In this document: one piece after another, positions 1-64,000 of the stretch
How positions within the stretch are numbered: the stretch's first letter is position 1
How the letters are laid out: every line of letters starts with the position of its first letter
From: Leptolyngbya sp. BL-A-14
GTDB lineage: Bacteria; Cyanobacteriota; Cyanobacteriia; Leptolyngbyales; Leptolyngbyaceae
Assembly (NCBI GenBank): GCA_041937185.1
Contig: CP166621.1
Span: 2,324,571-2,388,570, forward strand
Reading direction: 5' to 3'
Length of the DNA: 64,000 nt
Position numbers and translations under genes: made by a program
The notes under the pieces: generated by a model
Seen by the model: the letters and a program-made list of their open reading frames with translations, nothing else
What the model was told of the DNA's origin: nothing
Database searches by the model: none

Positions 1-579
1 CCGGGAATGGTGGCGCTGTCATCAATGGTGATTAGCTTTGGCGGCACAACGTTTTCGATTTGCGGCGATCGCCTCTTCACCAAAACCTTTGAAGAAATGC
101 TGTTGATGCCCGTGCATCCCTTGGCGCTGCATATTGGCAAGATGATGGCAGGCATTGTACGAGGCATGCTCACCGCTGGTTCTGTCATTCTGGTTGCGAT
201 TGTTTGCACAGGCAAAGTATGGAGCTTTCTAAACCCGCTGTTTTTGCTGGTGCTGCTGCTCAACTGTGCCGTTTTTTCAGCGTTGGGCGTAATTGTCGGG
301 CTCAACGTCAAATCGTTAGAAAGCGTCGGTATCTACAACAACTTTGTGATTGTGCCGATGTCGTTCCTGGGCGCGACCTTCTTTGACCCAGTGACGCTGC
401 CGATCGCGCTGAAAGTCATCGTTTATCTACTGCCATTGACCTATACCAGCCTGGGACTACGCGCAGCAGCGTATCTGCCCCTAACTCAGTTTCCCTGGTA
501 CGTCATTCCAGTGCTGCTGTTAGCGGCGATCGTCCTCTCGGCGATCGGGGCGCGTCAGTTTTCTCATCAGCAAGACTGA
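1..579 (+). CDS. ABC-2 family transporter permease, 5'-partial (frame continues off window start)
   Basis: Multi-TM hydrophobic ORF with ABC-2 permease-like composition; frame open back to position 1. Confidence 0.6.
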   Translation, partial: PGMVALSSMVISFGGTTFSICGDRLFTKTFEEMLLMPVHPLALHIGKMMAGIVRGMLTAGSVILVAIVCTGKVWSFLNPLFLLVLLLNCAVFSALGVIVGLNVKSLESVGIYNNFVIVPMSFLGATFFDPVTLPIALKVIVYLLPLTYTSLGLRAAAYLPLTQFPWYVIPVLLLAAIVLSAIGARQFSHQQD

Positions 580-591
580 GAAGAGGCAAAG

Positions 592-700
592 GGATGAGGG
601 ATGAAGGCTGAGGGATGAATTAGCTTTGAAGATTGGAGAGTGGAGACTACTCCCCACTCCCTATTCCCCACTCCCCACTCTCTACTTACTTCCGCGACTG
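592..700. repeat. STRR-like heptamer tracts (GGGATGA units, then CCCCACT units)
   Basis: Tandem 7-mers visible directly downstream of dnaA. Confidence 0.7.
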
Positions 701-2086
701 ACTGGCAAGGTTAATGCGATCGCCCAATTGCCGCAACGTCTGCGCCATGCTGGGATCATTCTCCTTAAGCTGAGCAATCTTGTCGCAGCTATACATGACG
801 GTGGTATGGTCTTTGCCGCCGAATTCTTCACCAATTTTGGGCAAGCTCAAGTCGGTGTGGTGCCGCATGAGATACATGCCAATCTGACGGGCAACGCTAA
901 TTTCGCGTCGGCGAGAACTCCCTTTCAGATCATCAACCGACACATCAAAGGCTTCCGCGATCGCCAGGATCACGACTTCTGGGGTGGCTTCCACCTTCTC
1001 CACAGGGGGATTGAGAACGGGTGAAATGTTCTCGACCGTCATGGGCAACCCCGAAATGGAAATGTAGGCAACGGCTCGAATCAGCGCTCCTTCCAGTTCA
1101 CGAATGTTGTTGGTGTAGCTGGAGGCGATGTACTCAATCACTTCGCGCGGCAGGCGCATATTTTCGTATTCGGCCTTCTTTTGCAGAATTGCCATGCGTG
1201 TTTCCAAGTCGGGCGGCTGAATGTCAGCAATCAAGCCCATTGAAAAGCGCGAGCAGAGCCGTTCTTGCAGGCGAGGAATCTGGTTAGGTGGGCGATCGGA
1301 TGCCAGCACCACCTGCTTTCCTGTCTCGTGCAAGGTGTTGAAGGTATGAAAAAACTCTTCCTGGGTATACTCCTTGCCCTCAATGAACTGAATATCGTCC
1401 ACCAGCAGCACATCCACCGCCCGATAGCGCTCTTGAAAGCTCTGCCGACTATCTTTGCGAATGGCCGTAATGAGATCGTTGGTGAACTGTTCAGTAGACA
1501 CATAGACAATGCGAGAGGTCGAACAGATTTCTAGCCGATAGTGCCCGATCGCCTGCATCAAATGCGTCTTGCCCAGCCCAACCCCACCGCACAGAAAAAG
1601 TGGGTTAAACTCCCGTCCAGGCGATTCTGCGACGGCGAGAGAGGCTGCATGGGCCATGCGGTTATTGGAACCCACAACCAGCCGCGAAAACACGTATTTG
1701 GAATTTAACTCACTGCGCGCACTGTTGACAGTTGCAGGAGCCGCTGCCTGGGGAGAAGACGGAGGCTCAGCAAGGGTCTCGTGGGATGGCAATGGCCAAA
1801 ACATTTCAGCATTGTCGGTTGTCGCATCGTCACCCTGCGCGATCGTGATATGGATGTCGATCGAATGGCCCATCACCTCTTGGACAACCTCAGCAATGGT
1901 TTTGATGTAGTACTTTTGCAGCCAATTGCGCGCAAAGGGATTGGGCGTACGTATGACCAGGCAATTGCCATCCAATTGCTCCGCCACGGCAGTTTTGATC
2001 CAGGTTTCAAAGGTCGGGCGACTAAGCTGTACTTGCAAGCGTTCCAGCACTTGTGTCCAAAGATTTTCGAGCGTAATTTCGACCAC
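686..2086 (-). CDS. dnaA: chromosomal replication initiator protein DnaA
   Basis: 466 aa; Walker [10 protein letters not shown] in an AAA+ core; C-terminal DnaA DNA-binding domain (…[18 protein letters not shown]…). Confidence 0.95.
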
Positions 2087-2546
2087 GAATCCTTACCCCT
2101 TACCAATGAATGGCGACATGAACCAGAGTGAACCAGAGATCCCGACTCCCTTGCGGGAAGCAATCTCTACCTCGCCCCAAAAGCACTGCGTTGCCCTCAA
2201 AAGATGCACCGAAATCAATCTAATCGCAAGCCCAAGGTGAGCAAATTTACAATGGGTTAGCCGTCCAAATTAAGCGATATAGCTCTACATATAGCGTTTA
2301 ATCTATTTAGGTAGTTTACTAGTAGCGTATCAGATCTTGCTGGAGATGTTCATTCCTAAGTGCAGCCATCCTGAGGTTTTAACCAGGACTGTACAGGCAG
2401 AGTGATGAGTTTGGACAATGCGATCGATGGCAAAATGACTTGCTCATTCACTAGCAGAAGAGAAGTCTACCCGATTTTCACCAGCAAGCGACAGCACTTA
2501 GACCATCTTTAGATTTCGTGAGGATAGAGGGCAGGAGGAAGGAGAG

Positions 2547-2604
2547 TTTTGAGTTTTGAGTTTTGAGTTTTAGTTGATTGCGCGGTCAGCAGGGAGTTTT
2601 GAGT
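2547..2604. repeat. STRR-like heptamer tract (GAGTTTT)n; continues as GTTTTTAG units at 3566-3585 on the other side of the IS
   Basis: gagttttgagttttgagttttag…gggagttttgagttttgggtttag. Confidence 0.8.
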
Positions 2605-3522
2605 TTTGGGTTTAGAGGCTGTTTGAAAAGTCGTCTAGACCGTAAAAAAGCTCACACGGTAGGCTGTCAGTAGTGAAGTCCAGCCCCGTGAGAGCGATGG
2701 TTAAATTCTACTCAAGCAACCTGACCCGCGCCCAATTTGACTTAATCCAGCCGCTGCTGCCGCCTGCCAAACCCGGTGGTCGCCCGCGCAGTACCAATCT
2801 GTGGGCAGTGCTGAACGCCATTTTTTACGTGGTCACGCAGGGCTGTAAATGGCGAGACATTCCTGGCGACTTTCCCGCGTGGCAAACGGTGTACACCTAC
2901 TTCCGCAACTGGCGCAAGGACGGCACCTGGCAAGCGCTCCATGAGCGGTTACGAGCGTGGACACGGGTCGCGACTGGACGCCCCGAAAGTCCTTCCGAGG
3001 TGATTCTCGATAGTCAAACGGTACCCACGGTGGCGATGGTGCAACAGGCCGTGGGGTTTGACTGCTTCAAAGCCACCAAAGGGCGTAAACGGCATACCGT
3101 CGTGGATACACTGGGTTTAGTGATGGTTGTATTGGTGACCGCAGCGAGTCTACCGGAACGCGAGGGCGGCAAACGGGTGCTGCAACGACTGTCTGAGCTG
3201 GGTGCGAAAGTCTGTCGCCTCTACCTCGTCTGGGTCGATGGTGGCTATAGTGGTCAACCCTTTGTGCAATGGGTGATGGATCGCTTCCGCTGGGTCATTT
3301 ACCCCGTGCTGCGCCCTGAACAGACTAAAGGCTTTGTGCTCCTGAAAAAGCGTTGGATTGTCGAACGGACGTTTGGCTGGTGGCAATGGTATCGGCGGCT
3401 CAATTGTGATTATGAACTACTTCCAGAAACCGCTGAAACCATGATTTATCTCGCGATGATCCGACTCATGGTGCGACGGTTGGCGTAATTTGTCACACCC
3501 CTCCCCCTTTTCAAACAGCCTC
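2605..3522 (+). mobile_element. IS5-family (IS427/IS1031-like) insertion sequence, about 918 bp, with 16-19 bp terminal inverted repeats and a TTA flanking direct repeat
   Basis: Left end gaggctgtttgaaaag (2605-2620); right end cttttcaaacagcctc (3507-3522) is its exact reverse complement; one transposase ORF inside; TTA on both flanks. Confidence 0.8.
2673..3488 (+). CDS. IS5-family DDE transposase
   Basis: 271 aa; typical IS5/IS4-superfamily motifs (…VDTLGL…DGGYSG…KRWIVERTFGW…). Confidence 0.85.
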   Translation: MKSSPVRAMVKFYSSNLTRAQFDLIQPLLPPAKPGGRPRSTNLWAVLNAIFYVVTQGCKWRDIPGDFPAWQTVYTYFRNWRKDGTWQALHERLRAWTRVATGRPESPSEVILDSQTVPTVAMVQQAVGFDCFKATKGRKRHTVVDTLGLVMVVLVTAASLPEREGGKRVLQRLSELGAKVCRLYLVWVDGGYSGQPFVQWVMDRFRWVIYPVLRPEQTKGFVLLKKRWIVERTFGWWQWYRRLNCDYELLPETAETMIYLAMIRLMVRRLA

Positions 3523-3637
3523 TTAGTCAGTTTTAAAGCCTTCGGCATGGCTTCGCTAGAGGAGTTGGTTTTTAGTTTTTAGCTAGAACAAGCGCTGCCT
3601 TTTCTCTCCTTCTAACAACTAACAACCAAAAACCCTC

Positions 3638-3676
3638 CTGCCCTCTGCCTTCTGCCCTCTGCCTTCTGCCTTCCTC
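3638..3676. repeat. STRR-like heptamer tract CTGCC(T/C)T; reverse complement of the GGCAGAR tracts at 54.8 and 57.4 kb
   Basis: ctgccctctgccttctgccctctgccttctgccttc. Confidence 0.7.
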
Positions 3677-4109
3677 ACGCAGGTTGTGCTGGTTCTGGCA
3701 GACTGGCTTCCATTTTGAGGCAGTTGAGACCATCCACTTGCAGTTGATATTCAACACGATCCATCAGGCGATTGAGGATGAGCCAACCATAACCACCTTC
3801 TTGCAGAAGCTCTGGAGTGGGCTCCGTGTAGGCTGTCACATCGTAGCCAACGCCATGATCCCAGATTTCAAGCGCAATATCACGATCGTGCAGCTCCAGG
3901 CGAATTAACACTGGCAGCGCAGGCTGATCTTTGTGTGCATGGCGGACAACATTTGAATAGGCTTCAACCAGGACTAGCCGCAAGCGATTGGACTGCCGTG
4001 TCCAATCGACATGATTGCCCAGTTCTACCTCCAGGCTACCCAGAAGCCAGTTTTCGACAATGGATAAAAACTTTAGGTCACTGGGTACGTGTAGCTCAGT
4101 TCTCATCAA
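3675..4109 (-). CDS. anti-sigma regulatory factor / serine protein kinase (RsbW/SpoIIAB-like HATPase_c)
   Basis: 144 aa; GHKL ATPase-like motifs (…VEAYSNVVRHAH…DHGVGYD…GYGW…); directly follows a PP2C gene. Confidence 0.75.
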   Translation of the reverse strand: MMRTELHVPSDLKFLSIVENWLLGSLEVELGNHVDWTRQSNRLRLVLVEAYSNVVRHAHKDQPALPVLIRLELHDRDIALEIWDHGVGYDVTAYTEPTPELLQEGGYGWLILNRLMDRVEYQLQVDGLNCLKMEASLPEPAQPA

Positions 4110-5837
4110 CTACAGAACCTCCAGAGAGAGTATAGTCTGGTCGTCTTCTTGAATTGTATTGTGTGCTCGAATCCGTGAAAGCAAGTGGCTGAGGTCAAGG
4201 GGAGCATGTTCTTGCATCAGCATTCGCCACAAGCCAGCCTGTTGCAGCATCGCCGTTACGGTTTGCGGCGTTTTCATTGTCCCGTTGTCAGCCGTCGCGA
4301 CTGTCGCCTCCGTAATGCCATCGCTGGTTAGAAGCATCACCTCACCAGAGTTAAGCTCCACACGACCGGAAGCAGCCTTCCAGATCGGTAGAATGCCCAG
4401 CGGCACACCCCGTACTTTCAGGTACTGGGGTTCTACCACCGCTGTTCCCTGCGCGGCGACTTGGGCAGCAACCTTACGGCTAGACCACACCAGCGGATAG
4501 ATGTGTCCGGCATTTGCATAGACCAGTTGCCGAGTGGAAGGGCTGTAGCGTGCCAGCACCATCGTGATGAAGCAGTTAGTACTAACCAGATCCTCGGAAA
4601 GGCTACGGTTTAGGTTTTGCATCACAAGATGCGGTTCAGGCGGTGATTCTTGAGACAATTCCCGCCGAAGTACAGAAATAGCGCTTGCCATAAACAGCGC
4701 TGCGGGTACGCCCTTACCAGACACATCACCCACGGCTAACCAAATGTCGCCTTGAGGATGGGCATAAACTTCAAAAAAGTCGCCGCCAACTTCGCGGGCG
4801 GGAAAGCAGCACGCCTGGACTTTCATCCCATCTAGGTCAGGAAGAGTTTGGCGTAACAAATTGCCTTGGATCTGGCGAGCGACGGCGAGTTCTGCCCGCA
4901 TCTGTTCTGCTTGTTCCTGAGTGCGCTGGTAGAGTTTTGCCTGCGAAAGCGCAAGGGCCGCTTGATCTGCCACTCCTTGAAGCAATTCGATGTCTTCTGC
5001 TAGCCAGGGTGGGTCGATCGGCTCGCGATACAGCGACAGGATCGCCAGAAACTCTTGCTGATAAAGAAGGGGCACAACCAACTGAAACTCTTTTTCAGCC
5101 ACCCCTTGCGCGACCTGTAGCTGACGGGTCTGGAGAACCGTTTGAAGAAGAGCATCCTCATCAGTCGTCATTGCAAGCGGCTGTATGCCATCAGGTTGTG
5201 GCTGTTGGGATAGATTGCTGTAGGTCAACGCCGTTGGCTCCAGGCAATCATTAAGGATCGGTCGTAAAACACATCGACTGGCCGCAAACGTTCGCCCTAA
5301 CGTCTCGGCAATGGTTTGTAGCATGCTGCTGTAGTCCAGCGATTCACGAATTGCTGTTGTCATCGTGTTGAACAGCGACTCGCGCCGCAGTGCTCGCCGC
5401 AGTTCGTTTGTGCGCTGCTTTAAAACTTGATACGTCTCAGCCGCCTGTTCTACCACACTTCTCAGTTGGTCAGGATTCCAGGGCTTAGTGATGTATTTGA
5501 ACACCTTACCTGCGTTAATGGCTTCGACCAAATCTTCTACGTCCGTGTAGCCAGTGAGCACAATCCGAATCGTGTCAGGGTAGCGATCGACGGTCTTGCT
5601 CAGAAATTCCGTCCCCAGCATTTCAGGCATTCGCTGGTCTGAAATAATGATCGCCATTTCTCCTTGCTGTTCCAGGATTTGTAGCGCGTCGATCGCACTT
5701 TCCGCCGTGATCACCTCAAAGTTGCGGCGAAACGTCCGATAAAGCAAATCCAGGTTGTCAGGTTCATCATCGACAACCATCAATTTGAGCTTTGTAACCA
5801 TTCCCTGAGCCATGCCAATACTCCATGTTAGGCACAA
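4110..5837 (-). CDS. response-regulator receiver-GAF-PP2C (SpoIIE/RsbU-like) serine phosphatase
   Basis: N-terminal REC (MVVDDEPDN…ISDQRMP…); C-terminal PP2C motifs (GGDFFEV…GDVSGKGVPAALFMA…); listed ORF starts at TTG, with ATG alternatives at 5813 and 5801. Confidence 0.85.
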   Translation of the reverse strand: MCLTWSIGMAQGMVTKLKLMVVDDEPDNLDLLYRTFRRNFEVITAESAIDALQILEQQGEMAIIISDQRMPEMLGTEFLSKTVDRYPDTIRIVLTGYTDVEDLVEAINAGKVFKYITKPWNPDQLRSVVEQAAETYQVLKQRTNELRRALRRESLFNTMTTAIRESLDYSSMLQTIAETLGRTFAASRCVLRPILNDCLEPTALTYSNLSQQPQPDGIQPLAMTTDEDALLQTVLQTRQLQVAQGVAEKEFQLVVPLLYQQEFLAILSLYREPIDPPWLAEDIELLQGVADQAALALSQAKLYQRTQEQAEQMRAELAVARQIQGNLLRQTLPDLDGMKVQACCFPAREVGGDFFEVYAHPQGDIWLAVGDVSGKGVPAALFMASAISVLRRELSQESPPEPHLVMQNLNRSLSEDLVSTNCFITMVLARYSPSTRQLVYANAGHIYPLVWSSRKVAAQVAAQGTAVVEPQYLKVRGVPLGILPIWKAASGRVELNSGEVMLLTSDGITEATVATADNGTMKTPQTVTAMLQQAGLWRMLMQEHAPLDLSHLLSRIRAHNTIQEDDQTILSLEVL

Positions 5838-5862
5838 AAGTGCCCTGCTGCTGAACTCTAGC

Positions 5863-5897
5863 CACCACTACGCTTTATTTACGCTTTATTTACGCTT
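5863..5897. repeat. Tandem 11-mer CGCTTTATTTA x3
   Basis: cgctttatttacgctttatttacgctttatt. Confidence 0.7.
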
Positions 5898-6069
5898 TAT
5901 TAAAGTAAAGTACCCCATACAGATGGGGCGTGAACAATGTGGCAAGAGAGGGATGAGTGGTAAGGAGGGCGGTAAGGGAGAAGCGATGAAGGGAAAGGGC
6001 TTTCTGTCGGTCGTGACGACCTTTAGCTATCAGCTATTAACCACCAGCTATCAGCATAATTTACCGCTG

Positions 6070-6130
6070 GTTCCTGCCTTCGGGTTCCTGCCTTCGGGCT
6101 CCTGCCTTCTGCCCTACTCCCCACTCCCTC
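6070..6130. repeat. Tandem 14-mer (GGTTCCTGCCTTCG) x3 followed by CCCCACTCC
   Basis: ggttcctgccttcgggttcctgccttcgggctcctgccttctgccc. Confidence 0.7.
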
Positions 6131-6133
6131 ATT

Positions 6134-6433
6134 TCAAAGTTCCGGTTTGGGCAACAACCGCAGAAATTTGACAATCTGTCCGGTAATTTCGAGGCTGATG
6201 AAGTAGCGATCGAGGGTGAAGCGGTAAAAAATCTCGCTGTTGCCGAGTGGACGAAAGGCTGGTAGTGCGTAGAGCTGATGAATGCTGGTGAACTCTTCAA
6301 AGACAAATTGCTGAATCTGCTGACGATCGGAGGGTTCCAGATGCTTGAGATCCAGCAGAAACGATCGCTCATACCGAACTTCTAGTCCCTTAAGACCGGG
6401 TATCTTGCGGGTTGTGAAAGGCTTAGCGTTCAT
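6134..6433 (-). CDS. RelE/ParE-family type II toxin (putative)
   Basis: 99 aa; C-terminal …GNSEIFYRFTLDRYFISLEITGQIVKFLRL fits the RelE/ParE pattern (YR…GdYRiiY…v-ilrv-HR); lies 18 bp downstream of a small antitoxin-like ORF. Confidence 0.5.
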   Translation of the reverse strand: MNAKPFTTRKIPGLKGLEVRYERSFLLDLKHLEPSDRQQIQQFVFEEFTSIHQLYALPAFRPLGNSEIFYRFTLDRYFISLEITGQIVKFLRLLPKPEL

Positions 6434-6451
6434 AAGTGTTTCAGCGCCTCG

Positions 6452-6649
6452 CTATAACAGCGATAGAAAACGAAGGGCTTCTTCACGGGTTAAGGTATCT
6501 CCTGGCCTCAACGTCTGTTTAGAGGCTTGCGTGGCTCTCAGCACGTAGCAGTCGCAATAGAGTTCAGCTAGCACAGCCCAAATGTCCTGCAATTCGTCGT
6601 CTGACAGGTGCTCAACCAGGCGATGGATTCGTTCTTTTAGAAGACTCAT
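6452..6649 (-). CDS. putative antitoxin (65 aa) paired with the RelE/ParE-like toxin
   Basis: In-frame ATG at 6649 gives MSLLKERIHRLVEHLSDDELQDIWAVLAELY…; small, acidic, immediately upstream of the toxin; the longer 138-aa listed ORF is probably over-extended. Confidence 0.45.
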   Translation of the reverse strand: MSLLKERIHRLVEHLSDDELQDIWAVLAELYCDCYVLRATQASKQTLRPGDTLTREEALRFLSLL

Positions 6650-6878
6650 GACGGCTCCAACAGAGGAATGTGAAACCAGAGCACGATCGTATGGTCTCAA
6701 TCGCATAGGCTTAAAATGCCCCGAAAGCTGGCTAAAATCGCGTGGGTCAGACAATCCGAAGTGACGATCGTGGTTTGAAGCAGCAGTCTGTGTGATAGCC
6801 GTCTGAGTGTGATGGCTCGTATAAGATCGATCGCTACGGGTGCAAATAGCCTGATACGATACGTCCAATTGCCTCTAG

Positions 6879-8081
6879 TTGCCATTGCTCATGCTCGATC
6901 TCAGCGGCATTCTGCTGTTTTTTACGCCCGGTTATCTTGTCTCGCTCATCATCTTCACGGCGACCTTTGCGTTGTTTAGCCTGGGGTTGAATTTGCAGTG
7001 GGGCTTTACGGGACTGATTAACTTTGGGCATATCGCCTTTATGACCGTTGGGGCCTATGCCACTGTGCTATTAAGCATGAAGGGAGTGCCGCTGGTGCTG
7101 GCGGTGTTGATTGGAGCGGGACTAGCGGCTGGGCTGGGTTTGCTAATTGGGCTGTCTACGCTGCGGTTGCGAGAAGACTATTTGGCGATCGTCACCATTG
7201 GTGTATCAGAGGTCATTCGCCTGGTGGCCCTTAACGAAGAATGGCTGACACAAGGCGCACGCGGCGTTTACAGCTATCCCCTACCCCTGGAAGCGCTCAC
7301 CAGACCGACCTTCATCAGCAAAATTGGGATGATTGGCATCTGGACGGCCATTTTTGCACTGGCTGGCTGGCAGTTGTGGCGCTGGACGTGGAAACGGCTC
7401 GATCGCTTGGGGCAAAGAGATACCCGTGAGGGCACGCAACCAGGACAAATCGGTAAGCTCTCCCTGGGCATCGCAACGGCTCTTTTGGGGCTGCTGCTGT
7501 ACTGGGCTGGCGCAGTTTCACTCTACAACTATTCCTATAAAGCAGGTCTCATGCTGGTGCTGGTCATCGTGCTGGCGTTAGTCTACTGGCGCTTAGAAGC
7601 ACTGGTGCGATCGCCGTGGGGTCGGGTGCTCAAAGCCATTCGTGAAGATGAGGAAATCGCGAAAGCATTGGGCAAGAATGTGTTCTGGTACAAGCTGCAA
7701 TCGCTCATGCTGGGCGGGGCGATCGCTGGCATTGCGGGAGCCTTTTATGCGTGGCAGCTCAGCTTCATTAATCCGGATGGCTTTATTCCGCTGATTACGT
7801 TTCAGGCATGGACGATCGTGGTTCTCGGTGGGGCTGGCAACAATGCGGGAACGCTGCTGGGAGCCACCATCTTTTGGGCCTACAACTCAGTCACGCGGTT
7901 TCTGCTGCCTGCGATCGCCCCCGCGCTACACGCGATCGTCCCTGCCATTCCGCCTCAGCTTGATGAAGGCAGAGCTGGAGCCTTTCGGATTATGATTATT
8001 GGCTTGCTGTTGATTGTGATGATGATGGCGCGACCGCAAGGCATTTTAGGCAAGAAGGAGGAACTCTCTCTTGGTCGATGA
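6879..8081 (+). CDS. branched-chain/neutral amino-acid ABC transporter permease (LivM/NatC-like)
   Basis: 400 aa multi-TM permease with a LivM-like central loop; overlaps the following LivG-like ATPase. Confidence 0.85.
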   Translation: MPLLMLDLSGILLFFTPGYLVSLIIFTATFALFSLGLNLQWGFTGLINFGHIAFMTVGAYATVLLSMKGVPLVLAVLIGAGLAAGLGLLIGLSTLRLREDYLAIVTIGVSEVIRLVALNEEWLTQGARGVYSYPLPLEALTRPTFISKIGMIGIWTAIFALAGWQLWRWTWKRLDRLGQRDTREGTQPGQIGKLSLGIATALLGLLLYWAGAVSLYNYSYKAGLMLVLVIVLALVYWRLEALVRSPWGRVLKAIREDEEIAKALGKNVFWYKLQSLMLGGAIAGIAGAFYAWQLSFINPDGFIPLITFQAWTIVVLGGAGNNAGTLLGATIFWAYNSVTRFLLPAIAPALHAIVPAIPPQLDEGRAGAFRIMIIGLLLIVMMMARPQGILGKKEELSLGR

Positions 8082-8946
8082 ACCACCCAATGACGTTGAT
8101 CCGCTCGAACACGTGACCCATCCTGATAGTGAGGATCTAGCAGACATTTTGGCAGACGTGGAACCGATTGATCGTCCTGCTAAGTTACAACTCCCCCTTC
8201 TGGCAGCAAGTGGGCTGATCAAAAGTTTTGGCGGGCTGATAGCGGTCGATCAAGTATCGATCGAAGTCGCCAAAGGCAGCATCACGGGACTCATTGGCCC
8301 CAACGGCGCGGGCAAAACCACGCTATTTAATCTGCTTTCCAACTTTATCCATCCCGACCAGGGGCGTGTGCTGTTCGATGGCGAACCGGTTCACCAACTC
8401 CAGTCCTACCAGATCGCTCAACAAGGCATGATTCGCACGTTTCAGGTGGCACGGGTGTTGTCTCGTCTCTCGGTGCTGGAAAACATGCTGCTGGCAACCC
8501 AACATCAGACGGGCGAAAATTTTTGGTTCACTTGGTTTAAGCAAAAGCAGATTGCGGCTGAAGAACGCCAGCAGCGCGATCGCGCTATGACCATTCTGGA
8601 GTCGATCGGGCTAGCGCACATGGCACACGAATACGCAGGAGCCTTATCGGGCGGTCAGCGGAAGCTACTGGAAATGGGACGAGCGCTCATGAGCCAACCC
8701 AAGCTGATCCTGCTCGATGAACCTGCTGCTGGCGTGAATCCCACATTAATCAACCAGATTTGCGATCGCATCCTCACCTGGAACCGCGAAGGACTTACCT
8801 TTCTCATCATCGAACACAATATGGATGTGATTATGTCCCTGTGCGATCGGGTTTGGGTGCTGGCAGAAGGTCGTAACCTCGCCGTTGGCACCCCCACCGA
8901 AATTCAAACGAACCCTCAGGTTCTAGAAGCTTATCTCGGACAGTAA
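8071..8946 (+). CDS. amino-acid ABC transporter ATP-binding protein (LivG/NatA-like)
   Basis: Walker A GPNGAGKTT, ABC signature LSGGQRK, Walker B ILLDEPAAG. Confidence 0.85.
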   Translation: MVDEPPNDVDPLEHVTHPDSEDLADILADVEPIDRPAKLQLPLLAASGLIKSFGGLIAVDQVSIEVAKGSITGLIGPNGAGKTTLFNLLSNFIHPDQGRVLFDGEPVHQLQSYQIAQQGMIRTFQVARVLSRLSVLENMLLATQHQTGENFWFTWFKQKQIAAEERQQRDRAMTILESIGLAHMAHEYAGALSGGQRKLLEMGRALMSQPKLILLDEPAAGVNPTLINQICDRILTWNREGLTFLIIEHNMDVIMSLCDRVWVLAEGRNLAVGTPTEIQTNPQVLEAYLGQ

Positions 8947-9673
8947 ATCTACACACTTTTTACGCCTGAGTTACCCCTGCTACTTTACATAAAAGGCAAT
9001 TCTCTAGGAGAGAAAGGGAATCGACTGCCCCCCCTTACACCCGTTGAGCGTATCTGCTGAGGGTCGCGTTGAAGATTAAAAAGGCTAAGGTTTCGTTCTT
9101 GAAACTAGTACAACGCAAGAGTCTACGGGCTGTTTGCGGTAGCGGGATAGCCTGCCCCTAACTGCTGCTCGTAGATCTGGCGCGATCGCACCTACTACGA
9201 TTCTGTTTTGGCGTAGCGTCCTTGCGAACGGTACAACCCCACCAAATCATTCAGGCTAGCCCTTATGGGTCACAGTAGAGAGAGGGCTATAGAGTTGGGA
9301 AGAACCTTTGAGACGGCGCTCAGTGTCCTCTGCCAGCTGCGAGAGCGGCTCGACCAACGCTTTGGTTTGTTGATGTGTATACCCAACGGTATGGTGGTTG
9401 ATGGTCAGACGTGCGTAGCTTTGCCGCCTTTGAGGACTTCATTTGTTCCCATACAGCTCGGCAAGATTTTTGAGTTTTACGGGCATGGTTCCCCATTTGG
9501 CGATCGCAAACTGTATTCTAAAAATGGGTCTTATAAAGCCGCCCTGTGAGTCTGAACCGCACTTGAAGTTGTTGCCTGATTTACAACCAGCAAGTGCATA
9601 CAAGAGTTTTTTTCACTTGAGAGATCCCTAAGCGGGTGGGAATACTGAAGGAAAGTTTGGCAATGTTAGACGC

Positions 9674-10099
9674 ATGTGGCGAAGGCTCAGGAACATTTTT
9701 GATAGTTTGAGGACTTACGCCGATCTCAGCCCTGATCTGCGCACGCGTCAACGGGTCAATCAGTGCTTGCGCGATCGTCCTGCCCTTAGCGCAGAGGAAT
9801 GGTTTCAAGCCTTTTGGCAGCCGCAGGGAATCGCCCAACCGATCGCTGATTTTGTGTACACCTACCTACCAAAGTATTCGGGTCTGGATGTTGCCAGGGT
9901 ACGCCCCCACGATCGCCTGAATGAAGACCTGTATTTGCCACTCGTCTGCTGGTTCGACTGGAATCTTTCCCTGTGCGAGGACTTTCTGGCACGTTTTGGC
10001 ATTGACCTAAGCGAGCACTTTGATCCCTATCAGCATGGGACGATCGAGGACTTGATGGTTTTTCTCAATCATCAGCTACTCTCGGTCAACCGTTCTTAA
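9674..10099 (+). CDS. hypothetical protein
   Basis: 141-aa ORF with ordinary composition and no recognisable motifs. Confidence 0.35.
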   Translation: MWRRLRNIFDSLRTYADLSPDLRTRQRVNQCLRDRPALSAEEWFQAFWQPQGIAQPIADFVYTYLPKYSGLDVARVRPHDRLNEDLYLPLVCWFDWNLSLCEDFLARFGIDLSEHFDPYQHGTIEDLMVFLNHQLLSVNRS

Positions 10100-10231
10100 C
10101 CCATTCCTCAAAGCAGTTCTGAGATGGTGAACAAGCTGAACATTAGGAATGGCTGCAGTCGCCGATAAACTTAACCATCCTGCTTGACACGTTCCACACT
10201 TAAGCTGTTATGATAAACGCTGGTAACGCAT

Positions 10232-10303
10232 TGGGGCGTCGCCAAGTGGTAAGGCAGCGGGTTTTGGTCTCGCCATCCCTAGGTTCGAATCCTAGCGCCC
10301 CAG
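10232..10303 (+). tRNA. tRNA-Gln (anticodon TTG)
   Basis: Cloverleaf readable: acceptor TGGGGCG/CGCCCCA, D-arm GCCAAGTGGTAAGGC, anticodon loop tTTTGGt, T-arm GGTTCGAATCC. Confidence 0.85.
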
Positions 10304-10587
10304 TTTTTTCGAATATTCGGTGGGTTCAGTTCTCTTTCGCTGTTTGAAAGCTAGCTCGGCTGGACTGATCGCTCATCTTACTGCTCCAGCCAATCCCTAA
10401 ACTTAGCGAATAGAGGACTGGGGTTCGCCTTAGGGTAATCGTCTAGCGGCAAAGATCCTGACAAAACCCGTTCCGTATCAAATGATACATCTTTCTCGGA
10501 GATCTCTTGAAAGCTTTCAAGCAGCTTTCACATGTTGGGGGCGATCGCGCTATTCAGGGCGCTGCTATCGATCAAGCTTTGAGCTGA

Positions 10588-13452
10588 TTATCTCTTTACT
10601 CCATCGTAATTAGTGCCTCGTGAAGCCTGCGATTGAGTCGAACACTCTAGGGGCAATTGAACGTTGTTGTACAGTTTCGTTCCACTAGTTACCTTATTAA
10701 AGTAAATCTTAGGGTTCTTTCCTTTGAGTCCAAAATTCAAACTGATTGTCCCCCCAGGAGCTAAGTGCCGTGGCTTTAAGAACGTAGAGGGTTGGTTCGA
10801 TTTCCTCGGAGGCTGTGGTTTTCCGGACCTGCTCGAGGGCCGTAGTTTTTGGAGCATGCTTAAAGGGTTGCCGAGAACCCAGCTCCGTTGCGAGGAGGAC
10901 ACATTGTTCTCCCCGTCTTTCCTCAAGGTAGAAGATGAGGTTGGAGCTAGTTGCTTCGAAGAAGACTGATCTTTTGGTGAAGACGAATCACGCATCGGAA
11001 CACGGCAAATATCGTTCTGATAGATTCGATTAATCATCATCAATTTGCTCAAATCATAATAGTGTTTTGAACCATTAAATAGAGTAAAAAACTGCTCGTC
11101 TTTTGGTCTTTTCTTAAGGTCAAGCGTTAGATTTGTAATGTCTTCTCCAGTTGGAAGATCTTTTAAGGTAATGATGTAGCCGGATCTTTTCGTGTTTTTA
11201 GTGTCATCATTCTTAGTATCGTCTATCGCCAGTAGAATATTTTCGAACGTTTGATCTTGGTTGGCCACAAAGTCGATACCCAAAGACTTAATCAGACTTC
11301 GATCTGATTGATTACCTTTATTTTGATCAACCTCAATCTGTTCATCTTTATCAAAATGAATCTTCAGCCCCTTAGATGGCACACTGCCATCCTTTGGTTG
11401 AATACCTTCTACACTTGCTTTTGGTCGAATATCTTCTACACTTAACAAAAAGCCTGAGCCAGTCAAAAAGAAGGTAGAAGTATTTTTTTCTGTAGGGTTC
11501 GAAGATTTGCTAGTGATAGCATTGATGACAATCTTTTCATGCAAAGTGGTTTGCTCTTTATTGCTAGAGGTCTCGTTATTGCCAGCTATCTCATCAAGAG
11601 AAAAGTCCTTAACTAAATCATCTTGAGGGATAGAAGCAGTCGTTTTTGATTCTATATACTCCCGCAGTTCCTCAGTCCTATCTCTAAAAGCTTTTTTAAC
11701 TTTATTAGCTGTCTTTTGGTCTAGTTTTTTGAATTTTACGTCTTTTTCCAGCGCAGTCTGATATTCCAGCACAGTTGGGTATTCGTCTAGAGAAGTCTTC
11801 TTAAGGTCATTTCTTGCAGTTACTATCATCTCCGCAATCTTACCAGATATTTCTTCAAAGTCGGGGATATGATCGTTTGAGTCGTGATATTTGGTACTAT
11901 CTTTTAGTTGTGGAATCGACGGAGTCTTTTTTTGTAAATCTAAAGCATCTGTAATTTGTTTTTTATAATTCTCCTCAACCTGTTTTATATCTTCTCTAGC
12001 TTGTGATATGCCTGGTCTTGATGGAATTCTCATTACTATTTCAGCAATCTCTTTGTTAGTCTCGCCGAGCTTTTTTAAATCGATTCCAGTTTTAGGGACG
12101 CTAGTTTCAGGGTCTTTTATGCTATTTTGTCTATCGACTAATGCCTGAACTAACGAATCAAAAAGTCCCCCTATCCTTGAGTTATCACTATCGACTTTCT
12201 CTAGGTTACTTTCACGTGGCTCTGACGAAATTTGAAGTTGTCCTTCGGTTATATTGAATTCAACAGTATCTGAGTCTTGGCGCAAGGGGAATTTGAAGTA
12301 TTGCCCTTTAGGAAGGTCACGAAGAGAGAGTGGAAGCAGATCAATTTTGTCACCCTTTATACCACTATAAGTAATAGAGGAATCAGGAATACCTCCAGGT
12401 GTGTATGTCCATTCATAGTCGCTGGGTTCTGAAGTTGGAGAAGATGAAGGTGTTGCGGCAGTTGGAGAAGATGAAGGTGTTGCGGCAGTTGGAGACGATG
12501 AGGGTGTTGCTAGAGGTTGAGACTGTTTAGGCGTAGAAGATTTTGGCGATGCTGCAGTTGGAGAAGATGAAGGTGTTGCTGGAGGTTGGGATTGTTTAAG
12601 CGTAAACGTCACATAGCCTACTGTTTTAGGAGAATTGCTATCGTACACAGCTACCTGGTATGAACGATTCCACCACATTGGGCCCTTAATCGCTGTTGGC
12701 ACGAGAGTATGTCCGTCGGTAAGGCGACCTGTGTCATCAACTTTATAAACGCCCATCGTGTAGTACTCTTTGCGCTTTTGCATCGATTCAATGAGCAGTC
12801 CCAAAATCTCACCTGGCGACTGCTTGCGGATGGCTTTTGCCTCCTCTGATAGTTCATCCAGGCTTTGCAACGCAGAGTAGTAGGCAATATAGTTTTGTAT
12901 CGCACGGTTATTGTCAATTTCAACCGCCTTGGTTGCTCCCGGTTGAAAGGCTGCCGGAATCGATCTTCCCTTAAATGGTTGCCCTAAGAAGAGGCGTAAA
13001 CTGGCGATCGCCATCCCCTCGCATGCGCCCTCCTGGGTAATACTGTTTAGCTGCTTTGTTCGCCATGCGAGGGCGCTAGCGGTTAGAACACAAGTGTGGG
13101 GATTATCCACAATGAAGGTTCCCGGAAAGCAAACCGCGTCGGGCCCAAACATTTGAATCATATCCTCTGCTGTCAGAGAACCGTCTTCGAACTCTAGTTG
13201 CACCTCTTTTTTTTGATTTTGCTCCGTTGCGTTTTGAATCGCTTTCACTACATCGCCATTGTGAAACTTGAAGCCGTTTACGTTAGGATCAAAACCAATG
13301 TTGTATGTCGGATGATGCCACCATAAAACACTAAAAAACACCAAAAGACTGAGCAACACAGCACCAATCATTTGTTTGTGGGGAAGCAACCAAGTGGCAA
13401 CTAAATGTTTGCGACGATTCATAGCACCAACTAGCTGTTTGTAAGGATTCAT
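10588..13452 (-). CDS. large hypothetical membrane-anchored protein: N-terminal TM, Cys-containing domain, Pro/Thr/Ser-rich linker, and a Lys/Asp/Glu-rich C-terminal region encoded by AT-rich DNA
   Basis: 954-aa uninterrupted ORF; PT-repeat linker (…ATPSSSPTAATPSSSPTAATPSSSPT…); GC drops sharply from about 12.4 kb to the stop codon. Confidence 0.7.
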   Translation of the reverse strand: MNPYKQLVGAMNRRKHLVATWLLPHKQMIGAVLLSLLVFFSVLWWHHPTYNIGFDPNVNGFKFHNGDVVKAIQNATEQNQKKEVQLEFEDGSLTAEDMIQMFGPDAVCFPGTFIVDNPHTCVLTASALAWRTKQLNSITQEGACEGMAIASLRLFLGQPFKGRSIPAAFQPGATKAVEIDNNRAIQNYIAYYSALQSLDELSEEAKAIRKQSPGEILGLLIESMQKRKEYYTMGVYKVDDTGRLTDGHTLVPTAIKGPMWWNRSYQVAVYDSNSPKTVGYVTFTLKQSQPPATPSSSPTAASPKSSTPKQSQPLATPSSSPTAATPSSSPTAATPSSSPTSEPSDYEWTYTPGGIPDSSITYSGIKGDKIDLLPLSLRDLPKGQYFKFPLRQDSDTVEFNITEGQLQISSEPRESNLEKVDSDNSRIGGLFDSLVQALVDRQNSIKDPETSVPKTGIDLKKLGETNKEIAEIVMRIPSRPGISQAREDIKQVEENYKKQITDALDLQKKTPSIPQLKDSTKYHDSNDHIPDFEEISGKIAEMIVTARNDLKKTSLDEYPTVLEYQTALEKDVKFKKLDQKTANKVKKAFRDRTEELREYIESKTTASIPQDDLVKDFSLDEIAGNNETSSNKEQTTLHEKIVINAITSKSSNPTEKNTSTFFLTGSGFLLSVEDIRPKASVEGIQPKDGSVPSKGLKIHFDKDEQIEVDQNKGNQSDRSLIKSLGIDFVANQDQTFENILLAIDDTKNDDTKNTKRSGYIITLKDLPTGEDITNLTLDLKKRPKDEQFFTLFNGSKHYYDLSKLMMINRIYQNDICRVPMRDSSSPKDQSSSKQLAPTSSSTLRKDGENNVSSSQRSWVLGNPLSMLQKLRPSSRSGKPQPPRKSNQPSTFLKPRHLAPGGTISLNFGLKGKNPKIYFNKVTSGTKLYNNVQLPLECSTQSQASRGTNYDGVKR

Positions 13453-13540
13453 ATCGTCTCCACGAGCGTATTTTATTGCCAGTCTAAAGAGCCATTACGA
13501 CCTAAAAGTGAATCGTGCTTAGAGTCTATTTTCTTGTTAG

Positions 13541-16414
13541 TTATTTCTTGTTGACTATCGTTTTGATGTCATTGCAGAACTTACCCTCTGCTGAGTGCGG
13601 GTTGGCGACGAAATAGTCTTGTAGCCAATGGCAGCTACGCGCAAGCAAGAGATCAGGGTCTAGTTCCCATAGGATGAGGGTTTTATCATTACTAGCTGAG
13701 ACGATCGCTTCACCATTGGGGCTAAAGCCGATACTCTGCACGACGTCGCGATGCCCTTTGTATGTGCTGAGGAGTTGTCCATTCTGGCGACTCCAAAAGC
13801 GTACTGTACCGTCTACCCCTGCAGAGGCAAGGATTTGACCATCGGGGCTAAAACTGACATCAAGCACCTGTCCGAAATGTCCTCTCAAGATCTGTAACTC
13901 TCGCCCATCAGAGACCTTCCAGAGTTTGATTGTGCTGTCCTCACTACTAGAAGCAAGGGTTTGACCATCCGGGCTAAAACTGAGGTTCCAAATCTCACCC
14001 CTGTGCCCTTTAAAGGTGCGAATCTCGTGTCCATTCAACTGCCACAGCTTGATTGTGGTGTCATCGCTGGCTGAAGCCAACATTGTGCCATCGGGGCTAA
14101 AGCGAACACCCTCAACCTGGGCAGTGTGTCCTTTAAAGGTGCTCAGTACCTGTCCTTCTAAGTTCCAAAGTTTGACCGTTTTATCTTCCCCCCCGGAGGC
14201 GATCTTCTTTCCGTCTGGACTAAAGCTCACGCTCCAAACACCTCCCTTGTGCCCCTTCAAGGTTTTTAATACCTGGCCATCACTACTCCAAAGTTTAATG
14301 GTGCCATCGCCACTGGCAGATGCCATCGTTTGACTATTTGGGCTAAAGCTCACAGAGACAACCCGTTCTTGGTGCCCCTTCAGGGTCTTCAGAGCTTGAC
14401 CGCGAGCGTTCCACAGTTTAAGCGTCTTATCCTTACTGGCTGAAGCAATCAGCCTACTATCAGGGCTAAAGCTGACGCTGCGAACTTCGTCGCTATGCCC
14501 TTTAAGCATTTGGAGCGCTTGCTGATGCAAATTCCAAACTTGCACATTGCCATCGGTGCCAACCGATGTCAACGTTCGTCCATCGGGGCTAAAACTGGCA
14601 CTCTTCGCCGCATTGCTATGACCTCTAAAGGTTCCCAGCATCTTTCCATCCAGCGCTTGTAATCGAATGGTGCCGTCATCTCCTGTGGCAGCAATCACTT
14701 TGCTGTCGGGACTAAAATTCACCCCCTCAATTGGAGCCATGAATCCTATCAGCGTTCTCAACGGGACTCCATTTACGCTCCAAAGCTTGACGGTTTTATC
14801 CTTGCTGCCAGAAGCAATCCATTTGCCATCGGGGCTAAAGCAGACGGTGTAAACAGCATCACTGTGAGCCGGGATTATTTTCAAGACCTTTCCGTTTAAC
14901 CGCCATAGACGGATGGTTCTGTCATCACTGCCAGAAACTAGCGTTTGCCCGTTGGGGCTAAAGCTGACACTTTCAACTAAATCACGATGCCCTTTCAAAG
15001 TGCGGATTGGCTGCCCAAAGGACTGAGGTGATCCCGTACGCTCGACTGCCCAGAGACGGATGGTGTGATCGGCACTGGCCGATGCAAGGGTTTTACCGTT
15101 GGGGCTAAAACTCACGCTATATACTGTATCGGTATGCCCCTTCAGCGTTTTCAGCAAGGTGCCATCCGCCCTCCAGAGTTTGATGGTATTGTCCTTGCTT
15201 CCCGAGGCCAGCATCTGTCCGTTGGGGCTGAAGCTCACACTGCGAATTTCATCGCGATGCCCTGGTAGCGATCGTAGTTTTTGACCCTTACGGTTCCATA
15301 GTTCGATCGTTTGATCGCCAGCTACTGCCAGCGTTTGCCCATCGGGGCTCAAGCTAACGCTATACAAACGAGCGTTTTGCCCTGTGAAGGAGTTCTGTTG
15401 ATGTACGCCATACACCACCTGCTGTAGGGCACTAATGGCTCGCATGCGGGTGTCTGGGGTGATCTTGTCTTCCCATTGTTTGAGCTGTTGCCCCATGCGG
15501 ATGCTACCCAACAGCGCTTCGATGTCTAACCCTGACTTCAGGTTGCTTTCCACAATTAAGCTTTGGGCAGTAATCGTTTCATTGGCAGACTGTTTTTCGG
15601 CAATGGCCTTCGCTTCAATGGCTTCGTGTCGTTGTTGCAACGCCATGATGGTTGAGCCAATGGCCATTAGCAAGCCAGCCGAAACACAGACCAGTGCAGT
15701 TCTCTGTAGCCTATTTCTGGCTTTTTGCCGTGCCGTTTCAGCTTGACGGCTGGCACTGATGTAAGCGCCATGCAGTTTCGTCGGTTCCGGTTGTTTAGCC
15801 GTCTGTTGAAACATCCATTGCGCGGCTTCCTCCAGGTCGTCACCCTGCAGCAAACAGCTCTCATTGCGCTGCTTCTTCTCCCACTCGATCGCCCGCATCA
15901 GTAATCGAGCATGCTTACGGGCATGATCCAGGTCGGTTTCGATCGCCTTCAACAGCTTTTGGAATGCTTGATTGAAATCGTCCGTCTCCCGAAAAAACAG
16001 CCAGTTATGACGGCTAATCGCAGGATGGATATCTGCCGCACTAAACCCTTCTCGCCAGACCAGCGGCACCAACCGCTTCTGGTGGGCAACAGCATAATCC
16101 ACCTCCTGACGGCACACCTCCGAGGCGATCGAATCAGGACTGATCACAAAGACAAAGGTACTGGCGGCTTCAATGCCTGCTTTAATGGCTTCCCACCAAT
16201 CCTCAGTGGGTTGAATATCGTCCCAATCAATCCACGGATCATGGTTGTGTTTGCGAAACGTCGCATCCAGGATACGCACGAAGTCTATGTCTCTACGACA
16301 GTAAGAGATAAAGATTTCATTGACTTGTTCGCCTACTCTTTGATCGTCTACGCCAGTGGCAGATGCTGTAGCTCGATCGTTGTTAGTCACAGAGGAACCA
16401 TCTGTAACCGTCAT
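13541..16414 (-). CDS. TIR domain-TM helix-WD40 repeat (about 14 repeats) protein
   Basis: N-terminal TIR (FISYCRRD…FVISPDSIASEVCRQEV, conserved Glu present); hydrophobic segment RTALVCVSAGLLMAIGSTIMAL; many GH…WD units; ATG at 16414 preceded by GAGGGG. Confidence 0.85.
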   Translation of the reverse strand: MTVTDGSSVTNNDRATASATGVDDQRVGEQVNEIFISYCRRDIDFVRILDATFRKHNHDPWIDWDDIQPTEDWWEAIKAGIEAASTFVFVISPDSIASEVCRQEVDYAVAHQKRLVPLVWREGFSAADIHPAISRHNWLFFRETDDFNQAFQKLLKAIETDLDHARKHARLLMRAIEWEKKQRNESCLLQGDDLEEAAQWMFQQTAKQPEPTKLHGAYISASRQAETARQKARNRLQRTALVCVSAGLLMAIGSTIMALQQRHEAIEAKAIAEKQSANETITAQSLIVESNLKSGLDIEALLGSIRMGQQLKQWEDKITPDTRMRAISALQQVVYGVHQQNSFTGQNARLYSVSLSPDGQTLAVAGDQTIELWNRKGQKLRSLPGHRDEIRSVSFSPNGQMLASGSKDNTIKLWRADGTLLKTLKGHTDTVYSVSFSPNGKTLASASADHTIRLWAVERTGSPQSFGQPIRTLKGHRDLVESVSFSPNGQTLVSGSDDRTIRLWRLNGKVLKIIPAHSDAVYTVCFSPDGKWIASGSKDKTVKLWSVNGVPLRTLIGFMAPIEGVNFSPDSKVIAATGDDGTIRLQALDGKMLGTFRGHSNAAKSASFSPDGRTLTSVGTDGNVQVWNLHQQALQMLKGHSDEVRSVSFSPDSRLIASASKDKTLKLWNARGQALKTLKGHQERVVSVSFSPNSQTMASASGDGTIKLWSSDGQVLKTLKGHKGGVWSVSFSPDGKKIASGGEDKTVKLWNLEGQVLSTFKGHTAQVEGVRFSPDGTMLASASDDTTIKLWQLNGHEIRTFKGHRGEIWNLSFSPDGQTLASSSEDSTIKLWKVSDGRELQILRGHFGQVLDVSFSPDGQILASAGVDGTVRFWSRQNGQLLSTYKGHRDVVQSIGFSPNGEAIVSASNDKTLILWELDPDLLLARSCHWLQDYFVANPHSAEGKFCNDIKTIVNKK

Positions 16415-16678
16415 AGCGTCACCCCTCAAGCAGCACAAACGTGATTTCAGCGGATTCTAGTCGAGTACACCCTGATCTTGTAGGGAAGGGTGTCGAGTAT
16501 CAAGTATGGTGAATGCAAATGAAATTAACAGAGTGTTTTGGGACGGTGCTAATGTTCGACGTTGGGATCGTGGTTTTAACTGTCACACAAACTTACCTAA
16601 GCAATTTACTTTACTTAGAATATATCTGACAAGTTAAAATTGTTATCCGAATCCTTGAGCTTTACGGGCTTGACACTC

Positions 16679-17077
16679 TTACCGAACGCGATTGGAGCGC
16701 ACCATCAGGTTAAGCAGATGTTCGGTGACATCCGGTAGATGCTTGCACAAGCCTGTATGCACTCGTGATGTTTGAATGATGGTGCTACGGGGTGCAACCA
16801 GCCAATGGAAGCGTTCTCGCATGGGTAGCTGACCGATCGCACCAGCCGCTTTACCACCAGCACACACCACTGGAATCACAGCCAGATAGTCTCGAATGAG
16901 GTCTAGATCCAGCGTGGCGTCGAGTGCTAGCAAGCGTGCCTCATCAAGCTCAATGCGAGCCTCAAGAAAGCGGTTGCTGGCACAGGAAACAATCACGCCC
17001 ACATTGATAAACTCTTCACGCTCAACCTTGGGGACGACGCGAATGATGGCGTAGTCATAGGTGAAGTGATCGGGCAC
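16679..17077 (-). CDS. DUF3037-family protein
   Basis: 132 aa; start overlaps the upstream kinase-like gene by 23 nt. Confidence 0.65.
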   Translation of the reverse strand: MPDHFTYDYAIIRVVPKVEREEFINVGVIVSCASNRFLEARIELDEARLLALDATLDLDLIRDYLAVIPVVCAGGKAAGAIGQLPMRERFHWLVAPRSTIIQTSRVHTGLCKHLPDVTEHLLNLMVRSNRVR

Positions 17078-17837
17078 GCAGGGCTTCCTCCAGAAACGCG
17101 TGGGGTGTTTCTAATCGTCTCACCAAATATTCAATGAAAGCGTCCCGGTATTGGTTTGCGTCAGCAAAGGGAGTGCTGTCTAGCAGCCAGCTATCAGGAA
17201 TCAGTTGCACAATCTGGTCGATGAGAGTGGGCGTCAGTTTTGCGGTGAGCGTTTCATCGGCTGCTGGCAGTTCAGTTGCAAAGCGAAGCAACACGTGATC
17301 TTTAATGGCCGCAAAAGCTACCTGGCTACGATCGCGGTAGTTTTGCCAGGTGTGATGGAAGTACAGCGCGGCTCCGTGGTCGATCAGCCACAGGTTTCGG
17401 TGCCAGACCAGCATATTGGCATTGCGGGGAGTGCGATCGATGTTGGTGACGTAGGCATCAAACCAGACGATCGCAGACGCAAGATGCGCTTCAGCCTGCC
17501 CTGCGATCGGGTCAAAGGTCACTGAGCCAGGGAGGTAATCCAACGCAAGGTTCAGTCCCGCACTGGCCCGGATCAGGTCTTGAATTTCGGGGTCTGGTTC
17601 CGTACGAGCCAGGTCAGGGTCGAGCAGCACAAAAACAATTTCGGGAACGGGCAACCCGACTGCACGCGCAATTTCTCCGGCGACCAGTTCGGCAATCAGT
17701 GCCTTGGCTCCCTGTCCCGCGCCCCGAAACTTCAGCACATACATCCCATCGTCGTCAGCTTCAATAATGGCAGGCAGGGAGCCACCTTCACGCAGTGGGG
17801 TTACATATCTCGTCGCTACGACTGTTCGCAAGTTCAT
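17055..17837 (-). CDS. HipA-like / PI3-4-kinase-like atypical kinase (HipA_2-type, partner of DUF3037)
   Basis: 260 aa; catalytic-loop-like IDRTPRNANML and metal-binding-like LIDHG. Confidence 0.65.
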   Translation of the reverse strand: MNLRTVVATRYVTPLREGGSLPAIIEADDDGMYVLKFRGAGQGAKALIAELVAGEIARAVGLPVPEIVFVLLDPDLARTEPDPEIQDLIRASAGLNLALDYLPGSVTFDPIAGQAEAHLASAIVWFDAYVTNIDRTPRNANMLVWHRNLWLIDHGAALYFHHTWQNYRDRSQVAFAAIKDHVLLRFATELPAADETLTAKLTPTLIDQIVQLIPDSWLLDSTPFADANQYRDAFIEYLVRRLETPHAFLEEALRARSLHL

Positions 17838-17927
17838 TGAGTAGAGCGGCTCCGTAGCTTTGTTTAAATGAAGAGCGTTGCTTGATCAAAGGCTAGCGCT
17901 TCTTATGCGTACTGTTGGAGTGATTGG

Positions 17928-18701
17928 TTAGTAATCACTGAGATTGCCGTGGCGTTTGGTTTGGCGTTCTGCCCAACGGAAGAGCAGTAGACCGATCGCA
18001 AAATACACGCCTCCATTCACCACAGCCACACCCATCTGAGAGAGATCCAACGGGTGCTGTCGCGCCATCACATCTCGCAATAGTCCTGCACCGGGACTCA
18101 TCGGCAAAAGGTTGCCTAAAAGGCGCATACGGCCTGTCCATTCTTCGGTGGGTACACTCAGCAGAAACAGGAGTGCAAACTGAAAGATCCCCAGCACCTG
18201 TTGAATCCGCTTGACGATGAGTGCTAAAGACCCGATCGCAAACGACAGCCCATAAGCGCCCAGCAGCACTGTCAGCAGCGGGAACCAGAGGCTGAGGGGA
18301 AAGGCAAGCCAGCGGCCGGTCAACGCCATGATGATCACGACGATCGCGGCAATCAACCCCGATTGCAAGAGTAAATCAGCAACTGCCCGCAAAAGAAACA
18401 CCTGCGAGGCACTGAAAGGCGAGATGAAGAGCTGTTCTAGTGTCCCTGTCTGAGCTTCGCGCTGTAGCGTGCCAGAAATGTTCGCCATGATGAACAGCAC
18501 CAGCGTCCAAAGCACGTAACCTACGATGATGGCATCCAATCGACTGCCAAATTGCAACCCCGGCCCCGCAATATAGTTGGCGCTAAGAAAGAGACCGTAA
18601 AACACTGAAGTTGAAATGACAATGCCGCCGATCGACTCAAAGAGGTAACGCTTTAATTGAATGCTTGCTCGCGTTAATTCTGCAAAAAAAAGTTCAAGCA
18701 T
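17928..18701 (-). CDS. ABC-2 type transporter permease
   Basis: 257-aa six-TM protein; overlaps the upstream ABC ATPase. Confidence 0.75.
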   Translation of the reverse strand: MLELFFAELTRASIQLKRYLFESIGGIVISTSVFYGLFLSANYIAGPGLQFGSRLDAIIVGYVLWTLVLFIMANISGTLQREAQTGTLEQLFISPFSASQVFLLRAVADLLLQSGLIAAIVVIIMALTGRWLAFPLSLWFPLLTVLLGAYGLSFAIGSLALIVKRIQQVLGIFQFALLFLLSVPTEEWTGRMRLLGNLLPMSPGAGLLRDVMARQHPLDLSQMGVAVVNGGVYFAIGLLLFRWAERQTKRHGNLSDY

Positions 18702-19650
18702 GGAGGTCTCCGATCGCCTGGTTTGGGGAAGCAGTTGTTTGGGTCAACTTCAAGAAAATGTCCGTTAGGGTGGCTCGCTCCGTTTCAAGCCGCGCGATCG
18801 GCAGAGGGTCCAAAATCGCCAGTGCCGGATAGAGCAACGTCGGATCGGAAATGTGGATCGTTGCACCTTCAACCAGCACACCGAGATTGCTCAACTTCAT
18901 GCGGCGATCGTCTGGCAACTCCGGCAGTTCTACCCGGTACACCGCTCTAGAAAACTGCTGAATCAATGCTTCGGTCGCTTGCTCTGTGACAATGCTCCCC
19001 TGATTGATAATGGCAACGCGATCCGATAGTTCCTCCGCAATATCAAGCTGGTGCGTCGTCAAGAGAATTGCTCGTCCTTCGCTGGCGATCTCACGGACTA
19101 AGCGTTTAACGGTTTGCGTCGCTTCTACATCTAAACCCAGAGTGGGCTCATCTAAGAGCAGCAGTGGTGGTTCGTGGATGAGTGCCACTGCGATCGCCAC
19201 TTTTTGCTGCATCCCTCGCGACAGCTTTTGCACTCTCGTTGTACTTTTGTGGCTTAGCTCAAAGCGATCGAGCAAAACCCGCGATCGCTGTCGTGCGACC
19301 CGTTGCGACAAACCTCGCAGAACGCCGAAGTACTCCAGATTTTCCGCTGGAGTGAGTCGCCAGTAAAGATTACGGCTCCCTTCTAAAACAGCCCCGACCG
19401 ATCGTAGAGCCTGGGCATCTCGGTGTGGGTCGCGTCCGGCAATGCTGACAGTCCCGCGATCGGGCAACACCAAGCCCGCAATCATTTTAATGGTCGTCGT
19501 TTTACCCGCCCCATTGGGTCCCAGGAATGCAAGCACCTGGTTTGCATCAATTTGAAGCGATACATCCTGCACAGCCTGCGTAGTCTTTCCCTGAGCGCGG
19601 TAGGACTTATGCAAATGCCGGACTTCAAGCAAAGACATCACCCACCCCAA
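18694..19650 (-). CDS. ABC transporter ATP-binding protein (ABC-2/DrrA-like)
   Basis: Walker A GPNGAGKTT, signature LSRGMQQK, Walker B LLLLDEPT. Confidence 0.85.
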   Translation of the reverse strand: MGWVMSLLEVRHLHKSYRAQGKTTQAVQDVSLQIDANQVLAFLGPNGAGKTTTIKMIAGLVLPDRGTVSIAGRDPHRDAQALRSVGAVLEGSRNLYWRLTPAENLEYFGVLRGLSQRVARQRSRVLLDRFELSHKSTTRVQKLSRGMQQKVAIAVALIHEPPLLLLDEPTLGLDVEATQTVKRLVREIASEGRAILLTTHQLDIAEELSDRVAIINQGSIVTEQATEALIQQFSRAVYRVELPELPDDRRMKLSNLGVLVEGATIHISDPTLLYPALAILDPLPIARLETERATLTDIFLKLTQTTASPNQAIGDLHA

Positions 19651-19707
19651 AAACAGCCTTGTTACAAAAGCGTAACAAATAAGCTGGTGCGATCGTCGTC
19701 AGCGGTC

Positions 19708-19767
19708 GCTAGAGGCTGTCATCAATTAAAGCTACATGTACTTGCAGGAAGGGTTCCAGCCTCTAGC
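19708..19767. repeat. 60-bp miniature inverted-repeat element with 11-bp termini GCTAGAGGCTG/CAGCCTCTAGC
   Basis: Perfect 11-bp inverted repeats; the termini share TAGAGGCTG with the IS5-family IS ends at 2603-2611. Confidence 0.45.
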
Positions 19768-19833
19768 CTGATGGGTTGGAGCGGGCGCGACACTGCTGAT
19801 ACCAAAGGTTTCAGAGCTAATTGATGACGCGCC

Positions 19834-21081
19834 CTAAAGACGACTGAGATCCTGCGGCTGCCCGCATTGCTTACAGTGGGGCAAATGTTTGTACGTCAGT
19901 TCGTGACAGTTCTGACATTCCATATACTGGTCATAGCCACAGTGCGGGCAGTAGTGGTCGTGGTGTCGAATGCTTTTGGCACAGCGAAGGCAGCGCGATC
20001 GCTGGACTCGGACAGAGGCTTGCCCCTTGGGGTTAAAAACAAAGCGCTGAAAGAACTTAATCATGCCAAACCCAATGACGGGAATCAGCAAGATGTAGAG
20101 ATAGCTAACCAGAAACAGGAGACCACTAAAAAGAGCCGTAAGGACATCGACAAGCAGTCGAAAGAGTACGCCAACCTGAAGAAACTCAAAGACCTTGAAG
20201 ACCAGCGGAATCAGAAAGATGACCAGTAAATGCCAGCTAATCAGCGCAACAAGTCCATACCCCTTGCGTTGAGCAAATTGGTGCACCACAAAAGCGATGA
20301 AGAGGAGTGGCAAGAGGAAAAGGGCTTGAAACGCAAATTGAATGCTGGGATACCAAAAAGAAGCTTGTTGATAGCCTTTTTCAACCGTATTAAATTGATC
20401 ATTATTGTTCAGAAGCGCCAGCCAGGCGGCTACTTCTGGTCGTGGAAAAAGCTCTTTTTTCAGTGTGGAAACGTCGCTTTCCAGTGTAGAAATCAGGCGT
20501 TTGTTTTGTTCTAATGTTTGTTTTGCTTTCTCCGCCCCAACCGTATTGATGGATTGATCACGTGGCTGACCCGCAATCTTTTCGAGCAGCGTAGAGTCGT
20601 ATTGAGTGCGGATGGTTTGATTGGATTGCTCAAGCTGATCAATCTTTGTTTCTTTTTGCCTGATGGTCGTTAAAAGCTGTTGATTAGCAGGAGTGATCAA
20701 GGCATCTTTAGACGTGGCATAAGCTAAACACGCTTCAGAAACCTTGCTCAGATGCCCTTGCTCAACCCGTTGATAAGACTGTCGAAACCCAGATCCGGTA
20801 AAACGATCGCCCGACACAGCCATACGAACAGATTCGTAGTCTTTAGCATTCGTTGTCTGGGTGCGATAGCTTTGCCATTCGGCATAACAAGGGTACGTCT
20901 GGGATGGACCAAGATGCCACTGACCAATGTCATCTAGCCCTATAAAAACATTAACCAGGATAAAAATATCAATCAGAATCAGAACAATCAGACTGACTTT
21001 ATTCAGTGGTTCATTCTTAATCGTTCCCGATTTACTAAAGAAGCGATTTAAGAGTCGTCGAAACCTGGAAAACATTATCAT
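19834..21081 (-). CDS. hypothetical multi-TM protein with a central coiled-coil region and a C-terminal double zinc-ribbon
   Basis: 415 aa; C-terminal CLRC…CPHCGYDQYMECQNCHE…CKQCG; somewhat AT-rich. Confidence 0.6.
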   Translation of the reverse strand: MIMFSRFRRLLNRFFSKSGTIKNEPLNKVSLIVLILIDIFILVNVFIGLDDIGQWHLGPSQTYPCYAEWQSYRTQTTNAKDYESVRMAVSGDRFTGSGFRQSYQRVEQGHLSKVSEACLAYATSKDALITPANQQLLTTIRQKETKIDQLEQSNQTIRTQYDSTLLEKIAGQPRDQSINTVGAEKAKQTLEQNKRLISTLESDVSTLKKELFPRPEVAAWLALLNNNDQFNTVEKGYQQASFWYPSIQFAFQALFLLPLLFIAFVVHQFAQRKGYGLVALISWHLLVIFLIPLVFKVFEFLQVGVLFRLLVDVLTALFSGLLFLVSYLYILLIPVIGFGMIKFFQRFVFNPKGQASVRVQRSRCLRCAKSIRHHDHYCPHCGYDQYMECQNCHELTYKHLPHCKQCGQPQDLSRL

Positions 21082-21613
21082 CTATCCTTCTGACAAGTGA
21101 ATGCATCGAGCTGAGGAAGCATGTGATAGTTTGCCCACTATCCTTGCTCAAATTTGATTGGGAATCTTTCGATCGCACGAATTCAAGCACAAGGATTTTA
21201 ACTCCATCGTCGGAAGCAACCGAAACGACTAACGTTCCTCCGCAATAGCTGACCGGTGCCCTAACATCAATAAGCCCCGATCGCAGCCGCACTCTCCCCA
21301 GCATGACCGATGCCGCTAGACGCGAGAGGGCGCTCTTAGCACGATCGAGTTAAGGGCGATCAAGCAAAGCTGTAATTATCCTCATTACAGCTCCAGAGTG
21401 GGCTAGCGGGTTTCCGAGAAGCGGTGTGAAAAATTTACACTTGGTGTACGGGCAACACACAGCTACAGCCTTTTCATCTAAAATCAAGCTGAAAGCACGA
21501 TTATCCTCCAAGCCTGTCCCATGCTTACGTCTACAGATTTCAGCGGGCTGATCAATCAGCGATTTGTGCAAAATTTCCTTCCCATTCCCGCGACGAACTC
21601 GTTAGCGAAGGGG

Positions 21614-22063
21614 ATGATCACACCCAATTTTGAGTTGACCGACATCACCAATGGGCGAACAGTAAACCTGGCTGATTTTCGTCGCCGCCGGCCTGTAGTG
21701 CTTGCCTTTACGCGCATCTTTACCGAAAAGCAGTACTGTCCATTTTGCTTTCCGCACATTAAAGCGCTGAACGAGCAATACGAAGAGTTTCTCGATCGCG
21801 ACGTGGAACTCCTGATGATTACCAGCACTGATCCACGGCAGAGCAAAAAGGTGATTCAAGATCTTGGCTTAAAAATGCCGCTCTTAAGTGACCCAAGCTG
21901 CACCACCTTTCGGGCATATCAGACGGGACAAGCACTTGGGGCACCGCTTCCGGCTCAGTTTGTGCTGAACAAGGTCGGGCAATTGCGCTACAAGCACCTC
22001 TTTTCATTTCTCGATCACAATGCCAGTATTGAGACGATGTTGAAGGCTGTCGATCGACTCTAG
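21614..22063 (+). CDS. peroxiredoxin / redoxin (AhpC/TSA-Bcp-like)
   Basis: CPFC active-site motif in a thioredoxin-fold context; ATG at 21614 preceded by GAAGGGG; the listed ORF starts earlier at 21521. Confidence 0.75.
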   Translation: MITPNFELTDITNGRTVNLADFRRRRPVVLAFTRIFTEKQYCPFCFPHIKALNEQYEEFLDRDVELLMITSTDPRQSKKVIQDLGLKMPLLSDPSCTTFRAYQTGQALGAPLPAQFVLNKVGQLRYKHLFSFLDHNASIETMLKAVDRL

Positions 22064-22126
22064 AACGTAACCCATTGAAAACAGATTGTGCGTTGAGCGA
22101 TCGTTGCAATCAGGGCTTTAAGCAGC

Positions 22127-23101
22127 TTATTTGGGTGGCTTTTGCCAGATCACAATAATGCCTCCTTCTTTATCTTTGGTTGGCACAACGTTGATATAAA
22201 ACGAAGCATTGCCCTTCGTTGCCACATAAACGGCTCCGCCCCCATAGGGTTGGCTCTCTTCTGGAACATCAAATTGGCTGCTTTGCAAGTTGCCTTTGAT
22301 AAAGGCATCAAAAAACGTTTCAGCGGTTGTGGATGCATCTAAATTTTTTACAAACCGCGCATCAATAATATCGGAACGAAGTTGTCCCCCGGTATAAAAC
22401 AATTCGGGTTGAGTAAAACTATCCGCCGCGACTTCTTGGGCATCAACCCCCGCAAAAATTGCATCGATTTCGGGTGGTACGGCCTTAGCTTTCGTTAATT
22501 CTGCAAGCGTTAACTCTTTAGGGGAAAGCACATACAATGTCGTTCCCTTAAAAATAAAGAGATTGAGATATTGAGTCAGATTATTTCTAGAAACCTGATA
22601 AATCTTACGATCGGGTTCATCTTTTGTTAAAGCAGCCTCGTACTTTTTCGCTTTCAGCTCGGTGTTAAAAAACGTAGAAACAAGCTTGATATCATCGCTT
22701 GATTGCACACAGGCCGTTAAGTTAAAACAACCTGGCACCCCTCCCGGATATTTGGGAAAGTCTTGCCACGGGTTAGCCGTTGAATCTGGTTTTGATTCCT
22801 GGGATGGCTTTGATGGCGGTGCTGGTGGACTCACTGGCTTCGCTTGAGACGGACGAGCAAGCTTAGGCTTTTGAGGACGCAGAACTTTTGGCAGTTGCCG
22901 TGGAGCAGGCTTAGACAATTTTGACAGTTGCGTGATGCGGACACTTTTCTCTGTTGGCTTAACAGGCGGTGTTTTGTGATCAGGGGCGATCGGCAGCAAC
23001 AGCAGAAAGCCATGCAGTCCTAGCGATACGACTGTTGCTAACCAGGCCGATTTCAAAAAACGACTCGATCGCCGCCTGGATCGCTCACATTCATCAGCCA
23101 T
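22127..23101 (-). CDS. hypothetical secreted/membrane-anchored protein with a Pro/Lys-rich spacer
   Basis: TM segment then PAPRQLPKVLRPQKPKLARPSQAKPVSPPAPPSKP; the maximal ORF to 23224 starts at TTG; ATG at 23101. Confidence 0.5.
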   Translation of the reverse strand: MADECERSRRRSSRFLKSAWLATVVSLGLHGFLLLLPIAPDHKTPPVKPTEKSVRITQLSKLSKPAPRQLPKVLRPQKPKLARPSQAKPVSPPAPPSKPSQESKPDSTANPWQDFPKYPGGVPGCFNLTACVQSSDDIKLVSTFFNTELKAKKYEAALTKDEPDRKIYQVSRNNLTQYLNLFIFKGTTLYVLSPKELTLAELTKAKAVPPEIDAIFAGVDAQEVAADSFTQPELFYTGGQLRSDIIDARFVKNLDASTTAETFFDAFIKGNLQSSQFDVPEESQPYGGGAVYVATKGNASFYINVVPTKDKEGGIIVIWQKPPK

Positions 23102-23513
23102 AGCCGGATAAGGCACAGTTTCAAGCGAAACTATTTTCTCGTCTGGTGTTGATGGACGATCACGATCGCAAGAGGCTACCGAGTCAGATATAGAATCAGG
23201 TAAGGACAACTTAATTACTAGCAAAGAAACAGCAGAAAGGTTTTTGGATTAAGCGGTTAATCCTCTAGAGAGCAGTGCAGTAATTTGCTTGCAGGCCTTA
23301 AAGAATGAGAATTAAATAACATCGGTTTTGCAGGTTGAGTTGAGGCACGAAACCTAACATCTCCAGGGTGTATAGCCTACTCTCCAAGAAGTAAGTTACA
23401 GCATGGCTATGCTAAAGGTTTCGCCAAGCTCAATCCAATCGATCCAGGTGATTTAATTGACGATCCTAAGTTGCACTGCTCTTAGATAGAAGAATGGTAG
23501 AGATTACGCGTGA

Positions 23514-24683
23514 TTAACGAGGGCTACTTTGAATTTGGTCAAAGATACCACCGTCATCAAAAAACTTTTTCTGAATCGTGTCCCAACCGCCAAAATCCTT
23601 CACGGTATAAAGCTTATTCACTTTGGGAAACTTTTTATCCACTTCCTTGGTGACTGTATTTGTAACGGGACGAAACCCAACTTTGGCATATTCGCGCTGG
23701 GCTTCTGGAGTGAACAGAAACTGAGCAAATGCTTCAGCAATTTTGCGAGTGCCGTGCTTGTCCACATTTTTATCAACAACTGCAACGGGGTTATCGATCG
23801 AGACGTTGCTTTGAGGCACGACGTAGAAGGAATTTGTGTTGCCTTTCTGCCCTTCTAAAATCACTTCATTTTCGTAATTGAGCAGCACATCACCCTGGCC
23901 TTTCGTAAAGAAGACATCGCTTGATTCGCGTGCATCTTTGGGCAATACGGGTGCATTTTTGTAGACCTTGGTGACAAATTCACGTGCTTGTTCCTCGGTT
24001 CCACCTGTTTGCGTGATTGCACCCCACAGCCCTAAAAAGTTCCAGCGAGCGCCACCAGATGTTTTCGGGTTTGCCGTAATCACAGTCACTCCGGGCTTCA
24101 CCAGATCTGCCCAGGTACGAATTTGTTTGGGATTTCCCTGGCGGGTCACAAGCGCAACGACTGATTTTGTGACGATCGCATCATTGGGCAGTTCCTTTTC
24201 CCACCCGGGTTGAATTAAACCCGCTTTTTCAAGCTTTTTGGTGTCTAAAGCCAGGGATAGTGTGGCGATATCGGCCTCTAAACCATCCAAAATGGCGCGA
24301 GTTTGGCTACCAGAACCACCATAGCTCGTGTTGATTGTCACGTCTTGCCCTGTCTTCTTTTTCCAGTCTGCTTCAAACAGGGGAATAATCTTGTCATAAG
24401 CTGCTTTCGTGACGGCGTAAGAAACGAGCAGCAGCTCAGCCTTCTTGGGATTTTGACTCAGTCGTTGCGTATTTGGTCGTGCCTCAGTCAATGGAGCGAC
24501 GTTTTTGCCTGCTGCAAACGCAGGAATCGTTGCACTCAAACCAATGCCGATCGTTAGCAACATTGCTGTCGCGCTGCTTAAGCCTCGCTGTAGGGGGTAA
24601 TGACTCAGTGCTAGGGTGCTCAAACGGCGTGGGGCTGTACTTGGTGCGAATGTATCGTTTGCTTTCGGCGAATGCTGTCTCAT
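23514..24683 (-). CDS. sbpA: sulfate/thiosulfate ABC transporter substrate-binding protein
   Basis: 389 aa with signal peptide; Sbp/CysP-family motifs (…TSYGGSGSQTRAI…GARWNFLGLWG…). Confidence 0.8.
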   Translation of the reverse strand: MRQHSPKANDTFAPSTAPRRLSTLALSHYPLQRGLSSATAMLLTIGIGLSATIPAFAAGKNVAPLTEARPNTQRLSQNPKKAELLLVSYAVTKAAYDKIIPLFEADWKKKTGQDVTINTSYGGSGSQTRAILDGLEADIATLSLALDTKKLEKAGLIQPGWEKELPNDAIVTKSVVALVTRQGNPKQIRTWADLVKPGVTVITANPKTSGGARWNFLGLWGAITQTGGTEEQAREFVTKVYKNAPVLPKDARESSDVFFTKGQGDVLLNYENEVILEGQKGNTNSFYVVPQSNVSIDNPVAVVDKNVDKHGTRKIAEAFAQFLFTPEAQREYAKVGFRPVTNTVTKEVDKKFPKVNKLYTVKDFGGWDTIQKKFFDDGGIFDQIQSSPR

Positions 24684-24953
24684 GGATCAAAAAGCTCCTT
24701 GCTCTCACTTGATTGAAATACAGTAAGTTGATCGAATTACCGTATTTAACTCGCGTCAAATAAGAGAATGTCATGCCGTGGGAGGAAAATCAAGCCTTAA
24801 TGGCTAAAAAGATCTAAAAATCCATCGACATAGTGGAGTATAAGTGTAAAGCCGCACTCAATCAAGCCTCGATCGCCTATGCGACTGGCTTTTTGCGGTT
24901 ATGCAAGAGGCAAGGTAGTATCGCCAGCGAAAAAGCGCTAAATCCCATGTCGG

Positions 24954-25478
24954 TTAGACGGGTGAATAGCGTCGGTGTAGTCTCAGCCAGCGCAACAACC
25001 GCATCCAAAGTCTTGCAGGTTGGTCAAAAAAGGTAAAAATATCACCAAACCCCAGGTTAGTTTTTTGATGGTGTAGCCAGTGTTGCTCTGGTGTCGTGAT
25101 GAAGAGCATTTGACACAGCCACACGATCGGCCTGGGTGTTTGCCAGCCCAAGGCGCTAACGTGTCGCCACCACACATGAAACTGCCCGAACAGGAGGCCA
25201 CCAATGACGCCGATCGGTGAGCAAGACCACAACGCTACAGCAACCAATAAATACGGCAATGCTCCCAAAAGACCGTCCAGTAGCACCTGCCAGCTAAGCG
25301 TCAAAATGGCGTAGTGACGAAACGTTTTTTTAGCAGAATGGTGGGTTTTGAGATGAAGGCGACCAAAAACGTGCTCTGGGACGTGATAGCAGAAAGTCGA
25401 TAAAAAATCGCCAAGCACCAGCAACAACCAGGCAACTAATAGTTGACCCAAGAGCATACGCGCGATCGCCTCAAGCAT
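24954..25478 (-). CDS. fatty-acid hydroxylase / sterol desaturase superfamily membrane protein
   Basis: His boxes HVPEH, HHSAKK, HWLHH; ATG at 25478 with AAGGAG 6 nt upstream; the listed ORF is over-extended. Confidence 0.7.
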   Translation of the reverse strand: MLEAIARMLLGQLLVAWLLLVLGDFLSTFCYHVPEHVFGRLHLKTHHSAKKTFRHYAILTLSWQVLLDGLLGALPYLLVAVALWSCSPIGVIGGLLFGQFHVWWRHVSALGWQTPRPIVWLCQMLFITTPEQHWLHHQKTNLGFGDIFTFFDQPARLWMRLLRWLRLHRRYSPV

Positions 25479-25794
25479 GGAAAACTCCTTCCACCGATGT
25501 AAAGTAGCGTGGTCAAATTTGGAACATTTGCGTGTCCGTAGTTGGCTTGAAAAGCATACGGTTTCTAGCCCATCAAGCTTTAGTTTGATGAGAGCTAGCT
25601 TGCTTCCAAGCCCATCTCTTGTTAACACCTCTGATCCAAATTCGCGTGTAGCCTACAGCACGCACCCTCAGCACGACAATTTCTTTTTAATGCTCTAAAG
25701 CAGGCAGATCACGGCGTTGCGCGTACAGTTGCATTGCAGATATTCTCATTCTCCGGTAGATAAACTGTAGATTAAACGTTTTCGTTATATCTCT

Positions 25795-26523
25795 TTACGA
25801 AATAAACGATAGAAGGGCTTCAGCCGTTGCGTGAGGTTGCTCCAGGTGCGGCACATGCCCTGCTTGCTTGATCCAAAACAGTTGGCTACGAGCGATCGCC
25901 TGCTGAAACTTGCTGGCATCTTCAAGACCCAGCACATCATCCTGTTCGCCCCAAAGGATCAACGTCGGTGGGTGAAGCTGGGCAATGCGTTGGTTCAAGT
26001 TGGCGTAACCACCGCATTTTGTGAAGCTGATGATGGATTCGTGCCAACCCGGCATTGTCTGGTGCAGTAGGGAACAACGCACGGTATCAATCAGCTTTAA
26101 GTCGGGATTCTTACTTGCCATTAACACCTGTAACGCCACCTGCTTGCGCACAGCCAACCACCGTGCTGCAACGTAATCGATCGGTGGGAACAGCCATTGT
26201 CCAATGGGAAAACTACCTGAGAACCCAACGCTGTCAATCAAAACCAGTTTGCTAACACACTGGGGGTAAGCCAACGCAAAGTCGATCGCAACCGCGCCTC
26301 CCAAAGAGGCACCCACGAGAATCATCGGCTGATGCATCAATTGCTGCCAGGTTGCATAAAGATGCTGTCGAATGGTGATCGGGTTCACAGCCACATTGGG
26401 TGGTCGTTCTGTGAACCCAAACCCTAGCCAATCGACTGCCCATACCTCATGCTGCCCTGCTAATAGCGGCAAGAAGGAACGAAACTCCAGCAGCGAACTG
26501 TCAAAGCCGTGCAGCAGTAGCAT
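25795..26523 (-). CDS. alpha/beta hydrolase; the true N-terminus probably extends upstream of the first ATG
   Basis: …MLLLHGF…GASLGGAV… nucleophile elbow; the in-frame upstream codons QAIQTAYWSQGDGPP look like native hydrolase sequence but contain no ATG/GTG/TTG before the stop at 26629-26631. Confidence 0.7.
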   Translation of the reverse strand: MLLLHGFDSSLLEFRSFLPLLAGQHEVWAVDWLGFGFTERPPNVAVNPITIRQHLYATWQQLMHQPMILVGASLGGAVAIDFALAYPQCVSKLVLIDSVGFSGSFPIGQWLFPPIDYVAARWLAVRKQVALQVLMASKNPDLKLIDTVRCSLLHQTMPGWHESIISFTKCGGYANLNQRIAQLHPPTLILWGEQDDVLGLEDASKFQQAIARSQLFWIKQAGHVPHLEQPHATAEALLSFIS

Positions 26524-26736
26524 TGGCGGCCCATCGCCTTGAGACCAATACGCTGTTTGGATGGCCTGTTGCGCGAGTGGCGTGGAAATCGCTGCACGTC
26601 TAGCTTTGCAACGGCGATCGAGGCAGGTTCAGTCAGCAACTCCGCTTCAGGCGGCATAAAATCAAGAGACATACACCAAATTCTGGCACCAAATTCTGGA
26701 TGTACACGGTTTGCGACCAGGAGTGTGAAGGGCACG

Positions 26737-27963
26737 ATGACAACAGTACCAGACGTAATTCGACAAAGCGACTTGCTCAACCAATTGGTTCTCGATCGCA
26801 CCACGATGGAAGAGTTGGGGCGAGTCGAAGTGATGTGGATGTATCCTTCTGCTCACAAAGTATTGGGGTTTGTCTGCAAAGCAGGCGCGTTTGGCGCGAA
26901 AAAAACGGCGTTCAAACTGACGCAAATCAGCACCTTAGGCGCAAACGGCATTTTGACGCATAACCAGCCTGAAGAGACGGATGCAACCAAAGTACGCCAA
27001 TTGGAAACATTGCTTCAGTGTGAAGTGTGGAGCGATACGGGCAACAAAATTGGCAAAATTACGGATTACCTCTTTAATCTCAAGACGGGCGCGATAACTC
27101 ACTATTTACTGGCGTCTAGCGGTTGGGCAGGTATTGCAGGCGATTTCTACCAGCTACCACCGACGCAGATTCTGAGCATTGGGCGTAAGCGAGTGCTTGT
27201 GACTGAGGCAGCCGGTCAAGCCCTGGAAATGTATCAAAGCGGCATCAAGCAGGTTCTTACGAAAGCAACATCGGTACTCAAAGAAGATTATAGTCAGGCA
27301 ACCGAAGAGCTGCGATCGCTCTCCAAACAAGCCCAAACCGTTACAGAGCAAGCAAAAGGCCGCTTTCAAAGCTTAACGGGTCAGCTAAAAGAACGTGCGC
27401 GATCGCTCTCTCAGCAAGCCCAGGAAACCATTCAAAGCATCAACGAGCAGCTTCAGGAAGAAGCCCAAACGATCGCGGAACAGGCGAAGGAACGCAGCCA
27501 GGTTATTGCCGAACGGATGAAAGAACGCAGCCAGACCTTTGGCGAACACTTTGAAGATGGCATTTACAGCCTGGGTGAGCAGGTTGAAGACGGTATCCAA
27601 ACATTAACGGTTCAGGCAAAAGAGATCCTTGAGCCTGCCATAACTGACCATTCTGCGACATCAACGTCTGTGCAGCCACCTACAGCTTCGCCCCTTCAAC
27701 CCACAGATCCTTCAGATTCGGCCAAGCCACCAACAAGTCCTGAAGCCTCTTCTGCTGAAGCCTCTTATATGGATGACGTAGAGTTTGACGAAACAGACTT
27801 AACCGACGACGAACCCTGGATTGACGATGAGCCCTGGATAGAGGAGACGATCGCCCCTCCGACAGCGGTAAGCGAACTACCCAAACGTGACCCCATTCAT
27901 CACCCCAAGCCTGAGGCGAAAGCCGTTCAGCCTGATGATGACGATGATGAACCCTGGATTTAG
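26737..27963 (+). CDS. PRC-barrel domain protein with a coiled-coil and an acidic C-terminal tail carrying repeated DDEPWI motifs
   Basis: MTTVPDVIRQSDLLNQLVLDRTTMEELGRVEV… is PRC-barrel-like; ATG at 26737 with GGAG upstream; …DDEPWIDDEPWIEE…DDDDDEPWI. Confidence 0.7.
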   Translation: MTTVPDVIRQSDLLNQLVLDRTTMEELGRVEVMWMYPSAHKVLGFVCKAGAFGAKKTAFKLTQISTLGANGILTHNQPEETDATKVRQLETLLQCEVWSDTGNKIGKITDYLFNLKTGAITHYLLASSGWAGIAGDFYQLPPTQILSIGRKRVLVTEAAGQALEMYQSGIKQVLTKATSVLKEDYSQATEELRSLSKQAQTVTEQAKGRFQSLTGQLKERARSLSQQAQETIQSINEQLQEEAQTIAEQAKERSQVIAERMKERSQTFGEHFEDGIYSLGEQVEDGIQTLTVQAKEILEPAITDHSATSTSVQPPTASPLQPTDPSDSAKPPTSPEASSAEASYMDDVEFDETDLTDDEPWIDDEPWIEETIAPPTAVSELPKRDPIHHPKPEAKAVQPDDDDDEPWI

Positions 27964-27984
27964 CCTATAGCCAGGTTTCGCCCG

Positions 27985-29805
27985 TTGAATCTACTTCTTT
28001 GGGTAGATGACAGCCAAATTGTATTCCCTTTCGACAAAACTTATAATGAAGATTATGTCTTAGGCAAAATCATGCGTTTTGCCATCTTTAATCGTGAACG
28101 AATGAACGAACGTGCTGCTGACCAGATTGAGACTGATCGCGTTGAAAAGGATGTTTTAAAGGATCTCTTTGCCAGTAGCGGAGAAATGGGCAGACGCATA
28201 CAGGCATTCAACTGGGCGGACACTGCAATCGGGCCAGCCGAAACCTGGTCTCAAAGCCTTCAAATCGCATTACAGATTTTGCTGCTCTCCAAGTTCCCCA
28301 TGCAGATCTTGTGGGGTAAGGAGTATGTTCAGTTTTATAACGATGCTTATATTGCGATCGCAGGTAATAAGCACCCCACCGCACTGGGACAGCGAGGCGA
28401 GGACTGTTGGCGAGAAGTGTGGGACTTTGCTGGGCCACTGCTTGATCAGGTGATGACGACTGGGACGGCAACGTGGTCTGAAGACCAACTTCTGGTTTTA
28501 AATCGCTATGGCTCTCCAGAGGAATGTTATTTCACCTTTTCCTACACCCCAATTTGGGAAAAATCTGGCAAAGTTGGGGGCATTTTTATTGCCGTCAATG
28601 AAACGACCCAGAAGATTTTGAGTGCACGTCGTGAACGAGAATTACGGCTGGAAACCCAAGCCGCAATGGAAGCTGCCGAGAGAGCAAACCATCTCAAGGA
28701 TCAGTTTCTCGCAGTCCTTTCCCACGAATTGCGATCGCCCTTAAATCCCATCTTAGGCTGGACTTCGTTGCTATTGAACCGTGAGCTTGATGCCGATACA
28801 ACCCGGCGTGGACTAGAGGCGATCGAGCGTAATGCTCGTTTGCAAGCACAAATGATTGATGACTTGCTGGATGTTTCGCGTATCTTGCGAGAGAAGCTTG
28901 CCCTGACGATCGCGCCTGTCTACCTTATTCCCATCATTGAAGATGCGATTGAAACGGTGCAGGCGACGGCAACGTCCAAAGGCATTCCAATTCACACTCA
29001 GTTCGATCGTGCTCCACTGCAAATGATGGGAGATGCCAATCGTCTTAAGCAATTGATCTGGAATTTACTCTCCAACGCTGTTAAGTTTACGCCTTCGGGT
29101 GGGCAAGTAACCGTTCGGTTAACCTACACGGATACGTCTGCTTTACTGCAAGTCAGTGATACAGGTAAGGGCATTTCCGCTGACTTTCTGCCGCACGTTT
29201 TTGATCATTTTCGGCAGGAAGACAGTACAACGACGCGAGTGTTTGGTGGGCTGGGCTTAGGGTTGGCGATCGCGAAACAGATCGCAGACATGCATGAAGG
29301 CAGCATCCAGGCAGAAAGCCTTGGTGAAGGAGCGGGCGCTACGTTTACAGTTAAGCTGCCTCTCCCGACTCACGCTGCAGTAGCGATTGAACAAGCAAAG
29401 GAGTCTCCTCACAGCGAAGGGCTCCAAGCTTTGCAGGTGTTAGTGGTTGAAGATGAAGTAGACAATCGTGAACTGCTTGTCTTCACGCTGAAAATGTATG
29501 GCGCAACTGTTACAGCCGTTGCATCAGCCGCCGACGCGATCAAGCAGCTTTCGCAATGCCAGCCGGATGTGATTATTAGCGACATTGGCATGGCTGAAAT
29601 CGACGGCTATACGCTCATACAATCCCTTCGGGAAAACCCTCAAACGAACCACATCCCTGCGATCGCGCTCACGGCCTATGTGGGTGAGGCCGACCAGCAG
29701 CAGGCATTGAAAGCAGGTTTTCAAGCCCATCTGCCCAAGCCAATGGATCCCATACAGTTGGTGGAAACGATCTTGAAAGTCATGTCATCCAGCCGAGCAA
29801 CCTGA
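27985..29805 (+). CDS. hybrid sensor histidine kinase (PAS/GAF-like sensor, HisKA, HATPase_c, C-terminal receiver)
   Basis: H-box SHELRSPLNPI; G-boxes GGLGLGLAI; C-terminal REC (…VVEDEVDN…ISDIGMAEIDGY…). Confidence 0.85.
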   Translation: MNLLLWVDDSQIVFPFDKTYNEDYVLGKIMRFAIFNRERMNERAADQIETDRVEKDVLKDLFASSGEMGRRIQAFNWADTAIGPAETWSQSLQIALQILLLSKFPMQILWGKEYVQFYNDAYIAIAGNKHPTALGQRGEDCWREVWDFAGPLLDQVMTTGTATWSEDQLLVLNRYGSPEECYFTFSYTPIWEKSGKVGGIFIAVNETTQKILSARRERELRLETQAAMEAAERANHLKDQFLAVLSHELRSPLNPILGWTSLLLNRELDADTTRRGLEAIERNARLQAQMIDDLLDVSRILREKLALTIAPVYLIPIIEDAIETVQATATSKGIPIHTQFDRAPLQMMGDANRLKQLIWNLLSNAVKFTPSGGQVTVRLTYTDTSALLQVSDTGKGISADFLPHVFDHFRQEDSTTTRVFGGLGLGLAIAKQIADMHEGSIQAESLGEGAGATFTVKLPLPTHAAVAIEQAKESPHSEGLQALQVLVVEDEVDNRELLVFTLKMYGATVTAVASAADAIKQLSQCQPDVIISDIGMAEIDGYTLIQSLRENPQTNHIPAIALTAYVGEADQQQALKAGFQAHLPKPMDPIQLVETILKVMSSSRAT

Positions 29806-29848
29806 ACCTTCGTGAGCGTGATTGGCAGGAATCAATAGCGTTCAACAA

Positions 29849-30862
29849 TCAATACACTTGAGGAACAAAGAATTGCTCGTTAAGCGGTGGACGCACGTAA
29901 TCAAGGGGAGCGCTGCGACGGGGTTTTAGTTCTAGCGGTTCAGGGGTCATATCAACGTAGGAAATTTTGCTCAAAATATGGCTGATGCAATTGAGGCGAG
30001 CACGCTTTTTGTCATCGGCTTCGACTGTAAACCAGGGTGCTTCGGGAATATTGGTGTGGGAAAACATGGCGTCTTTAGCTTGAGAATATTCCACCCAGCG
30101 ATCGCGCGATTCTAAATCCATGGGGCTGAGCTTCCAACGACGAGCTGGATCGGTGAGGCGCGATTGAAACCGTCGCTCTTGCTCATCGTCACTCACCGAA
30201 AACCAATATTTCAACAAGATGATGCCTGAGCGAACGAGCATTCGTTCAAACTCCGGGCAGGTTTGCATAAATTCCTGGTACTGCTCATCGGTACAAAACC
30301 CCATGACATGCTCTACGCCTGCACGGTTGTACCAACTGCGATCGAAGCACACGATTTCACCCGCTGCGGGCAGATGAGCAATATACCGTTGAAAGTACCA
30401 TTCAGTCTTTTCGCGATCGCTGGGTGTTCCCAAGGCCACCACACGACAGCCACGCGGATTGAGGGGTTCTGTAATGCGCTTGATGGTACCGCCCTTGCCT
30501 GCGGCATCTCGCCCTTCAAACAAAATGACAATGCGGGTACCCGTTTGCTTGACCCAGTACTGCATTTTCACCAGTTCCACCTGGAGATTAGCAAGCTCTT
30601 TTTCATACACTTTGCTGGATAGTTTAGAGCTACCTTCTGATTCAGAGATGTGATGAAAAATCCGCCGCTCTCGAAGCCGAAGTTTGGCTTTTGTTGGCGT
30701 TTCCGATAGTGGTTCTTGTTTCTGCTCTTTCTTGTGGTGCTTCTTCTTATGTTTGAGCTTCTTATCTTTCTTTTTAGCTTTTTCCTTAAGGTCTGTTTCT
30801 GGTAAGGCGATATCTCCGTTTTCAGATGTGGAATGGTTGCCACGAGACGATTTCGTTTTCAT
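29849..30862 (-). CDS. ppk2: polyphosphate kinase 2 (PPK2) with a polybasic Lys/His N-terminal extension
   Basis: PPK2 Walker A EGRDAAGKGG and the conserved FDRSWYNRAGVE; N-terminal KKKDKKLKHKKKHHKKEQK. Confidence 0.85.
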   Translation of the reverse strand: MKTKSSRGNHSTSENGDIALPETDLKEKAKKKDKKLKHKKKHHKKEQKQEPLSETPTKAKLRLRERRIFHHISESEGSSKLSSKVYEKELANLQVELVKMQYWVKQTGTRIVILFEGRDAAGKGGTIKRITEPLNPRGCRVVALGTPSDREKTEWYFQRYIAHLPAAGEIVCFDRSWYNRAGVEHVMGFCTDEQYQEFMQTCPEFERMLVRSGIILLKYWFSVSDDEQERRFQSRLTDPARRWKLSPMDLESRDRWVEYSQAKDAMFSHTNIPEAPWFTVEADDKKRARLNCISHILSKISYVDMTPEPLELKPRRSAPLDYVRPPLNEQFFVPQVY

Positions 30863-31158
30863 AGTACAAGGTGGATAGATGATTTTTTTCTTTAAAGTAA
30901 ACGTTGAACGTGTAGAAGAAAAAGCTGGTTAATGTGTATTGAATGGTACTTGAAAGATTGAAAAGGCGACCCATCCTGTAGAGGCAACGCATTGCTTCGC
31001 CCCTAACTCAGCGATTGATCGATAGCCGTCATGCTTTCAATTAGTCTAACGAGCTGACTCCTAGTTTAAATCGATCGCATAACGTTGGTTGCCCTAAACC
31101 GAGCACCTGAATTTTCGTTAAAAAGAAGAAGGTTTAAGCAGGAGCAGCAGGTAGGACT

Positions 31159-31743
31159 TTAGCTAATGACGCGAAACGTCAGGTTGATGCGTGGAAGCAC
31201 TGGCCGTTTGGTTTTGGGCACTTGATGTTGCCAGTAATGCTGAGTTGTGCCCTTCATGAGTAAGCAACTGCCTGTGATGAGTTCCAACTGATGCGTCCAT
31301 TCTTTTTTAAGGCGATGCCGAAGCAGAAAGCGTCGCGTTCCACCCAGGCTGAGAGAGGCGATCACGGGATTGTGTCCCAGTTCGGGTTCATCATCGCTGT
31401 GCCATCCCATACTGTCATTGCCATCGCGATAGAGATTCAGCAACACGCTATTGAACACAACGCCTGAAACCGCGTCCACTTTCGCTTTGAGGTCGAGTAG
31501 GGTAGGAGTCCAGGGGGTTGGCTGCATGGTGATGCCAGAGTAGGTATAGGCTTTGCCAGGATCACCCACCCAGGCTGTGAGTCTAGGTTGGGGGAGCGAT
31601 CGCCCGTAGATCGTTAGCCAGTCTTGCCGCCAATCGATCGTTTGGGTCAAGGTGGTGAGCAGGCGATCGCTGGCCTGACGATCGAGAAAGGATGGATAAA
31701 AAATAATCTCTGCGTCAGGCAATGGCAGGAGGGCTTTCAGCAT
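31159..31743 (-). CDS. alkB: alpha-ketoglutarate-dependent dioxygenase AlkB
   Basis: 2OG-Fe(II) oxygenase motifs HSDDE…, RRFLLRH. Confidence 0.8.
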   Translation of the reverse strand: MLKALLPLPDAEIIFYPSFLDRQASDRLLTTLTQTIDWRQDWLTIYGRSLPQPRLTAWVGDPGKAYTYSGITMQPTPWTPTLLDLKAKVDAVSGVVFNSVLLNLYRDGNDSMGWHSDDEPELGHNPVIASLSLGGTRRFLLRHRLKKEWTHQLELITGSCLLMKGTTQHYWQHQVPKTKRPVLPRINLTFRVIS

Positions 31744-31781
31744 GGCTTACAGCGACGCTCGGTTGAGTCAGCCGCAGTTTT

Positions 31782-31846
31782 GGGAGTAGGGGGATGGGGG
31801 ATAGGAGATGGGAGTAAGGGGAGGGGGTGGGGGATGGCAGGTGCAG
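31782..31846. repeat. STRR-like G-rich heptamer tract (GGGGATR family)
   Basis: gggagtagggggatgggggataggagatgggagtaaggggagggggtgggggatgg. Confidence 0.7.
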
Positions 31847-31877
31847 CGTGCCACTATTTGAAGCAGGCAGAAAGGTA

Positions 31878-32480
31878 TCAAGAGGGGGGCTCTGTTCCTC
31901 CGTTGACAAGACCTGCCAGTAACAAACGCCAAACCTGGGCAAAGTCAGCATCGATCGTTGGACTGCTCCATTCGTTAGCATGAGCGGGATGATGGAAGCG
32001 AGTTGTGGCGTAAAAAACGGCCTTCGCTGCGGTATGGGCATCTGTAACCGCAAACTCCTGGCTGGCAATACCGCTTGCAATGATTTGAGTGAGTTGTTGT
32101 ACCAGTTCGTCGATGTGAGCTTGCACGACGTCTCGCGCTTCTTCCACGATCGCTGCATAGGTCGCGAACAATTCGGGATCATCCAGTACTTTTTGCCGTT
32201 TGAGTTTGATGAGGTGTTCCAACCAACGGTGTAACCGCTCCACAGCGGAACCTTGATCGGCCGCAATAATAGCCAACGGCGCGGCAACTCGGTGCAACCA
32301 CCGTTCTGCCACGGCATCGCGCAACGCTGCTTTACTAGCAAAGTGTCGGTAAAGCGTGCCGTGGCTCACCTCTAGAAAGCGAGCCACATCCACAACCGTT
32401 GTCTTTGCGGGTCCATACCGTCGCAAAACTTCTTCTGCGGCATCAAGAATCCGCTCTGGTGTCAACGCTGAATCACTCAA
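31878..32480 (-). CDS. TetR/AcrR family transcriptional regulator
   Basis: N-terminal HTH …TTVVDVARFLEVSHGTLYRHFASK…. Confidence 0.85.
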   Translation of the reverse strand: MSDSALTPERILDAAEEVLRRYGPAKTTVVDVARFLEVSHGTLYRHFASKAALRDAVAERWLHRVAAPLAIIAADQGSAVERLHRWLEHLIKLKRQKVLDDPELFATYAAIVEEARDVVQAHIDELVQQLTQIIASGIASQEFAVTDAHTAAKAVFYATTRFHHPAHANEWSSPTIDADFAQVWRLLLAGLVNGGTEPPS

Positions 32481-32543
32481 CGGGGCTGTTTACCTCTGGG
32501 ATACGCTTCAATGGTGGGATACGTTCTGATAGGGGACAGGTTT

Positions 32544-33548
32544 TTATACTGACGTACGCTCGCTATTGAGCATGGCCATTTGCTCTGCATTGTAGCGATC
32601 GCCTGCCACGGCATCGGGTGGAATCGCCGCTTCAATTTGGGCAAGGTCGGCCTGACTTAATTGTAGATTCAACGCGCCCAACGCTTCCTGCAACTGATCG
32701 CGTCGCCGTGAGCCGATGAGTGGAATGATGTCGGTGCCTTGTGCAAGTACCCAGGCGATCGCAACCTGAGCGACAGTAGCCTCTTTTGCTTGAGCAATCT
32801 GGCGCAGTGCTTCTACCAGTAACAGGTTGCGATCGAGATTCTCGCCCGCAAAACGCGGTAGGTGTCCGCGAAAATCCTGCGTCGTTGTTGACCGATCTTT
32901 TGACCAGTGGCCGCTCAACAGTCCTCGTGATAGGACGCCATACGCAGTGATTGCGATGCCTAGCTCACGCACAGCAGGCAGAATCTCAGCTTCAATGCCC
33001 CGACTCAGCAGCGAATATTCAATTTGCAGCCAGGAAATGGGATGCACGGCATGAGCCCGTCGAATGACCTCTACTCCCACTTCTGATAGCCCAATATGCC
33101 GGATGTACCCAGCCTGCACCATTTCGCCGATCGTCCCGATCGTGTCTTCGATTGGCACAGTAGGGTCAAGGCGGGCTGGTTGATACAGGTCGATATAGTC
33201 GGTGCCCAGGCGCTTAAGAGTGTAGGCGAGAAAGGTCTTTACGGCTGCTGGACGACCATCAAAGCCAATGAAATGACCTTCCGGCGATCGCAAGGCTCCA
33301 AATTTGACGGCAATGAAGACATCTTCCCGTCGTCGTCCTGCCAGCGCTTCGTGCAAGAGCAACTCGTTGTGCCCCATGCCATAGAAATCACCCGTATCAA
33401 GCAAGTTAATACCGGCATCAAGCGCTGCATGCACCGTCGCAATACTTTCGCTTCGATCGGCAGGACCATAAACGTCCGACATGCCCATACAGCCCAGCCC
33501 AATGGCTGAGACGGTTGCTTCAGTCGTACCCAGTTTGCTTAATAGCAT
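32544..33548 (-). CDS. aldo/keto reductase
   Basis: 334 aa; AKR signature …LGCMGMS…[11 protein letters not shown]…. Confidence 0.9.
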
Positions 33549-33879
33549 TGTGCGTCCTCCACGCTGGTGATGACATTACCCTAACGAATTGAATGACAAA
33601 AATCAATATCTGTTACTCAAATTTTGTTAGAGCGTTTGTGCTTTTGCTATATGCCTTGGAGGGCGCGTTCGTTCTGCGCGTTCAAGCCGAAGGACGTCTA
33701 ACCGAACGGTGGTTGAATGCGGCAGAAAACGGCTTTGTCTGGAGCGGTAGATCGTACGACAAGGTGAAGTTTGCCTGCCTTGTTCCCTGTAACATGCAGG
33801 CACGCGTCAAGCGCTTGTCTCAATGAACCTCCTCCCAACGCGATCGTCGGGAAGAACACGAACGGCAATCACAGCCAGC

Positions 33880-34449
33880 ATGAAACACCCTTCTCGACCC
33901 ATCCAACTCCTGGCGATTTCAGGCAGCCTGCGGGAACGATCGTCGAATACCGCCCTCTTGCAAGCGGCGATCGCACTGGCACCCAAGCATGTAGAAATTC
34001 GGCTCTATAAGGGACTGGGCGATTTACCGCACTTCAATCCTGACCTTGAACCGTACGAACCGGCGGCTGTCACAGATTTACGCCAGCAACTGCATATCTG
34101 TGACGGGTTAATCATTTCAAGCCCAGAGTATGCCCATAGCATCCCTGGTGTCTTAAAAAACGCACTGGATTGGCTGGTAAGTGGAGAAGAGTTTGTAGGT
34201 AAACCCGTTGCCCTCTTGAATGCATCACCGCGAGCAACCTATGCTCAAGCAACCCTTAGAGAGGTCGTCACGGTGATGTCGGGGCACCTGGTTGCTGAAG
34301 CATCGATCGATATCCCATTACTGGGTAGAAATCTCGATGCAGCAGGCATTGTAGCTGATCCAGACTTCTCTACTGCCATTAACGGCGCGATCGTGGCCTT
34401 TGTAGCCGCGATTGAAAAGAGGGTAGTAGAGCAATCCCCAAGCCCATGA
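33880..34449 (+). CDS. NAD(P)H-dependent FMN reductase
   Basis: …LLAISGSLRERSSNTALL…LIISSPEYAHSIPGVLKNALDWL…; ATG at 33880; the listed ORF starts earlier. Confidence 0.8.
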   Translation: MKHPSRPIQLLAISGSLRERSSNTALLQAAIALAPKHVEIRLYKGLGDLPHFNPDLEPYEPAAVTDLRQQLHICDGLIISSPEYAHSIPGVLKNALDWLVSGEEFVGKPVALLNASPRATYAQATLREVVTVMSGHLVAEASIDIPLLGRNLDAAGIVADPDFSTAINGAIVAFVAAIEKRVVEQSPSP

Positions 34450-35323
34450 AGGGTCGTGCCGTAAAGGGAAGGATTGTGAGAGGGTGAGAGCGTGCGAAAG
34501 CCCCTACTCACATGTTCTCATCCGCCTACTATTCATCTCTAGTCGTTCCTCAATAAGACTACCCTCTGAAGGCTGTCTAAAAGTTTAGAGAATGTCTGAA
34601 AAGGAGTCGTTGATAGCACTCACCCGCCCTGCACTGAAATGCAGGCTGACAGCAGGAAGTCCGTTGAAACGGACTCTAGTCATCGCAAGGGTGCCAAATC
34701 CTCTCAAGAGAACTGCAAGAGCGTTTCAACGGGTTTCGTACCATGAGCCCGGATTTTAATCACCAGCGGTGAACGACGGAGCGAGTAGCCTTTCAAGACG
34801 TTTGTCAGTCAATTAGATTTAAACCTCTTCCACGTTGAAATCACTTTTGAGCTTAAGGTTTGCTTGAGACCACCATTGTACTGAAGAAAAAATTGTTGAA
34901 ATCTATCTAAGAACAGAGTGCAAAAGTTTATTGCTAAGGAATATAGTGAGCAAGATTGCTACCCTATCGGATGAGGCGATTTTTTTATACATGTACAACA
35001 ATCAATGCTGTCGTCTCTTTCTCACTGGTTCATCTTGCCCGCCACATCTGGTATTGCTGTTTAGGCAGCAGAAATAGCTTCTCTAGCTTTAAGTACGTTC
35101 AAAATTAATTTAAATGCGTTCACAACCTAAACTTCCTTAAGTTCTTCGGCAACATTGAAGTTAAGCAAGTTAAGCATATTAGGAAAGTTAGCCTGCTGGT
35201 ATAGCGCCAGGTTTAAATCGATTTATATCAGTCAATGAGCGATCGCCACGGTTACGCTTTCTAACCCTGTGGTGATTGATTTCGATCAACATCTGACAAG
35301 CTTTCTCATATTCGGAGGTTGGA

Positions 35324-36586
35324 GTGCAACGATACTCGTTCCTTATTGCGTTACTTCTGTTATCTCTGGGTGCTAGCGCTTGTAGTAAAAATGACAGTGC
35401 CGCTAAAGCCAGCGGGCCACCCCCTTCTCAAGTAAAGGTGCAAACTTTGCAGAATGGCACTCTGCAAGACAGCATTGAATACGTCGGTACGTTGCAAGCA
35501 GAAAAAACGGTTCAGCTTGTACCCCAAATTCAGGGACGCATTGGAGAAATTTTGGTTCAGCCAGGGGCGCGAGTCGAAAAGGGTGATCCGATTTTTCTGC
35601 TCAATCCAGACGATACGCTTTCGCAGGTTAGAAGTGCCCAGTCCACGATCGGCGTTAATCTTGCGGCTCGTAATACCGCAGCCAAGCAACTCCAGGCATC
35701 AAAGTCGGCCCTAGCCTCAGCGCAAGCACAGTATGAATTGGCACGGGTGAATAACCTCCGCTATCAGCAGCTCTATCGAGAGGGCGCGGTCGGTGCAGCA
35801 ACTGCCGATCAATATGCCACGGCTGAAAAAACAGCTCTCGCAACGGTCAGACAAAATCAAGACGAGGTTAGCGCTCAGCAGGCAGCGGTTGACCAGGCAG
35901 ACGCCACTGTGCGCAAATCGCAATCTGATTTGGATACGGCACAGGTCAGCTTGAACTACAAACGGGTTGTTGCACCCATTTCAGGCTCGGTTGGTAATAT
36001 CACGCTCAAACCAGGAGATTACGTGACAGCGGGGCAAACCCTGACGACGATCAACCAGAATGACTATTTTGATCTGCAAATTCCCGTGCCCTTAAGTAAG
36101 GCTGGACTGGTGAAAACAGGGCTGACGGTGGAACTGCTCGACCCGAATAGTGGAAACCAGGTCGGCACTGGCAAAATCTATTTTGTTTCCTCGCAGGCAA
36201 GCGCAACGGATCAATCCATTTTGACGCGGGCGCGGTTTGTCAACGAAGGCAGTAAGCTACGGGATGCGCAGTACGTAAGAGCGCGAGTGATCTGGTCAAC
36301 CAAGCCAGGCGTCATGGTGCCGACGACCGCTGTTACCCCGATCGGGGGACAGAACTTTGTGTTTGTGGCTGAAGATAAAACGGATGACCAGGGCAAAACC
36401 CAAACCGTAGCGCATCAATTGCCGGTGACGTTGGGCAATATTCAAGGGCAATCTTATCAGGTGTTGAAAGGTCTGAAACCGGGCGATCGCGTCATTGTGT
36501 CTGGAGTGGCTCGCTTGCGTGATGGTGCGCCTGTTAAACCTGAGGCGGCTGATGTCAGCGCATCGCCAGCGAATGCCGCTAGTTAG
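35324..36586 (+). CDS. efflux RND transporter periplasmic adaptor subunit (HlyD/MFP family)
   Basis: Lipoprotein-like N-terminus, coiled-coil hairpin region, beta-barrel C-terminus; precedes the RND permease. Confidence 0.85.
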   Translation: MQRYSFLIALLLLSLGASACSKNDSAAKASGPPPSQVKVQTLQNGTLQDSIEYVGTLQAEKTVQLVPQIQGRIGEILVQPGARVEKGDPIFLLNPDDTLSQVRSAQSTIGVNLAARNTAAKQLQASKSALASAQAQYELARVNNLRYQQLYREGAVGAATADQYATAEKTALATVRQNQDEVSAQQAAVDQADATVRKSQSDLDTAQVSLNYKRVVAPISGSVGNITLKPGDYVTAGQTLTTINQNDYFDLQIPVPLSKAGLVKTGLTVELLDPNSGNQVGTGKIYFVSSQASATDQSILTRARFVNEGSKLRDAQYVRARVIWSTKPGVMVPTTAVTPIGGQNFVFVAEDKTDDQGKTQTVAHQLPVTLGNIQGQSYQVLKGLKPGDRVIVSGVARLRDGAPVKPEAADVSASPANAAS

Positions 36587-36629
36587 TTGAACCGAGTTCG
36601 TTGATCTCAGTTGTTAAGAGGCTGCCGCC

Positions 36630-39600
36630 GTGATTTTATCCATTGCGGATACGTTTATTAAGCGCCCGGTACTGACAACGGTCTGTACGATCGTGATTTT
36701 GTTGCTGGGGGCCGTGAGTCTACCGCTTTTGCCGATTGAATATGTGCCTCAAATTGCACCGATTCAGGTTCAGGTGACGGCTAGCTATGTAGGAGCCGAT
36801 CCAGAAACGATCGAAACCACCGTTACAACGCCGATTGAGCGGAAGCTGAACGGCACCCGTGATATGCAGTATTTCACCTCAACCAGTGTGGCAGGCTCTA
36901 GCAATATTGCTGCCTTCTTTGGGGTGAATACAAAGCCGAATGAAGACCAGGTGAACGTTCAAAATAACCTGCAACAGGCCACGCCGCTTCTGCCTTCATC
37001 GGTGCAACAGCAGGGCATTGTGGTGAAAACGGCGTCTCCCAGTATTCTGGTCGTCTATGGCTTCTTTTCACCGAACGATGAGTACGACGCTACCTTCATC
37101 AGTAACTATGTTGACCTGTACGTAACGGATGAAGTGGCACGGATTCCAGGGGTGGGTCAAACCAACGTGTTTGGACAGTTGCAATACGCTATGCGGTTTT
37201 GGCTTGACCCCAATGCCCTCGCTAGCCGCAAGATTGCGGTGAATGATGTCGTCAGCGCTATCCAAGCCCAGAATGTGGTTGTGGGAGGTGGATCGATCGG
37301 TTCCGAACCCGCACCCAAAGGGCAACAATACCAAATTCCACTCAAGCTGCAAGGGCAATTTAAGAGTGTTGCGGATGCAGAAAATATTGTCATCAAAGTG
37401 GGAAGTGATGGCACCCAGACCAAGCTCAAGGATGTGGGACGGGTTGAATTGGGGGCACAGTCCTACAGTAGTTCTGCCAAAATTAACGGCAAACCGGGTG
37501 TCGCATTAGGGGTTTACCAGTTACCAGGCAGTAATGCGCTGGATGTGGCAAAGCAAGTTGCGACGAAGATGGAAGAGCTGAAGCAAAGCTTTCCACCGGG
37601 TATTGAAACCGAATTGGTCTATGACACGGTGAGCTTTATTGAAGAGTCAAACAAGGAAGTCATCATCACCCTGGTAGAGGCGATCGTGCTGGTGATTCTG
37701 GTGATTTTCGTCTTCTTGCAAGACTGGCGGGCGACAATTATTCCAACAATCGCCATTCCCGTCTCCTTAATTGGGGCGATGATCTTTGCCAAGCTGTTTG
37801 GCTTTTCCATCAACAGTTTGACCATGTTTGGACTGGTACTGGCTACGGGACTGGTGGTGGACGATGCCATTCTAGTGGTGGAGGCGATCGCAGCCAAAAT
37901 TCAAAATGAGGGAATGACGGCCCGACAGGCCAGCTATGAGGCTATGAATGAACTCACAGGAGCCATTCTTTCGACCTCACTGGTGTTGATGGCGGTGTTT
38001 GTGCCAGTGGCATTTTTCCCTGGTGCGACAGGCTTACTGTATCGGCAGTTTGCGCTAATTATTGCGTTTTCGATCGCCGTCTCCACGTTCAATGCCTTGA
38101 GCTTTAGTCCCAGTATTGCCGCCATTTTGCTGCGTCCACCCCAGGAGGCCAGCGGACCGTTAGGCTGGTTTTTTGACAAATTTAACCGGGGCTTTAGCTG
38201 GTCACGCGATCGCTATCTCAGCGCGACAGAGTTTCTCATCAAACTGCGCTACCTGGTGATTGGCATTTTTGTGGTGGGATTGGTCGCCACTGTCTTTATG
38301 TTCAAGGTGGTACCTGCTGGGTTTGTCCCTGCCGAAGATCAGGGATCTGTGCTGGGGTTTGTGCAGGGTCCGAACATTGCATCACTGCAGTACACCCGCA
38401 ACATTTTGGATCAGGTGCATCAATCGGTAGTCAGTGTGCCAGAGATTGAATCTACGGCAGAAATCAGCGGTGCCGGCTTTAACGGTAATGCCGCCAATCA
38501 GGGGATCTTTTTTGCCCACTTCAAGCCCTGGAGCGATCGCCCCAAAGCCAATCAAACCGTTGCAGCCATCCTGAAAAAGTTGAATGGAGAACTGGCTGGC
38601 AAAATTACGGGTGCAACAGCGGTTGGCTCCAGTCCGCCTGCCATTCCTGGGTTTAGCCCGTTGGGTGGTTTTAACATGCAGGTGGAGGACACCACAAACG
38701 GTCGCCTGTCGTTTCAAGAATTTGCTGGCAATGCTCAGGATATTTTGAAGGAAGCCAATCAAAGCGGCATCTTTCAGCCACCAGGCGCTTTTACCCAATT
38801 TACAGCGAATACGCCGCAGTATGAGATTGACATCAACCGTGATCAGTTGAATGCCCTCAATGTAAATTTCGATGATGCGTTGACGGCACTGAGCACCAGC
38901 ATCGGTTCAACCTACGTGAACCAGTTTGTGTTGGGACCGCGCTTTTACCAGGTGTATGTGCAGTTAGACGCGCAATACCGCAGCAAACCGGAGGATCTGA
39001 AGCAAATTTATGTGCGATCGAGCAGTACCAATGGCACCAGTAATATGGTGTCGCTGGATCAGTTAGTGACGATTAAGCCATTTACAGGACCCGCCGTCAT
39101 TTCGCACTTCAATGGTTATCGTTCCATCTTGCTGCAAGGGACTCAGACCTCGGAGCACAGTAGTGGTGAAGCGATCGATGTCATCAGCAACGCATTCAAA
39201 AAGATTGCGTTGCCGGGGATCAAGTTTGAGTGGGCAGATTTAACCCGACAGGAAGTCGCCGCCGGAAGTTTGGGTCCGTTAATCTTCCTGTTTGGCATCA
39301 TCATGGTGTTTCTGGTATTAGCCGCTCAGTATGAGAGCTACATCGACCCCATGATTATTTTGCTGACGGTGCCATTAGCGATTTTGGGTGCCCTTAGTGC
39401 GATCGCCCTGCGACGGTTGATTGATCCCACCCTGGCAAATGACGTTTACGCTAATATTGCGCTGGTCATGCTGATTGGTCTTGCCAGTAAAAACGCCATC
39501 CTGATTGTAGAATTTGCCAATCAGGCGCGTGAGCAGGGGAAGTCGATCGTTCAGGCAGCGCTAACGGCGGCAGAAGAACGGTTGCGCCCCATTCTCATGA

Positions 39601-39911
39601 CGGCCTTTGCCGCACTGGTAGGATTCTTTCCGCTTGTTGTAGCAACGGGCGCAGGGGCAAACTCACGACACTCGCTAGGTACAGCCGTCTTTGGAGGACT
39701 GCTGGTAGCAACGTTTCTCAGCCTCTTGTTTGTGCCCGTGCTCTATGTCGTGATCAAAACCCTGGAAGCTCAATTCCTCGACAAAGCGCGACCTAACCGA
39801 CCCTCTGGTGGAACCCCTACCCATACGGAACCTGATTCTTCCCACGATGGTGCGAGTGAAACACCTCAACCAGAAGCCACTCGGAGAATTCAGGGTGAGC
39901 CGTTGGGTTAG
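36630..39911 (+). CDS. efflux RND transporter permease (AcrB/AcrD/AcrF family)
   Basis: 1093 aa, 12-TM RND architecture with two large periplasmic loops. Confidence 0.9.
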   Translation: MILSIADTFIKRPVLTTVCTIVILLLGAVSLPLLPIEYVPQIAPIQVQVTASYVGADPETIETTVTTPIERKLNGTRDMQYFTSTSVAGSSNIAAFFGVNTKPNEDQVNVQNNLQQATPLLPSSVQQQGIVVKTASPSILVVYGFFSPNDEYDATFISNYVDLYVTDEVARIPGVGQTNVFGQLQYAMRFWLDPNALASRKIAVNDVVSAIQAQNVVVGGGSIGSEPAPKGQQYQIPLKLQGQFKSVADAENIVIKVGSDGTQTKLKDVGRVELGAQSYSSSAKINGKPGVALGVYQLPGSNALDVAKQVATKMEELKQSFPPGIETELVYDTVSFIEESNKEVIITLVEAIVLVILVIFVFLQDWRATIIPTIAIPVSLIGAMIFAKLFGFSINSLTMFGLVLATGLVVDDAILVVEAIAAKIQNEGMTARQASYEAMNELTGAILSTSLVLMAVFVPVAFFPGATGLLYRQFALIIAFSIAVSTFNALSFSPSIAAILLRPPQEASGPLGWFFDKFNRGFSWSRDRYLSATEFLIKLRYLVIGIFVVGLVATVFMFKVVPAGFVPAEDQGSVLGFVQGPNIASLQYTRNILDQVHQSVVSVPEIESTAEISGAGFNGNAANQGIFFAHFKPWSDRPKANQTVAAILKKLNGELAGKITGATAVGSSPPAIPGFSPLGGFNMQVEDTTNGRLSFQEFAGNAQDILKEANQSGIFQPPGAFTQFTANTPQYEIDINRDQLNALNVNFDDALTALSTSIGSTYVNQFVLGPRFYQVYVQLDAQYRSKPEDLKQIYVRSSSTNGTSNMVSLDQLVTIKPFTGPAVISHFNGYRSILLQGTQTSEHSSGEAIDVISNAFKKIALPGIKFEWADLTRQEVAAGSLGPLIFLFGIIMVFLVLAAQYESYIDPMIILLTVPLAILGALSAIALRRLIDPTLANDVYANIALVMLIGLASKNAILIVEFANQAREQGKSIVQAALTAAEERLRPILMTAFAALVGFFPLVVATGAGANSRHSLGTAVFGGLLVATFLSLLFVPVLYVVIKTLEAQFLDKARPNRPSGGTPTHTEPDSSHDGASETPQPEATRRIQGEPLG

Positions 39912-40251
39912 TCCAGGTTGCCGTTCTAGCTTTGTCAACTTCTAGTTTTGCCACCAATGAGTTACCTGAAGACCGCGATCGCGGTCTTCATTTTTTTGCT
40001 TTGTACTCTTTTGGGTGTTGTCAAAGTTGTATGGATGTCTTTAACGATGAAGCCCAGTGACTATGCCAAAACTCACCGTAAAACAGAAAACCTGGTTGCC
40101 TTCGGGACATGTTGCCTTTGGTGGGGTCTGATTTGGCACTTCATTGTGCATGGTGCTAATCGCTTTAAACAGCCAAAACATGGCAACCGGAGACGAACTG
40201 TATCGCATTTGCCAGACTTGGAAGAGAGGTTCGCTTTACCAATCCACGTCG

Positions 40252-40767
40252 TCACAGTTGATCGCGGGTTGGGGGATCGAATTCTACTAACAGTTCGATC
40301 GTGCTGGGACGAAAACCACACGATTGGAATAGCTGTCGTGCCGTTTCATTTGCCATAGCAGTATCCAGTCGAACCTGTTGAACGCCTTTTTGTGCGAAGA
40401 TTTGCAGTGCTCGCTCGGTCAGTTGTCGCCCTAAGCCCGCCTTGCGCTCGCCTGGTTCTACCCACAGGTCATGAATGAAGCCAAATTCTTGCAGGCGATA
40501 GATGGGAATCTCCGTTTCGATCGTGCCCACCAGAAAAGCAGCCAACGTTCCAGGTTGCTGATTGGTAGACGGCTTGCGTTCGGCCACTAAAAAGACGCTA
40601 TCATCGCTCGTTGCCCGCTCTACAAGCCAACGCTCATACCGCTCGGCAGGATTGGGCACAAACCCATACTTGGCAGCATCCCAGGTCTCGTGCAGAGCAC
40701 AGATCTTGGCGACCATCGGCAGCACAGCAGGCACATCGGCAGGCGTAGCAAGGCGAATTTGCATCAC
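40252..40767 (-). CDS. GNAT family N-acetyltransferase
   Basis: Acetyl-CoA-binding region …HDLWVEPGERKAGLGRQL…. Confidence 0.8.
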   Translation of the reverse strand: MMQIRLATPADVPAVLPMVAKICALHETWDAAKYGFVPNPAERYERWLVERATSDDSVFLVAERKPSTNQQPGTLAAFLVGTIETEIPIYRLQEFGFIHDLWVEPGERKAGLGRQLTERALQIFAQKGVQQVRLDTAMANETARQLFQSCGFRPSTIELLVEFDPPTRDQL

Positions 40768-40769
40768 AG

Positions 40770-41075
40770 TTACGATCGTCGTTTCAGCACTTGTTCAATG
40801 GCCACTTCAAGCTGTTCTTGCGATAGAAGCGTCAAAATGAACACTTCCTGCACCGTTTTCCCTTGCCGAGCAATCACTTTGAACCCACCTCGAATGGGAA
40901 CCGAAATTTTCAGCACCATTTTAGGCGCATGGGAACGAACAGGGCCAATGACACCTGGTGTAATCGTTTGAATGCCGACTTGATGAGTCAAGCGCTCTAG
41001 TAGTGGAATCAGACCTGGAAGATGAGTGGAATGGTTAAGAACAAGCCTGCCACTGGGAGAGTTACTCATGCGCAA
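40770..41075 (-). CDS. hypothetical protein
   Basis: 101-aa ORF ending 3 nt before the GNAT gene start; no recognisable motif. Confidence 0.35.
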   Translation of the reverse strand: MRMSNSPSGRLVLNHSTHLPGLIPLLERLTHQVGIQTITPGVIGPVRSHAPKMVLKISVPIRGGFKVIARQGKTVQEVFILTLLSQEQLEVAIEQVLKRRS

Positions 41076-41163
41076 AAAAGGCGAGATGAAAGGATTGTAG
41101 CCTGTAGCGTTGGCATGTGCTTAAACAGCATCCACTGCCTAAATTGCGCTGCTATCGTCAGGG

Positions 41164-41490
41164 CTAAGCAGCTTCTAAAGGGGCCATGGTTAAGCCTTCC
41201 ATGCCAAGCTGCATATGGTAAAGCTCTGCTTGTTCTTGAGGCCCCACCCAGACGATCGCCTGCCCCTCGTAGTGAATTTGGTTGGTGAGTTCGGAGGCGC
41301 GATCGAGGGTCATACCTGGAATATGCTCTAGCAAGCTCTCTGTAACGTGCTGAAAAGTGTTGAAATCATCGTTAAGCACAATGATCTTGAAGTTGGGATA
41401 ATGCTGGCGGGTCACTTGGCTAGACCGCGAAGGAGCTACCGTTGGTGCAGCAGTTGAGGCAGAGGAAACCAGCGGAAGTGTCGTTGTCAT
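41164..41490 (-). CDS. clpS: ATP-dependent Clp protease adaptor ClpS
   Basis: …YPNFKIIVLNDDFNTFQHVTESL… is a classic ClpS core. Confidence 0.85.
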   Translation of the reverse strand: MTTTLPLVSSASTAAPTVAPSRSSQVTRQHYPNFKIIVLNDDFNTFQHVTESLLEHIPGMTLDRASELTNQIHYEGQAIVWVGPQEQAELYHMQLGMEGLTMAPLEAA

Positions 41491-41599
41491 AGAAATTCAC
41501 CAAAAAAGCACTAGTCGATAGACGTTGGTTAGTCACTTATCGTAACTCACTCACTTTCAGCAGTGTAGAAGATTAAGCAGCCATCAAAAGCAAAAAGCC

Positions 41600-41637
41600 G
41601 ACGAGAAGGGAACAGCCTTCTTAGTCTCCTTTTTTAT
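41600..41637 (+). terminator. intrinsic-terminator-like hairpin plus T-run (also T-rich on the opposite strand); no annotated gene upstream on the + strand
   Basis: gacgagaagg gaacag ccttcttagtc followed by tcc tttttatt. Confidence 0.45.
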
Positions 41638-42421
41638 TAAGGCAACTGAAACATTCGATCGAGGCTTCTTCTTGCATAGAACGCCTGTCCATAATCTAAA
41701 AAATGGTTCTTTATCTATTGATACGGCGGCATACGTCTAAACAAGTTTTAATATATTTAGTTGACCTACCAAAGTAGTGTATTGATATGGAGTCATAAGC
41801 TTTTACTTTGCTGTTCACTCTGCACTGAACCAATGTAAAAATGGGTTAACTAAAAGTGGTTTAACTGGTCTTTTAACGTCACGTATCGTCCTTGAGACGA
41901 TACGTGACGAAATTACTAGACAAAACCACTTGTAGAGTCAATAAAATCTTACTTTAGGAAGATTTGGTGGTTCGATAGGACTCTACCGGAGGTATAGTCG
42001 CACCGCTCACAATCCTGAGACAGTAAGAGTTGGGTTGACTAAACATGTTTGAGACGACAGTGCTTGAAAAGCAAAGTGTAGCAGGGCTACTCTAATGCTG
42101 ACCGATGGTCAAAACGGCTTTATCATCGTCAGCGATCTGAACTTTATTCCTGTCTGCTCAACTCGATTGATAACGCTATAGCAATAAGAAGGCTGTCTTT
42201 ATATCAGTCCTTTTGCGTTTTTAAGCTGCAAGTGAGTTGGCTTTTTTAGAGTAGCGAATTACAGCAATACGCTGCTCATTGCTTGTAAGTTTGGTGCCAT
42301 GAATTCATTACACCAATTACAGCAGGCATCACGCTGAGAATCATTGCAGATGCATAAGCATTCTGGTGAATCTTGAGCAATGTTTTGTTTGAGCATTTAA
42401 CATTTTGTGTGAGGTTTTAAC

Positions 42422-44215
42422 GTGAAATACTTAGTTAAAAACATGGGGCGTTCGTTGATCTTCGTAAGTCCTGTCCTGTTAGCCATTGAGCTGATAGGCA
42501 TCTTACCGGCGATCGCGGTTCCGTCATCATCTGCGATGACAGAATCTCGTTCAACAGAGTCTCCGTCAAATGCCTTGCCCCAGCGTCAATTCAACTCCTT
42601 AACCAGTCAAGCTGCCGTTCCGTCATTCAGTCAAGCAACCACTCCGCAACGCCTCGCCCAGACTTCTGCACCTAAAAGCCTAGCCACTTCAGACTTGGCG
42701 GATGGCGATCCCATGGATCAGGTAACATCCATCTCCCAACTAACGGACGTAAAACCAACAGATTGGGCTTTTCAGGCGCTACAGTCGATGGTGGAACGAT
42801 ATGGCTGCCTCGTGGGTTATCCCGATCGTACCTATCGCGGTAACCGCGCCCTGAGCCGCTATGAGTTTGCAGCGGGGTTAAGCGCCTGTATGGATCGAGT
42901 CAATGAACTCATCAATGCGGGGACGGCGGATCTCGTCAAACGAGAAGACGTGCTGACATTACAACGATTGCAAGAAGAATTTGCGACTGAGTTGGCAACG
43001 GTGCGAGGACGGGTCGGTGAACTAGAGGCCCGATCGGCAACATTGGAGAAGCAACAGTTCTCGACCACTATCAAGCTTGTGGGCCAACTGATTACAAGCG
43101 TGAGTGATACCTTTGGCAATCGTGTGGGTGGTCGCTCAGATCAATCGCAAACCTATTTTGCTGATCGCGCCCGACTGAATCTAGAAGGGAGCTTCACAGG
43201 CAGAGATTTTCTGCGTGTGCGGTTGGAGTTTGGCAACTTTTTGCGATCGGATTTCTCCAGCGCGATTGCATCCGTTACTGGCACAAACAATACGCGGTTG
43301 AACTTTGATACCGATACAGGCAATCGACTTGCGATCCCGCATTTGCTCTATCGCTTTCCCGTGGGAGACAGTGTTTCGATTACGGTAGGCCCAACCGGTG
43401 TTGGCTTTACGGATATTACGAGTACCATCACCCCCCCTTCGATCGCAGATGACGGTATGGGCATTCCTTCTGTATTTGGGGAATATAGCCCCTTCTATCG
43501 TCAAGGTGGCGGTGGTGGTGCCATTAACTGGAATATTACGAACGATTTGGTGCTGACAGTCGGCTACCTGGCTATAGATGCCAATGTCCCTAACAGTAAA
43601 AACGGGCTTTTTAATGGTGGCTACAGCGCGATGGCGCAACTTGCTTACACGGGCAATTGGGGGGGGATCGGTGTCAGCTATGCTCACCTCTACAATCGGG
43701 CAGGGAGGATTGGTCTTAGCGGCGGTGCCGGTAGCTTTCTAGCCGAGCAACCCTTTGGTGACGGCATTGCTACCAGCGGCGACTCGTTTGGGCTGTCAGG
43801 TTTTTATAAAGCGGCGCGCCATTTCAACATTCATGGATGGGGTGGCTATATCAAGGCGTCCGCTGAAAATTCTGCCTTTAGCAATGTTTCCAACGGTCGC
43901 GGCGGCACCAATACGTTTTTTGTAAGTGACAATGCGAATGCCGATATTTTCTATGGTGCGCTTGGCCTCACCTTTCCAGATGTAGGCGGAACAGGCAACC
44001 TACCAGGAATTTTGGTCGGTATTCCACCCAAAGTGACCAGTGGCAGTGTTCGCAGCGATCGCAGCACACCAGTTCACGTGGAAGCGTTCTATCGCTGGCA
44101 AATTACCGATAACATCGGTATCACACCTGGTTTTTGGGTCATCTTCAATCCTGAGAATGATAGTCGGAATGATACTCAGTTTGTAGGGGTTCTACGCACC
44201 TATTTCAGCTTTTGA
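42422..44215 (+). CDS. SLH-domain / OprB-type outer-membrane porin (cyanobacterial Som-like)
   Basis: Signal peptide, N-terminal SLH motif (…GYPDRTYRGNRALSRYEFAAGL…), coiled-coil linker, Gly/aromatic-rich beta-barrel ending in F. Confidence 0.85.
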   Translation: MKYLVKNMGRSLIFVSPVLLAIELIGILPAIAVPSSSAMTESRSTESPSNALPQRQFNSLTSQAAVPSFSQATTPQRLAQTSAPKSLATSDLADGDPMDQVTSISQLTDVKPTDWAFQALQSMVERYGCLVGYPDRTYRGNRALSRYEFAAGLSACMDRVNELINAGTADLVKREDVLTLQRLQEEFATELATVRGRVGELEARSATLEKQQFSTTIKLVGQLITSVSDTFGNRVGGRSDQSQTYFADRARLNLEGSFTGRDFLRVRLEFGNFLRSDFSSAIASVTGTNNTRLNFDTDTGNRLAIPHLLYRFPVGDSVSITVGPTGVGFTDITSTITPPSIADDGMGIPSVFGEYSPFYRQGGGGGAINWNITNDLVLTVGYLAIDANVPNSKNGLFNGGYSAMAQLAYTGNWGGIGVSYAHLYNRAGRIGLSGGAGSFLAEQPFGDGIATSGDSFGLSGFYKAARHFNIHGWGGYIKASAENSAFSNVSNGRGGTNTFFVSDNANADIFYGALGLTFPDVGGTGNLPGILVGIPPKVTSGSVRSDRSTPVHVEAFYRWQITDNIGITPGFWVIFNPENDSRNDTQFVGVLRTYFSF

Positions 44216-44244
44216 TATCTCTGAGTACGATCGCTGGATGATAC

Positions 44245-45966
44245 TTAACTCAATCGAAGTGAGCACACAACTGCAAGCACTCCGACTCCTAACAGCACGG
44301 GGATGAGCCAATCGCCCCAGCGCACGTAGAGTGTTTGAGTTTGGCGACGGAAAATGGTGCCGACATGAGTTTGATACTGGTTTGGTTGCGATCGCCACTC
44401 GATGTTGCCGTGGGGAGTCACAATGCCGGAATAGCCTGTATTGGTTGCACGCACTGCCCAACGATCGGTTTCAATGGCTCGCATAATATCCTGTGCCTGA
44501 TGCTGTGCCATCAGCACTTCGCTGTACGGATCTAAATTCGATGCGGTAAGAATAAACTGCCCGCCTGCTGCAGCTTGTGACCGAAACACTTCAGGAAACG
44601 CAGAATCGTAGCAAATGCTGGCGATCGCTCGTCCAAACGGTGTTTCAAACTCCTGATGCAAGCCTCCTGGCGACCCGTTTTCAGAAATTGGGGAGAGAAT
44701 GTTGATGATGCCGCCTAAAGCCCTTTGAAAGGGAATGTATTCGCCTAAGGGCACGAGCTTAATCTTGTTGTACCGGCTGACAGTCGCACCATCACTCGCG
44801 ATCGTCAGCAAGCTGCGAGCGATGCCATCCTCCTGTGAAGTAAACGTTCCCAGCCAAAGCACAATGCCTTTTTTCTGTACCGCTTGATAGAGAGGGCTGC
44901 GGAGCTTAGTGGGTTCATTCCACAAGATGGGTAGCGCTCCCTCTGGCGTCAGCACGGCTTCTACACCCTGATCCGCCAGAGCTTCATAGCCTTGGGTATA
45001 GCCGTCGGTTGCTCTCTGAATACCCTCGCTTCCTAACTTGATGCGCGTCGGAATATTCCCTTGCACAATGCCAACTTTGAGAGCCGCCCCACTATTCGAG
45101 GTTAGCGGTTGGGCGTAAAGGGCGTATCCCACCCCATGCACTACAAGGAAGAAAACGGCCGCAAAAGCCAGTAGAGCCGCAGGTCTAAACGGTATAGCGG
45201 CTGATGATTGTAGTGCGCTGCCGCCGTGCGATCGACTGAGCACCCACTGACGATAGCTCATCCAGGCTTCTGCCAGTAGCCCATTAACCGCGACGATCGC
45301 CGCCGTCACACCTGATGTGCCGGAGAGTTGTCCAATGTGAAGTACAGCTAAATTGCCTGGACTTTGAGTGTAAGCCAGGACTGTCCAATCAAGCGGCCCT
45401 AAGCTCCAAAGCCATTCCAGACTGCACCAGAGTGCAACACCTGATAAGACTCGACGGGTTATAGACCAGAGAGATTGGGGTTGCGTCCTATTGCTTAAGC
45501 GCTCAATGCTGTGCATCAGCCAGGCCCAAAGTGCAACAAGTGCCGCTCCCCAGGCGGTGATAAACCCCCAACAAAAGAACACGATCGCCACACTCGCCAA
45601 CCACGGAATGCCCAGCCAGGTCAGAGGATGCAAGCCTCTAATCCAGGAAAGCGCTAACCCGTGATAGCCGATCCCCCAGGCAATGCTGAGACCAACGGCA
45701 ACCAGTGAACGGCTACCCAACGCTTGCGAACGCTCTTGCTTGAGGGAATGATTTTTGAAAGCGCCGGACTCAAACAGCAGCACCCACAACGGGACTAACG
45801 CTACCCAGGCCAGCGGAAACAGGTTGAGTGGAGCAGGTGCCAAGCCCATGAGCAAACCGCTGATGATGGCGATCGTCACAGCCCGCAATCGGCTTGAACG
45901 CAAGGAACGGCTGCCCTGCAAGAAGTGCCCTAATTTGGTCATGCTACCGCCACGTTCATTTGCCAC
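44245..45966 (-). CDS. lnt: apolipoprotein N-acyltransferase
   Basis: N-terminal multi-TM region plus C-terminal CN-hydrolase domain; ATG alternative at 45942. Confidence 0.85.
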   Translation of the reverse strand: MANERGGSMTKLGHFLQGSRSLRSSRLRAVTIAIISGLLMGLAPAPLNLFPLAWVALVPLWVLLFESGAFKNHSLKQERSQALGSRSLVAVGLSIAWGIGYHGLALSWIRGLHPLTWLGIPWLASVAIVFFCWGFITAWGAALVALWAWLMHSIERLSNRTQPQSLWSITRRVLSGVALWCSLEWLWSLGPLDWTVLAYTQSPGNLAVLHIGQLSGTSGVTAAIVAVNGLLAEAWMSYRQWVLSRSHGGSALQSSAAIPFRPAALLAFAAVFFLVVHGVGYALYAQPLTSNSGAALKVGIVQGNIPTRIKLGSEGIQRATDGYTQGYEALADQGVEAVLTPEGALPILWNEPTKLRSPLYQAVQKKGIVLWLGTFTSQEDGIARSLLTIASDGATVSRYNKIKLVPLGEYIPFQRALGGIINILSPISENGSPGGLHQEFETPFGRAIASICYDSAFPEVFRSQAAAGGQFILTASNLDPYSEVLMAQHQAQDIMRAIETDRWAVRATNTGYSGIVTPHGNIEWRSQPNQYQTHVGTIFRRQTQTLYVRWGDWLIPVLLGVGVLAVVCSLRLS

Positions 45967-46145
45967 CTTCCTTTCCCTTTCACCTCACTCCTCCTGCAAG
46001 AAGTTAATTCTTCTAAAAATCGCTACAGGCATCGTCCCCACCATACCAAGCCACCGAAATTTCGCGATCGATTGCAGCCGATACCGTGTTTATCTAGAAT
46101 GAATGCCCTAGAATAGAAAAGCTGTCAAAATAACCATCCACCGTC

Positions 46146-46325
46146 ATGGCTGTTCCAAAGAAGAAGACTTCCAGTTCCAAGCGCGATCAACGCAAAGCAA
46201 CTTGGAAGCGGAAGGCAAATCTGCAAGCGCAACGAGCACTGTCGCTCGGCAAATCGATCCTGACTGGACGCGCTGAGGGCTTTATTTACCCGCAAGCTGA
46301 TGCGGAAGAAGACGAAGAGTCGTAA
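46146..46325 (+). CDS. rpmF: 50S ribosomal protein L32
   Basis: 59-aa [26 protein letters not shown]…, below the track's 60-aa cutoff. Confidence 0.85.
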
Positions 46326-46349
46326 CCCACCCCTACCCAACAACACACC

Positions 46350-46940
46350 ATGCTGGGAAAGTTTTTTCAGAAACCAGATCCGGAGTTGCAAGATCGCGTC
46401 CCACCAGGGCAGCATCTAGCAAAAGGCTTTCCCGTTTTGACGTATGGCGATACCCCGATCGTTAATGTAGAAAGCTGGCAGCTTCGGGTATGGGGGTTGG
46501 CAAAGGAAGCCACCTTTAGCTGGAGCGACATCATGGCGATGCCGCAGAGCAACTTTACGGCCGATTTTCATTGCGTTACAACCTGGTCAAAATTGGATGT
46601 GCAGTGGACAGGCGTCAAAGTGGCTGATTTCATGCGTCATGTGGAGCTTGATCCCAAAGCAGTGCATTTGATGGAGCATTGTTACGGTGGCTACACCACG
46701 AACCTTGCGATCGATGATTTTCTGCGCGAGGAAAACTTTTTTGCTCACACGCTGTTTGGTGAGCCGCTCCCGGCTGAGCATGGCGGCCCTTTGAGACTGG
46801 TCGTCCCCCATCTGTATGCCTGGAAAAGCGCGAAGTGGCTCAATGGCCTAGAGTTTCTCGATCACGAAGCGCTGGGCTTCTGGGAACGAAACGGTTACCA
46901 CCGCCGCGGCGAGCCCTGGGCAGAGGAACGCTACAGCTGA
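46350..46940 (+). CDS. sulfite-oxidase-like molybdopterin-binding oxidoreductase
   Basis: 196 aa; oxidoreductase molybdopterin-binding fold motifs …HCVTTWS…, …GGPLRLVVP…. Confidence 0.75.
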   Translation: MLGKFFQKPDPELQDRVPPGQHLAKGFPVLTYGDTPIVNVESWQLRVWGLAKEATFSWSDIMAMPQSNFTADFHCVTTWSKLDVQWTGVKVADFMRHVELDPKAVHLMEHCYGGYTTNLAIDDFLREENFFAHTLFGEPLPAEHGGPLRLVVPHLYAWKSAKWLNGLEFLDHEALGFWERNGYHRRGEPWAEERYS

Positions 46941-46981
46941 CGCTAAGGCAAAAAAGCGTCAGCCTTAACTACTTTATGCAC

Positions 46982-48142
46982 TTACGCTTGTAGCGGCAAG
47001 TAAACGGTAAACACGCTGCCTTTGCCAACGTCTGACTTGACGGTAATCTGGCCCTGGTGCGCTTCGACAATTTGACGTGAAAGGTGAAGACCTAAACCGC
47101 TGCCAGAGCGCCGATGACTGCCTGTGATAAAACTTTCAAAAAGTTTGGGCTGATCGGCGATCGGAATACCAGGCCCCGTATCTTCAATCTCTAGCACCAT
47201 CATCGCGCGCGTTGGGTTCGTTTGGTCAACGCTCAGCCGCGCTGTAATCGAACCATTGTCTGTAAATTTGAGCGCGTTGCCAAGCAGGTTGGTAATCACA
47301 CGCCGTAGCTCGATGCGATCGCCCGTTACAGTCCCTGACGACTGATTCACCTGAAGCGCTGTCTGGTCTAGCGTTAGCGTCAGGTGCTTTTCGATCGCCA
47401 GCGACTGTAGTTCAGCAATGACCGTTTCTACAAGCTCCGGCAAGTTGACTGCCGTAAAGTTAAGCGTTTTACGTCCGGCTTCGTAGCGGTAGACCTCCAG
47501 CAGCAAATTAACCATCGTGAGCAAATTCTGGTTGCTGCGAATCATTGTGCTAATGGCTTCGCCCATTGCTGGTGGCGGCTCACCCAATGCGCCCTGTTGA
47601 AACAGCGTCAACATGCGGTCTGCGGCAACCAGTGGCGTGCGTAAGTCATGCGTCAGACGAGAGACAAAATCTTCCCGCTGACGTGCAATCAGATCCCGTT
47701 CATCAACGCTGTGTTTCAGGCGCAGCAACGATCGCACCCGTGCCACTAACTCATCAAATTCAATCGGCTTGCGAATAAATTCATCTGCCCCCATATCAAG
47801 CCCGCGCACAACACTGGGTTGATCGTGGGCTGTAATTAATAAGATTGGTAGAAACGGCAATCCTTTGTTGTGGCGAATGCGACGTGTTACTTCATACCCA
47901 TCCATGTTGGGCATCATCACATCTAGCAGCAGCAAATCAGGCGGATTGGCCTCAATGTAGCTCAGTGCTTCGCGGCCGCTATTAGCAATATCAATGTGAT
48001 ATCCTTCCTGCTGCAATAGGGTTTGAATTAAAAAGCAGTTGTCGGGTAAATCGTCCACAACCAGGATGCGATCGACTCTATTAGGTCGAGTCAAGGGCGA
48101 CTGGCTCATATTAATTGGCTGGGGCGAAAGGGACGGACTCAT
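46982..48142 (-). CDS. response regulator receiver-histidine kinase hybrid protein
   Basis: N-terminal REC (…VVDDLPDN…LDVMMPNMDGY…) followed by H-box (LTHDLRTPL) and HATPase_c. Confidence 0.8.
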   Translation of the reverse strand: MSPSLSPQPINMSQSPLTRPNRVDRILVVDDLPDNCFLIQTLLQQEGYHIDIANSGREALSYIEANPPDLLLLDVMMPNMDGYEVTRRIRHNKGLPFLPILLITAHDQPSVVRGLDMGADEFIRKPIEFDELVARVRSLLRLKHSVDERDLIARQREDFVSRLTHDLRTPLVAADRMLTLFQQGALGEPPPAMGEAISTMIRSNQNLLTMVNLLLEVYRYEAGRKTLNFTAVNLPELVETVIAELQSLAIEKHLTLTLDQTALQVNQSSGTVTGDRIELRRVITNLLGNALKFTDNGSITARLSVDQTNPTRAMMVLEIEDTGPGIPIADQPKLFESFITGSHRRSGSGLGLHLSRQIVEAHQGQITVKSDVGKGSVFTVYLPLQA

Positions 48143-48487
48143 TGGTGCAATACAAAACTGTGGTCAAAAACAAATAAATTTCTAGCTGAAAATTTGACAC
48201 CAGAAAGCTGAGATCGATCGCGATCACCATTAAGTTTTATTAAACGATCAGACGCAGTCTCAATGTGCAATTTTATACGTCACCACTATCTTGTGCTTCT
48301 TTCTTAAGAGAGATTTCCCGATCTTTACGACCCTGTCAATGGGCTGAATTCCGCCATAAGCATCTGTTGGTCAATCAAAAATCCCGTTAAGATAGGTAGA
48401 CTGACTAAATGCAAATCAAAGCATTCGCTTGGCGCATGCTCCAGCTTGTGCCTGTGCCGGATTTAATGCCTGCTTTAACTGAGCGGT

Positions 48488-48997
48488 TTGGTGGTGAATG
48501 AAACAAACATTAGACATGAGGTAGCGCTTACGGAGACAGAGAACGATGGCGACTGCTTTTATTCCAGCGCTGACATAGCATCGTTTCCAAACCTTCAGAC
48601 AATTTTGCCCACGGTCCCCTTACCAAAGGGAGACATGCAGCAACTCACCCCTGCCGCTCTAGCGTATTTGGGAGACGCTGTTTACGAGCTCTATGTGCGT
48701 CGCTTTTACCTGCTCCCTCCCAAACGGCTTCAGTCTTACCACGGTCAGGTTGTGGCACAAGTAAGGGCAGAGCGTCAGGCTGAGCATCTGCGATCGCTCA
48801 TCCCATTTTTGACGGTTTCGGAGGTGGAGCTTGTCAAGCGGGGGCGTAATGCGGCAACTGGACACCCCAAACGCATTGATCCCAGCATTTATCAGCAAGC
48901 AACCAGTCTGGAAACGCTGATTGGCTATCTCTATCTTACGAATCCTCAGCGGTTGGCACAATTGCTGGCACACCTAGAACTCGACTCGCCTACCTAG
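48488..48997 (+). CDS. mrnC: Mini-ribonuclease 3 (Mini-III)
   Basis: RNase III catalytic signature …LAYLGDAVYELYVR… in a short protein with no dsRBD. Confidence 0.8.
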   Translation: MVVNETNIRHEVALTETENDGDCFYSSADIASFPNLQTILPTVPLPKGDMQQLTPAALAYLGDAVYELYVRRFYLLPPKRLQSYHGQVVAQVRAERQAEHLRSLIPFLTVSEVELVKRGRNAATGHPKRIDPSIYQQATSLETLIGYLYLTNPQRLAQLLAHLELDSPT

Positions 48998-49079
48998 CGA
49001 CATAGCGTTCCCCACCGGTTCTTCCTGAGTTTATAGACTCAGAAATTTCGGACTTTTATCCGCCTACTTCCGTAACATC

Positions 49080-50420
49080 ATGGCTGCCAAAAAATATCAC
49101 GATGATCCTCAGGAGCGCTCATTGCCGAGCCGCTCTGCTAAAGCCCGCATTAAACCAGCCGCATCAAAAGGGCGATCCCAACCGTTAAAAGCTGGCAAGC
49201 CAAGGCTGTCACGCGAAGCAAGTACGGATGATTTTCACGTGGATAAACCGCGCCCAGCCCGTAGAGCAAAGGCTGACGGTAGAGCGTCTGAATTTAAATC
49301 TGACCGGGATACCTCTAGACCCCGGATCAGAAGAGGTACGAGCGATCGACCTAACCGCGATCGACCTATAAGAAGTAATGGCGATCAACCCACCGATGAT
49401 CGGCCTATGGGCACCCCGCATGCCTCCCGTGAACCAAGAACCGATTGGAAACCCGATCGCGCCCGTCCCTCTCGCGATGGCGATTCGGTGCAGCCAAGAC
49501 GGCGCTCAGGGCACTCCTCCCGACACGAAGGTTCATCTCATTCGCGCGGCCAGCGCTCCTTGCCACCCGTAGCATCAAGACCACCGGCTGATGCAGGGTC
49601 TGATCCCGCGAATGCAGTACCCACGTCTTTTGAAGAAGCTGATTTAATCTACGGTCGTCATCCTGTTTTGGCAGCATTGGAGAGTCAGCGATCGCTCAAC
49701 CGCATCTGGATTACCGCCAAGCTCCGCTACGATCACCGCTTTCACGATTTGCTGGGTCAGGCAAAAGCCAATGGCACCGTCATTGATGAAGTGGAGCCAC
49801 AGCGGCTCGACCAATTGACCTTTCGGGCGAATCACCAGGGTGTGGTGGCTCAAGTCGCACCGCATGAGTACATGGAGCTAGCAGATTTGATCGAGCAGGC
49901 CAAAGCGGCTTCTGATCAACCGGTGTTAGTCGTGGCGGACAGCATTACTGATCCCCATAATTTGGGAGCCATCATCCGTAGTGCCGAAGCGCTTGGAGCA
50001 CAGGGTTTGGTGATCCCGCAACGCAGAGCCGTTGGGGTTACCTCTACCGTTGTCAAAGTTGCTGCCGGAGCACTGGAGACCTTCTCCGTCGCGCGCGTGG
50101 TTAACCTGGGCCGTGCATTAGAAGAACTTAAGAGCGCTGGTTTTTGGATTTACGGCACCGCTAGCAACGGCAGTCAGGCACTGCATACCGTCCAGTTTTC
50201 GGGCCCTGTCGTACTGGTCGTAGGAGCAGAAGGGGATGGGCTCAGTATGCTGACCCAACGCGCTTGCGATAGCCTGGTTTCCATACCCTTGGCCGGGCAT
50301 ACACCCAGCTTAAATGCGTCTGTAGCAACAGGTATGGCGCTGTATGAAATCTTCCGTCAACGGTGGTCGAACACCTTACATCTGGATAAGGTGGAGAAGG
50401 CCGTGCGGTTGAAAAAGTAA
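49080..50420 (+). CDS. rlmB: 23S rRNA (guanosine-2'-O)-methyltransferase RlmB (SpoU/TrmH family) with a long Arg/Asp/Pro-rich N-terminal extension
   Basis: C-terminal SpoU methylase motifs (…[16 protein letters not shown]…, …[11 protein letters not shown]…); the N-terminal 190 aa are low-complexity. Confidence 0.85.
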
Positions 50421-50521
50421 GCTATAGGTAGTATACAAAGTGTAAAGAACACGTCGCGACAACAGTGATTGATGCCGCGACATTCTTTTGATAAACCACT
50501 GTCAAATCAGCAGAGACCTGA

Positions 50522-50806
50522 ATGAAAGACCTTTTGACAAATCTATTCAATTTGTTAGGGCTCGCTTGGTGGGTTGAAGTTGTTACGGAAACACCTGCGT
50601 GTACCTATTACTTTGGCCCGTTTCTAAGCGCAAAAGCCGCTTCTGCTTCTAGGAGTGGCTATGTGGAAGATTTAGAACAAGAGGGTGCCCAAGGGATTAA
50701 GGTAACGTTAAAACGGTTTAAACCCACTAAGCTGACGGTTGGTGATGACCTGGGGGAGAAGTCTAGCCAGGGAGTTGCGCGCACACTGCGTGGACAGTTT
50801 CAGTAA
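50522..50806 (+). CDS. DUF1816 domain protein
   Basis: …WWVEVVTETPACTYYFGPF… matches the DUF1816 core. Confidence 0.6.
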   Translation: MKDLLTNLFNLLGLAWWVEVVTETPACTYYFGPFLSAKAASASRSGYVEDLEQEGAQGIKVTLKRFKPTKLTVGDDLGEKSSQGVARTLRGQFQ

Positions 50807-50882
50807 CCTCTCTGGCTTGTGCTCTTTTAGCCGTTCTTGTCTGGCTCGTAGAGGACGATCGCGGATTTTGACGGCTCATTGC

Positions 50883-52732
50883 TTAATCTTCGATTGTCTC
50901 AACTAGAAACCAATTTCCCGCACTATTTAGCTGCCCTGACACAGTCAGAGTTTGATTAGAATCTTTTGTCGCGAGATAGGCGTTGATGGCTGAGTCAAGA
51001 GTGACCAGATGAACGATCAGCGTTTTGAGTGTGAACGGTTCCACGATTTCTATCGTGTATGTTTGCTCGTCTAAGCGCTGAAAGATCCCAGTCACGGCTG
51101 GTTGAAGGGTGCTATCGCCCTTTGTAGAGACCAAAGGACTCTGGGAGCGATCGCGCTTAAGTTGCCGCGTGGGGCAATTGCCATCCACTGGGTAGGCTTC
51201 TGGATGATCAAGGTAGTAGTGCTGCCAGTAAAGCCAATCGGGGTCATGTAGGGGAGAATTCAGCAAGGGAATGACCGCAGCAGGGGCGATCGTATCGCTC
51301 AGGAGTGCTTCCTGGAGCGATCGCACGTCTAGCTCCCGTGGCTGGCAACCTTGTTCTATACAAAGTGCTGCTGCCATCCCCGCTGCCTGCCCGATTCCCA
51401 AAACAAGTGGCTGTAACCGTGTGGCACCGTTCGCCATGTGGGACACAGAGATATTCTTTTCACACGCCAAAAGTCCATCTGTTTTAACGGGTACGAGCGA
51501 TCGATAGGGGATCGTGAACGGCGTACCTGTCCAGCGTCCACCCCAGCGCATTGACTTCGGCTTGAGTGTGATGTCTCCACTGGGGTAGTGATGGTCATTA
51601 GCGTAGTTGCCGATCGCGATCGCGTCACAAACATTTTCTGCTTGCAGGCAGCCCTGACCCGAGATGACGATCGGCAGCGACGCAACACATCCATTGTGAA
51701 TTGGCAGAATGTCTTGCTCGCGCACAGTCGTTAGCCCACGCAACCGCCGACTTTCCCGGTAATACGGGTGCAGCGCATACGCCCCACCCCCAGCTTTTCC
51801 CTAGCCCCTGTCCCCTGTCCCCCATCCCCTTCAGGAAACACGTCCTCTGCCAACCCATACCGCTGACCAAGCTGCTGCTGAATCAGGCGTGCAAAACTTT
51901 GTGTATGCCACCGCGCTTCTTGCAAAAATTCTCTCCGTTTTTTCTTAGAGAGAAGACGGTCAACCCCTTCGCCATAATCATTACCGTGGATCGGCCAGTT
52001 GATCATGAAGCGGTTGCCGGGTAAGCGTCCGTAGTTAAGAAAGCGATCGCCCCCGTACTGATCCCAGGCTCCTTGAAAGCGATCGGGCGCATCGTTGGGT
52101 GGTGCGGGGATCTCAGGCGCTGTTTCACCTTCACCGTAGTCCTGCATCACAACGACCCATGTTGGAGCTTGCACTGGGTACTGCTGGGTCAGTTGGTTGG
52201 CACTAACGGGCGCGCTGGGTTCGTTAAACTCTGACTGCAACTCCCAACCCCAACGGTGTGGCACTTCGCCAAGAGCTAATAGGTCGCCCAGTTCTGTCCC
52301 ATCGATTGTTATTTGAGCGCTGATCGTTACCGTTTGGAAGCGAACACCACGAATACGATCCCCAGTCCAAAGAACCTCTTCTGGTGTTTGTCCAGCAATC
52401 CACTGAAGATTTGGCAGTGCGGCCACCCAATCTGCAAAAATCTGCGCGCCAACACGTGGATCGTAGGTGAAGAAGCTGACCCAGCCGTGATCCAATCCTT
52501 CTAGCTGTCGTTGTCTGAGTTCTCGCAGAAACGCTCCCCAAAGACCAGTCTGAAAGGCAAGTAACTCATTGCCATCGGGTGCAGAGACGCCTGCACTCGT
52601 CAACATGCCACCCAACCAGCTAAATTCGCTAACGAGGATTGTCTTTGCCCCCCGTCGGGCTGCTTGAATGGCAGCGGCAGTGCCCCCCGTGCCGCCACCC
52701 ACCACCAAAACATCGGCTTTTAGTTCTTGCAT
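50883..52732 (-). pseudogene. FAD-dependent oxidoreductase split into two ORFs (52732-51731 and 51743-50883) by a short G-rich STRR-like insertion that shifts the frame
   Basis: N-terminal ORF has GGGTGG dinucleotide-binding motif and ends in a repeat-encoded tail (…EGDGGQGTGAREKLGVGR…*); the C-terminal ORF resumes in another frame with native-looking …ALHPYYRESRRLRGLTTVREQ…; repeat at 51784-51830. Confidence 0.6.
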
Positions 52733-52907
52733 TGCATCGTCACCTTAAGAAAGCTGCGGTTGCAAGCATTCGCTCGCCCGCTTCCGTAAGCAATAGGGTA
52801 ATGGTTTGTCGGGTACGATCGCGCAAATAGCGATCGTGCAAACTTTCGGGCACTCCACCGCCATAATGGAAACAACCCATCAGAATCAACGTTGTGAGAC
52901 GAAACCA

Positions 52908-53795
52908 ATGGTATTCACCGCTCAAGAGCTAGAAGCCATGATGCCTGATGCTACCCAGCTTTTGAGCGACGAGCCAGAGATGGAAAGCTCCCTTCACTAT
53001 GCTCAACTGGCGCTCCTGGTTGCTTGTCTGGAGTGGCTATGGCGTGACCAAACGGACTTTTTTATTGGTGCAAACCTTACCATCTACTTCAGCCGCCAGC
53101 AACTCCGCAACCGAGATTTTCGTGGGCCAGACTTCTTCCTTGTCAAACATACCGAGCCACGACCACGCAATGCCTGGGTGGTGTGGGAGGAAGATGGACG
53201 CTATCCTGATTTGATCATTGAGTTGCTCTCTACATCAACCGCCACTGTCGATCGCACCCTGAAGAAAGACCTGTATCAAAACCGTTTTCGGACACCAGAG
53301 TACTTTTGGTTTTCACCAGAAACGCTTGAATTCCAGGGCTTTCGACTGATAGGGCACGAATATGAAGCGATTGCTCCCAACGAGCATGGCTGGCGCTGGA
53401 GTGAAGAACTTGAACTTTACCTGGGTATAGACGCGAATCAGTTACGCTACTTCAGCGCTCAGGGTGAGAAGGTGCCAACATTAGCGGAAGCGATCGCGCA
53501 ATCAAAGTCAGAGACAGAGCAAGCAAGGGCAGAAACAGAGCAGGCAATCGCCCAGGCACTACAGGCACAACAACAACTTGAACGTGAGCGCCAAACTTTA
53601 GCACAAGCGGAGGGACAGCTCGAACAAGCTGAACAACAGCTCGAACAAACTGAGCAACAGCTCGAACAAACTGAGCAACAGCTCGAACAAACTGAGCAAC
53701 AGCTTGAGCAGGAACGGCTACAACGGCTTGAGGCTCAGCAGCGTGCCGAACGGTTGGCAGCCCGTTTAAAAGCGATGGGCATTGATCTCGATTAA
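52908..53795 (+). CDS. Uma2-family (DUF820) putative endonuclease with a C-terminal heptad coiled-coil
   Basis: PD-(D/E)xK-like Uma2 core (…DFFIGANLTIYF…PDFFLV…PDLIIELLS…); C-terminus carries (QQLEQTE)n encoded by 21-bp tandem repeats. Confidence 0.75.
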   Translation: MVFTAQELEAMMPDATQLLSDEPEMESSLHYAQLALLVACLEWLWRDQTDFFIGANLTIYFSRQQLRNRDFRGPDFFLVKHTEPRPRNAWVVWEEDGRYPDLIIELLSTSTATVDRTLKKDLYQNRFRTPEYFWFSPETLEFQGFRLIGHEYEAIAPNEHGWRWSEELELYLGIDANQLRYFSAQGEKVPTLAEAIAQSKSETEQARAETEQAIAQALQAQQQLERERQTLAQAEGQLEQAEQQLEQTEQQLEQTEQQLEQTEQQLEQERLQRLEAQQRAERLAARLKAMGIDLD

Positions 53796-53817
53796 GTTCG
53801 GATTGAGCACAACCGCG

Positions 53818-54405
53818 CTATTTTTCTTGCCCGATCGGCTCATCAATGGCGGCACTTTTCATCGAGGCAGCTGGAAGCGTTGGGTTCGTCCCCGCATTCA
53901 AGTGATTTCCTTGCGGTTCCACATTGATGCCCTTCACCTGCTGCATCAGACTTGCCATTTCTAACGCACTCATTGCGTAGTTCCAGCCCAGGTTGCTCTT
54001 GATACCTGCTCGCTCCAGGGCTTGCTGCATTGTGTCAGTCGTCAGCACTCCAAAAATGACGGGCACTCCTGTCTGGAAGCCGACGGCTGCAATACCCTTG
54101 GAGACTTCTGCTGCCACATAGTCAAAATGGGGTGTTTGACCTTTGATGATGGCACCGAGACAGATAATAGCGTCGTAACGATTGGTCAGCGCTAGCTGCC
54201 GGGCCACTAAAGGCACTTCAAAGCTACCAGGCACCCAGGCGTAGTCGACCTGTGTCCCGTTTGGATCGGTATTAACCCCGTGCCGCTTAAGACAATCCTG
54301 GCAGCCTTCTAAAAGCTTTGTGGTGACCAGGTCATTAAACCGACCAATCACGATCGCAAACCGCATGCGGTCTGTTTGAGTGAACGTTCCTTCAAAAACT
54401 GCCAT
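53818..54405 (-). CDS. ribH: 6,7-dimethyl-8-ribityllumazine synthase
   Basis: …[13 protein letters not shown]…, …[20 protein letters not shown]…. Confidence 0.9.
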
Positions 54406-54533
54406 GTGCTTCTCAATTTAAAGACCTTCCCCACCAGCGCAGGACTTATAGAATGGACGTCTCTTGCTGATGGGGCATACGTTGATCTTAAGCGAGTGTT
54501 CTTATCGCGGAGTAATCTGTAGACCAGATACGA

Positions 54534-54722
54534 TTAAACAACCAGGTAATTCAGTCCTCCTACCAGCAGAACCAGCACTGTCCACACAATCGAACCGAGA
54601 AAGATAAGACGCTTGGACTGATCCCAATTTTGTGGGGTTGCGAGAGCGACTGGCGCACCAACAACCATCACAAACGACAAAATAACTAGAGCCGCCAGGG
54701 AAATCTGGAAGACGATGGTCAT
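54534..54722 (-). CDS. psbZ: photosystem II reaction-center protein Z (PsbZ/Ycf9)
   Basis: 62 aa [62 protein letters not shown]; GGAGAAG RBS upstream of the ATG at 54722. Confidence 0.85.
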
Positions 54723-54845
54723 AATTTCCGCTTCTCCAATACAGCGATAGATTAGGCATAGGACATCAATGCGGACGATCGCACACAGCCCCACTTAAGT
54801 AAGCTATCAGAAAACTGTACCTATCTTATGGAGGGATTTGGGATT

Positions 54846-55012
54846 GGAGGAGAAGGCAGAGGGCGGAGGGCAGAAGGCAGAGGGCAGGAGGCAGGAGGCA
54901 GGGGGAGCAGGGGGAGCAGGGGGAGCAGGGGGCTAAAGGCTAAAAGGCTGGACTACTGACTCATGCATGGTTAACTCATAACTCATAACTCATAACTCAT
55001 AACTCATAACTC
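54846..55012. repeat. composite STRR-like tract: GGCAGAR heptamers, GGGGGAGCA units, GGCTAAA units, then (AACTCAT)x5-6
   Basis: Divergent promoter region between psbZ and the CCA enzyme gene is composed almost entirely of tandem short units. Confidence 0.8.
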
Positions 55013-55025
55013 TCTCTTCCCTCCC

Positions 55026-58010
55026 ATGCATCTCATCCTCTGCCACACGACTGCTGATTTCGACACATTGGGTGCGGCTGTTGGGCTGACGCGCTTACAG
55101 GCGGGTGCGCGTATTGTGCTGGCGGGTGGGACGCATGCTGCTGTAGGCGATTTTTTAGCCCTGCATCGGGATGAGTATGGTTTGATCGAGCGTCGATCGG
55201 TGAAGGCAGCCCAAATTCAAGCGATCGCTGTTGTGGATACGCAGTTTCGCGATCGGCTAGGCAAGGTTGCAGAATGGCTTGATTTACCAGATGTCGAAAT
55301 TTCGGTTTATGACCATCACCTCGGTGTGGAGTCTGACATTCAAGCAACCAAACGCCAGATTGAAGCTGTTGGGGCAACGACAACCCTGATTGTAGAGAGC
55401 CTTCAGGCGCAACAGGTAACGCTCACGATCGCCGAAGCGACCGTCATGGCATTGGGCATTCACGTGGATACGGGTTCGCTAACCTTTGACCAGACGACGG
55501 CACGGGATGCCAAAGCCTTGGCATGGTTGCTGGAGCAAGGAGCCAATTTGAGAACGATCGCTCATTATGCCGATCCAGGTCTTCCAACGGAGCTGCAGCC
55601 GTTGTTGACGACAGCCCTCAAGGCAATGCAAACCGAAACTGTGCACGGTAGAACAGTCAGTTGGGTGATGTTGACGCTGGATAGTTTTGTCCCAGCTTTA
55701 TCCAGTTTGGCATCGCACCTGATGAGCCTGACAGATAGTGATGCGTTGCTGCTGGCGGCAAACTACTGCAAGAATGCTGCCTGCCGTTCCAACCCTGAGG
55801 AGAACGACGATCGTGCCTTAACTGTCATTGGGCGATCGCGCATTGATGGCACTGATTTGAACGCCCTGTTTAGCGCGAGTGGTGGCGGCGGACACCCCCT
55901 TGCTGCGTCAGTGAATCTTCGTGCCGTTGACCCACAGGAGACCCTTGCCGAATTGGTGGCTCAATTCAAAGCACAAATTCCCCAGCCGCCAACAGCGCGA
56001 GACCTGATGTCCTCACCTGTCCGTACCATTCGGCCCGAAACTACGATCGAAGAGGCACAGCGATTGCTCCTACGCTACGGGCACTCTGGCTTGTCGGTGG
56101 TAGAAGCCAATGGGCAGCTCGTCGGTATGATTTCGCGCCGTGACCTGGATATTGCCCTCCATCATGGGTTTAGCCATGCCCCTGTTAAGGGCTACATGGC
56201 CACCAACCTCAAAACCATCACGCCCGACACCTCTCTGCCTGAAATTGAAGCGCTGATGGTGACCTATGACATCGGTCGCTTACCCGTGCTGGATCAGGAT
56301 CAGCTTGTGGGGATTGTGTCTCGTACAGACGTATTGCGCCATTTGCATCAGGCAATCAAGAGGCAGGGGACAGTGGACGGGGCGCAGGGGACAGGGAGCA
56401 GGGACACACGTGCCTTTACTTCTGACTCCACCGCAAGGGGGAAGCACGCGACACTCTTAGCTTCTGACTCCTTGCTCCTGACAACTCTGCGTCAGTGTCT
56501 TACCCCTGAACTCTGGCAGGTCTTAGCAGCAGCAGCGGCAGAAGCGGAACAGCGAGGATGGCATCTTTATCTGGTGGGGGGAGCCGTGCGAGACCTCTTG
56601 CTGGCGATCGCGGCTGGCACCGCTACAACTGGCAACCTTTTGCTGGAAGATGTGGATCTAGTGGTAGATGGGTTTCATCGGGCAGCGGATGTGGGGGCAG
56701 GGGTTGAAATGGCGCGATCACTCCAAACCCTTTATTCCGAAGCGCGTCTGGAGGTTCACGGCAAATTTCAGACGGCAGCGTTGCTGTGGCATAACGATCC
56801 GATACTCAAATCGCTCTGGGTTGATTTTGCGACGGCCCGCACAGAGTTTTATCCTTACCCAGCCGCCAACCCGGAAGTAGAAGCCAGTTCAATTCGGCAG
56901 GATCTGTATCGTCGCGATTTCACCATTAACGCGATGGCAATCCGCCTGACCCAGCCCCATGCAGGCGAACTGCTTGATTTTTTTGGTGGAATACTTGACC
57001 TGCAAGCAAAGCAGATTCGTGTTCTCCATGCCAACAGTTTTATTGAAGATCCCACGCGGATCTACCGGGCCGTGCGCTTTGCGGTGCGTCTGGGCTTCCA
57101 ATTAGACAGCCAAACAGAAGGGTACATTCGTTATGCGATCGCCAGTGGCGTTTACGCTCAGGCACATCAAAGCCACGATCGACCACCCAACAAGTCACCC
57201 ATAACCGCACCGGCTCTGCAAACTCGACTCAAGGCGGAACTCAAATACATTCTGCAATCGCCTTACTGGAAGCCTGCGCTGAAGTATCTGGCTGAGCTAG
57301 GGGCGCTGCAATGCATTCACCCAACCTTGGCGATGGATAGGGACTTGTGGCGGCAACTGCGGTTGGTTGATCGATGGTTGAGGAGGCAGGAGGCAGGAGG
57401 CAGAGGGCAAGAGGCAGAAGGCAGAAGGCAGAAGGCAGGAGTTGGGGAAGCAGGGGGAGCGGAGGGGGCAGAAGGCAGAGGGCAGAAGGCAGCTTTTATC
57501 CTTTATCCTTTATCCTTCAGCCTTCCCCCTTCATGGTTAGTGCTGCTGGAAGTGCTGCTCGCTCATCTTGCCGCCGAGTATCGCGGTCTTGTCGCAGAGA
57601 GGCTTCAGCTACCACTGGATAGTATCGAACGGTTGCAGCAGTTAGAAGTGGCTCAAACCAACCTGATGAATGCCCTGCCAACCTGTCAGCGTCCGAGCGA
57701 ACAAATTCAGCTGCTGAAGCCGTATGACCCACTGCTTTTAGCGTTGATTGCGGTGCATAGTGGACGATCGACGTCGAAGGCCGCCAACGATGTATCACCC
57801 CGTCGCAAAATCTGGCAGTATCTCACCTGCTGGAGCAACCTTAAGCCGCTCTTAGATGGGAACGATCTCAAAACAATGGGCTACAAACCCGGCCCACAAT
57901 TCAAGGCAATTCTGGATGCACTCCTAGCCGCTACCGCAGACGGCGTCATTTGTACCCGTGCTGAAGCAGAACAATACGTTGCAAAAAACTTCCCTATACG
58001 AGACAAATAG
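55026..58010 (+). CDS. multidomain CCA tRNA nucleotidyltransferase / poly(A) polymerase family protein with N-terminal DHH-DHHA1 and a CBS pair
   Basis: DHH (…VYDHH…); DHHA1 (…GGGGHPLAAS…); two CBS domains; Pol-beta NTase head (…LYLVGGAVRDLLL…RRDFTINAMAI…); two in-frame repeat-derived low-complexity insertions. Confidence 0.8.
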   Translation: MHLILCHTTADFDTLGAAVGLTRLQAGARIVLAGGTHAAVGDFLALHRDEYGLIERRSVKAAQIQAIAVVDTQFRDRLGKVAEWLDLPDVEISVYDHHLGVESDIQATKRQIEAVGATTTLIVESLQAQQVTLTIAEATVMALGIHVDTGSLTFDQTTARDAKALAWLLEQGANLRTIAHYADPGLPTELQPLLTTALKAMQTETVHGRTVSWVMLTLDSFVPALSSLASHLMSLTDSDALLLAANYCKNAACRSNPEENDDRALTVIGRSRIDGTDLNALFSASGGGGHPLAASVNLRAVDPQETLAELVAQFKAQIPQPPTARDLMSSPVRTIRPETTIEEAQRLLLRYGHSGLSVVEANGQLVGMISRRDLDIALHHGFSHAPVKGYMATNLKTITPDTSLPEIEALMVTYDIGRLPVLDQDQLVGIVSRTDVLRHLHQAIKRQGTVDGAQGTGSRDTRAFTSDSTARGKHATLLASDSLLLTTLRQCLTPELWQVLAAAAAEAEQRGWHLYLVGGAVRDLLLAIAAGTATTGNLLLEDVDLVVDGFHRAADVGAGVEMARSLQTLYSEARLEVHGKFQTAALLWHNDPILKSLWVDFATARTEFYPYPAANPEVEASSIRQDLYRRDFTINAMAIRLTQPHAGELLDFFGGILDLQAKQIRVLHANSFIEDPTRIYRAVRFAVRLGFQLDSQTEGYIRYAIASGVYAQAHQSHDRPPNKSPITAPALQTRLKAELKYILQSPYWKPALKYLAELGALQCIHPTLAMDRDLWRQLRLVDRWLRRQEAGGRGQEAEGRRQKAGVGEAGGAEGAEGRGQKAAFILYPLSFSLPPSWLVLLEVLLAHLAAEYRGLVAERLQLPLDSIERLQQLEVAQTNLMNALPTCQRPSEQIQLLKPYDPLLLALIAVHSGRSTSKAANDVSPRRKIWQYLTCWSNLKPLLDGNDLKTMGYKPGPQFKAILDALLAATADGVICTRAEAEQYVAKNFPIRDK

Positions 58011-58020
58011 CGCTTAAAAG

Positions 58021-58090
58021 CTACCACCCCATCCCCTATCCCCCATCCCCTATCCCCCATCCCCTATCCCCCATCCCTCCACCCATTCCC
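58021..58090. repeat. STRR-like heptamer tract (CCCCTAT/CCCCCAT)
   Basis: ccccatcccctatcccccatcccctatcccccatcccctatcccccatccc. Confidence 0.8.
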
Positions 58091-58156
58091 CTCCCGATCT
58101 AGCCTTTGGTGACGGCGAGACGTTAGCATGGTCACGACCTTTGGGAGCGATCGCCC

Positions 58157-59653
58157 ATGAACTTAACGGCTGGCACAGCGCTGCAACAGGGCAAATATGT
58201 CCTTGGTAACTCTTTGGCTCAAAGTGCGTTAGGGCTTACCTTTAGAGCGACTCAAGCGCGATCGCAACAGCCAGTTGTGCTGCAAACACTACGGGTTCAG
58301 CCGCAAACCGATATTGCCCATCTAAAGCGTCGGTTTATCGAGGAGGCACAGCGTTTGGCGCAATGTCAGCACCCCGGTTTAGTGCGCGTGCTGGATGTGT
58401 TTGAGGAAGGTGGGCTACCGTTTGCAGTACTGGATGATGTGGCAGGGCAGACGTTGGCGGAACGAGTACGATCGCGGGGACCGTTACCAGAAGCGGAGGC
58501 CGTACAGTATATTCGGCAGGCTGGTTCGGCGCTCAGTGTCATGCACCGCCAGGGCTTGCTTCATCGGGAGGTTAACCCAGAACACCTGATCCGTCCCAAA
58601 GGAGCGTCGTTTGTGGTGCTAGTCGGTCTTGGCATTGCCCATTATGCGGTGCTGGGTGTACCAGACAGTGCAGAAACGATATCTCCCTATGCCGCGCTTG
58701 AGCTACAGCAGCGACAGATCAATCTCACCCCTGCGGTTGACCTCTATGCGCTTGCGGGAACGCTGTACTTTTTAGTCACAGGGCAGGAACCGATCGCAGC
58801 CTTGCGCCGTACACAAACGCCTTTACGTTCGCCGCGTCAATTACAACCGCAGTTAAGCAGCGCGATCGAACAGGCCATCCTCAACGGTATGGCACTTAAC
58901 CCCTCAGAGCGACCACAAACCGTTGCAGCCTGGTTCTCGCTCCTGCCAAATCATCAACCAACGGTGCCAGGAGGAGTTCATGGCGCAGGACAACCGCGTG
59001 CGATCGACTTACCCAATCCAGTAGCATCCAACGGCTCTAGTCGCACAACTGCCCCTCCCGCACCCCCTTTAATTCCCGTAGTGGCAAGCACTCCCGTTGC
59101 ACCCACTCATGCTCCAGAAACTTATAGCCCAAACACTCATACGGTCGCAGCATCCAATCGCCCATCTCTCCCCACGCCGATGATTGCCAAAAGCCGCTTG
59201 CCTAAAGCACTGCTGCTAACCGGTGCTGTAGCGATCGCAGGGGGGGCTGGCTTGGGATTGGCACTGCGCCTGAGTGCGGCTCATGGCATTGGTCCGACGC
59301 TCTTTCAAACCCGGCAAGACTTTCCACCCGTGCAGAATTGGCCGTTACAAGCCGCTCCTGAGGAATTGTCAACCGCTCCACCACCGCCCGTAGACCCCTT
59401 GCCTATGCGCAGCTTTGCGCCTGCTCCCTTGCCCAAAGTGAGATACTCGCCCAGCCCATCACCCCAACCCGTCACGCCTGAACCTCTACCAAGCGCGACG
59501 ATCGAAGCCAGTCCCTTGCCCACGGCTAGCCCGACTATCCCTAGCGTTCAACCTTCACCCCAACCCAGTCCCGTCCCTTCGGCAGTCTTGTCTCCGCGCC
59601 CCCTTCCTTCTGTACAAACGCCTGCTAATGCTCCTGGCTTACAGCGTTTGTAG
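58157..59653 (+). CDS. Ser/Thr protein kinase-like pseudokinase with a Pro-rich C-terminal region and a predicted TM segment
   Basis: Kinase-fold order is recognisable, but the Gly-loop, VAIK Lys (here VVLQ), HRD/K (here HREVNPEH), DFG (here GLG) and APE (here ALE) positions are all substituted. Confidence 0.65.
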   Translation: MNLTAGTALQQGKYVLGNSLAQSALGLTFRATQARSQQPVVLQTLRVQPQTDIAHLKRRFIEEAQRLAQCQHPGLVRVLDVFEEGGLPFAVLDDVAGQTLAERVRSRGPLPEAEAVQYIRQAGSALSVMHRQGLLHREVNPEHLIRPKGASFVVLVGLGIAHYAVLGVPDSAETISPYAALELQQRQINLTPAVDLYALAGTLYFLVTGQEPIAALRRTQTPLRSPRQLQPQLSSAIEQAILNGMALNPSERPQTVAAWFSLLPNHQPTVPGGVHGAGQPRAIDLPNPVASNGSSRTTAPPAPPLIPVVASTPVAPTHAPETYSPNTHTVAASNRPSLPTPMIAKSRLPKALLLTGAVAIAGGAGLGLALRLSAAHGIGPTLFQTRQDFPPVQNWPLQAAPEELSTAPPPPVDPLPMRSFAPAPLPKVRYSPSPSPQPVTPEPLPSATIEASPLPTASPTIPSVQPSPQPSPVPSAVLSPRPLPSVQTPANAPGLQRL

Positions 59654-59803
59654 TCCTTACCCCTCTGAGGTTTGCCAAACGGTGAGTGACGCAGAGCAAC
59701 TGGATGATGCCCCTCCTTGCTAGCGTTGTTCCATCCCCGACGAATCGCCATCTCCAGTAAGATAGACACAGCGCCATCGTTGGATAGGACGGTTAGAGCA
59801 ACC

Positions 59804-60538
59804 ATGATTGAAACGCTGCAAACCCAGCTTTATGAGTTAGAACACTTTGCAACCACGCTGGTGGGAACGCAACTGGCTCATCTAACGCCAGCCAGTGTCG
59901 GCATCATTTTTGTGGCAGGACTGCTGACCAGTCTCACGCCCTGCATGCTGTCCATGCTGCCCATTACGATCGGCTACATTGGCGGCTACGAAACTCAAAC
60001 ACGGCTACAGGCAGCAGCACAGTCCACCTGGTTTGCATTGGGATTGGCGACGACGCTGGCTGGGTTGGGCATTGTGGCGGCAGTAGTCGGCAAGATTTAT
60101 GGTCAGATTGGGTTAGGGCTACCGATCGTCGTGAGCGCGATCGCGATTCTAATGGGGCTAAACCTGCTGGAAGCGTTACCTTTGCGGCTCCCCTCCGTCG
60201 GTGGTTTGGAATGGATTTCTAAGGATTTGCCGTCTGGTGTGCGTGCCTATCTGATTGGGCTAACGTTTGGCCTAGTGGCGTCCCCCTGTAGCACGCCTGT
60301 CTTGGCTAGCATTCTGGCCTGGATTTCGGCAACAAAAGATCCGGTCTTGGGCAGTGTGCTGTTGCTGTCCTATACCGTTGGCTACGCGGCACCACTGGTG
60401 TTGGCAGGAACGTTCACAGCCTCAATCAAAAAACTGTTGGAGCTTCGTCGCTGGTCCGGTTGGATTACGCCAGCGAGTGGCGTTTTGCTCGTAGGCTTTG
60501 GCGTCTTCTCCCTACTTTCGAGAGTTGCTAGTTTTTAG
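59804..60538 (+). CDS. ccdA: cytochrome c-type biogenesis protein CcdA
   Basis: Two conserved Cys in TM regions (…LTPCMLSMLP…, …ASPCSTPVL…); ATG at 59804. Confidence 0.85.
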   Translation: MIETLQTQLYELEHFATTLVGTQLAHLTPASVGIIFVAGLLTSLTPCMLSMLPITIGYIGGYETQTRLQAAAQSTWFALGLATTLAGLGIVAAVVGKIYGQIGLGLPIVVSAIAILMGLNLLEALPLRLPSVGGLEWISKDLPSGVRAYLIGLTFGLVASPCSTPVLASILAWISATKDPVLGSVLLLSYTVGYAAPLVLAGTFTASIKKLLELRRWSGWITPASGVLLVGFGVFSLLSRVASF

Positions 60539-60644
60539 TGGTTGGTTTTTAGACAGCGCTACAACTAACAACTTTTCTTGAATGCCCTTTCTTGTGTGCC
60601 TGAAAAGCTTTAGGGCTATATAACCAAAAACGAACAACTAACCA

Positions 60645-62042
60645 ATGGCTGCAAATTCTTCCCTCTTCACGCGTCTATCTGGGTTAGGAACGGCTTTCCA
60701 AAGCTTTTTCCGGCGTGAACTCCTGCCTGTCTTGTCTGATTTACGCTTGGCGATCGTCCTGCTGCTGGCGATCGCGCTGTTTAGCGTCACAGGGACGGTG
60801 GTTGAGCAAGGGCAGTCTGCCGCCTTTTATCAAGCCAACTATCCAGAGCATCCCGCCCTGTTTGGCTTCCTTACCTGGAAGGTGCTGCTGGCGTCGGGGC
60901 TAGATCATGTCTATCGGACGTGGTGGTTTCTGTCACTGCTGATTTTGTTTGGGTCGAGTCTGACAGCCTGCACCTTCACGCGACAACTTCCGGCCTTGCG
61001 TTGGTTTTCGCGCACATCGCGTAAGTTCTACAGTCAGCCACGACAGTTTCAAAAGTTTGCCCTCAGCGCTGAATTTAACCAAACGTCGCTGGATGATGTG
61101 TTGCCGTTGCTGGAACAAAAGCGATACAAGCTCTTTCGTCAAGATGATGCCGTGTACGCGCGTAAAGGCATTGTGGGGCGCATCGGACCAATCGTCGTTC
61201 ATGCCAGTATGCTGCTAATTTTGCTGGGCGCGATCGTCGGGGCGCTGATGGGGTTTGTGGGGCAAGAAATGGTGCCCAGTGGTCAGACATTTCAAATTAA
61301 AAACATTGTGGATGCGGGACCTTTTGCCGAGTCACAGATTCCCAAAGATTGGTCGGTAAAAGTGAATCGCTTTTGGATTGACTACACTCCCCAGGGCGCG
61401 ATCGATCAGTTTTACTCAGATATGTCGGTGCTGGACAGCGATGGCAAGGAAGTCAAGCGCAAAACCATTCATGTAAATGAACCGCTGCGGTACCGTGGCG
61501 TCACGCTTTATCAAGCCGATTGGGGCATTTCGGCAGTGCAGGTTCGCATCAACAACAGCCCGATTTTTCAACTCCCAATGGCACAGCTAGATACGGGCGG
61601 CAAAGGCGGACGCATCTGGGGCACCTGGATTCCCACAAAGCCAGATTTAAGTGCCGGCGTGTCTCTCATTGCCAAAGATTTACAGGGCATGCTGCTGGTC
61701 TACGATACCTCTGGCAAGCTGATTTCCACCGTTCGCGCTGGCATGTCTACCCCAGTGAATGGCGTCACGCTGGCAGTGAAAGAACTCATTGGCAGCACCG
61801 GATTGCAAATTAAAGCCGACCCCAGCATCCCGATCGTCTACGCTGGCTTTGGGCTGCTCATGTTGGGCGTCATGATGAGCTACGTCTCTCATTCCCAAAT
61901 CTGGGCACTTCAAAAAGATGGCAACCTCTACATCGGCGGGCTCACCAATCGTGCTCAAGTTGCCTTTGAACGCGAAATGTTGGAGATTTTGGAACGGTTG
62001 GATACGCAAAAACAAGAAACGAATGCGGTTGTGACGGTGTAG
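60645..62042 (+). CDS. ccsB: cytochrome c biogenesis protein CcsB (Ccs1/ResB family)
   Basis: 465 aa; N-terminal TM pair, large lumenal domain, C-terminal TM; lies adjacent to ccdA. Confidence 0.85.
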
Positions 62043-62164
62043 CGCGATCGGTTCTCAATTGTTATCAGTAAAAAGAAAATACAAAATTTACCGCACAGGT
62101 GCAAAGAGCGTAGAGGGTTTGCTCTGTGTTCTCTGCGTCTCGGCGGTATACCAGACGCAAAGCC

Positions 62165-63055
62165 ATGTTACCCTGCCTGCCACCACCACCACTACAAAGA
62201 GGTGATTTACTGCGAGTGATTGCCCCCAGCGGCACCTTGCGAGAATTTGAATCCTTTCAGCGTGGGGTTGAGATCTGGCGATCGCGCGGCTACCAGGTTG
62301 AACTCACTCCCAGTTATGACGATCGCTGGGGCTATCTGGCAGGGAAGGATGGCGATCGACGCCAGCAGTTGCTTACCGCACTCGACGATCCAGACTGTCG
62401 TGGTATTCTTTGCGCACGCGGTGGCTACGGTGGTGCACGTCTGCTCGAAGACTGGTCGTGGACAGGGCACGAGCCCAAATGGCTGATTGGGTTTTCGGAT
62501 ATTACGAGTCTGCTGATGAGCCTCAGTCTAGAGGGAATCTCCGGTGTGCATGGACCACTGTTGACCACGCTGGCCGCAGAACCGGAATGGTCTGTACAAC
62601 GCCTGTTTGATTGGGTAGAAGGACGATCGCTGGCACCGTTGCAAGGAACACCTTGGGGCGGTGGGCAAACGTCTGGGTTGTTGCTCCCGATCAACCTCAC
62701 AGTAGCAACAAATCTGCTGGGAACGCCTGTACAGCCTGATTTTGCCGACACGATTCTGGCATTGGAAGATGTCGGGGAAGCGCCCTATCGCATCGATCGT
62801 ATGTTGACCCAGTGGCGACTCAGTGGTGCGTTTAAGCAGGTGAAAGGCATTGCGATCGGTCGGTTCAGCCAGTGCGATCCACCTGCCCACATTCCCAGCT
62901 TTACGGTAGAAGAGGTACTGCGCGATCGCCTGGGCAAATTAAACATCCCGATCGTATCAGACTTGCCCTTTGGTCACGATGGCGTCAACGCGGCCTTACC
63001 AGTCGGCATCATGGCACAATTGGACGGCGATCGAGGGCTTCTAGCCATTGGTTAA
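62165..63055 (+). CDS. ldcA: LD-carboxypeptidase (peptidase S66, muramoyltetrapeptide carboxypeptidase)
   Basis: …LRVIAPSG…, …GFSDITSLL… nucleophile motif; ATG at 62165. Confidence 0.8.
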   Translation: MLPCLPPPPLQRGDLLRVIAPSGTLREFESFQRGVEIWRSRGYQVELTPSYDDRWGYLAGKDGDRRQQLLTALDDPDCRGILCARGGYGGARLLEDWSWTGHEPKWLIGFSDITSLLMSLSLEGISGVHGPLLTTLAAEPEWSVQRLFDWVEGRSLAPLQGTPWGGGQTSGLLLPINLTVATNLLGTPVQPDFADTILALEDVGEAPYRIDRMLTQWRLSGAFKQVKGIAIGRFSQCDPPAHIPSFTVEEVLRDRLGKLNIPIVSDLPFGHDGVNAALPVGIMAQLDGDRGLLAIG

Positions 63056-63095
63056 GCCACAACCGTTCGGTTTGTTAAACGCTGGCTAAACAGCA

Positions 63096-64000
63096 CTAAC
63101 GGCTGACTGCTGACCGCTGACCGCTGAGAGCCTCTAACCCCTTCCCCGACTGTAGTAGGCTCAGCGGCAAAGGCTCCTGGCTCAAATAGTTGGCATAAGC
63201 AGCGCTGAGATACAGGCGGTAAGTAGGCTGTTGGGCAATGTAAGTGGCAAAGAAGGCTAGACTGAGCGCATTTAAATAGCCACGCGCGATCTCCGGATCC
63301 GGTCCTGCCAAACCGGGGGGAATGTTCAGCACACCCGCATCGTTTGGCGCACCTCCCAGCATTGAAAAGTGCGTACCACGGGTGATCAGCGCAAGGTAAC
63401 GATCGGGCGTTGTCAGCCAGGTAAAGGGACGAATCTGCTCTGGTACCGCAGGCGTTACTGCATCATTGCTGCCCGCCATCAACATGACAGGCACTTGAAT
63501 CTGGCTCAAACTACTGCGCCCTAGTAGGCTACTGGTAATAGGGTTAACCGCCAGCACTGCCTTAATGCGGCTATCCTGCAAGCGTTCCGCCCTGGGTGGC
63601 AATGTTAGAGCCTGACACTGCACCAGCAGGGTGATATTGAACGTTTGTCCGCTCTGACAATCCTGTTGGAGTTGCGCGAGGTTGAGTGGTGCGCCTGCTA
63701 ATGCCAATGCCGCGTAGCCGCCCTGAGAGTGCCCCATCACGCCAACTTGCTGAAGATTGAGTGCTTGCAGACTGGTGTCGGTTCGCGATCGACGCTCAAG
63801 CTCATCCAACAAACGCGTCACATCCAACGGTTGATTGATCAGCTCAGCCACATCGGGCTCAAGTGCCCGTCCAGCCAGAAATTGTCGATATCGCTGAGCG
63901 CTATTGCCAGGGCTTTCGGGGATAGCAACTGCAAAGCCATAGGATGCCAGATGGGTTGCCAGATAAGCAAACGTGCTGCGATCGGAGGCGGCACCGTGCA
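63096..64000 (-). CDS. alpha/beta hydrolase (dienelactone-hydrolase/lipase-like), N-terminus runs off the window end
   Basis: GHSQGG nucleophile elbow; the reading frame stays open from 63851 to the window edge. Confidence 0.7.
   Translation of the reverse strand, partial: HGAASDRSTFAYLATHLASYGFAVAIPESPGNSAQRYRQFLAGRALEPDVAELINQPLDVTRLLDELERRSRTDTSLQALNLQQVGVMGHSQGGYAALALAGAPLNLAQLQQDCQSGQTFNITLLVQCQALTLPPRAERLQDSRIKAVLAVNPITSSLLGRSSLSQIQVPVMLMAGSNDAVTPAVPEQIRPFTWLTTPDRYLALITRGTHFSMLGGAPNDAGVLNIPPGLAGPDPEIARGYLNALSLAFFATYIAQQPTYRLYLSAAYANYLSQEPLPLSLLQSGKGLEALSGQRSAVSR

Follow-up and report, generated by a model that had tools for sequence, protein, structure and literature searches.

A predicted membrane-anchored pseudokinase of Leptolyngbya sp. 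BL-A-14 and its cyanobacterial relatives

The gene and the architecture of its product

The window analysed here is a stretch of 64,000 nucleotides of Leptolyngbya sp. BL-A-14 (contig CP166621.1). It contains a complete gene for a kinase-like protein, whose features are collected in Table 1. The boundaries of the reading frame are exact and the start codon in the ORF list is ATG; the choice of this codon is supported by the orthologs, which share the N-terminus MNLTAGT... with an invariant first methionine. A protein of 100% identity (P0001) is found in a Leptolyngbya sp. BL-A-14 MAG and is annotated, like all relatives, as 'serine/threonine protein kinase'. Scans for promoters and terminators around the gene gave background levels only and no information on operon structure. 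With tblastn, using the pseudokinase domain and a canonical kinase domain as queries, no paralog was detected in the 64-kb window.

Table 1. Positions in the window of the pseudokinase gene and its features. Residue numbers refer to the encoded protein.
Feature	Position	Strand	Evidence and remarks
Complete CDS, predicted membrane-anchored pseudokinase	58157..59653	+	ORF list; 498 aa plus stop codon
Cytoplasmic kinase-like domain (predicted), residues 1-265	58157..58951	+	Pfam PF00069, AF2, Foldseek, dN/dS
Gly-rich loop remnant LAQSALGLT	58214..58240	+	PknB alignments; Ala21 and Ser23 replace the first two Gly of GxGxxG
Gln43 at the position of the ATP-anchoring Lys of beta3 (VVLQ vs VAIK/VAVK)	58283..58285	+	Alignments, AF2 strand 38-45
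Glu63, alphaC glutamate kept (FIEEAQ)	58343..58345	+	Alignments, AF2 helix 53-68
Degenerate catalytic loop HREVNPEH	58562..58585	+	Alignments; His136 and Arg137 kept
GLG at the DFG position, Mg-binding Asp replaced by Gly157	58625..58633	+	Alignments
ALE at the APE position, Glu182 kept	58694..58702	+	hmmalign column
Arg252 codon, partner of Glu182	58910-58912	+	Within NPSERPQT, 58898-58921
Pro/Thr/Ala-rich disordered cytoplasmic linker (predicted), residues 266-344	58952..59188	+	22% Pro; pLDDT ~45-60; many ortholog indels
Single TM helix (predicted) PKALLLTGAVAIAGGAGLGLALR, residues ~349-371, small-residue (Gly/Ala) motifs	59201..59269	+	Hydropathy, charge bias
Extracytoplasmic juxtamembrane signature (predicted) GIGPTLFQTRQDFPPVQNWP, family-defining module	59285..59344	+	Family alignment
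Pro/Ser-rich low-complexity extracytoplasmic tail (predicted), residues 397-498	59345..59650	+	32% Pro, 14% Ser (401-498); pLDDT 50-70

The relation of the N-terminal domain to protein kinases was assessed from sequence profiles, a structural model and structural comparison. The Pfam model Pkinase (PF00069) matched residues 22-239 with an E-value of 4.1e-20 (72.7 bits, cut-off 31.7), and the M. tuberculosis PknB sequence matched the protein with an E-value of ~1e-21; only Pkinase-type Pfam matches were obtained across the protein, and no Pfam domain was found in the tail. The AF2 model has a pLDDT >90 across residues 1 to ~265 and is bilobal, with the elements in canonical order (beta1-beta5 and alphaC in the N-lobe, alphaD-alphaI in the C-lobe). 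The top Foldseek matches of this model were Mtb PknA (4ow8), S. aureus PknB (4eqm) and Mtb PknB, at E-values of ~1e-17 to 1e-18, a probability of 1.00 and a TM-score (target) of 0.78. The model thus predicts a complete, well-packed Hanks-type kinase fold, in agreement with the initial annotation, which had proposed this fold and had named structure prediction as one way to check it.

The TM helix is preceded by a conserved KSRLPKAL; its Kyte-Doolittle mean over 19 residues is ~2.0, and there are four Lys/Arg residues on its N-terminal side against one on the C-terminal side. This charge bias follows the positive-inside rule, and we predict a single-pass membrane protein with the N-terminus in and the kinase-like domain in the cytoplasm. 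The membrane association proposed before is thereby supported, and the long Pro-rich tail with a hydrophobic segment is confirmed, the segment being this single conserved helix.

Selection was estimated by comparison with four orthologs. The dN/dS ratio was 0.12-0.14 for the whole gene, 0.09-0.115 for the kinase-like domain and 0.10-0.19 for the extracytoplasmic tail (dS of at least 0.8 in each case); the linker, at 0.13-0.46, had the highest evolutionary rate of all parts of the protein. The full-length reading frame is intact in all relatives, down to ~40% identity. The pseudokinase is under strong purifying selection and, at a dN/dS of ~0.09 in the kinase-like domain, the gene is therefore not decaying.

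Catalytic and structural residues of the kinase-like domain

The kinase motifs were mapped by four methods: (i) pairwise HMMER alignment to PknB; (ii) MAFFT alignment with 120 homologs and PknB; (iii) hmmalign to the family HMM; and (iv) the AF2 secondary structure. All four were concordant on the motif positions, which rules out that a misalignment hides canonical residues, the refutation named in the initial annotation. In the AF2 model Q43 lies in strand beta3 (38-45) and E63 in helix alphaC (53-68), HREVNPEH (136-143) comes right after alphaE, GLG occupies residues 157-159, ALE (180-182) is at the start of the alphaEF helix, and D195 is in alphaF.

Where PknB has LGFGGMSE in the Gly-rich loop the pseudokinase has LAQSALGL, so that the equivalent of GxGxxG reads AQSALG. 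The equivalent of PknB K40 is Q43, a Gln common to the six closest orthologs and P0010. The catalytic loop HRDVKPAN of PknB is replaced by HREVNPEH, in which the catalytic Asp becomes Glu138, the Lys becomes Asn140 and the Mg-binding Asn becomes His143. The S-P-E of PknB, equivalent to APE, is replaced by ALE. The triad of beta3 Lys, HRD Asp and DFG Asp that marks an active Hanks-type kinase thus reads Gln43/Glu138/Gly157, and both the GxGxxG loop and the Mg-binding Asn are gone. By alignment, every residue that binds ATP or Mg or transfers phosphate is absent (Gly-rich loop, beta3 Lys, HRD Asp, Lys and Asn of the catalytic loop, DFG Asp). The structural residues are kept: the His-Arg of HRD, alphaC Glu63, APE Glu182, alphaF Asp195 and the Arg252 between alphaH and alphaI. 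The initial annotation, according to which every catalytic signature had been lost, therefore holds for the first group of residues but not for the second. The same applies to the replacement of APE by ALE, which had been counted as a motif loss; ALE is present, but the important residue of the motif, Glu182, is retained.

The catalytic positions also vary between close relatives. In the six closest orthologs (73-80% identical) the HRD-Asp position is E/D/G/D/A/D, the Lys and Asn positions of the catalytic loop are N/K/T/A/K/K and H/N/H/H/H/N, and the DFG position reads GLG/GLA/GLH/GLN/GLS/GTG. Because these orthologs vary at each catalytic position, no alternative catalytic set is conserved, and no compensating conserved Lys or Asp was found among the invariant columns of the family alignment. 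A pseudokinase is taken operationally as a kinase fold without at least one of the VAIK Lys, the HRD Asp and the DFG Asp; here all three are gone while the fold is intact and has a dN/dS of 0.09. The question whether orthologs conserve the degenerate motifs, raised in the initial annotation, is answered by degenerate motifs that recur in orthologs with different residues at the catalytic positions. This variation, in a fold under strong purifying selection, is the signature of a pseudokinase, and we predict that the gene product is a real one.

The PknB/PknA-type kinases (PknB and PknA of M. tuberculosis, Stk1/PknB of S. aureus) are closest in both sequence and structure. They and the pseudokinase have the same domain order, in which a cytoplasmic kinase fold at the N-terminus is joined by a disordered juxtamembrane linker to a single TM helix and an extracytoplasmic C-terminal part. 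The dimer-forming N-lobe residues R10 and D76 of the PknB back-to-back interface correspond to K13 and D80 of the pseudokinase, both near-invariant in the family; the third interface residue, L33, is equivalent to Ser36, at a position where the clade consensus is Leu. The differences lie in the absence of the Gly-rich loop, beta3 Lys, HRD Asp/Lys/Asn and DFG Asp, in a shorter activation segment without the Thr pair, and in the extracytoplasmic part, which consists of a short conserved motif and a Pro/Ser-rich tail. Assignment to the PASTA kinases (Stk1/PknB family, NF033483) was rejected: the score was 115 bits against a cut-off of 450 and covered the kinase domain only, and there was no PASTA Pfam match.

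A cyanobacterial family with a common TM module

We defined a protein family by a conserved TM helix and the motif G-x-G-[PS]-x-x-F-x-T-x-Q-x-F-P-P, both C-terminal to the kinase-like domain. The window pseudokinase has the TM helix and matches the motif with GIGPTLFQTRQDFPP (residues 377-391). In the motif G379, F383, Q387, F389 and P390 are invariant among 47 family members, and in the TM helix the columns of G363, G365, G367, L368, L370 and R371 are near-invariant across the family alignment. The module is carried by P0001 to about P0055 and by the proteins of Crinalium and Allocoleopsis; the canonical-kinase relatives are without it. Loci L010-L014 were set aside as a different group, with 36-39% identity in the kinase domain only and DUF6825 not adjacent.

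The K/D/D triad is intact in 39% of the module-bearing representatives; a single one of the 51 is fully canonical and eight have lost all three residues. Of the single-domain relatives without the module that served for comparison (n=78), 74% have an intact triad and 50 are fully canonical; loss of all three residues does not occur among them. Among the 51 representatives the beta3 Lys is kept in 78%, the HRD Asp in 49% and the DFG Asp in 49%, whereas the structural residues are kept in 100% (HRD-His), 96% (APE-Glu), 98% (alphaF-Asp) and 96% (Arg). The minimum number of state changes per catalytic position was 11-19 (NJ tree, Fitch), a rough estimate of the lower-bound type that is inflated by error in the approximate tree; rooted on the canonical relatives, this tree gives no support for or against monophyly of the module-bearing family. 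The alignments and the tree indicate repeated, independent losses of catalytic residues in the family, while structural residues are nearly invariant. Among the nearest relatives, the HRD Asp and the Asn were lost only in the subclade of the window pseudokinase that is linked to ccdA (see below), and by its motifs the window pseudokinase is the most degenerate of the family members examined. The Crinalium copy (strain PCC 9333) has canonical residues and is apparently an active kinase. In the Stenomitos frigidus ortholog the Lys and the HRD are kept and the DFG Asp is lost. The series runs, with one membrane module in common, from apparently active (Crinalium) over partly degraded to fully degraded (the window gene), and would be useful for asking what roles a kinase fold has once catalysis is dispensable. 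The K/D/D triad is missing from the window protein and from at least 61% of the family representatives, for all of which the name 'serine/threonine protein kinase' is probably wrong.

The pseudokinase families of the bSTK atlas (ActPs1-3, GLW, DLHK, CP1 and DYD; bioRxiv 10.1101/2025.01.12.632604; PMC12599244) resemble the window protein in that the VAIK, HRD and DFG motifs of their Hanks fold are degraded. In the GLW family, too, a TM helix follows the pseudokinase domain, but the family is proteobacterial, with the HRD motif replaced by GLW and a beta3 strand of poly-Leu (LLLL/W) (PMC12599244). Membership in GLW was rejected, as the window protein has HRE and VVLQ at those positions and only the C-terminal TM helix in common. 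CP1 and DYD, like the TM-module family, comprise both canonical-looking and degenerate proteins, and CP1 has cyanobacterial members as well. CP1 proteins are cytosolic, always fused to COG3899 and without a TM region (PMC12599244); membership was rejected for the window protein, which has a TM helix and no COG3899. The TM/juxtamembrane motif and the gene neighbourhood described below are absent from all seven of these families, and a cyanobacterial TM pseudokinase family is not listed in the atlas (bioRxiv 10.1101/2025.01.12.632604). By comparison with the descriptions of the seven families, the cyanobacteria-wide TM-module family is apparently new; the atlas also has families Cyan1, Cyan2 and Cyan3, which are defined by constraint patterns of their own.

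Gene neighbourhood and proposed role

The family gene is normally followed directly downstream, on the same strand, by genes for DUF6825, an atypical kinase of the ABC1/UbiB type (SpkI-like) and a PP2C phosphatase, in this order, as seen in 13 genomes. These 13 loci (L003-L009, L015, L017, L018, L019, L021 and L022) have three different upstream contexts. The PP2C of the cluster is a close homolog of tPphA (tPphA structures matched at E=1e-85). In Synechocystis, pphA is directly preceded by spkI (sll1770, ABC1-type; PMC11863333), and sll1769 (PG18), sll1770 (SpkI, ABC1K7-like) and sll1771 (PphA) have the same order as the trio; SpkI and PG18 are cyanoglobule proteins. Going only by gene position, DUF6825 would be PG18 (sll1769); there is no NCBIfam model for DUF6825, and no mention of it was found in the literature searched. 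The Synechocystis locus differs in that no Hanks-type gene has been reported as a member of it, and the window differs in that the trio is absent: tblastn found neither DUF6825 nor the ABC1 kinase nor the PP2C in the 64 kb. Here the pseudokinase is followed by ccdA and then ccs1. A downstream ccdA is also present in the three nearest relatives with long enough contigs (L001, L002 and L023), and this linkage is a derived rearrangement common to the window and these loci. S. rutilans has the trio intact on another contig. The upstream order of ribH, psbZ and DHH/CBS/PolyA_pol is conserved as well, and because these genes are functionally unrelated, conserved order alone is no proof of functional coupling. 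Three aspects go beyond what the initial annotation had described: the family context, the conservation of the TM/juxtamembrane module, and the ancestral linkage to DUF6825, ABC1 kinase and PphA-type phosphatase.

Taken together, the best explanation, to which we assign a probability of roughly 70%, is that of a membrane-tethered, non-catalytic docking or allosteric pseudokinase of Ser/Thr phospho-signalling; we infer a scaffold or regulatory role, as had been suggested at the outset. The protein would act without catalysis, its folded domain binding a partner at the cytoplasmic face of the membrane. Three candidates would be likeliest: the PphA-type phosphatase and the ABC1 kinase, as ancestral neighbours, and an active paralog among the Hanks kinases, which could dock via the PknB-type back-to-back N-lobe interface (K13, D80). 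The TM/juxtamembrane module may mediate oligomerisation, or contact with the membrane or an extracytoplasmic partner.

The conserved adjacency to a PphA-type phosphatase and an SpkI-type ABC1 kinase offers a concrete partner hypothesis, at a locus on which work on PII signalling and cyanoglobule biology already exists. In its most specific form, which we regard as a long shot, the window protein would be the catalytically dead end-member of an undescribed membrane-anchored Hanks (pseudo)kinase family. This family would be the missing fourth component of the PG18-like/SpkI (ABC1K7-like)/PphA locus, and its members would dock or regulate, at the membrane, either PphA (the PII-P phosphatase) or the ABC1 kinase. 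If so, competent orthologs of the Crinalium type would be candidate kinases opposing PphA and would be relevant to the search for the cyanobacterial PII kinase, whose identity is still unsettled. As a counterpoint to a partner from the phosphatase cluster, the pseudokinase of BL-A-14 no longer adjoins that cluster.

In principle, the TM helix, the juxtamembrane motif and the tail could be the working part of the protein, for instance as a structural or spacing protein of the envelope or thylakoid membrane, with the kinase-like domain as a stable cytoplasmic anchor that has no signalling role. The TM/juxtamembrane module is indeed the most conserved stretch of the family and separates it from ordinary kinases, and even the low-complexity tail is under purifying selection. 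However, the constraint on the kinase-like domain is equal or stronger (dN/dS 0.09), the domain keeps the positions of the PknB regulatory dimer interface, and the conserved neighbours are signalling enzymes (ABC1 kinase, PP2C), so that we consider this possibility unlikely. It is partly compatible with the docking or allosteric pseudokinase.

A domain that is still enzymatic in a non-canonical way, with displaced residues as in WNK or with another nucleotide chemistry such as the AMPylation of SelO or the glutamylation of SidJ, is very improbable. Proteins classed as pseudokinases can be active (PMC12599244), nucleotide binding or other activity is known in proteins without canonical residues (WNK, CASK, SelO, SidJ), Glu138 provides a carboxylate at the position of the catalytic base, and alphaC Glu63 is kept. 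Against this, the ligands of ATP and Mg (both Gly, Lys, Asn and the DFG Asp) are all absent together, orthologs of 73-80% identity vary in the base (E/D/G/A) and in the loop (N/K/T/A and H/N), and the invariant columns hold no Lys or Asp that could compensate. The most degenerate motif set of the family and the loss of the ancestral neighbours might also be expected of a functionless, decaying remnant of a kinase gene, a young pseudogene whose frame is still open, but this is effectively refuted by the dN/dS of 0.09-0.14 at a dS of at least 0.8 against four orthologs; intact full-length frames in all relatives, the invariant N-terminus, TM helix and juxtamembrane motif, and the confident AF2 fold argue in the same direction.

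Bacterial pseudokinases have received very little experimental study (PMC12599244). For the scaffold role of a membrane-tethered pseudokinase, the best analogy would be with EssB/YukC (T7SSb) and the MviN/MurJ domain (ActPs3), membrane-anchored pseudokinases that serve as non-catalytic assembly or regulatory modules. The neighbourhood is unlike theirs, with no type VII secretion or MurJ context at the window locus, and the window domain differs in keeping a full-length activation segment and the alphaG helix.

Kinase fold and catalytic residues

Pfam Pkinase matched residues 22-239 of the window protein (E=4e-20, far over the gathering score), and the closest solved relatives were M. tuberculosis PknB, S. 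pneumoniae StkP, PknE and PknA (E=1e-21 to 1e-15). The N-lobe was ungapped in the HMMER alignment with PknB; the Gly-rich loop LGFGGMSE of PknB was matched by LAQSALGL, Lys40 of beta3 by Q43, Glu59 of alphaC by E63, the catalytic loop HRDVKPAN by HREVNPEH and DFG by GLG. Identical motif columns were obtained with MAFFT (120 homologs) and hmmalign (family HMM), and in an AlphaFold2 model (input alignment of 73 sequences; pLDDT >90 for residues 1-265) every motif lay in its expected secondary-structure element. The initial annotation had read the Gly-rich loop, beta3 Lys, HRDxKxxN and DFG as replaced, a reading that misalignment could have overturned; the three alignments and the modeled secondary structure concur on the replacements, and no canonical residues were hidden. 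The structure prediction proposed there returned a kinase fold nearest to PknA/PknB: the top Foldseek matches were Mtb PknA, S. aureus PknB/Stk1 and Mtb PknB (E about 1e-17 to 1e-18, TM-score about 0.78 (target)).

Each of the eight positions scored as catalytic or nucleotide-binding has changed (both loop Gly, beta3 Lys, HRD Asp, catalytic-loop Lys and Asn, DFG Asp and Phe), leaving only the alphaC Glu, HRD His-Arg and DFG Gly as canonical scored residues and making this the most degenerate protein of the 90%-identity set. The claim that every catalytic signature is lost thus holds for the ATP/Mg and catalytic residues, but not for HRD His-Arg, Glu63, E182 of the APE motif, alphaF Asp195 and Arg252, which are retained. 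Likewise, ALE was correctly assigned to the APE position (relatives read GYAPPE or GYAPLE), but the Glu of the motif, E182, is kept. The chemistry is gone and the architecture is preserved. The record identical to the window protein is annotated 'serine/threonine protein kinase', and the database names seen across the family are all generic 'protein kinase'.

Selection was assessed by Nei-Gojobori dN/dS on codon alignments with four genome-derived orthologs (Stenomitos rutilans, Leptolyngbya ES-bin-22, Tildeniella nuda and S. frigidus), at a dS of 0.8 or more. The values were 0.09-0.115 for the kinase-like domain, 0.10-0.19 for the extracytoplasmic tail and 0.13-0.46 for the Pro-rich linker; that for the kinase-like domain rules out a wrecked gene, and the protein is maintained. 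The motifs are degenerate in orthologs too, but differ from each other: across the closest ones the HRD position reads HRE, HRD, HRG, HRD, HRA and HRD, and the DFG position GLG, GLA, GLH, GLN, GLS and GTG. A tightly constrained fold with drifting active-site residues is the signature expected of a true pseudokinase, as had been proposed from the sequence, and makes a concealed alternative mode of catalysis less likely.

Features of the pseudokinase, its gene and the surrounding genes (positions in the window unless given as residues)
Feature	Position	Strand	Remarks
ribH	53818..54405	-	upstream
psbZ/ycf9	about 54534..54725	-	upstream
DHH-CBS-PolyA_pol nucleotidyltransferase	55026..58010	+	upstream; 994 aa
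AGGAGGC/GGCAGAA/TTTATCC arrays	57381-57524		heptanucleotides
CCCCATC x7	58027-58077		heptanucleotide
Pseudokinase ORF	58157..59653	+	ATG start, 498 residues
Linker	after kinase-like domain		79 residues, Pro/Thr/Ala-rich, 22% Pro; disordered in model
Single hydrophobic (TM) helix	about residues 349-371
Juxtamembrane motif	after TM helix		20 residues, GIGPTLFQTRQDFPPVQNWP
C-terminal tail	after juxtamembrane motif		32% Pro, 14% Ser
ccdA	about 59804..60538	+	downstream
ccs1/resB	60645..62042	+	downstream
LD-carboxypeptidase	62126..63055	+	downstream

The membrane module and its family

The hydrophobic helix is flanked by four K/R on its N side and one on its C side, which places the kinase-like domain in the cytoplasm. 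Composition, helix and charge bias agree with the Pro-rich tail, its hydrophobic segment and the membrane association of the protein described initially. Among 47 relatives, the best-conserved stretch outside the fold core comprised KSRLPKAL, the TM helix AIAxGxGLGLxLR and G-x-G-[PS]-x-x-F-x-T-x-Q-x-F-P-P, with G379, F383, Q387, F389 and P390 invariant. This module (helix plus juxtamembrane motif) is carried by homologs P0001 to about P0055 and is missing from the canonical-kinase relatives of the same search. The Gly/Ala-rich helix and the invariant motif suggest a second interaction, which may be membrane-embedded or extracytoplasmic.

A profile of 47 module-bearing proteins was compared with 1.84 billion cluster representatives, and the best 150 matches (all E below 1e-92) were sorted via hmmalign, giving the retention values tabulated below.

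Retention of catalytic residues among the best 150 matches
Residue or state	Module-bearing (n=51)	Single-domain, no module (n=78)
beta3 Lys kept	78%	95%
HRD Asp kept	49%	85%
Catalytic-loop Asn kept	69%	91%
DFG Asp kept	49%	87%
K/D/D triad intact	39%	74%
Fully canonical	1/51	50/78
Whole triad (3/3) lost	8/51	0

Module-bearing proteins had the first loop Gly in 51% of cases and the second in 41%, and the structural residues were nearly always kept (HRD-His 100%, APE-Glu 96%, alphaF-Asp 98%, Arg 96%). The residues substituted at catalytic positions are highly diverse, and Fitch parsimony, applied to a 92-member NJ tree, required no fewer than 11-19 changes of state at each catalytic position, a rough count since tree error inflates it and the tree does not settle monophyly. 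The positional orthologs of Crinalium and Allocoleopsis both have the TM module but differ in their motifs: those of Crinalium are canonical (GKGVFG, VVIKT, HRDIRPQN, DFG), and those of Allocoleopsis are degenerate (GQDALT, VVIRT, HGD, GLG) in a manner judged convergent with the window protein.

Among close relatives lacking the TM module are giant proteins (1300-2600 aa) built of 4-6 kinase-like domains in tandem, canonical and degenerate copies being mixed (proteins noted here are P0274, P0303, P0318, P0324, P0306, P0352 and P0368). The two-domain P0244, P0247 and P0249 have the K/D/D triad in both domains and Ala at the first Gly-loop position of the second. Degenerate cyanobacterial groups without the module were also found (P0057, P0059-P0065, P0069-P0071; loci L010-L014), including a Coleofasciculus/Microseira group with LCEVGML at the DFG position and one of roughly 700 aa with VWLQTL, HWDIQPQHL and THLSWA. 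From these sequences, pseudokinases appear to be common among cyanobacterial STK paralogs.

The atlas of bacterial STKs (bioRxiv 10.1101/2025.01.12.632604) and a 2025 review (PMC12599244) list seven pseudokinase or pseudokinase-rich families, of which CP1, cytosolic and fused to COG3899, is the only one stated for cyanobacteria (PMC12599244). The window protein is neither cytosolic nor COG3899-fused, so CP1 was rejected. GLW proteins share a C-terminal TM helix with it, but their motifs differ and they are proteobacterial; assignment to the PASTA kinases fails as well, and EssB/YukC and the MviN pseudokinase domain offer no more than a functional analogy. On these comparisons the family is undescribed and belongs among the bacterial Hanks-type pseudokinases. 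Pseudokinases of this architecture are already a known phenomenon; what is added is a family graded from apparently active to dead, its conserved membrane module and a connection with the PphA/SpkI locus.

Gene neighbourhood and possible partners

The next genes after the family gene, all on its strand, encode a DUF6825 protein (108 aa), an ABC1/UbiB-type atypical kinase (590-685 aa) and a PP2C phosphatase (roughly 247 aa) in Kovacikia minuta, Pantanalinema and a third distant member. By tblastn this trio also lies immediately downstream of the family gene in loci L003-L009 and L015. Crinalium epipsammum PCC 9333, reached from DUF6825 homologs, has the order ribH, psbZ, DHH/CBS/PolyA_pol, kinase-like gene, DUF6825, ABC1 and PP2C, and Allocoleopsis franciscana PCC 7113 has the same complete order plus one inserted TPR gene. 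Since the trio stays the same downstream under varying upstream contexts (PolyA_pol, DEAD helicase or isochorismatase), the four genes appear to form a unit. Conserved order is of limited weight here, however, because the functionally unrelated ribH(-), psbZ/ycf9(-) and DHH-CBS-PolyA_pol(+) block (window 53818-58010) is syntenic across the same range, from Leptolyngbyaceae to Crinalium and Allocoleopsis (L001-L008, L015, L018, L021, L022).

The PP2C is closely homologous to the Thermosynechococcus phosphatase tPphA, whose structure is solved (E=1e-85; 2J82, 2J86, 2XZV, 2Y09, 5ITI). The ABC1 kinase gene of Synechocystis, spkI (sll1770), is the immediate upstream neighbour of pphA, which encodes the PII-P phosphatase (PMC11863333), and SpkI and PG18, the product of the adjacent sll1769, are cyanoglobule proteins (PMC12223511). 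From gene position, we infer that DUF6825 is PG18. DUF6825 homologs are inconsistently named ('thylakoid lumen protein', 'polyhydroxyalkanoate synthesis regulator phasin'), several names being plainly spurious. In L009 (Cyanobacteriota bacterium JS3, MinION-only) tblastn split each of the DEAD helicase, ABC1 and PP2C genes into several overlapping matches that differ in frame; these most likely reflect frameshift errors of nanopore-only sequence and not real pseudogenes.

No DUF6825, ABC1 or PP2C gene was found by tblastn in the whole 64-kb window, and S. rutilans has an intact trio on a separate contig from the pseudokinase. In the window, S. rutilans (L001), ES-bin-22 (L002) and Lyngbya HA4199-MV5 (L023), ccdA directly follows the pseudokinase, with ccs1 next in all but L023; the latter keeps the ccdA adjacency with tocopherol cyclase upstream instead of PolyA_pol. 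These four proteins form one clade with P0003 and P0006 in the NJ tree. In all six the beta3 Lys is replaced by Gln; the HRD Asp is missing from three and the Asn from four. The nearest relatives linked to the trio (P0007-P0023) have both the HRD Asp and the Asn. That cluster break-up coincides with further active-site decay is suggestive only, since it is a single evolutionary event.

The window protein would most likely be non-catalytic and serve Ser/Thr phospho-signalling as a docking or allosteric module tethered to the membrane. Its candidate partners would be the ancestral neighbours, the PphA-type phosphatase and SpkI-type ABC1 kinase, or alternatively an active paralogous Hanks kinase. 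Residues R10 and D76 of the PknB back-to-back N-lobe dimer correspond to the near-invariant K13 and D80, and the equivalent of L33 is Ser in the window protein. A connection to PII signalling through the PphA/SpkI locus is testable and currently of low probability. In Crinalium a second, canonical Hanks kinase (507 aa; L021 9910-11433, minus strand) lies with nblA just downstream of PP2C and might be an active partner encoded close to the cluster.

The heptanucleotide arrays within the 3' part of the DHH-CBS-PolyA_pol gene encode an odd GRRQ/EAEG-rich insertion, and the CCCCATC repeat lies in the 146-bp intergenic region directly upstream of the pseudokinase gene. Both resemble the short heptameric tandem repeats known from filamentous cyanobacteria.
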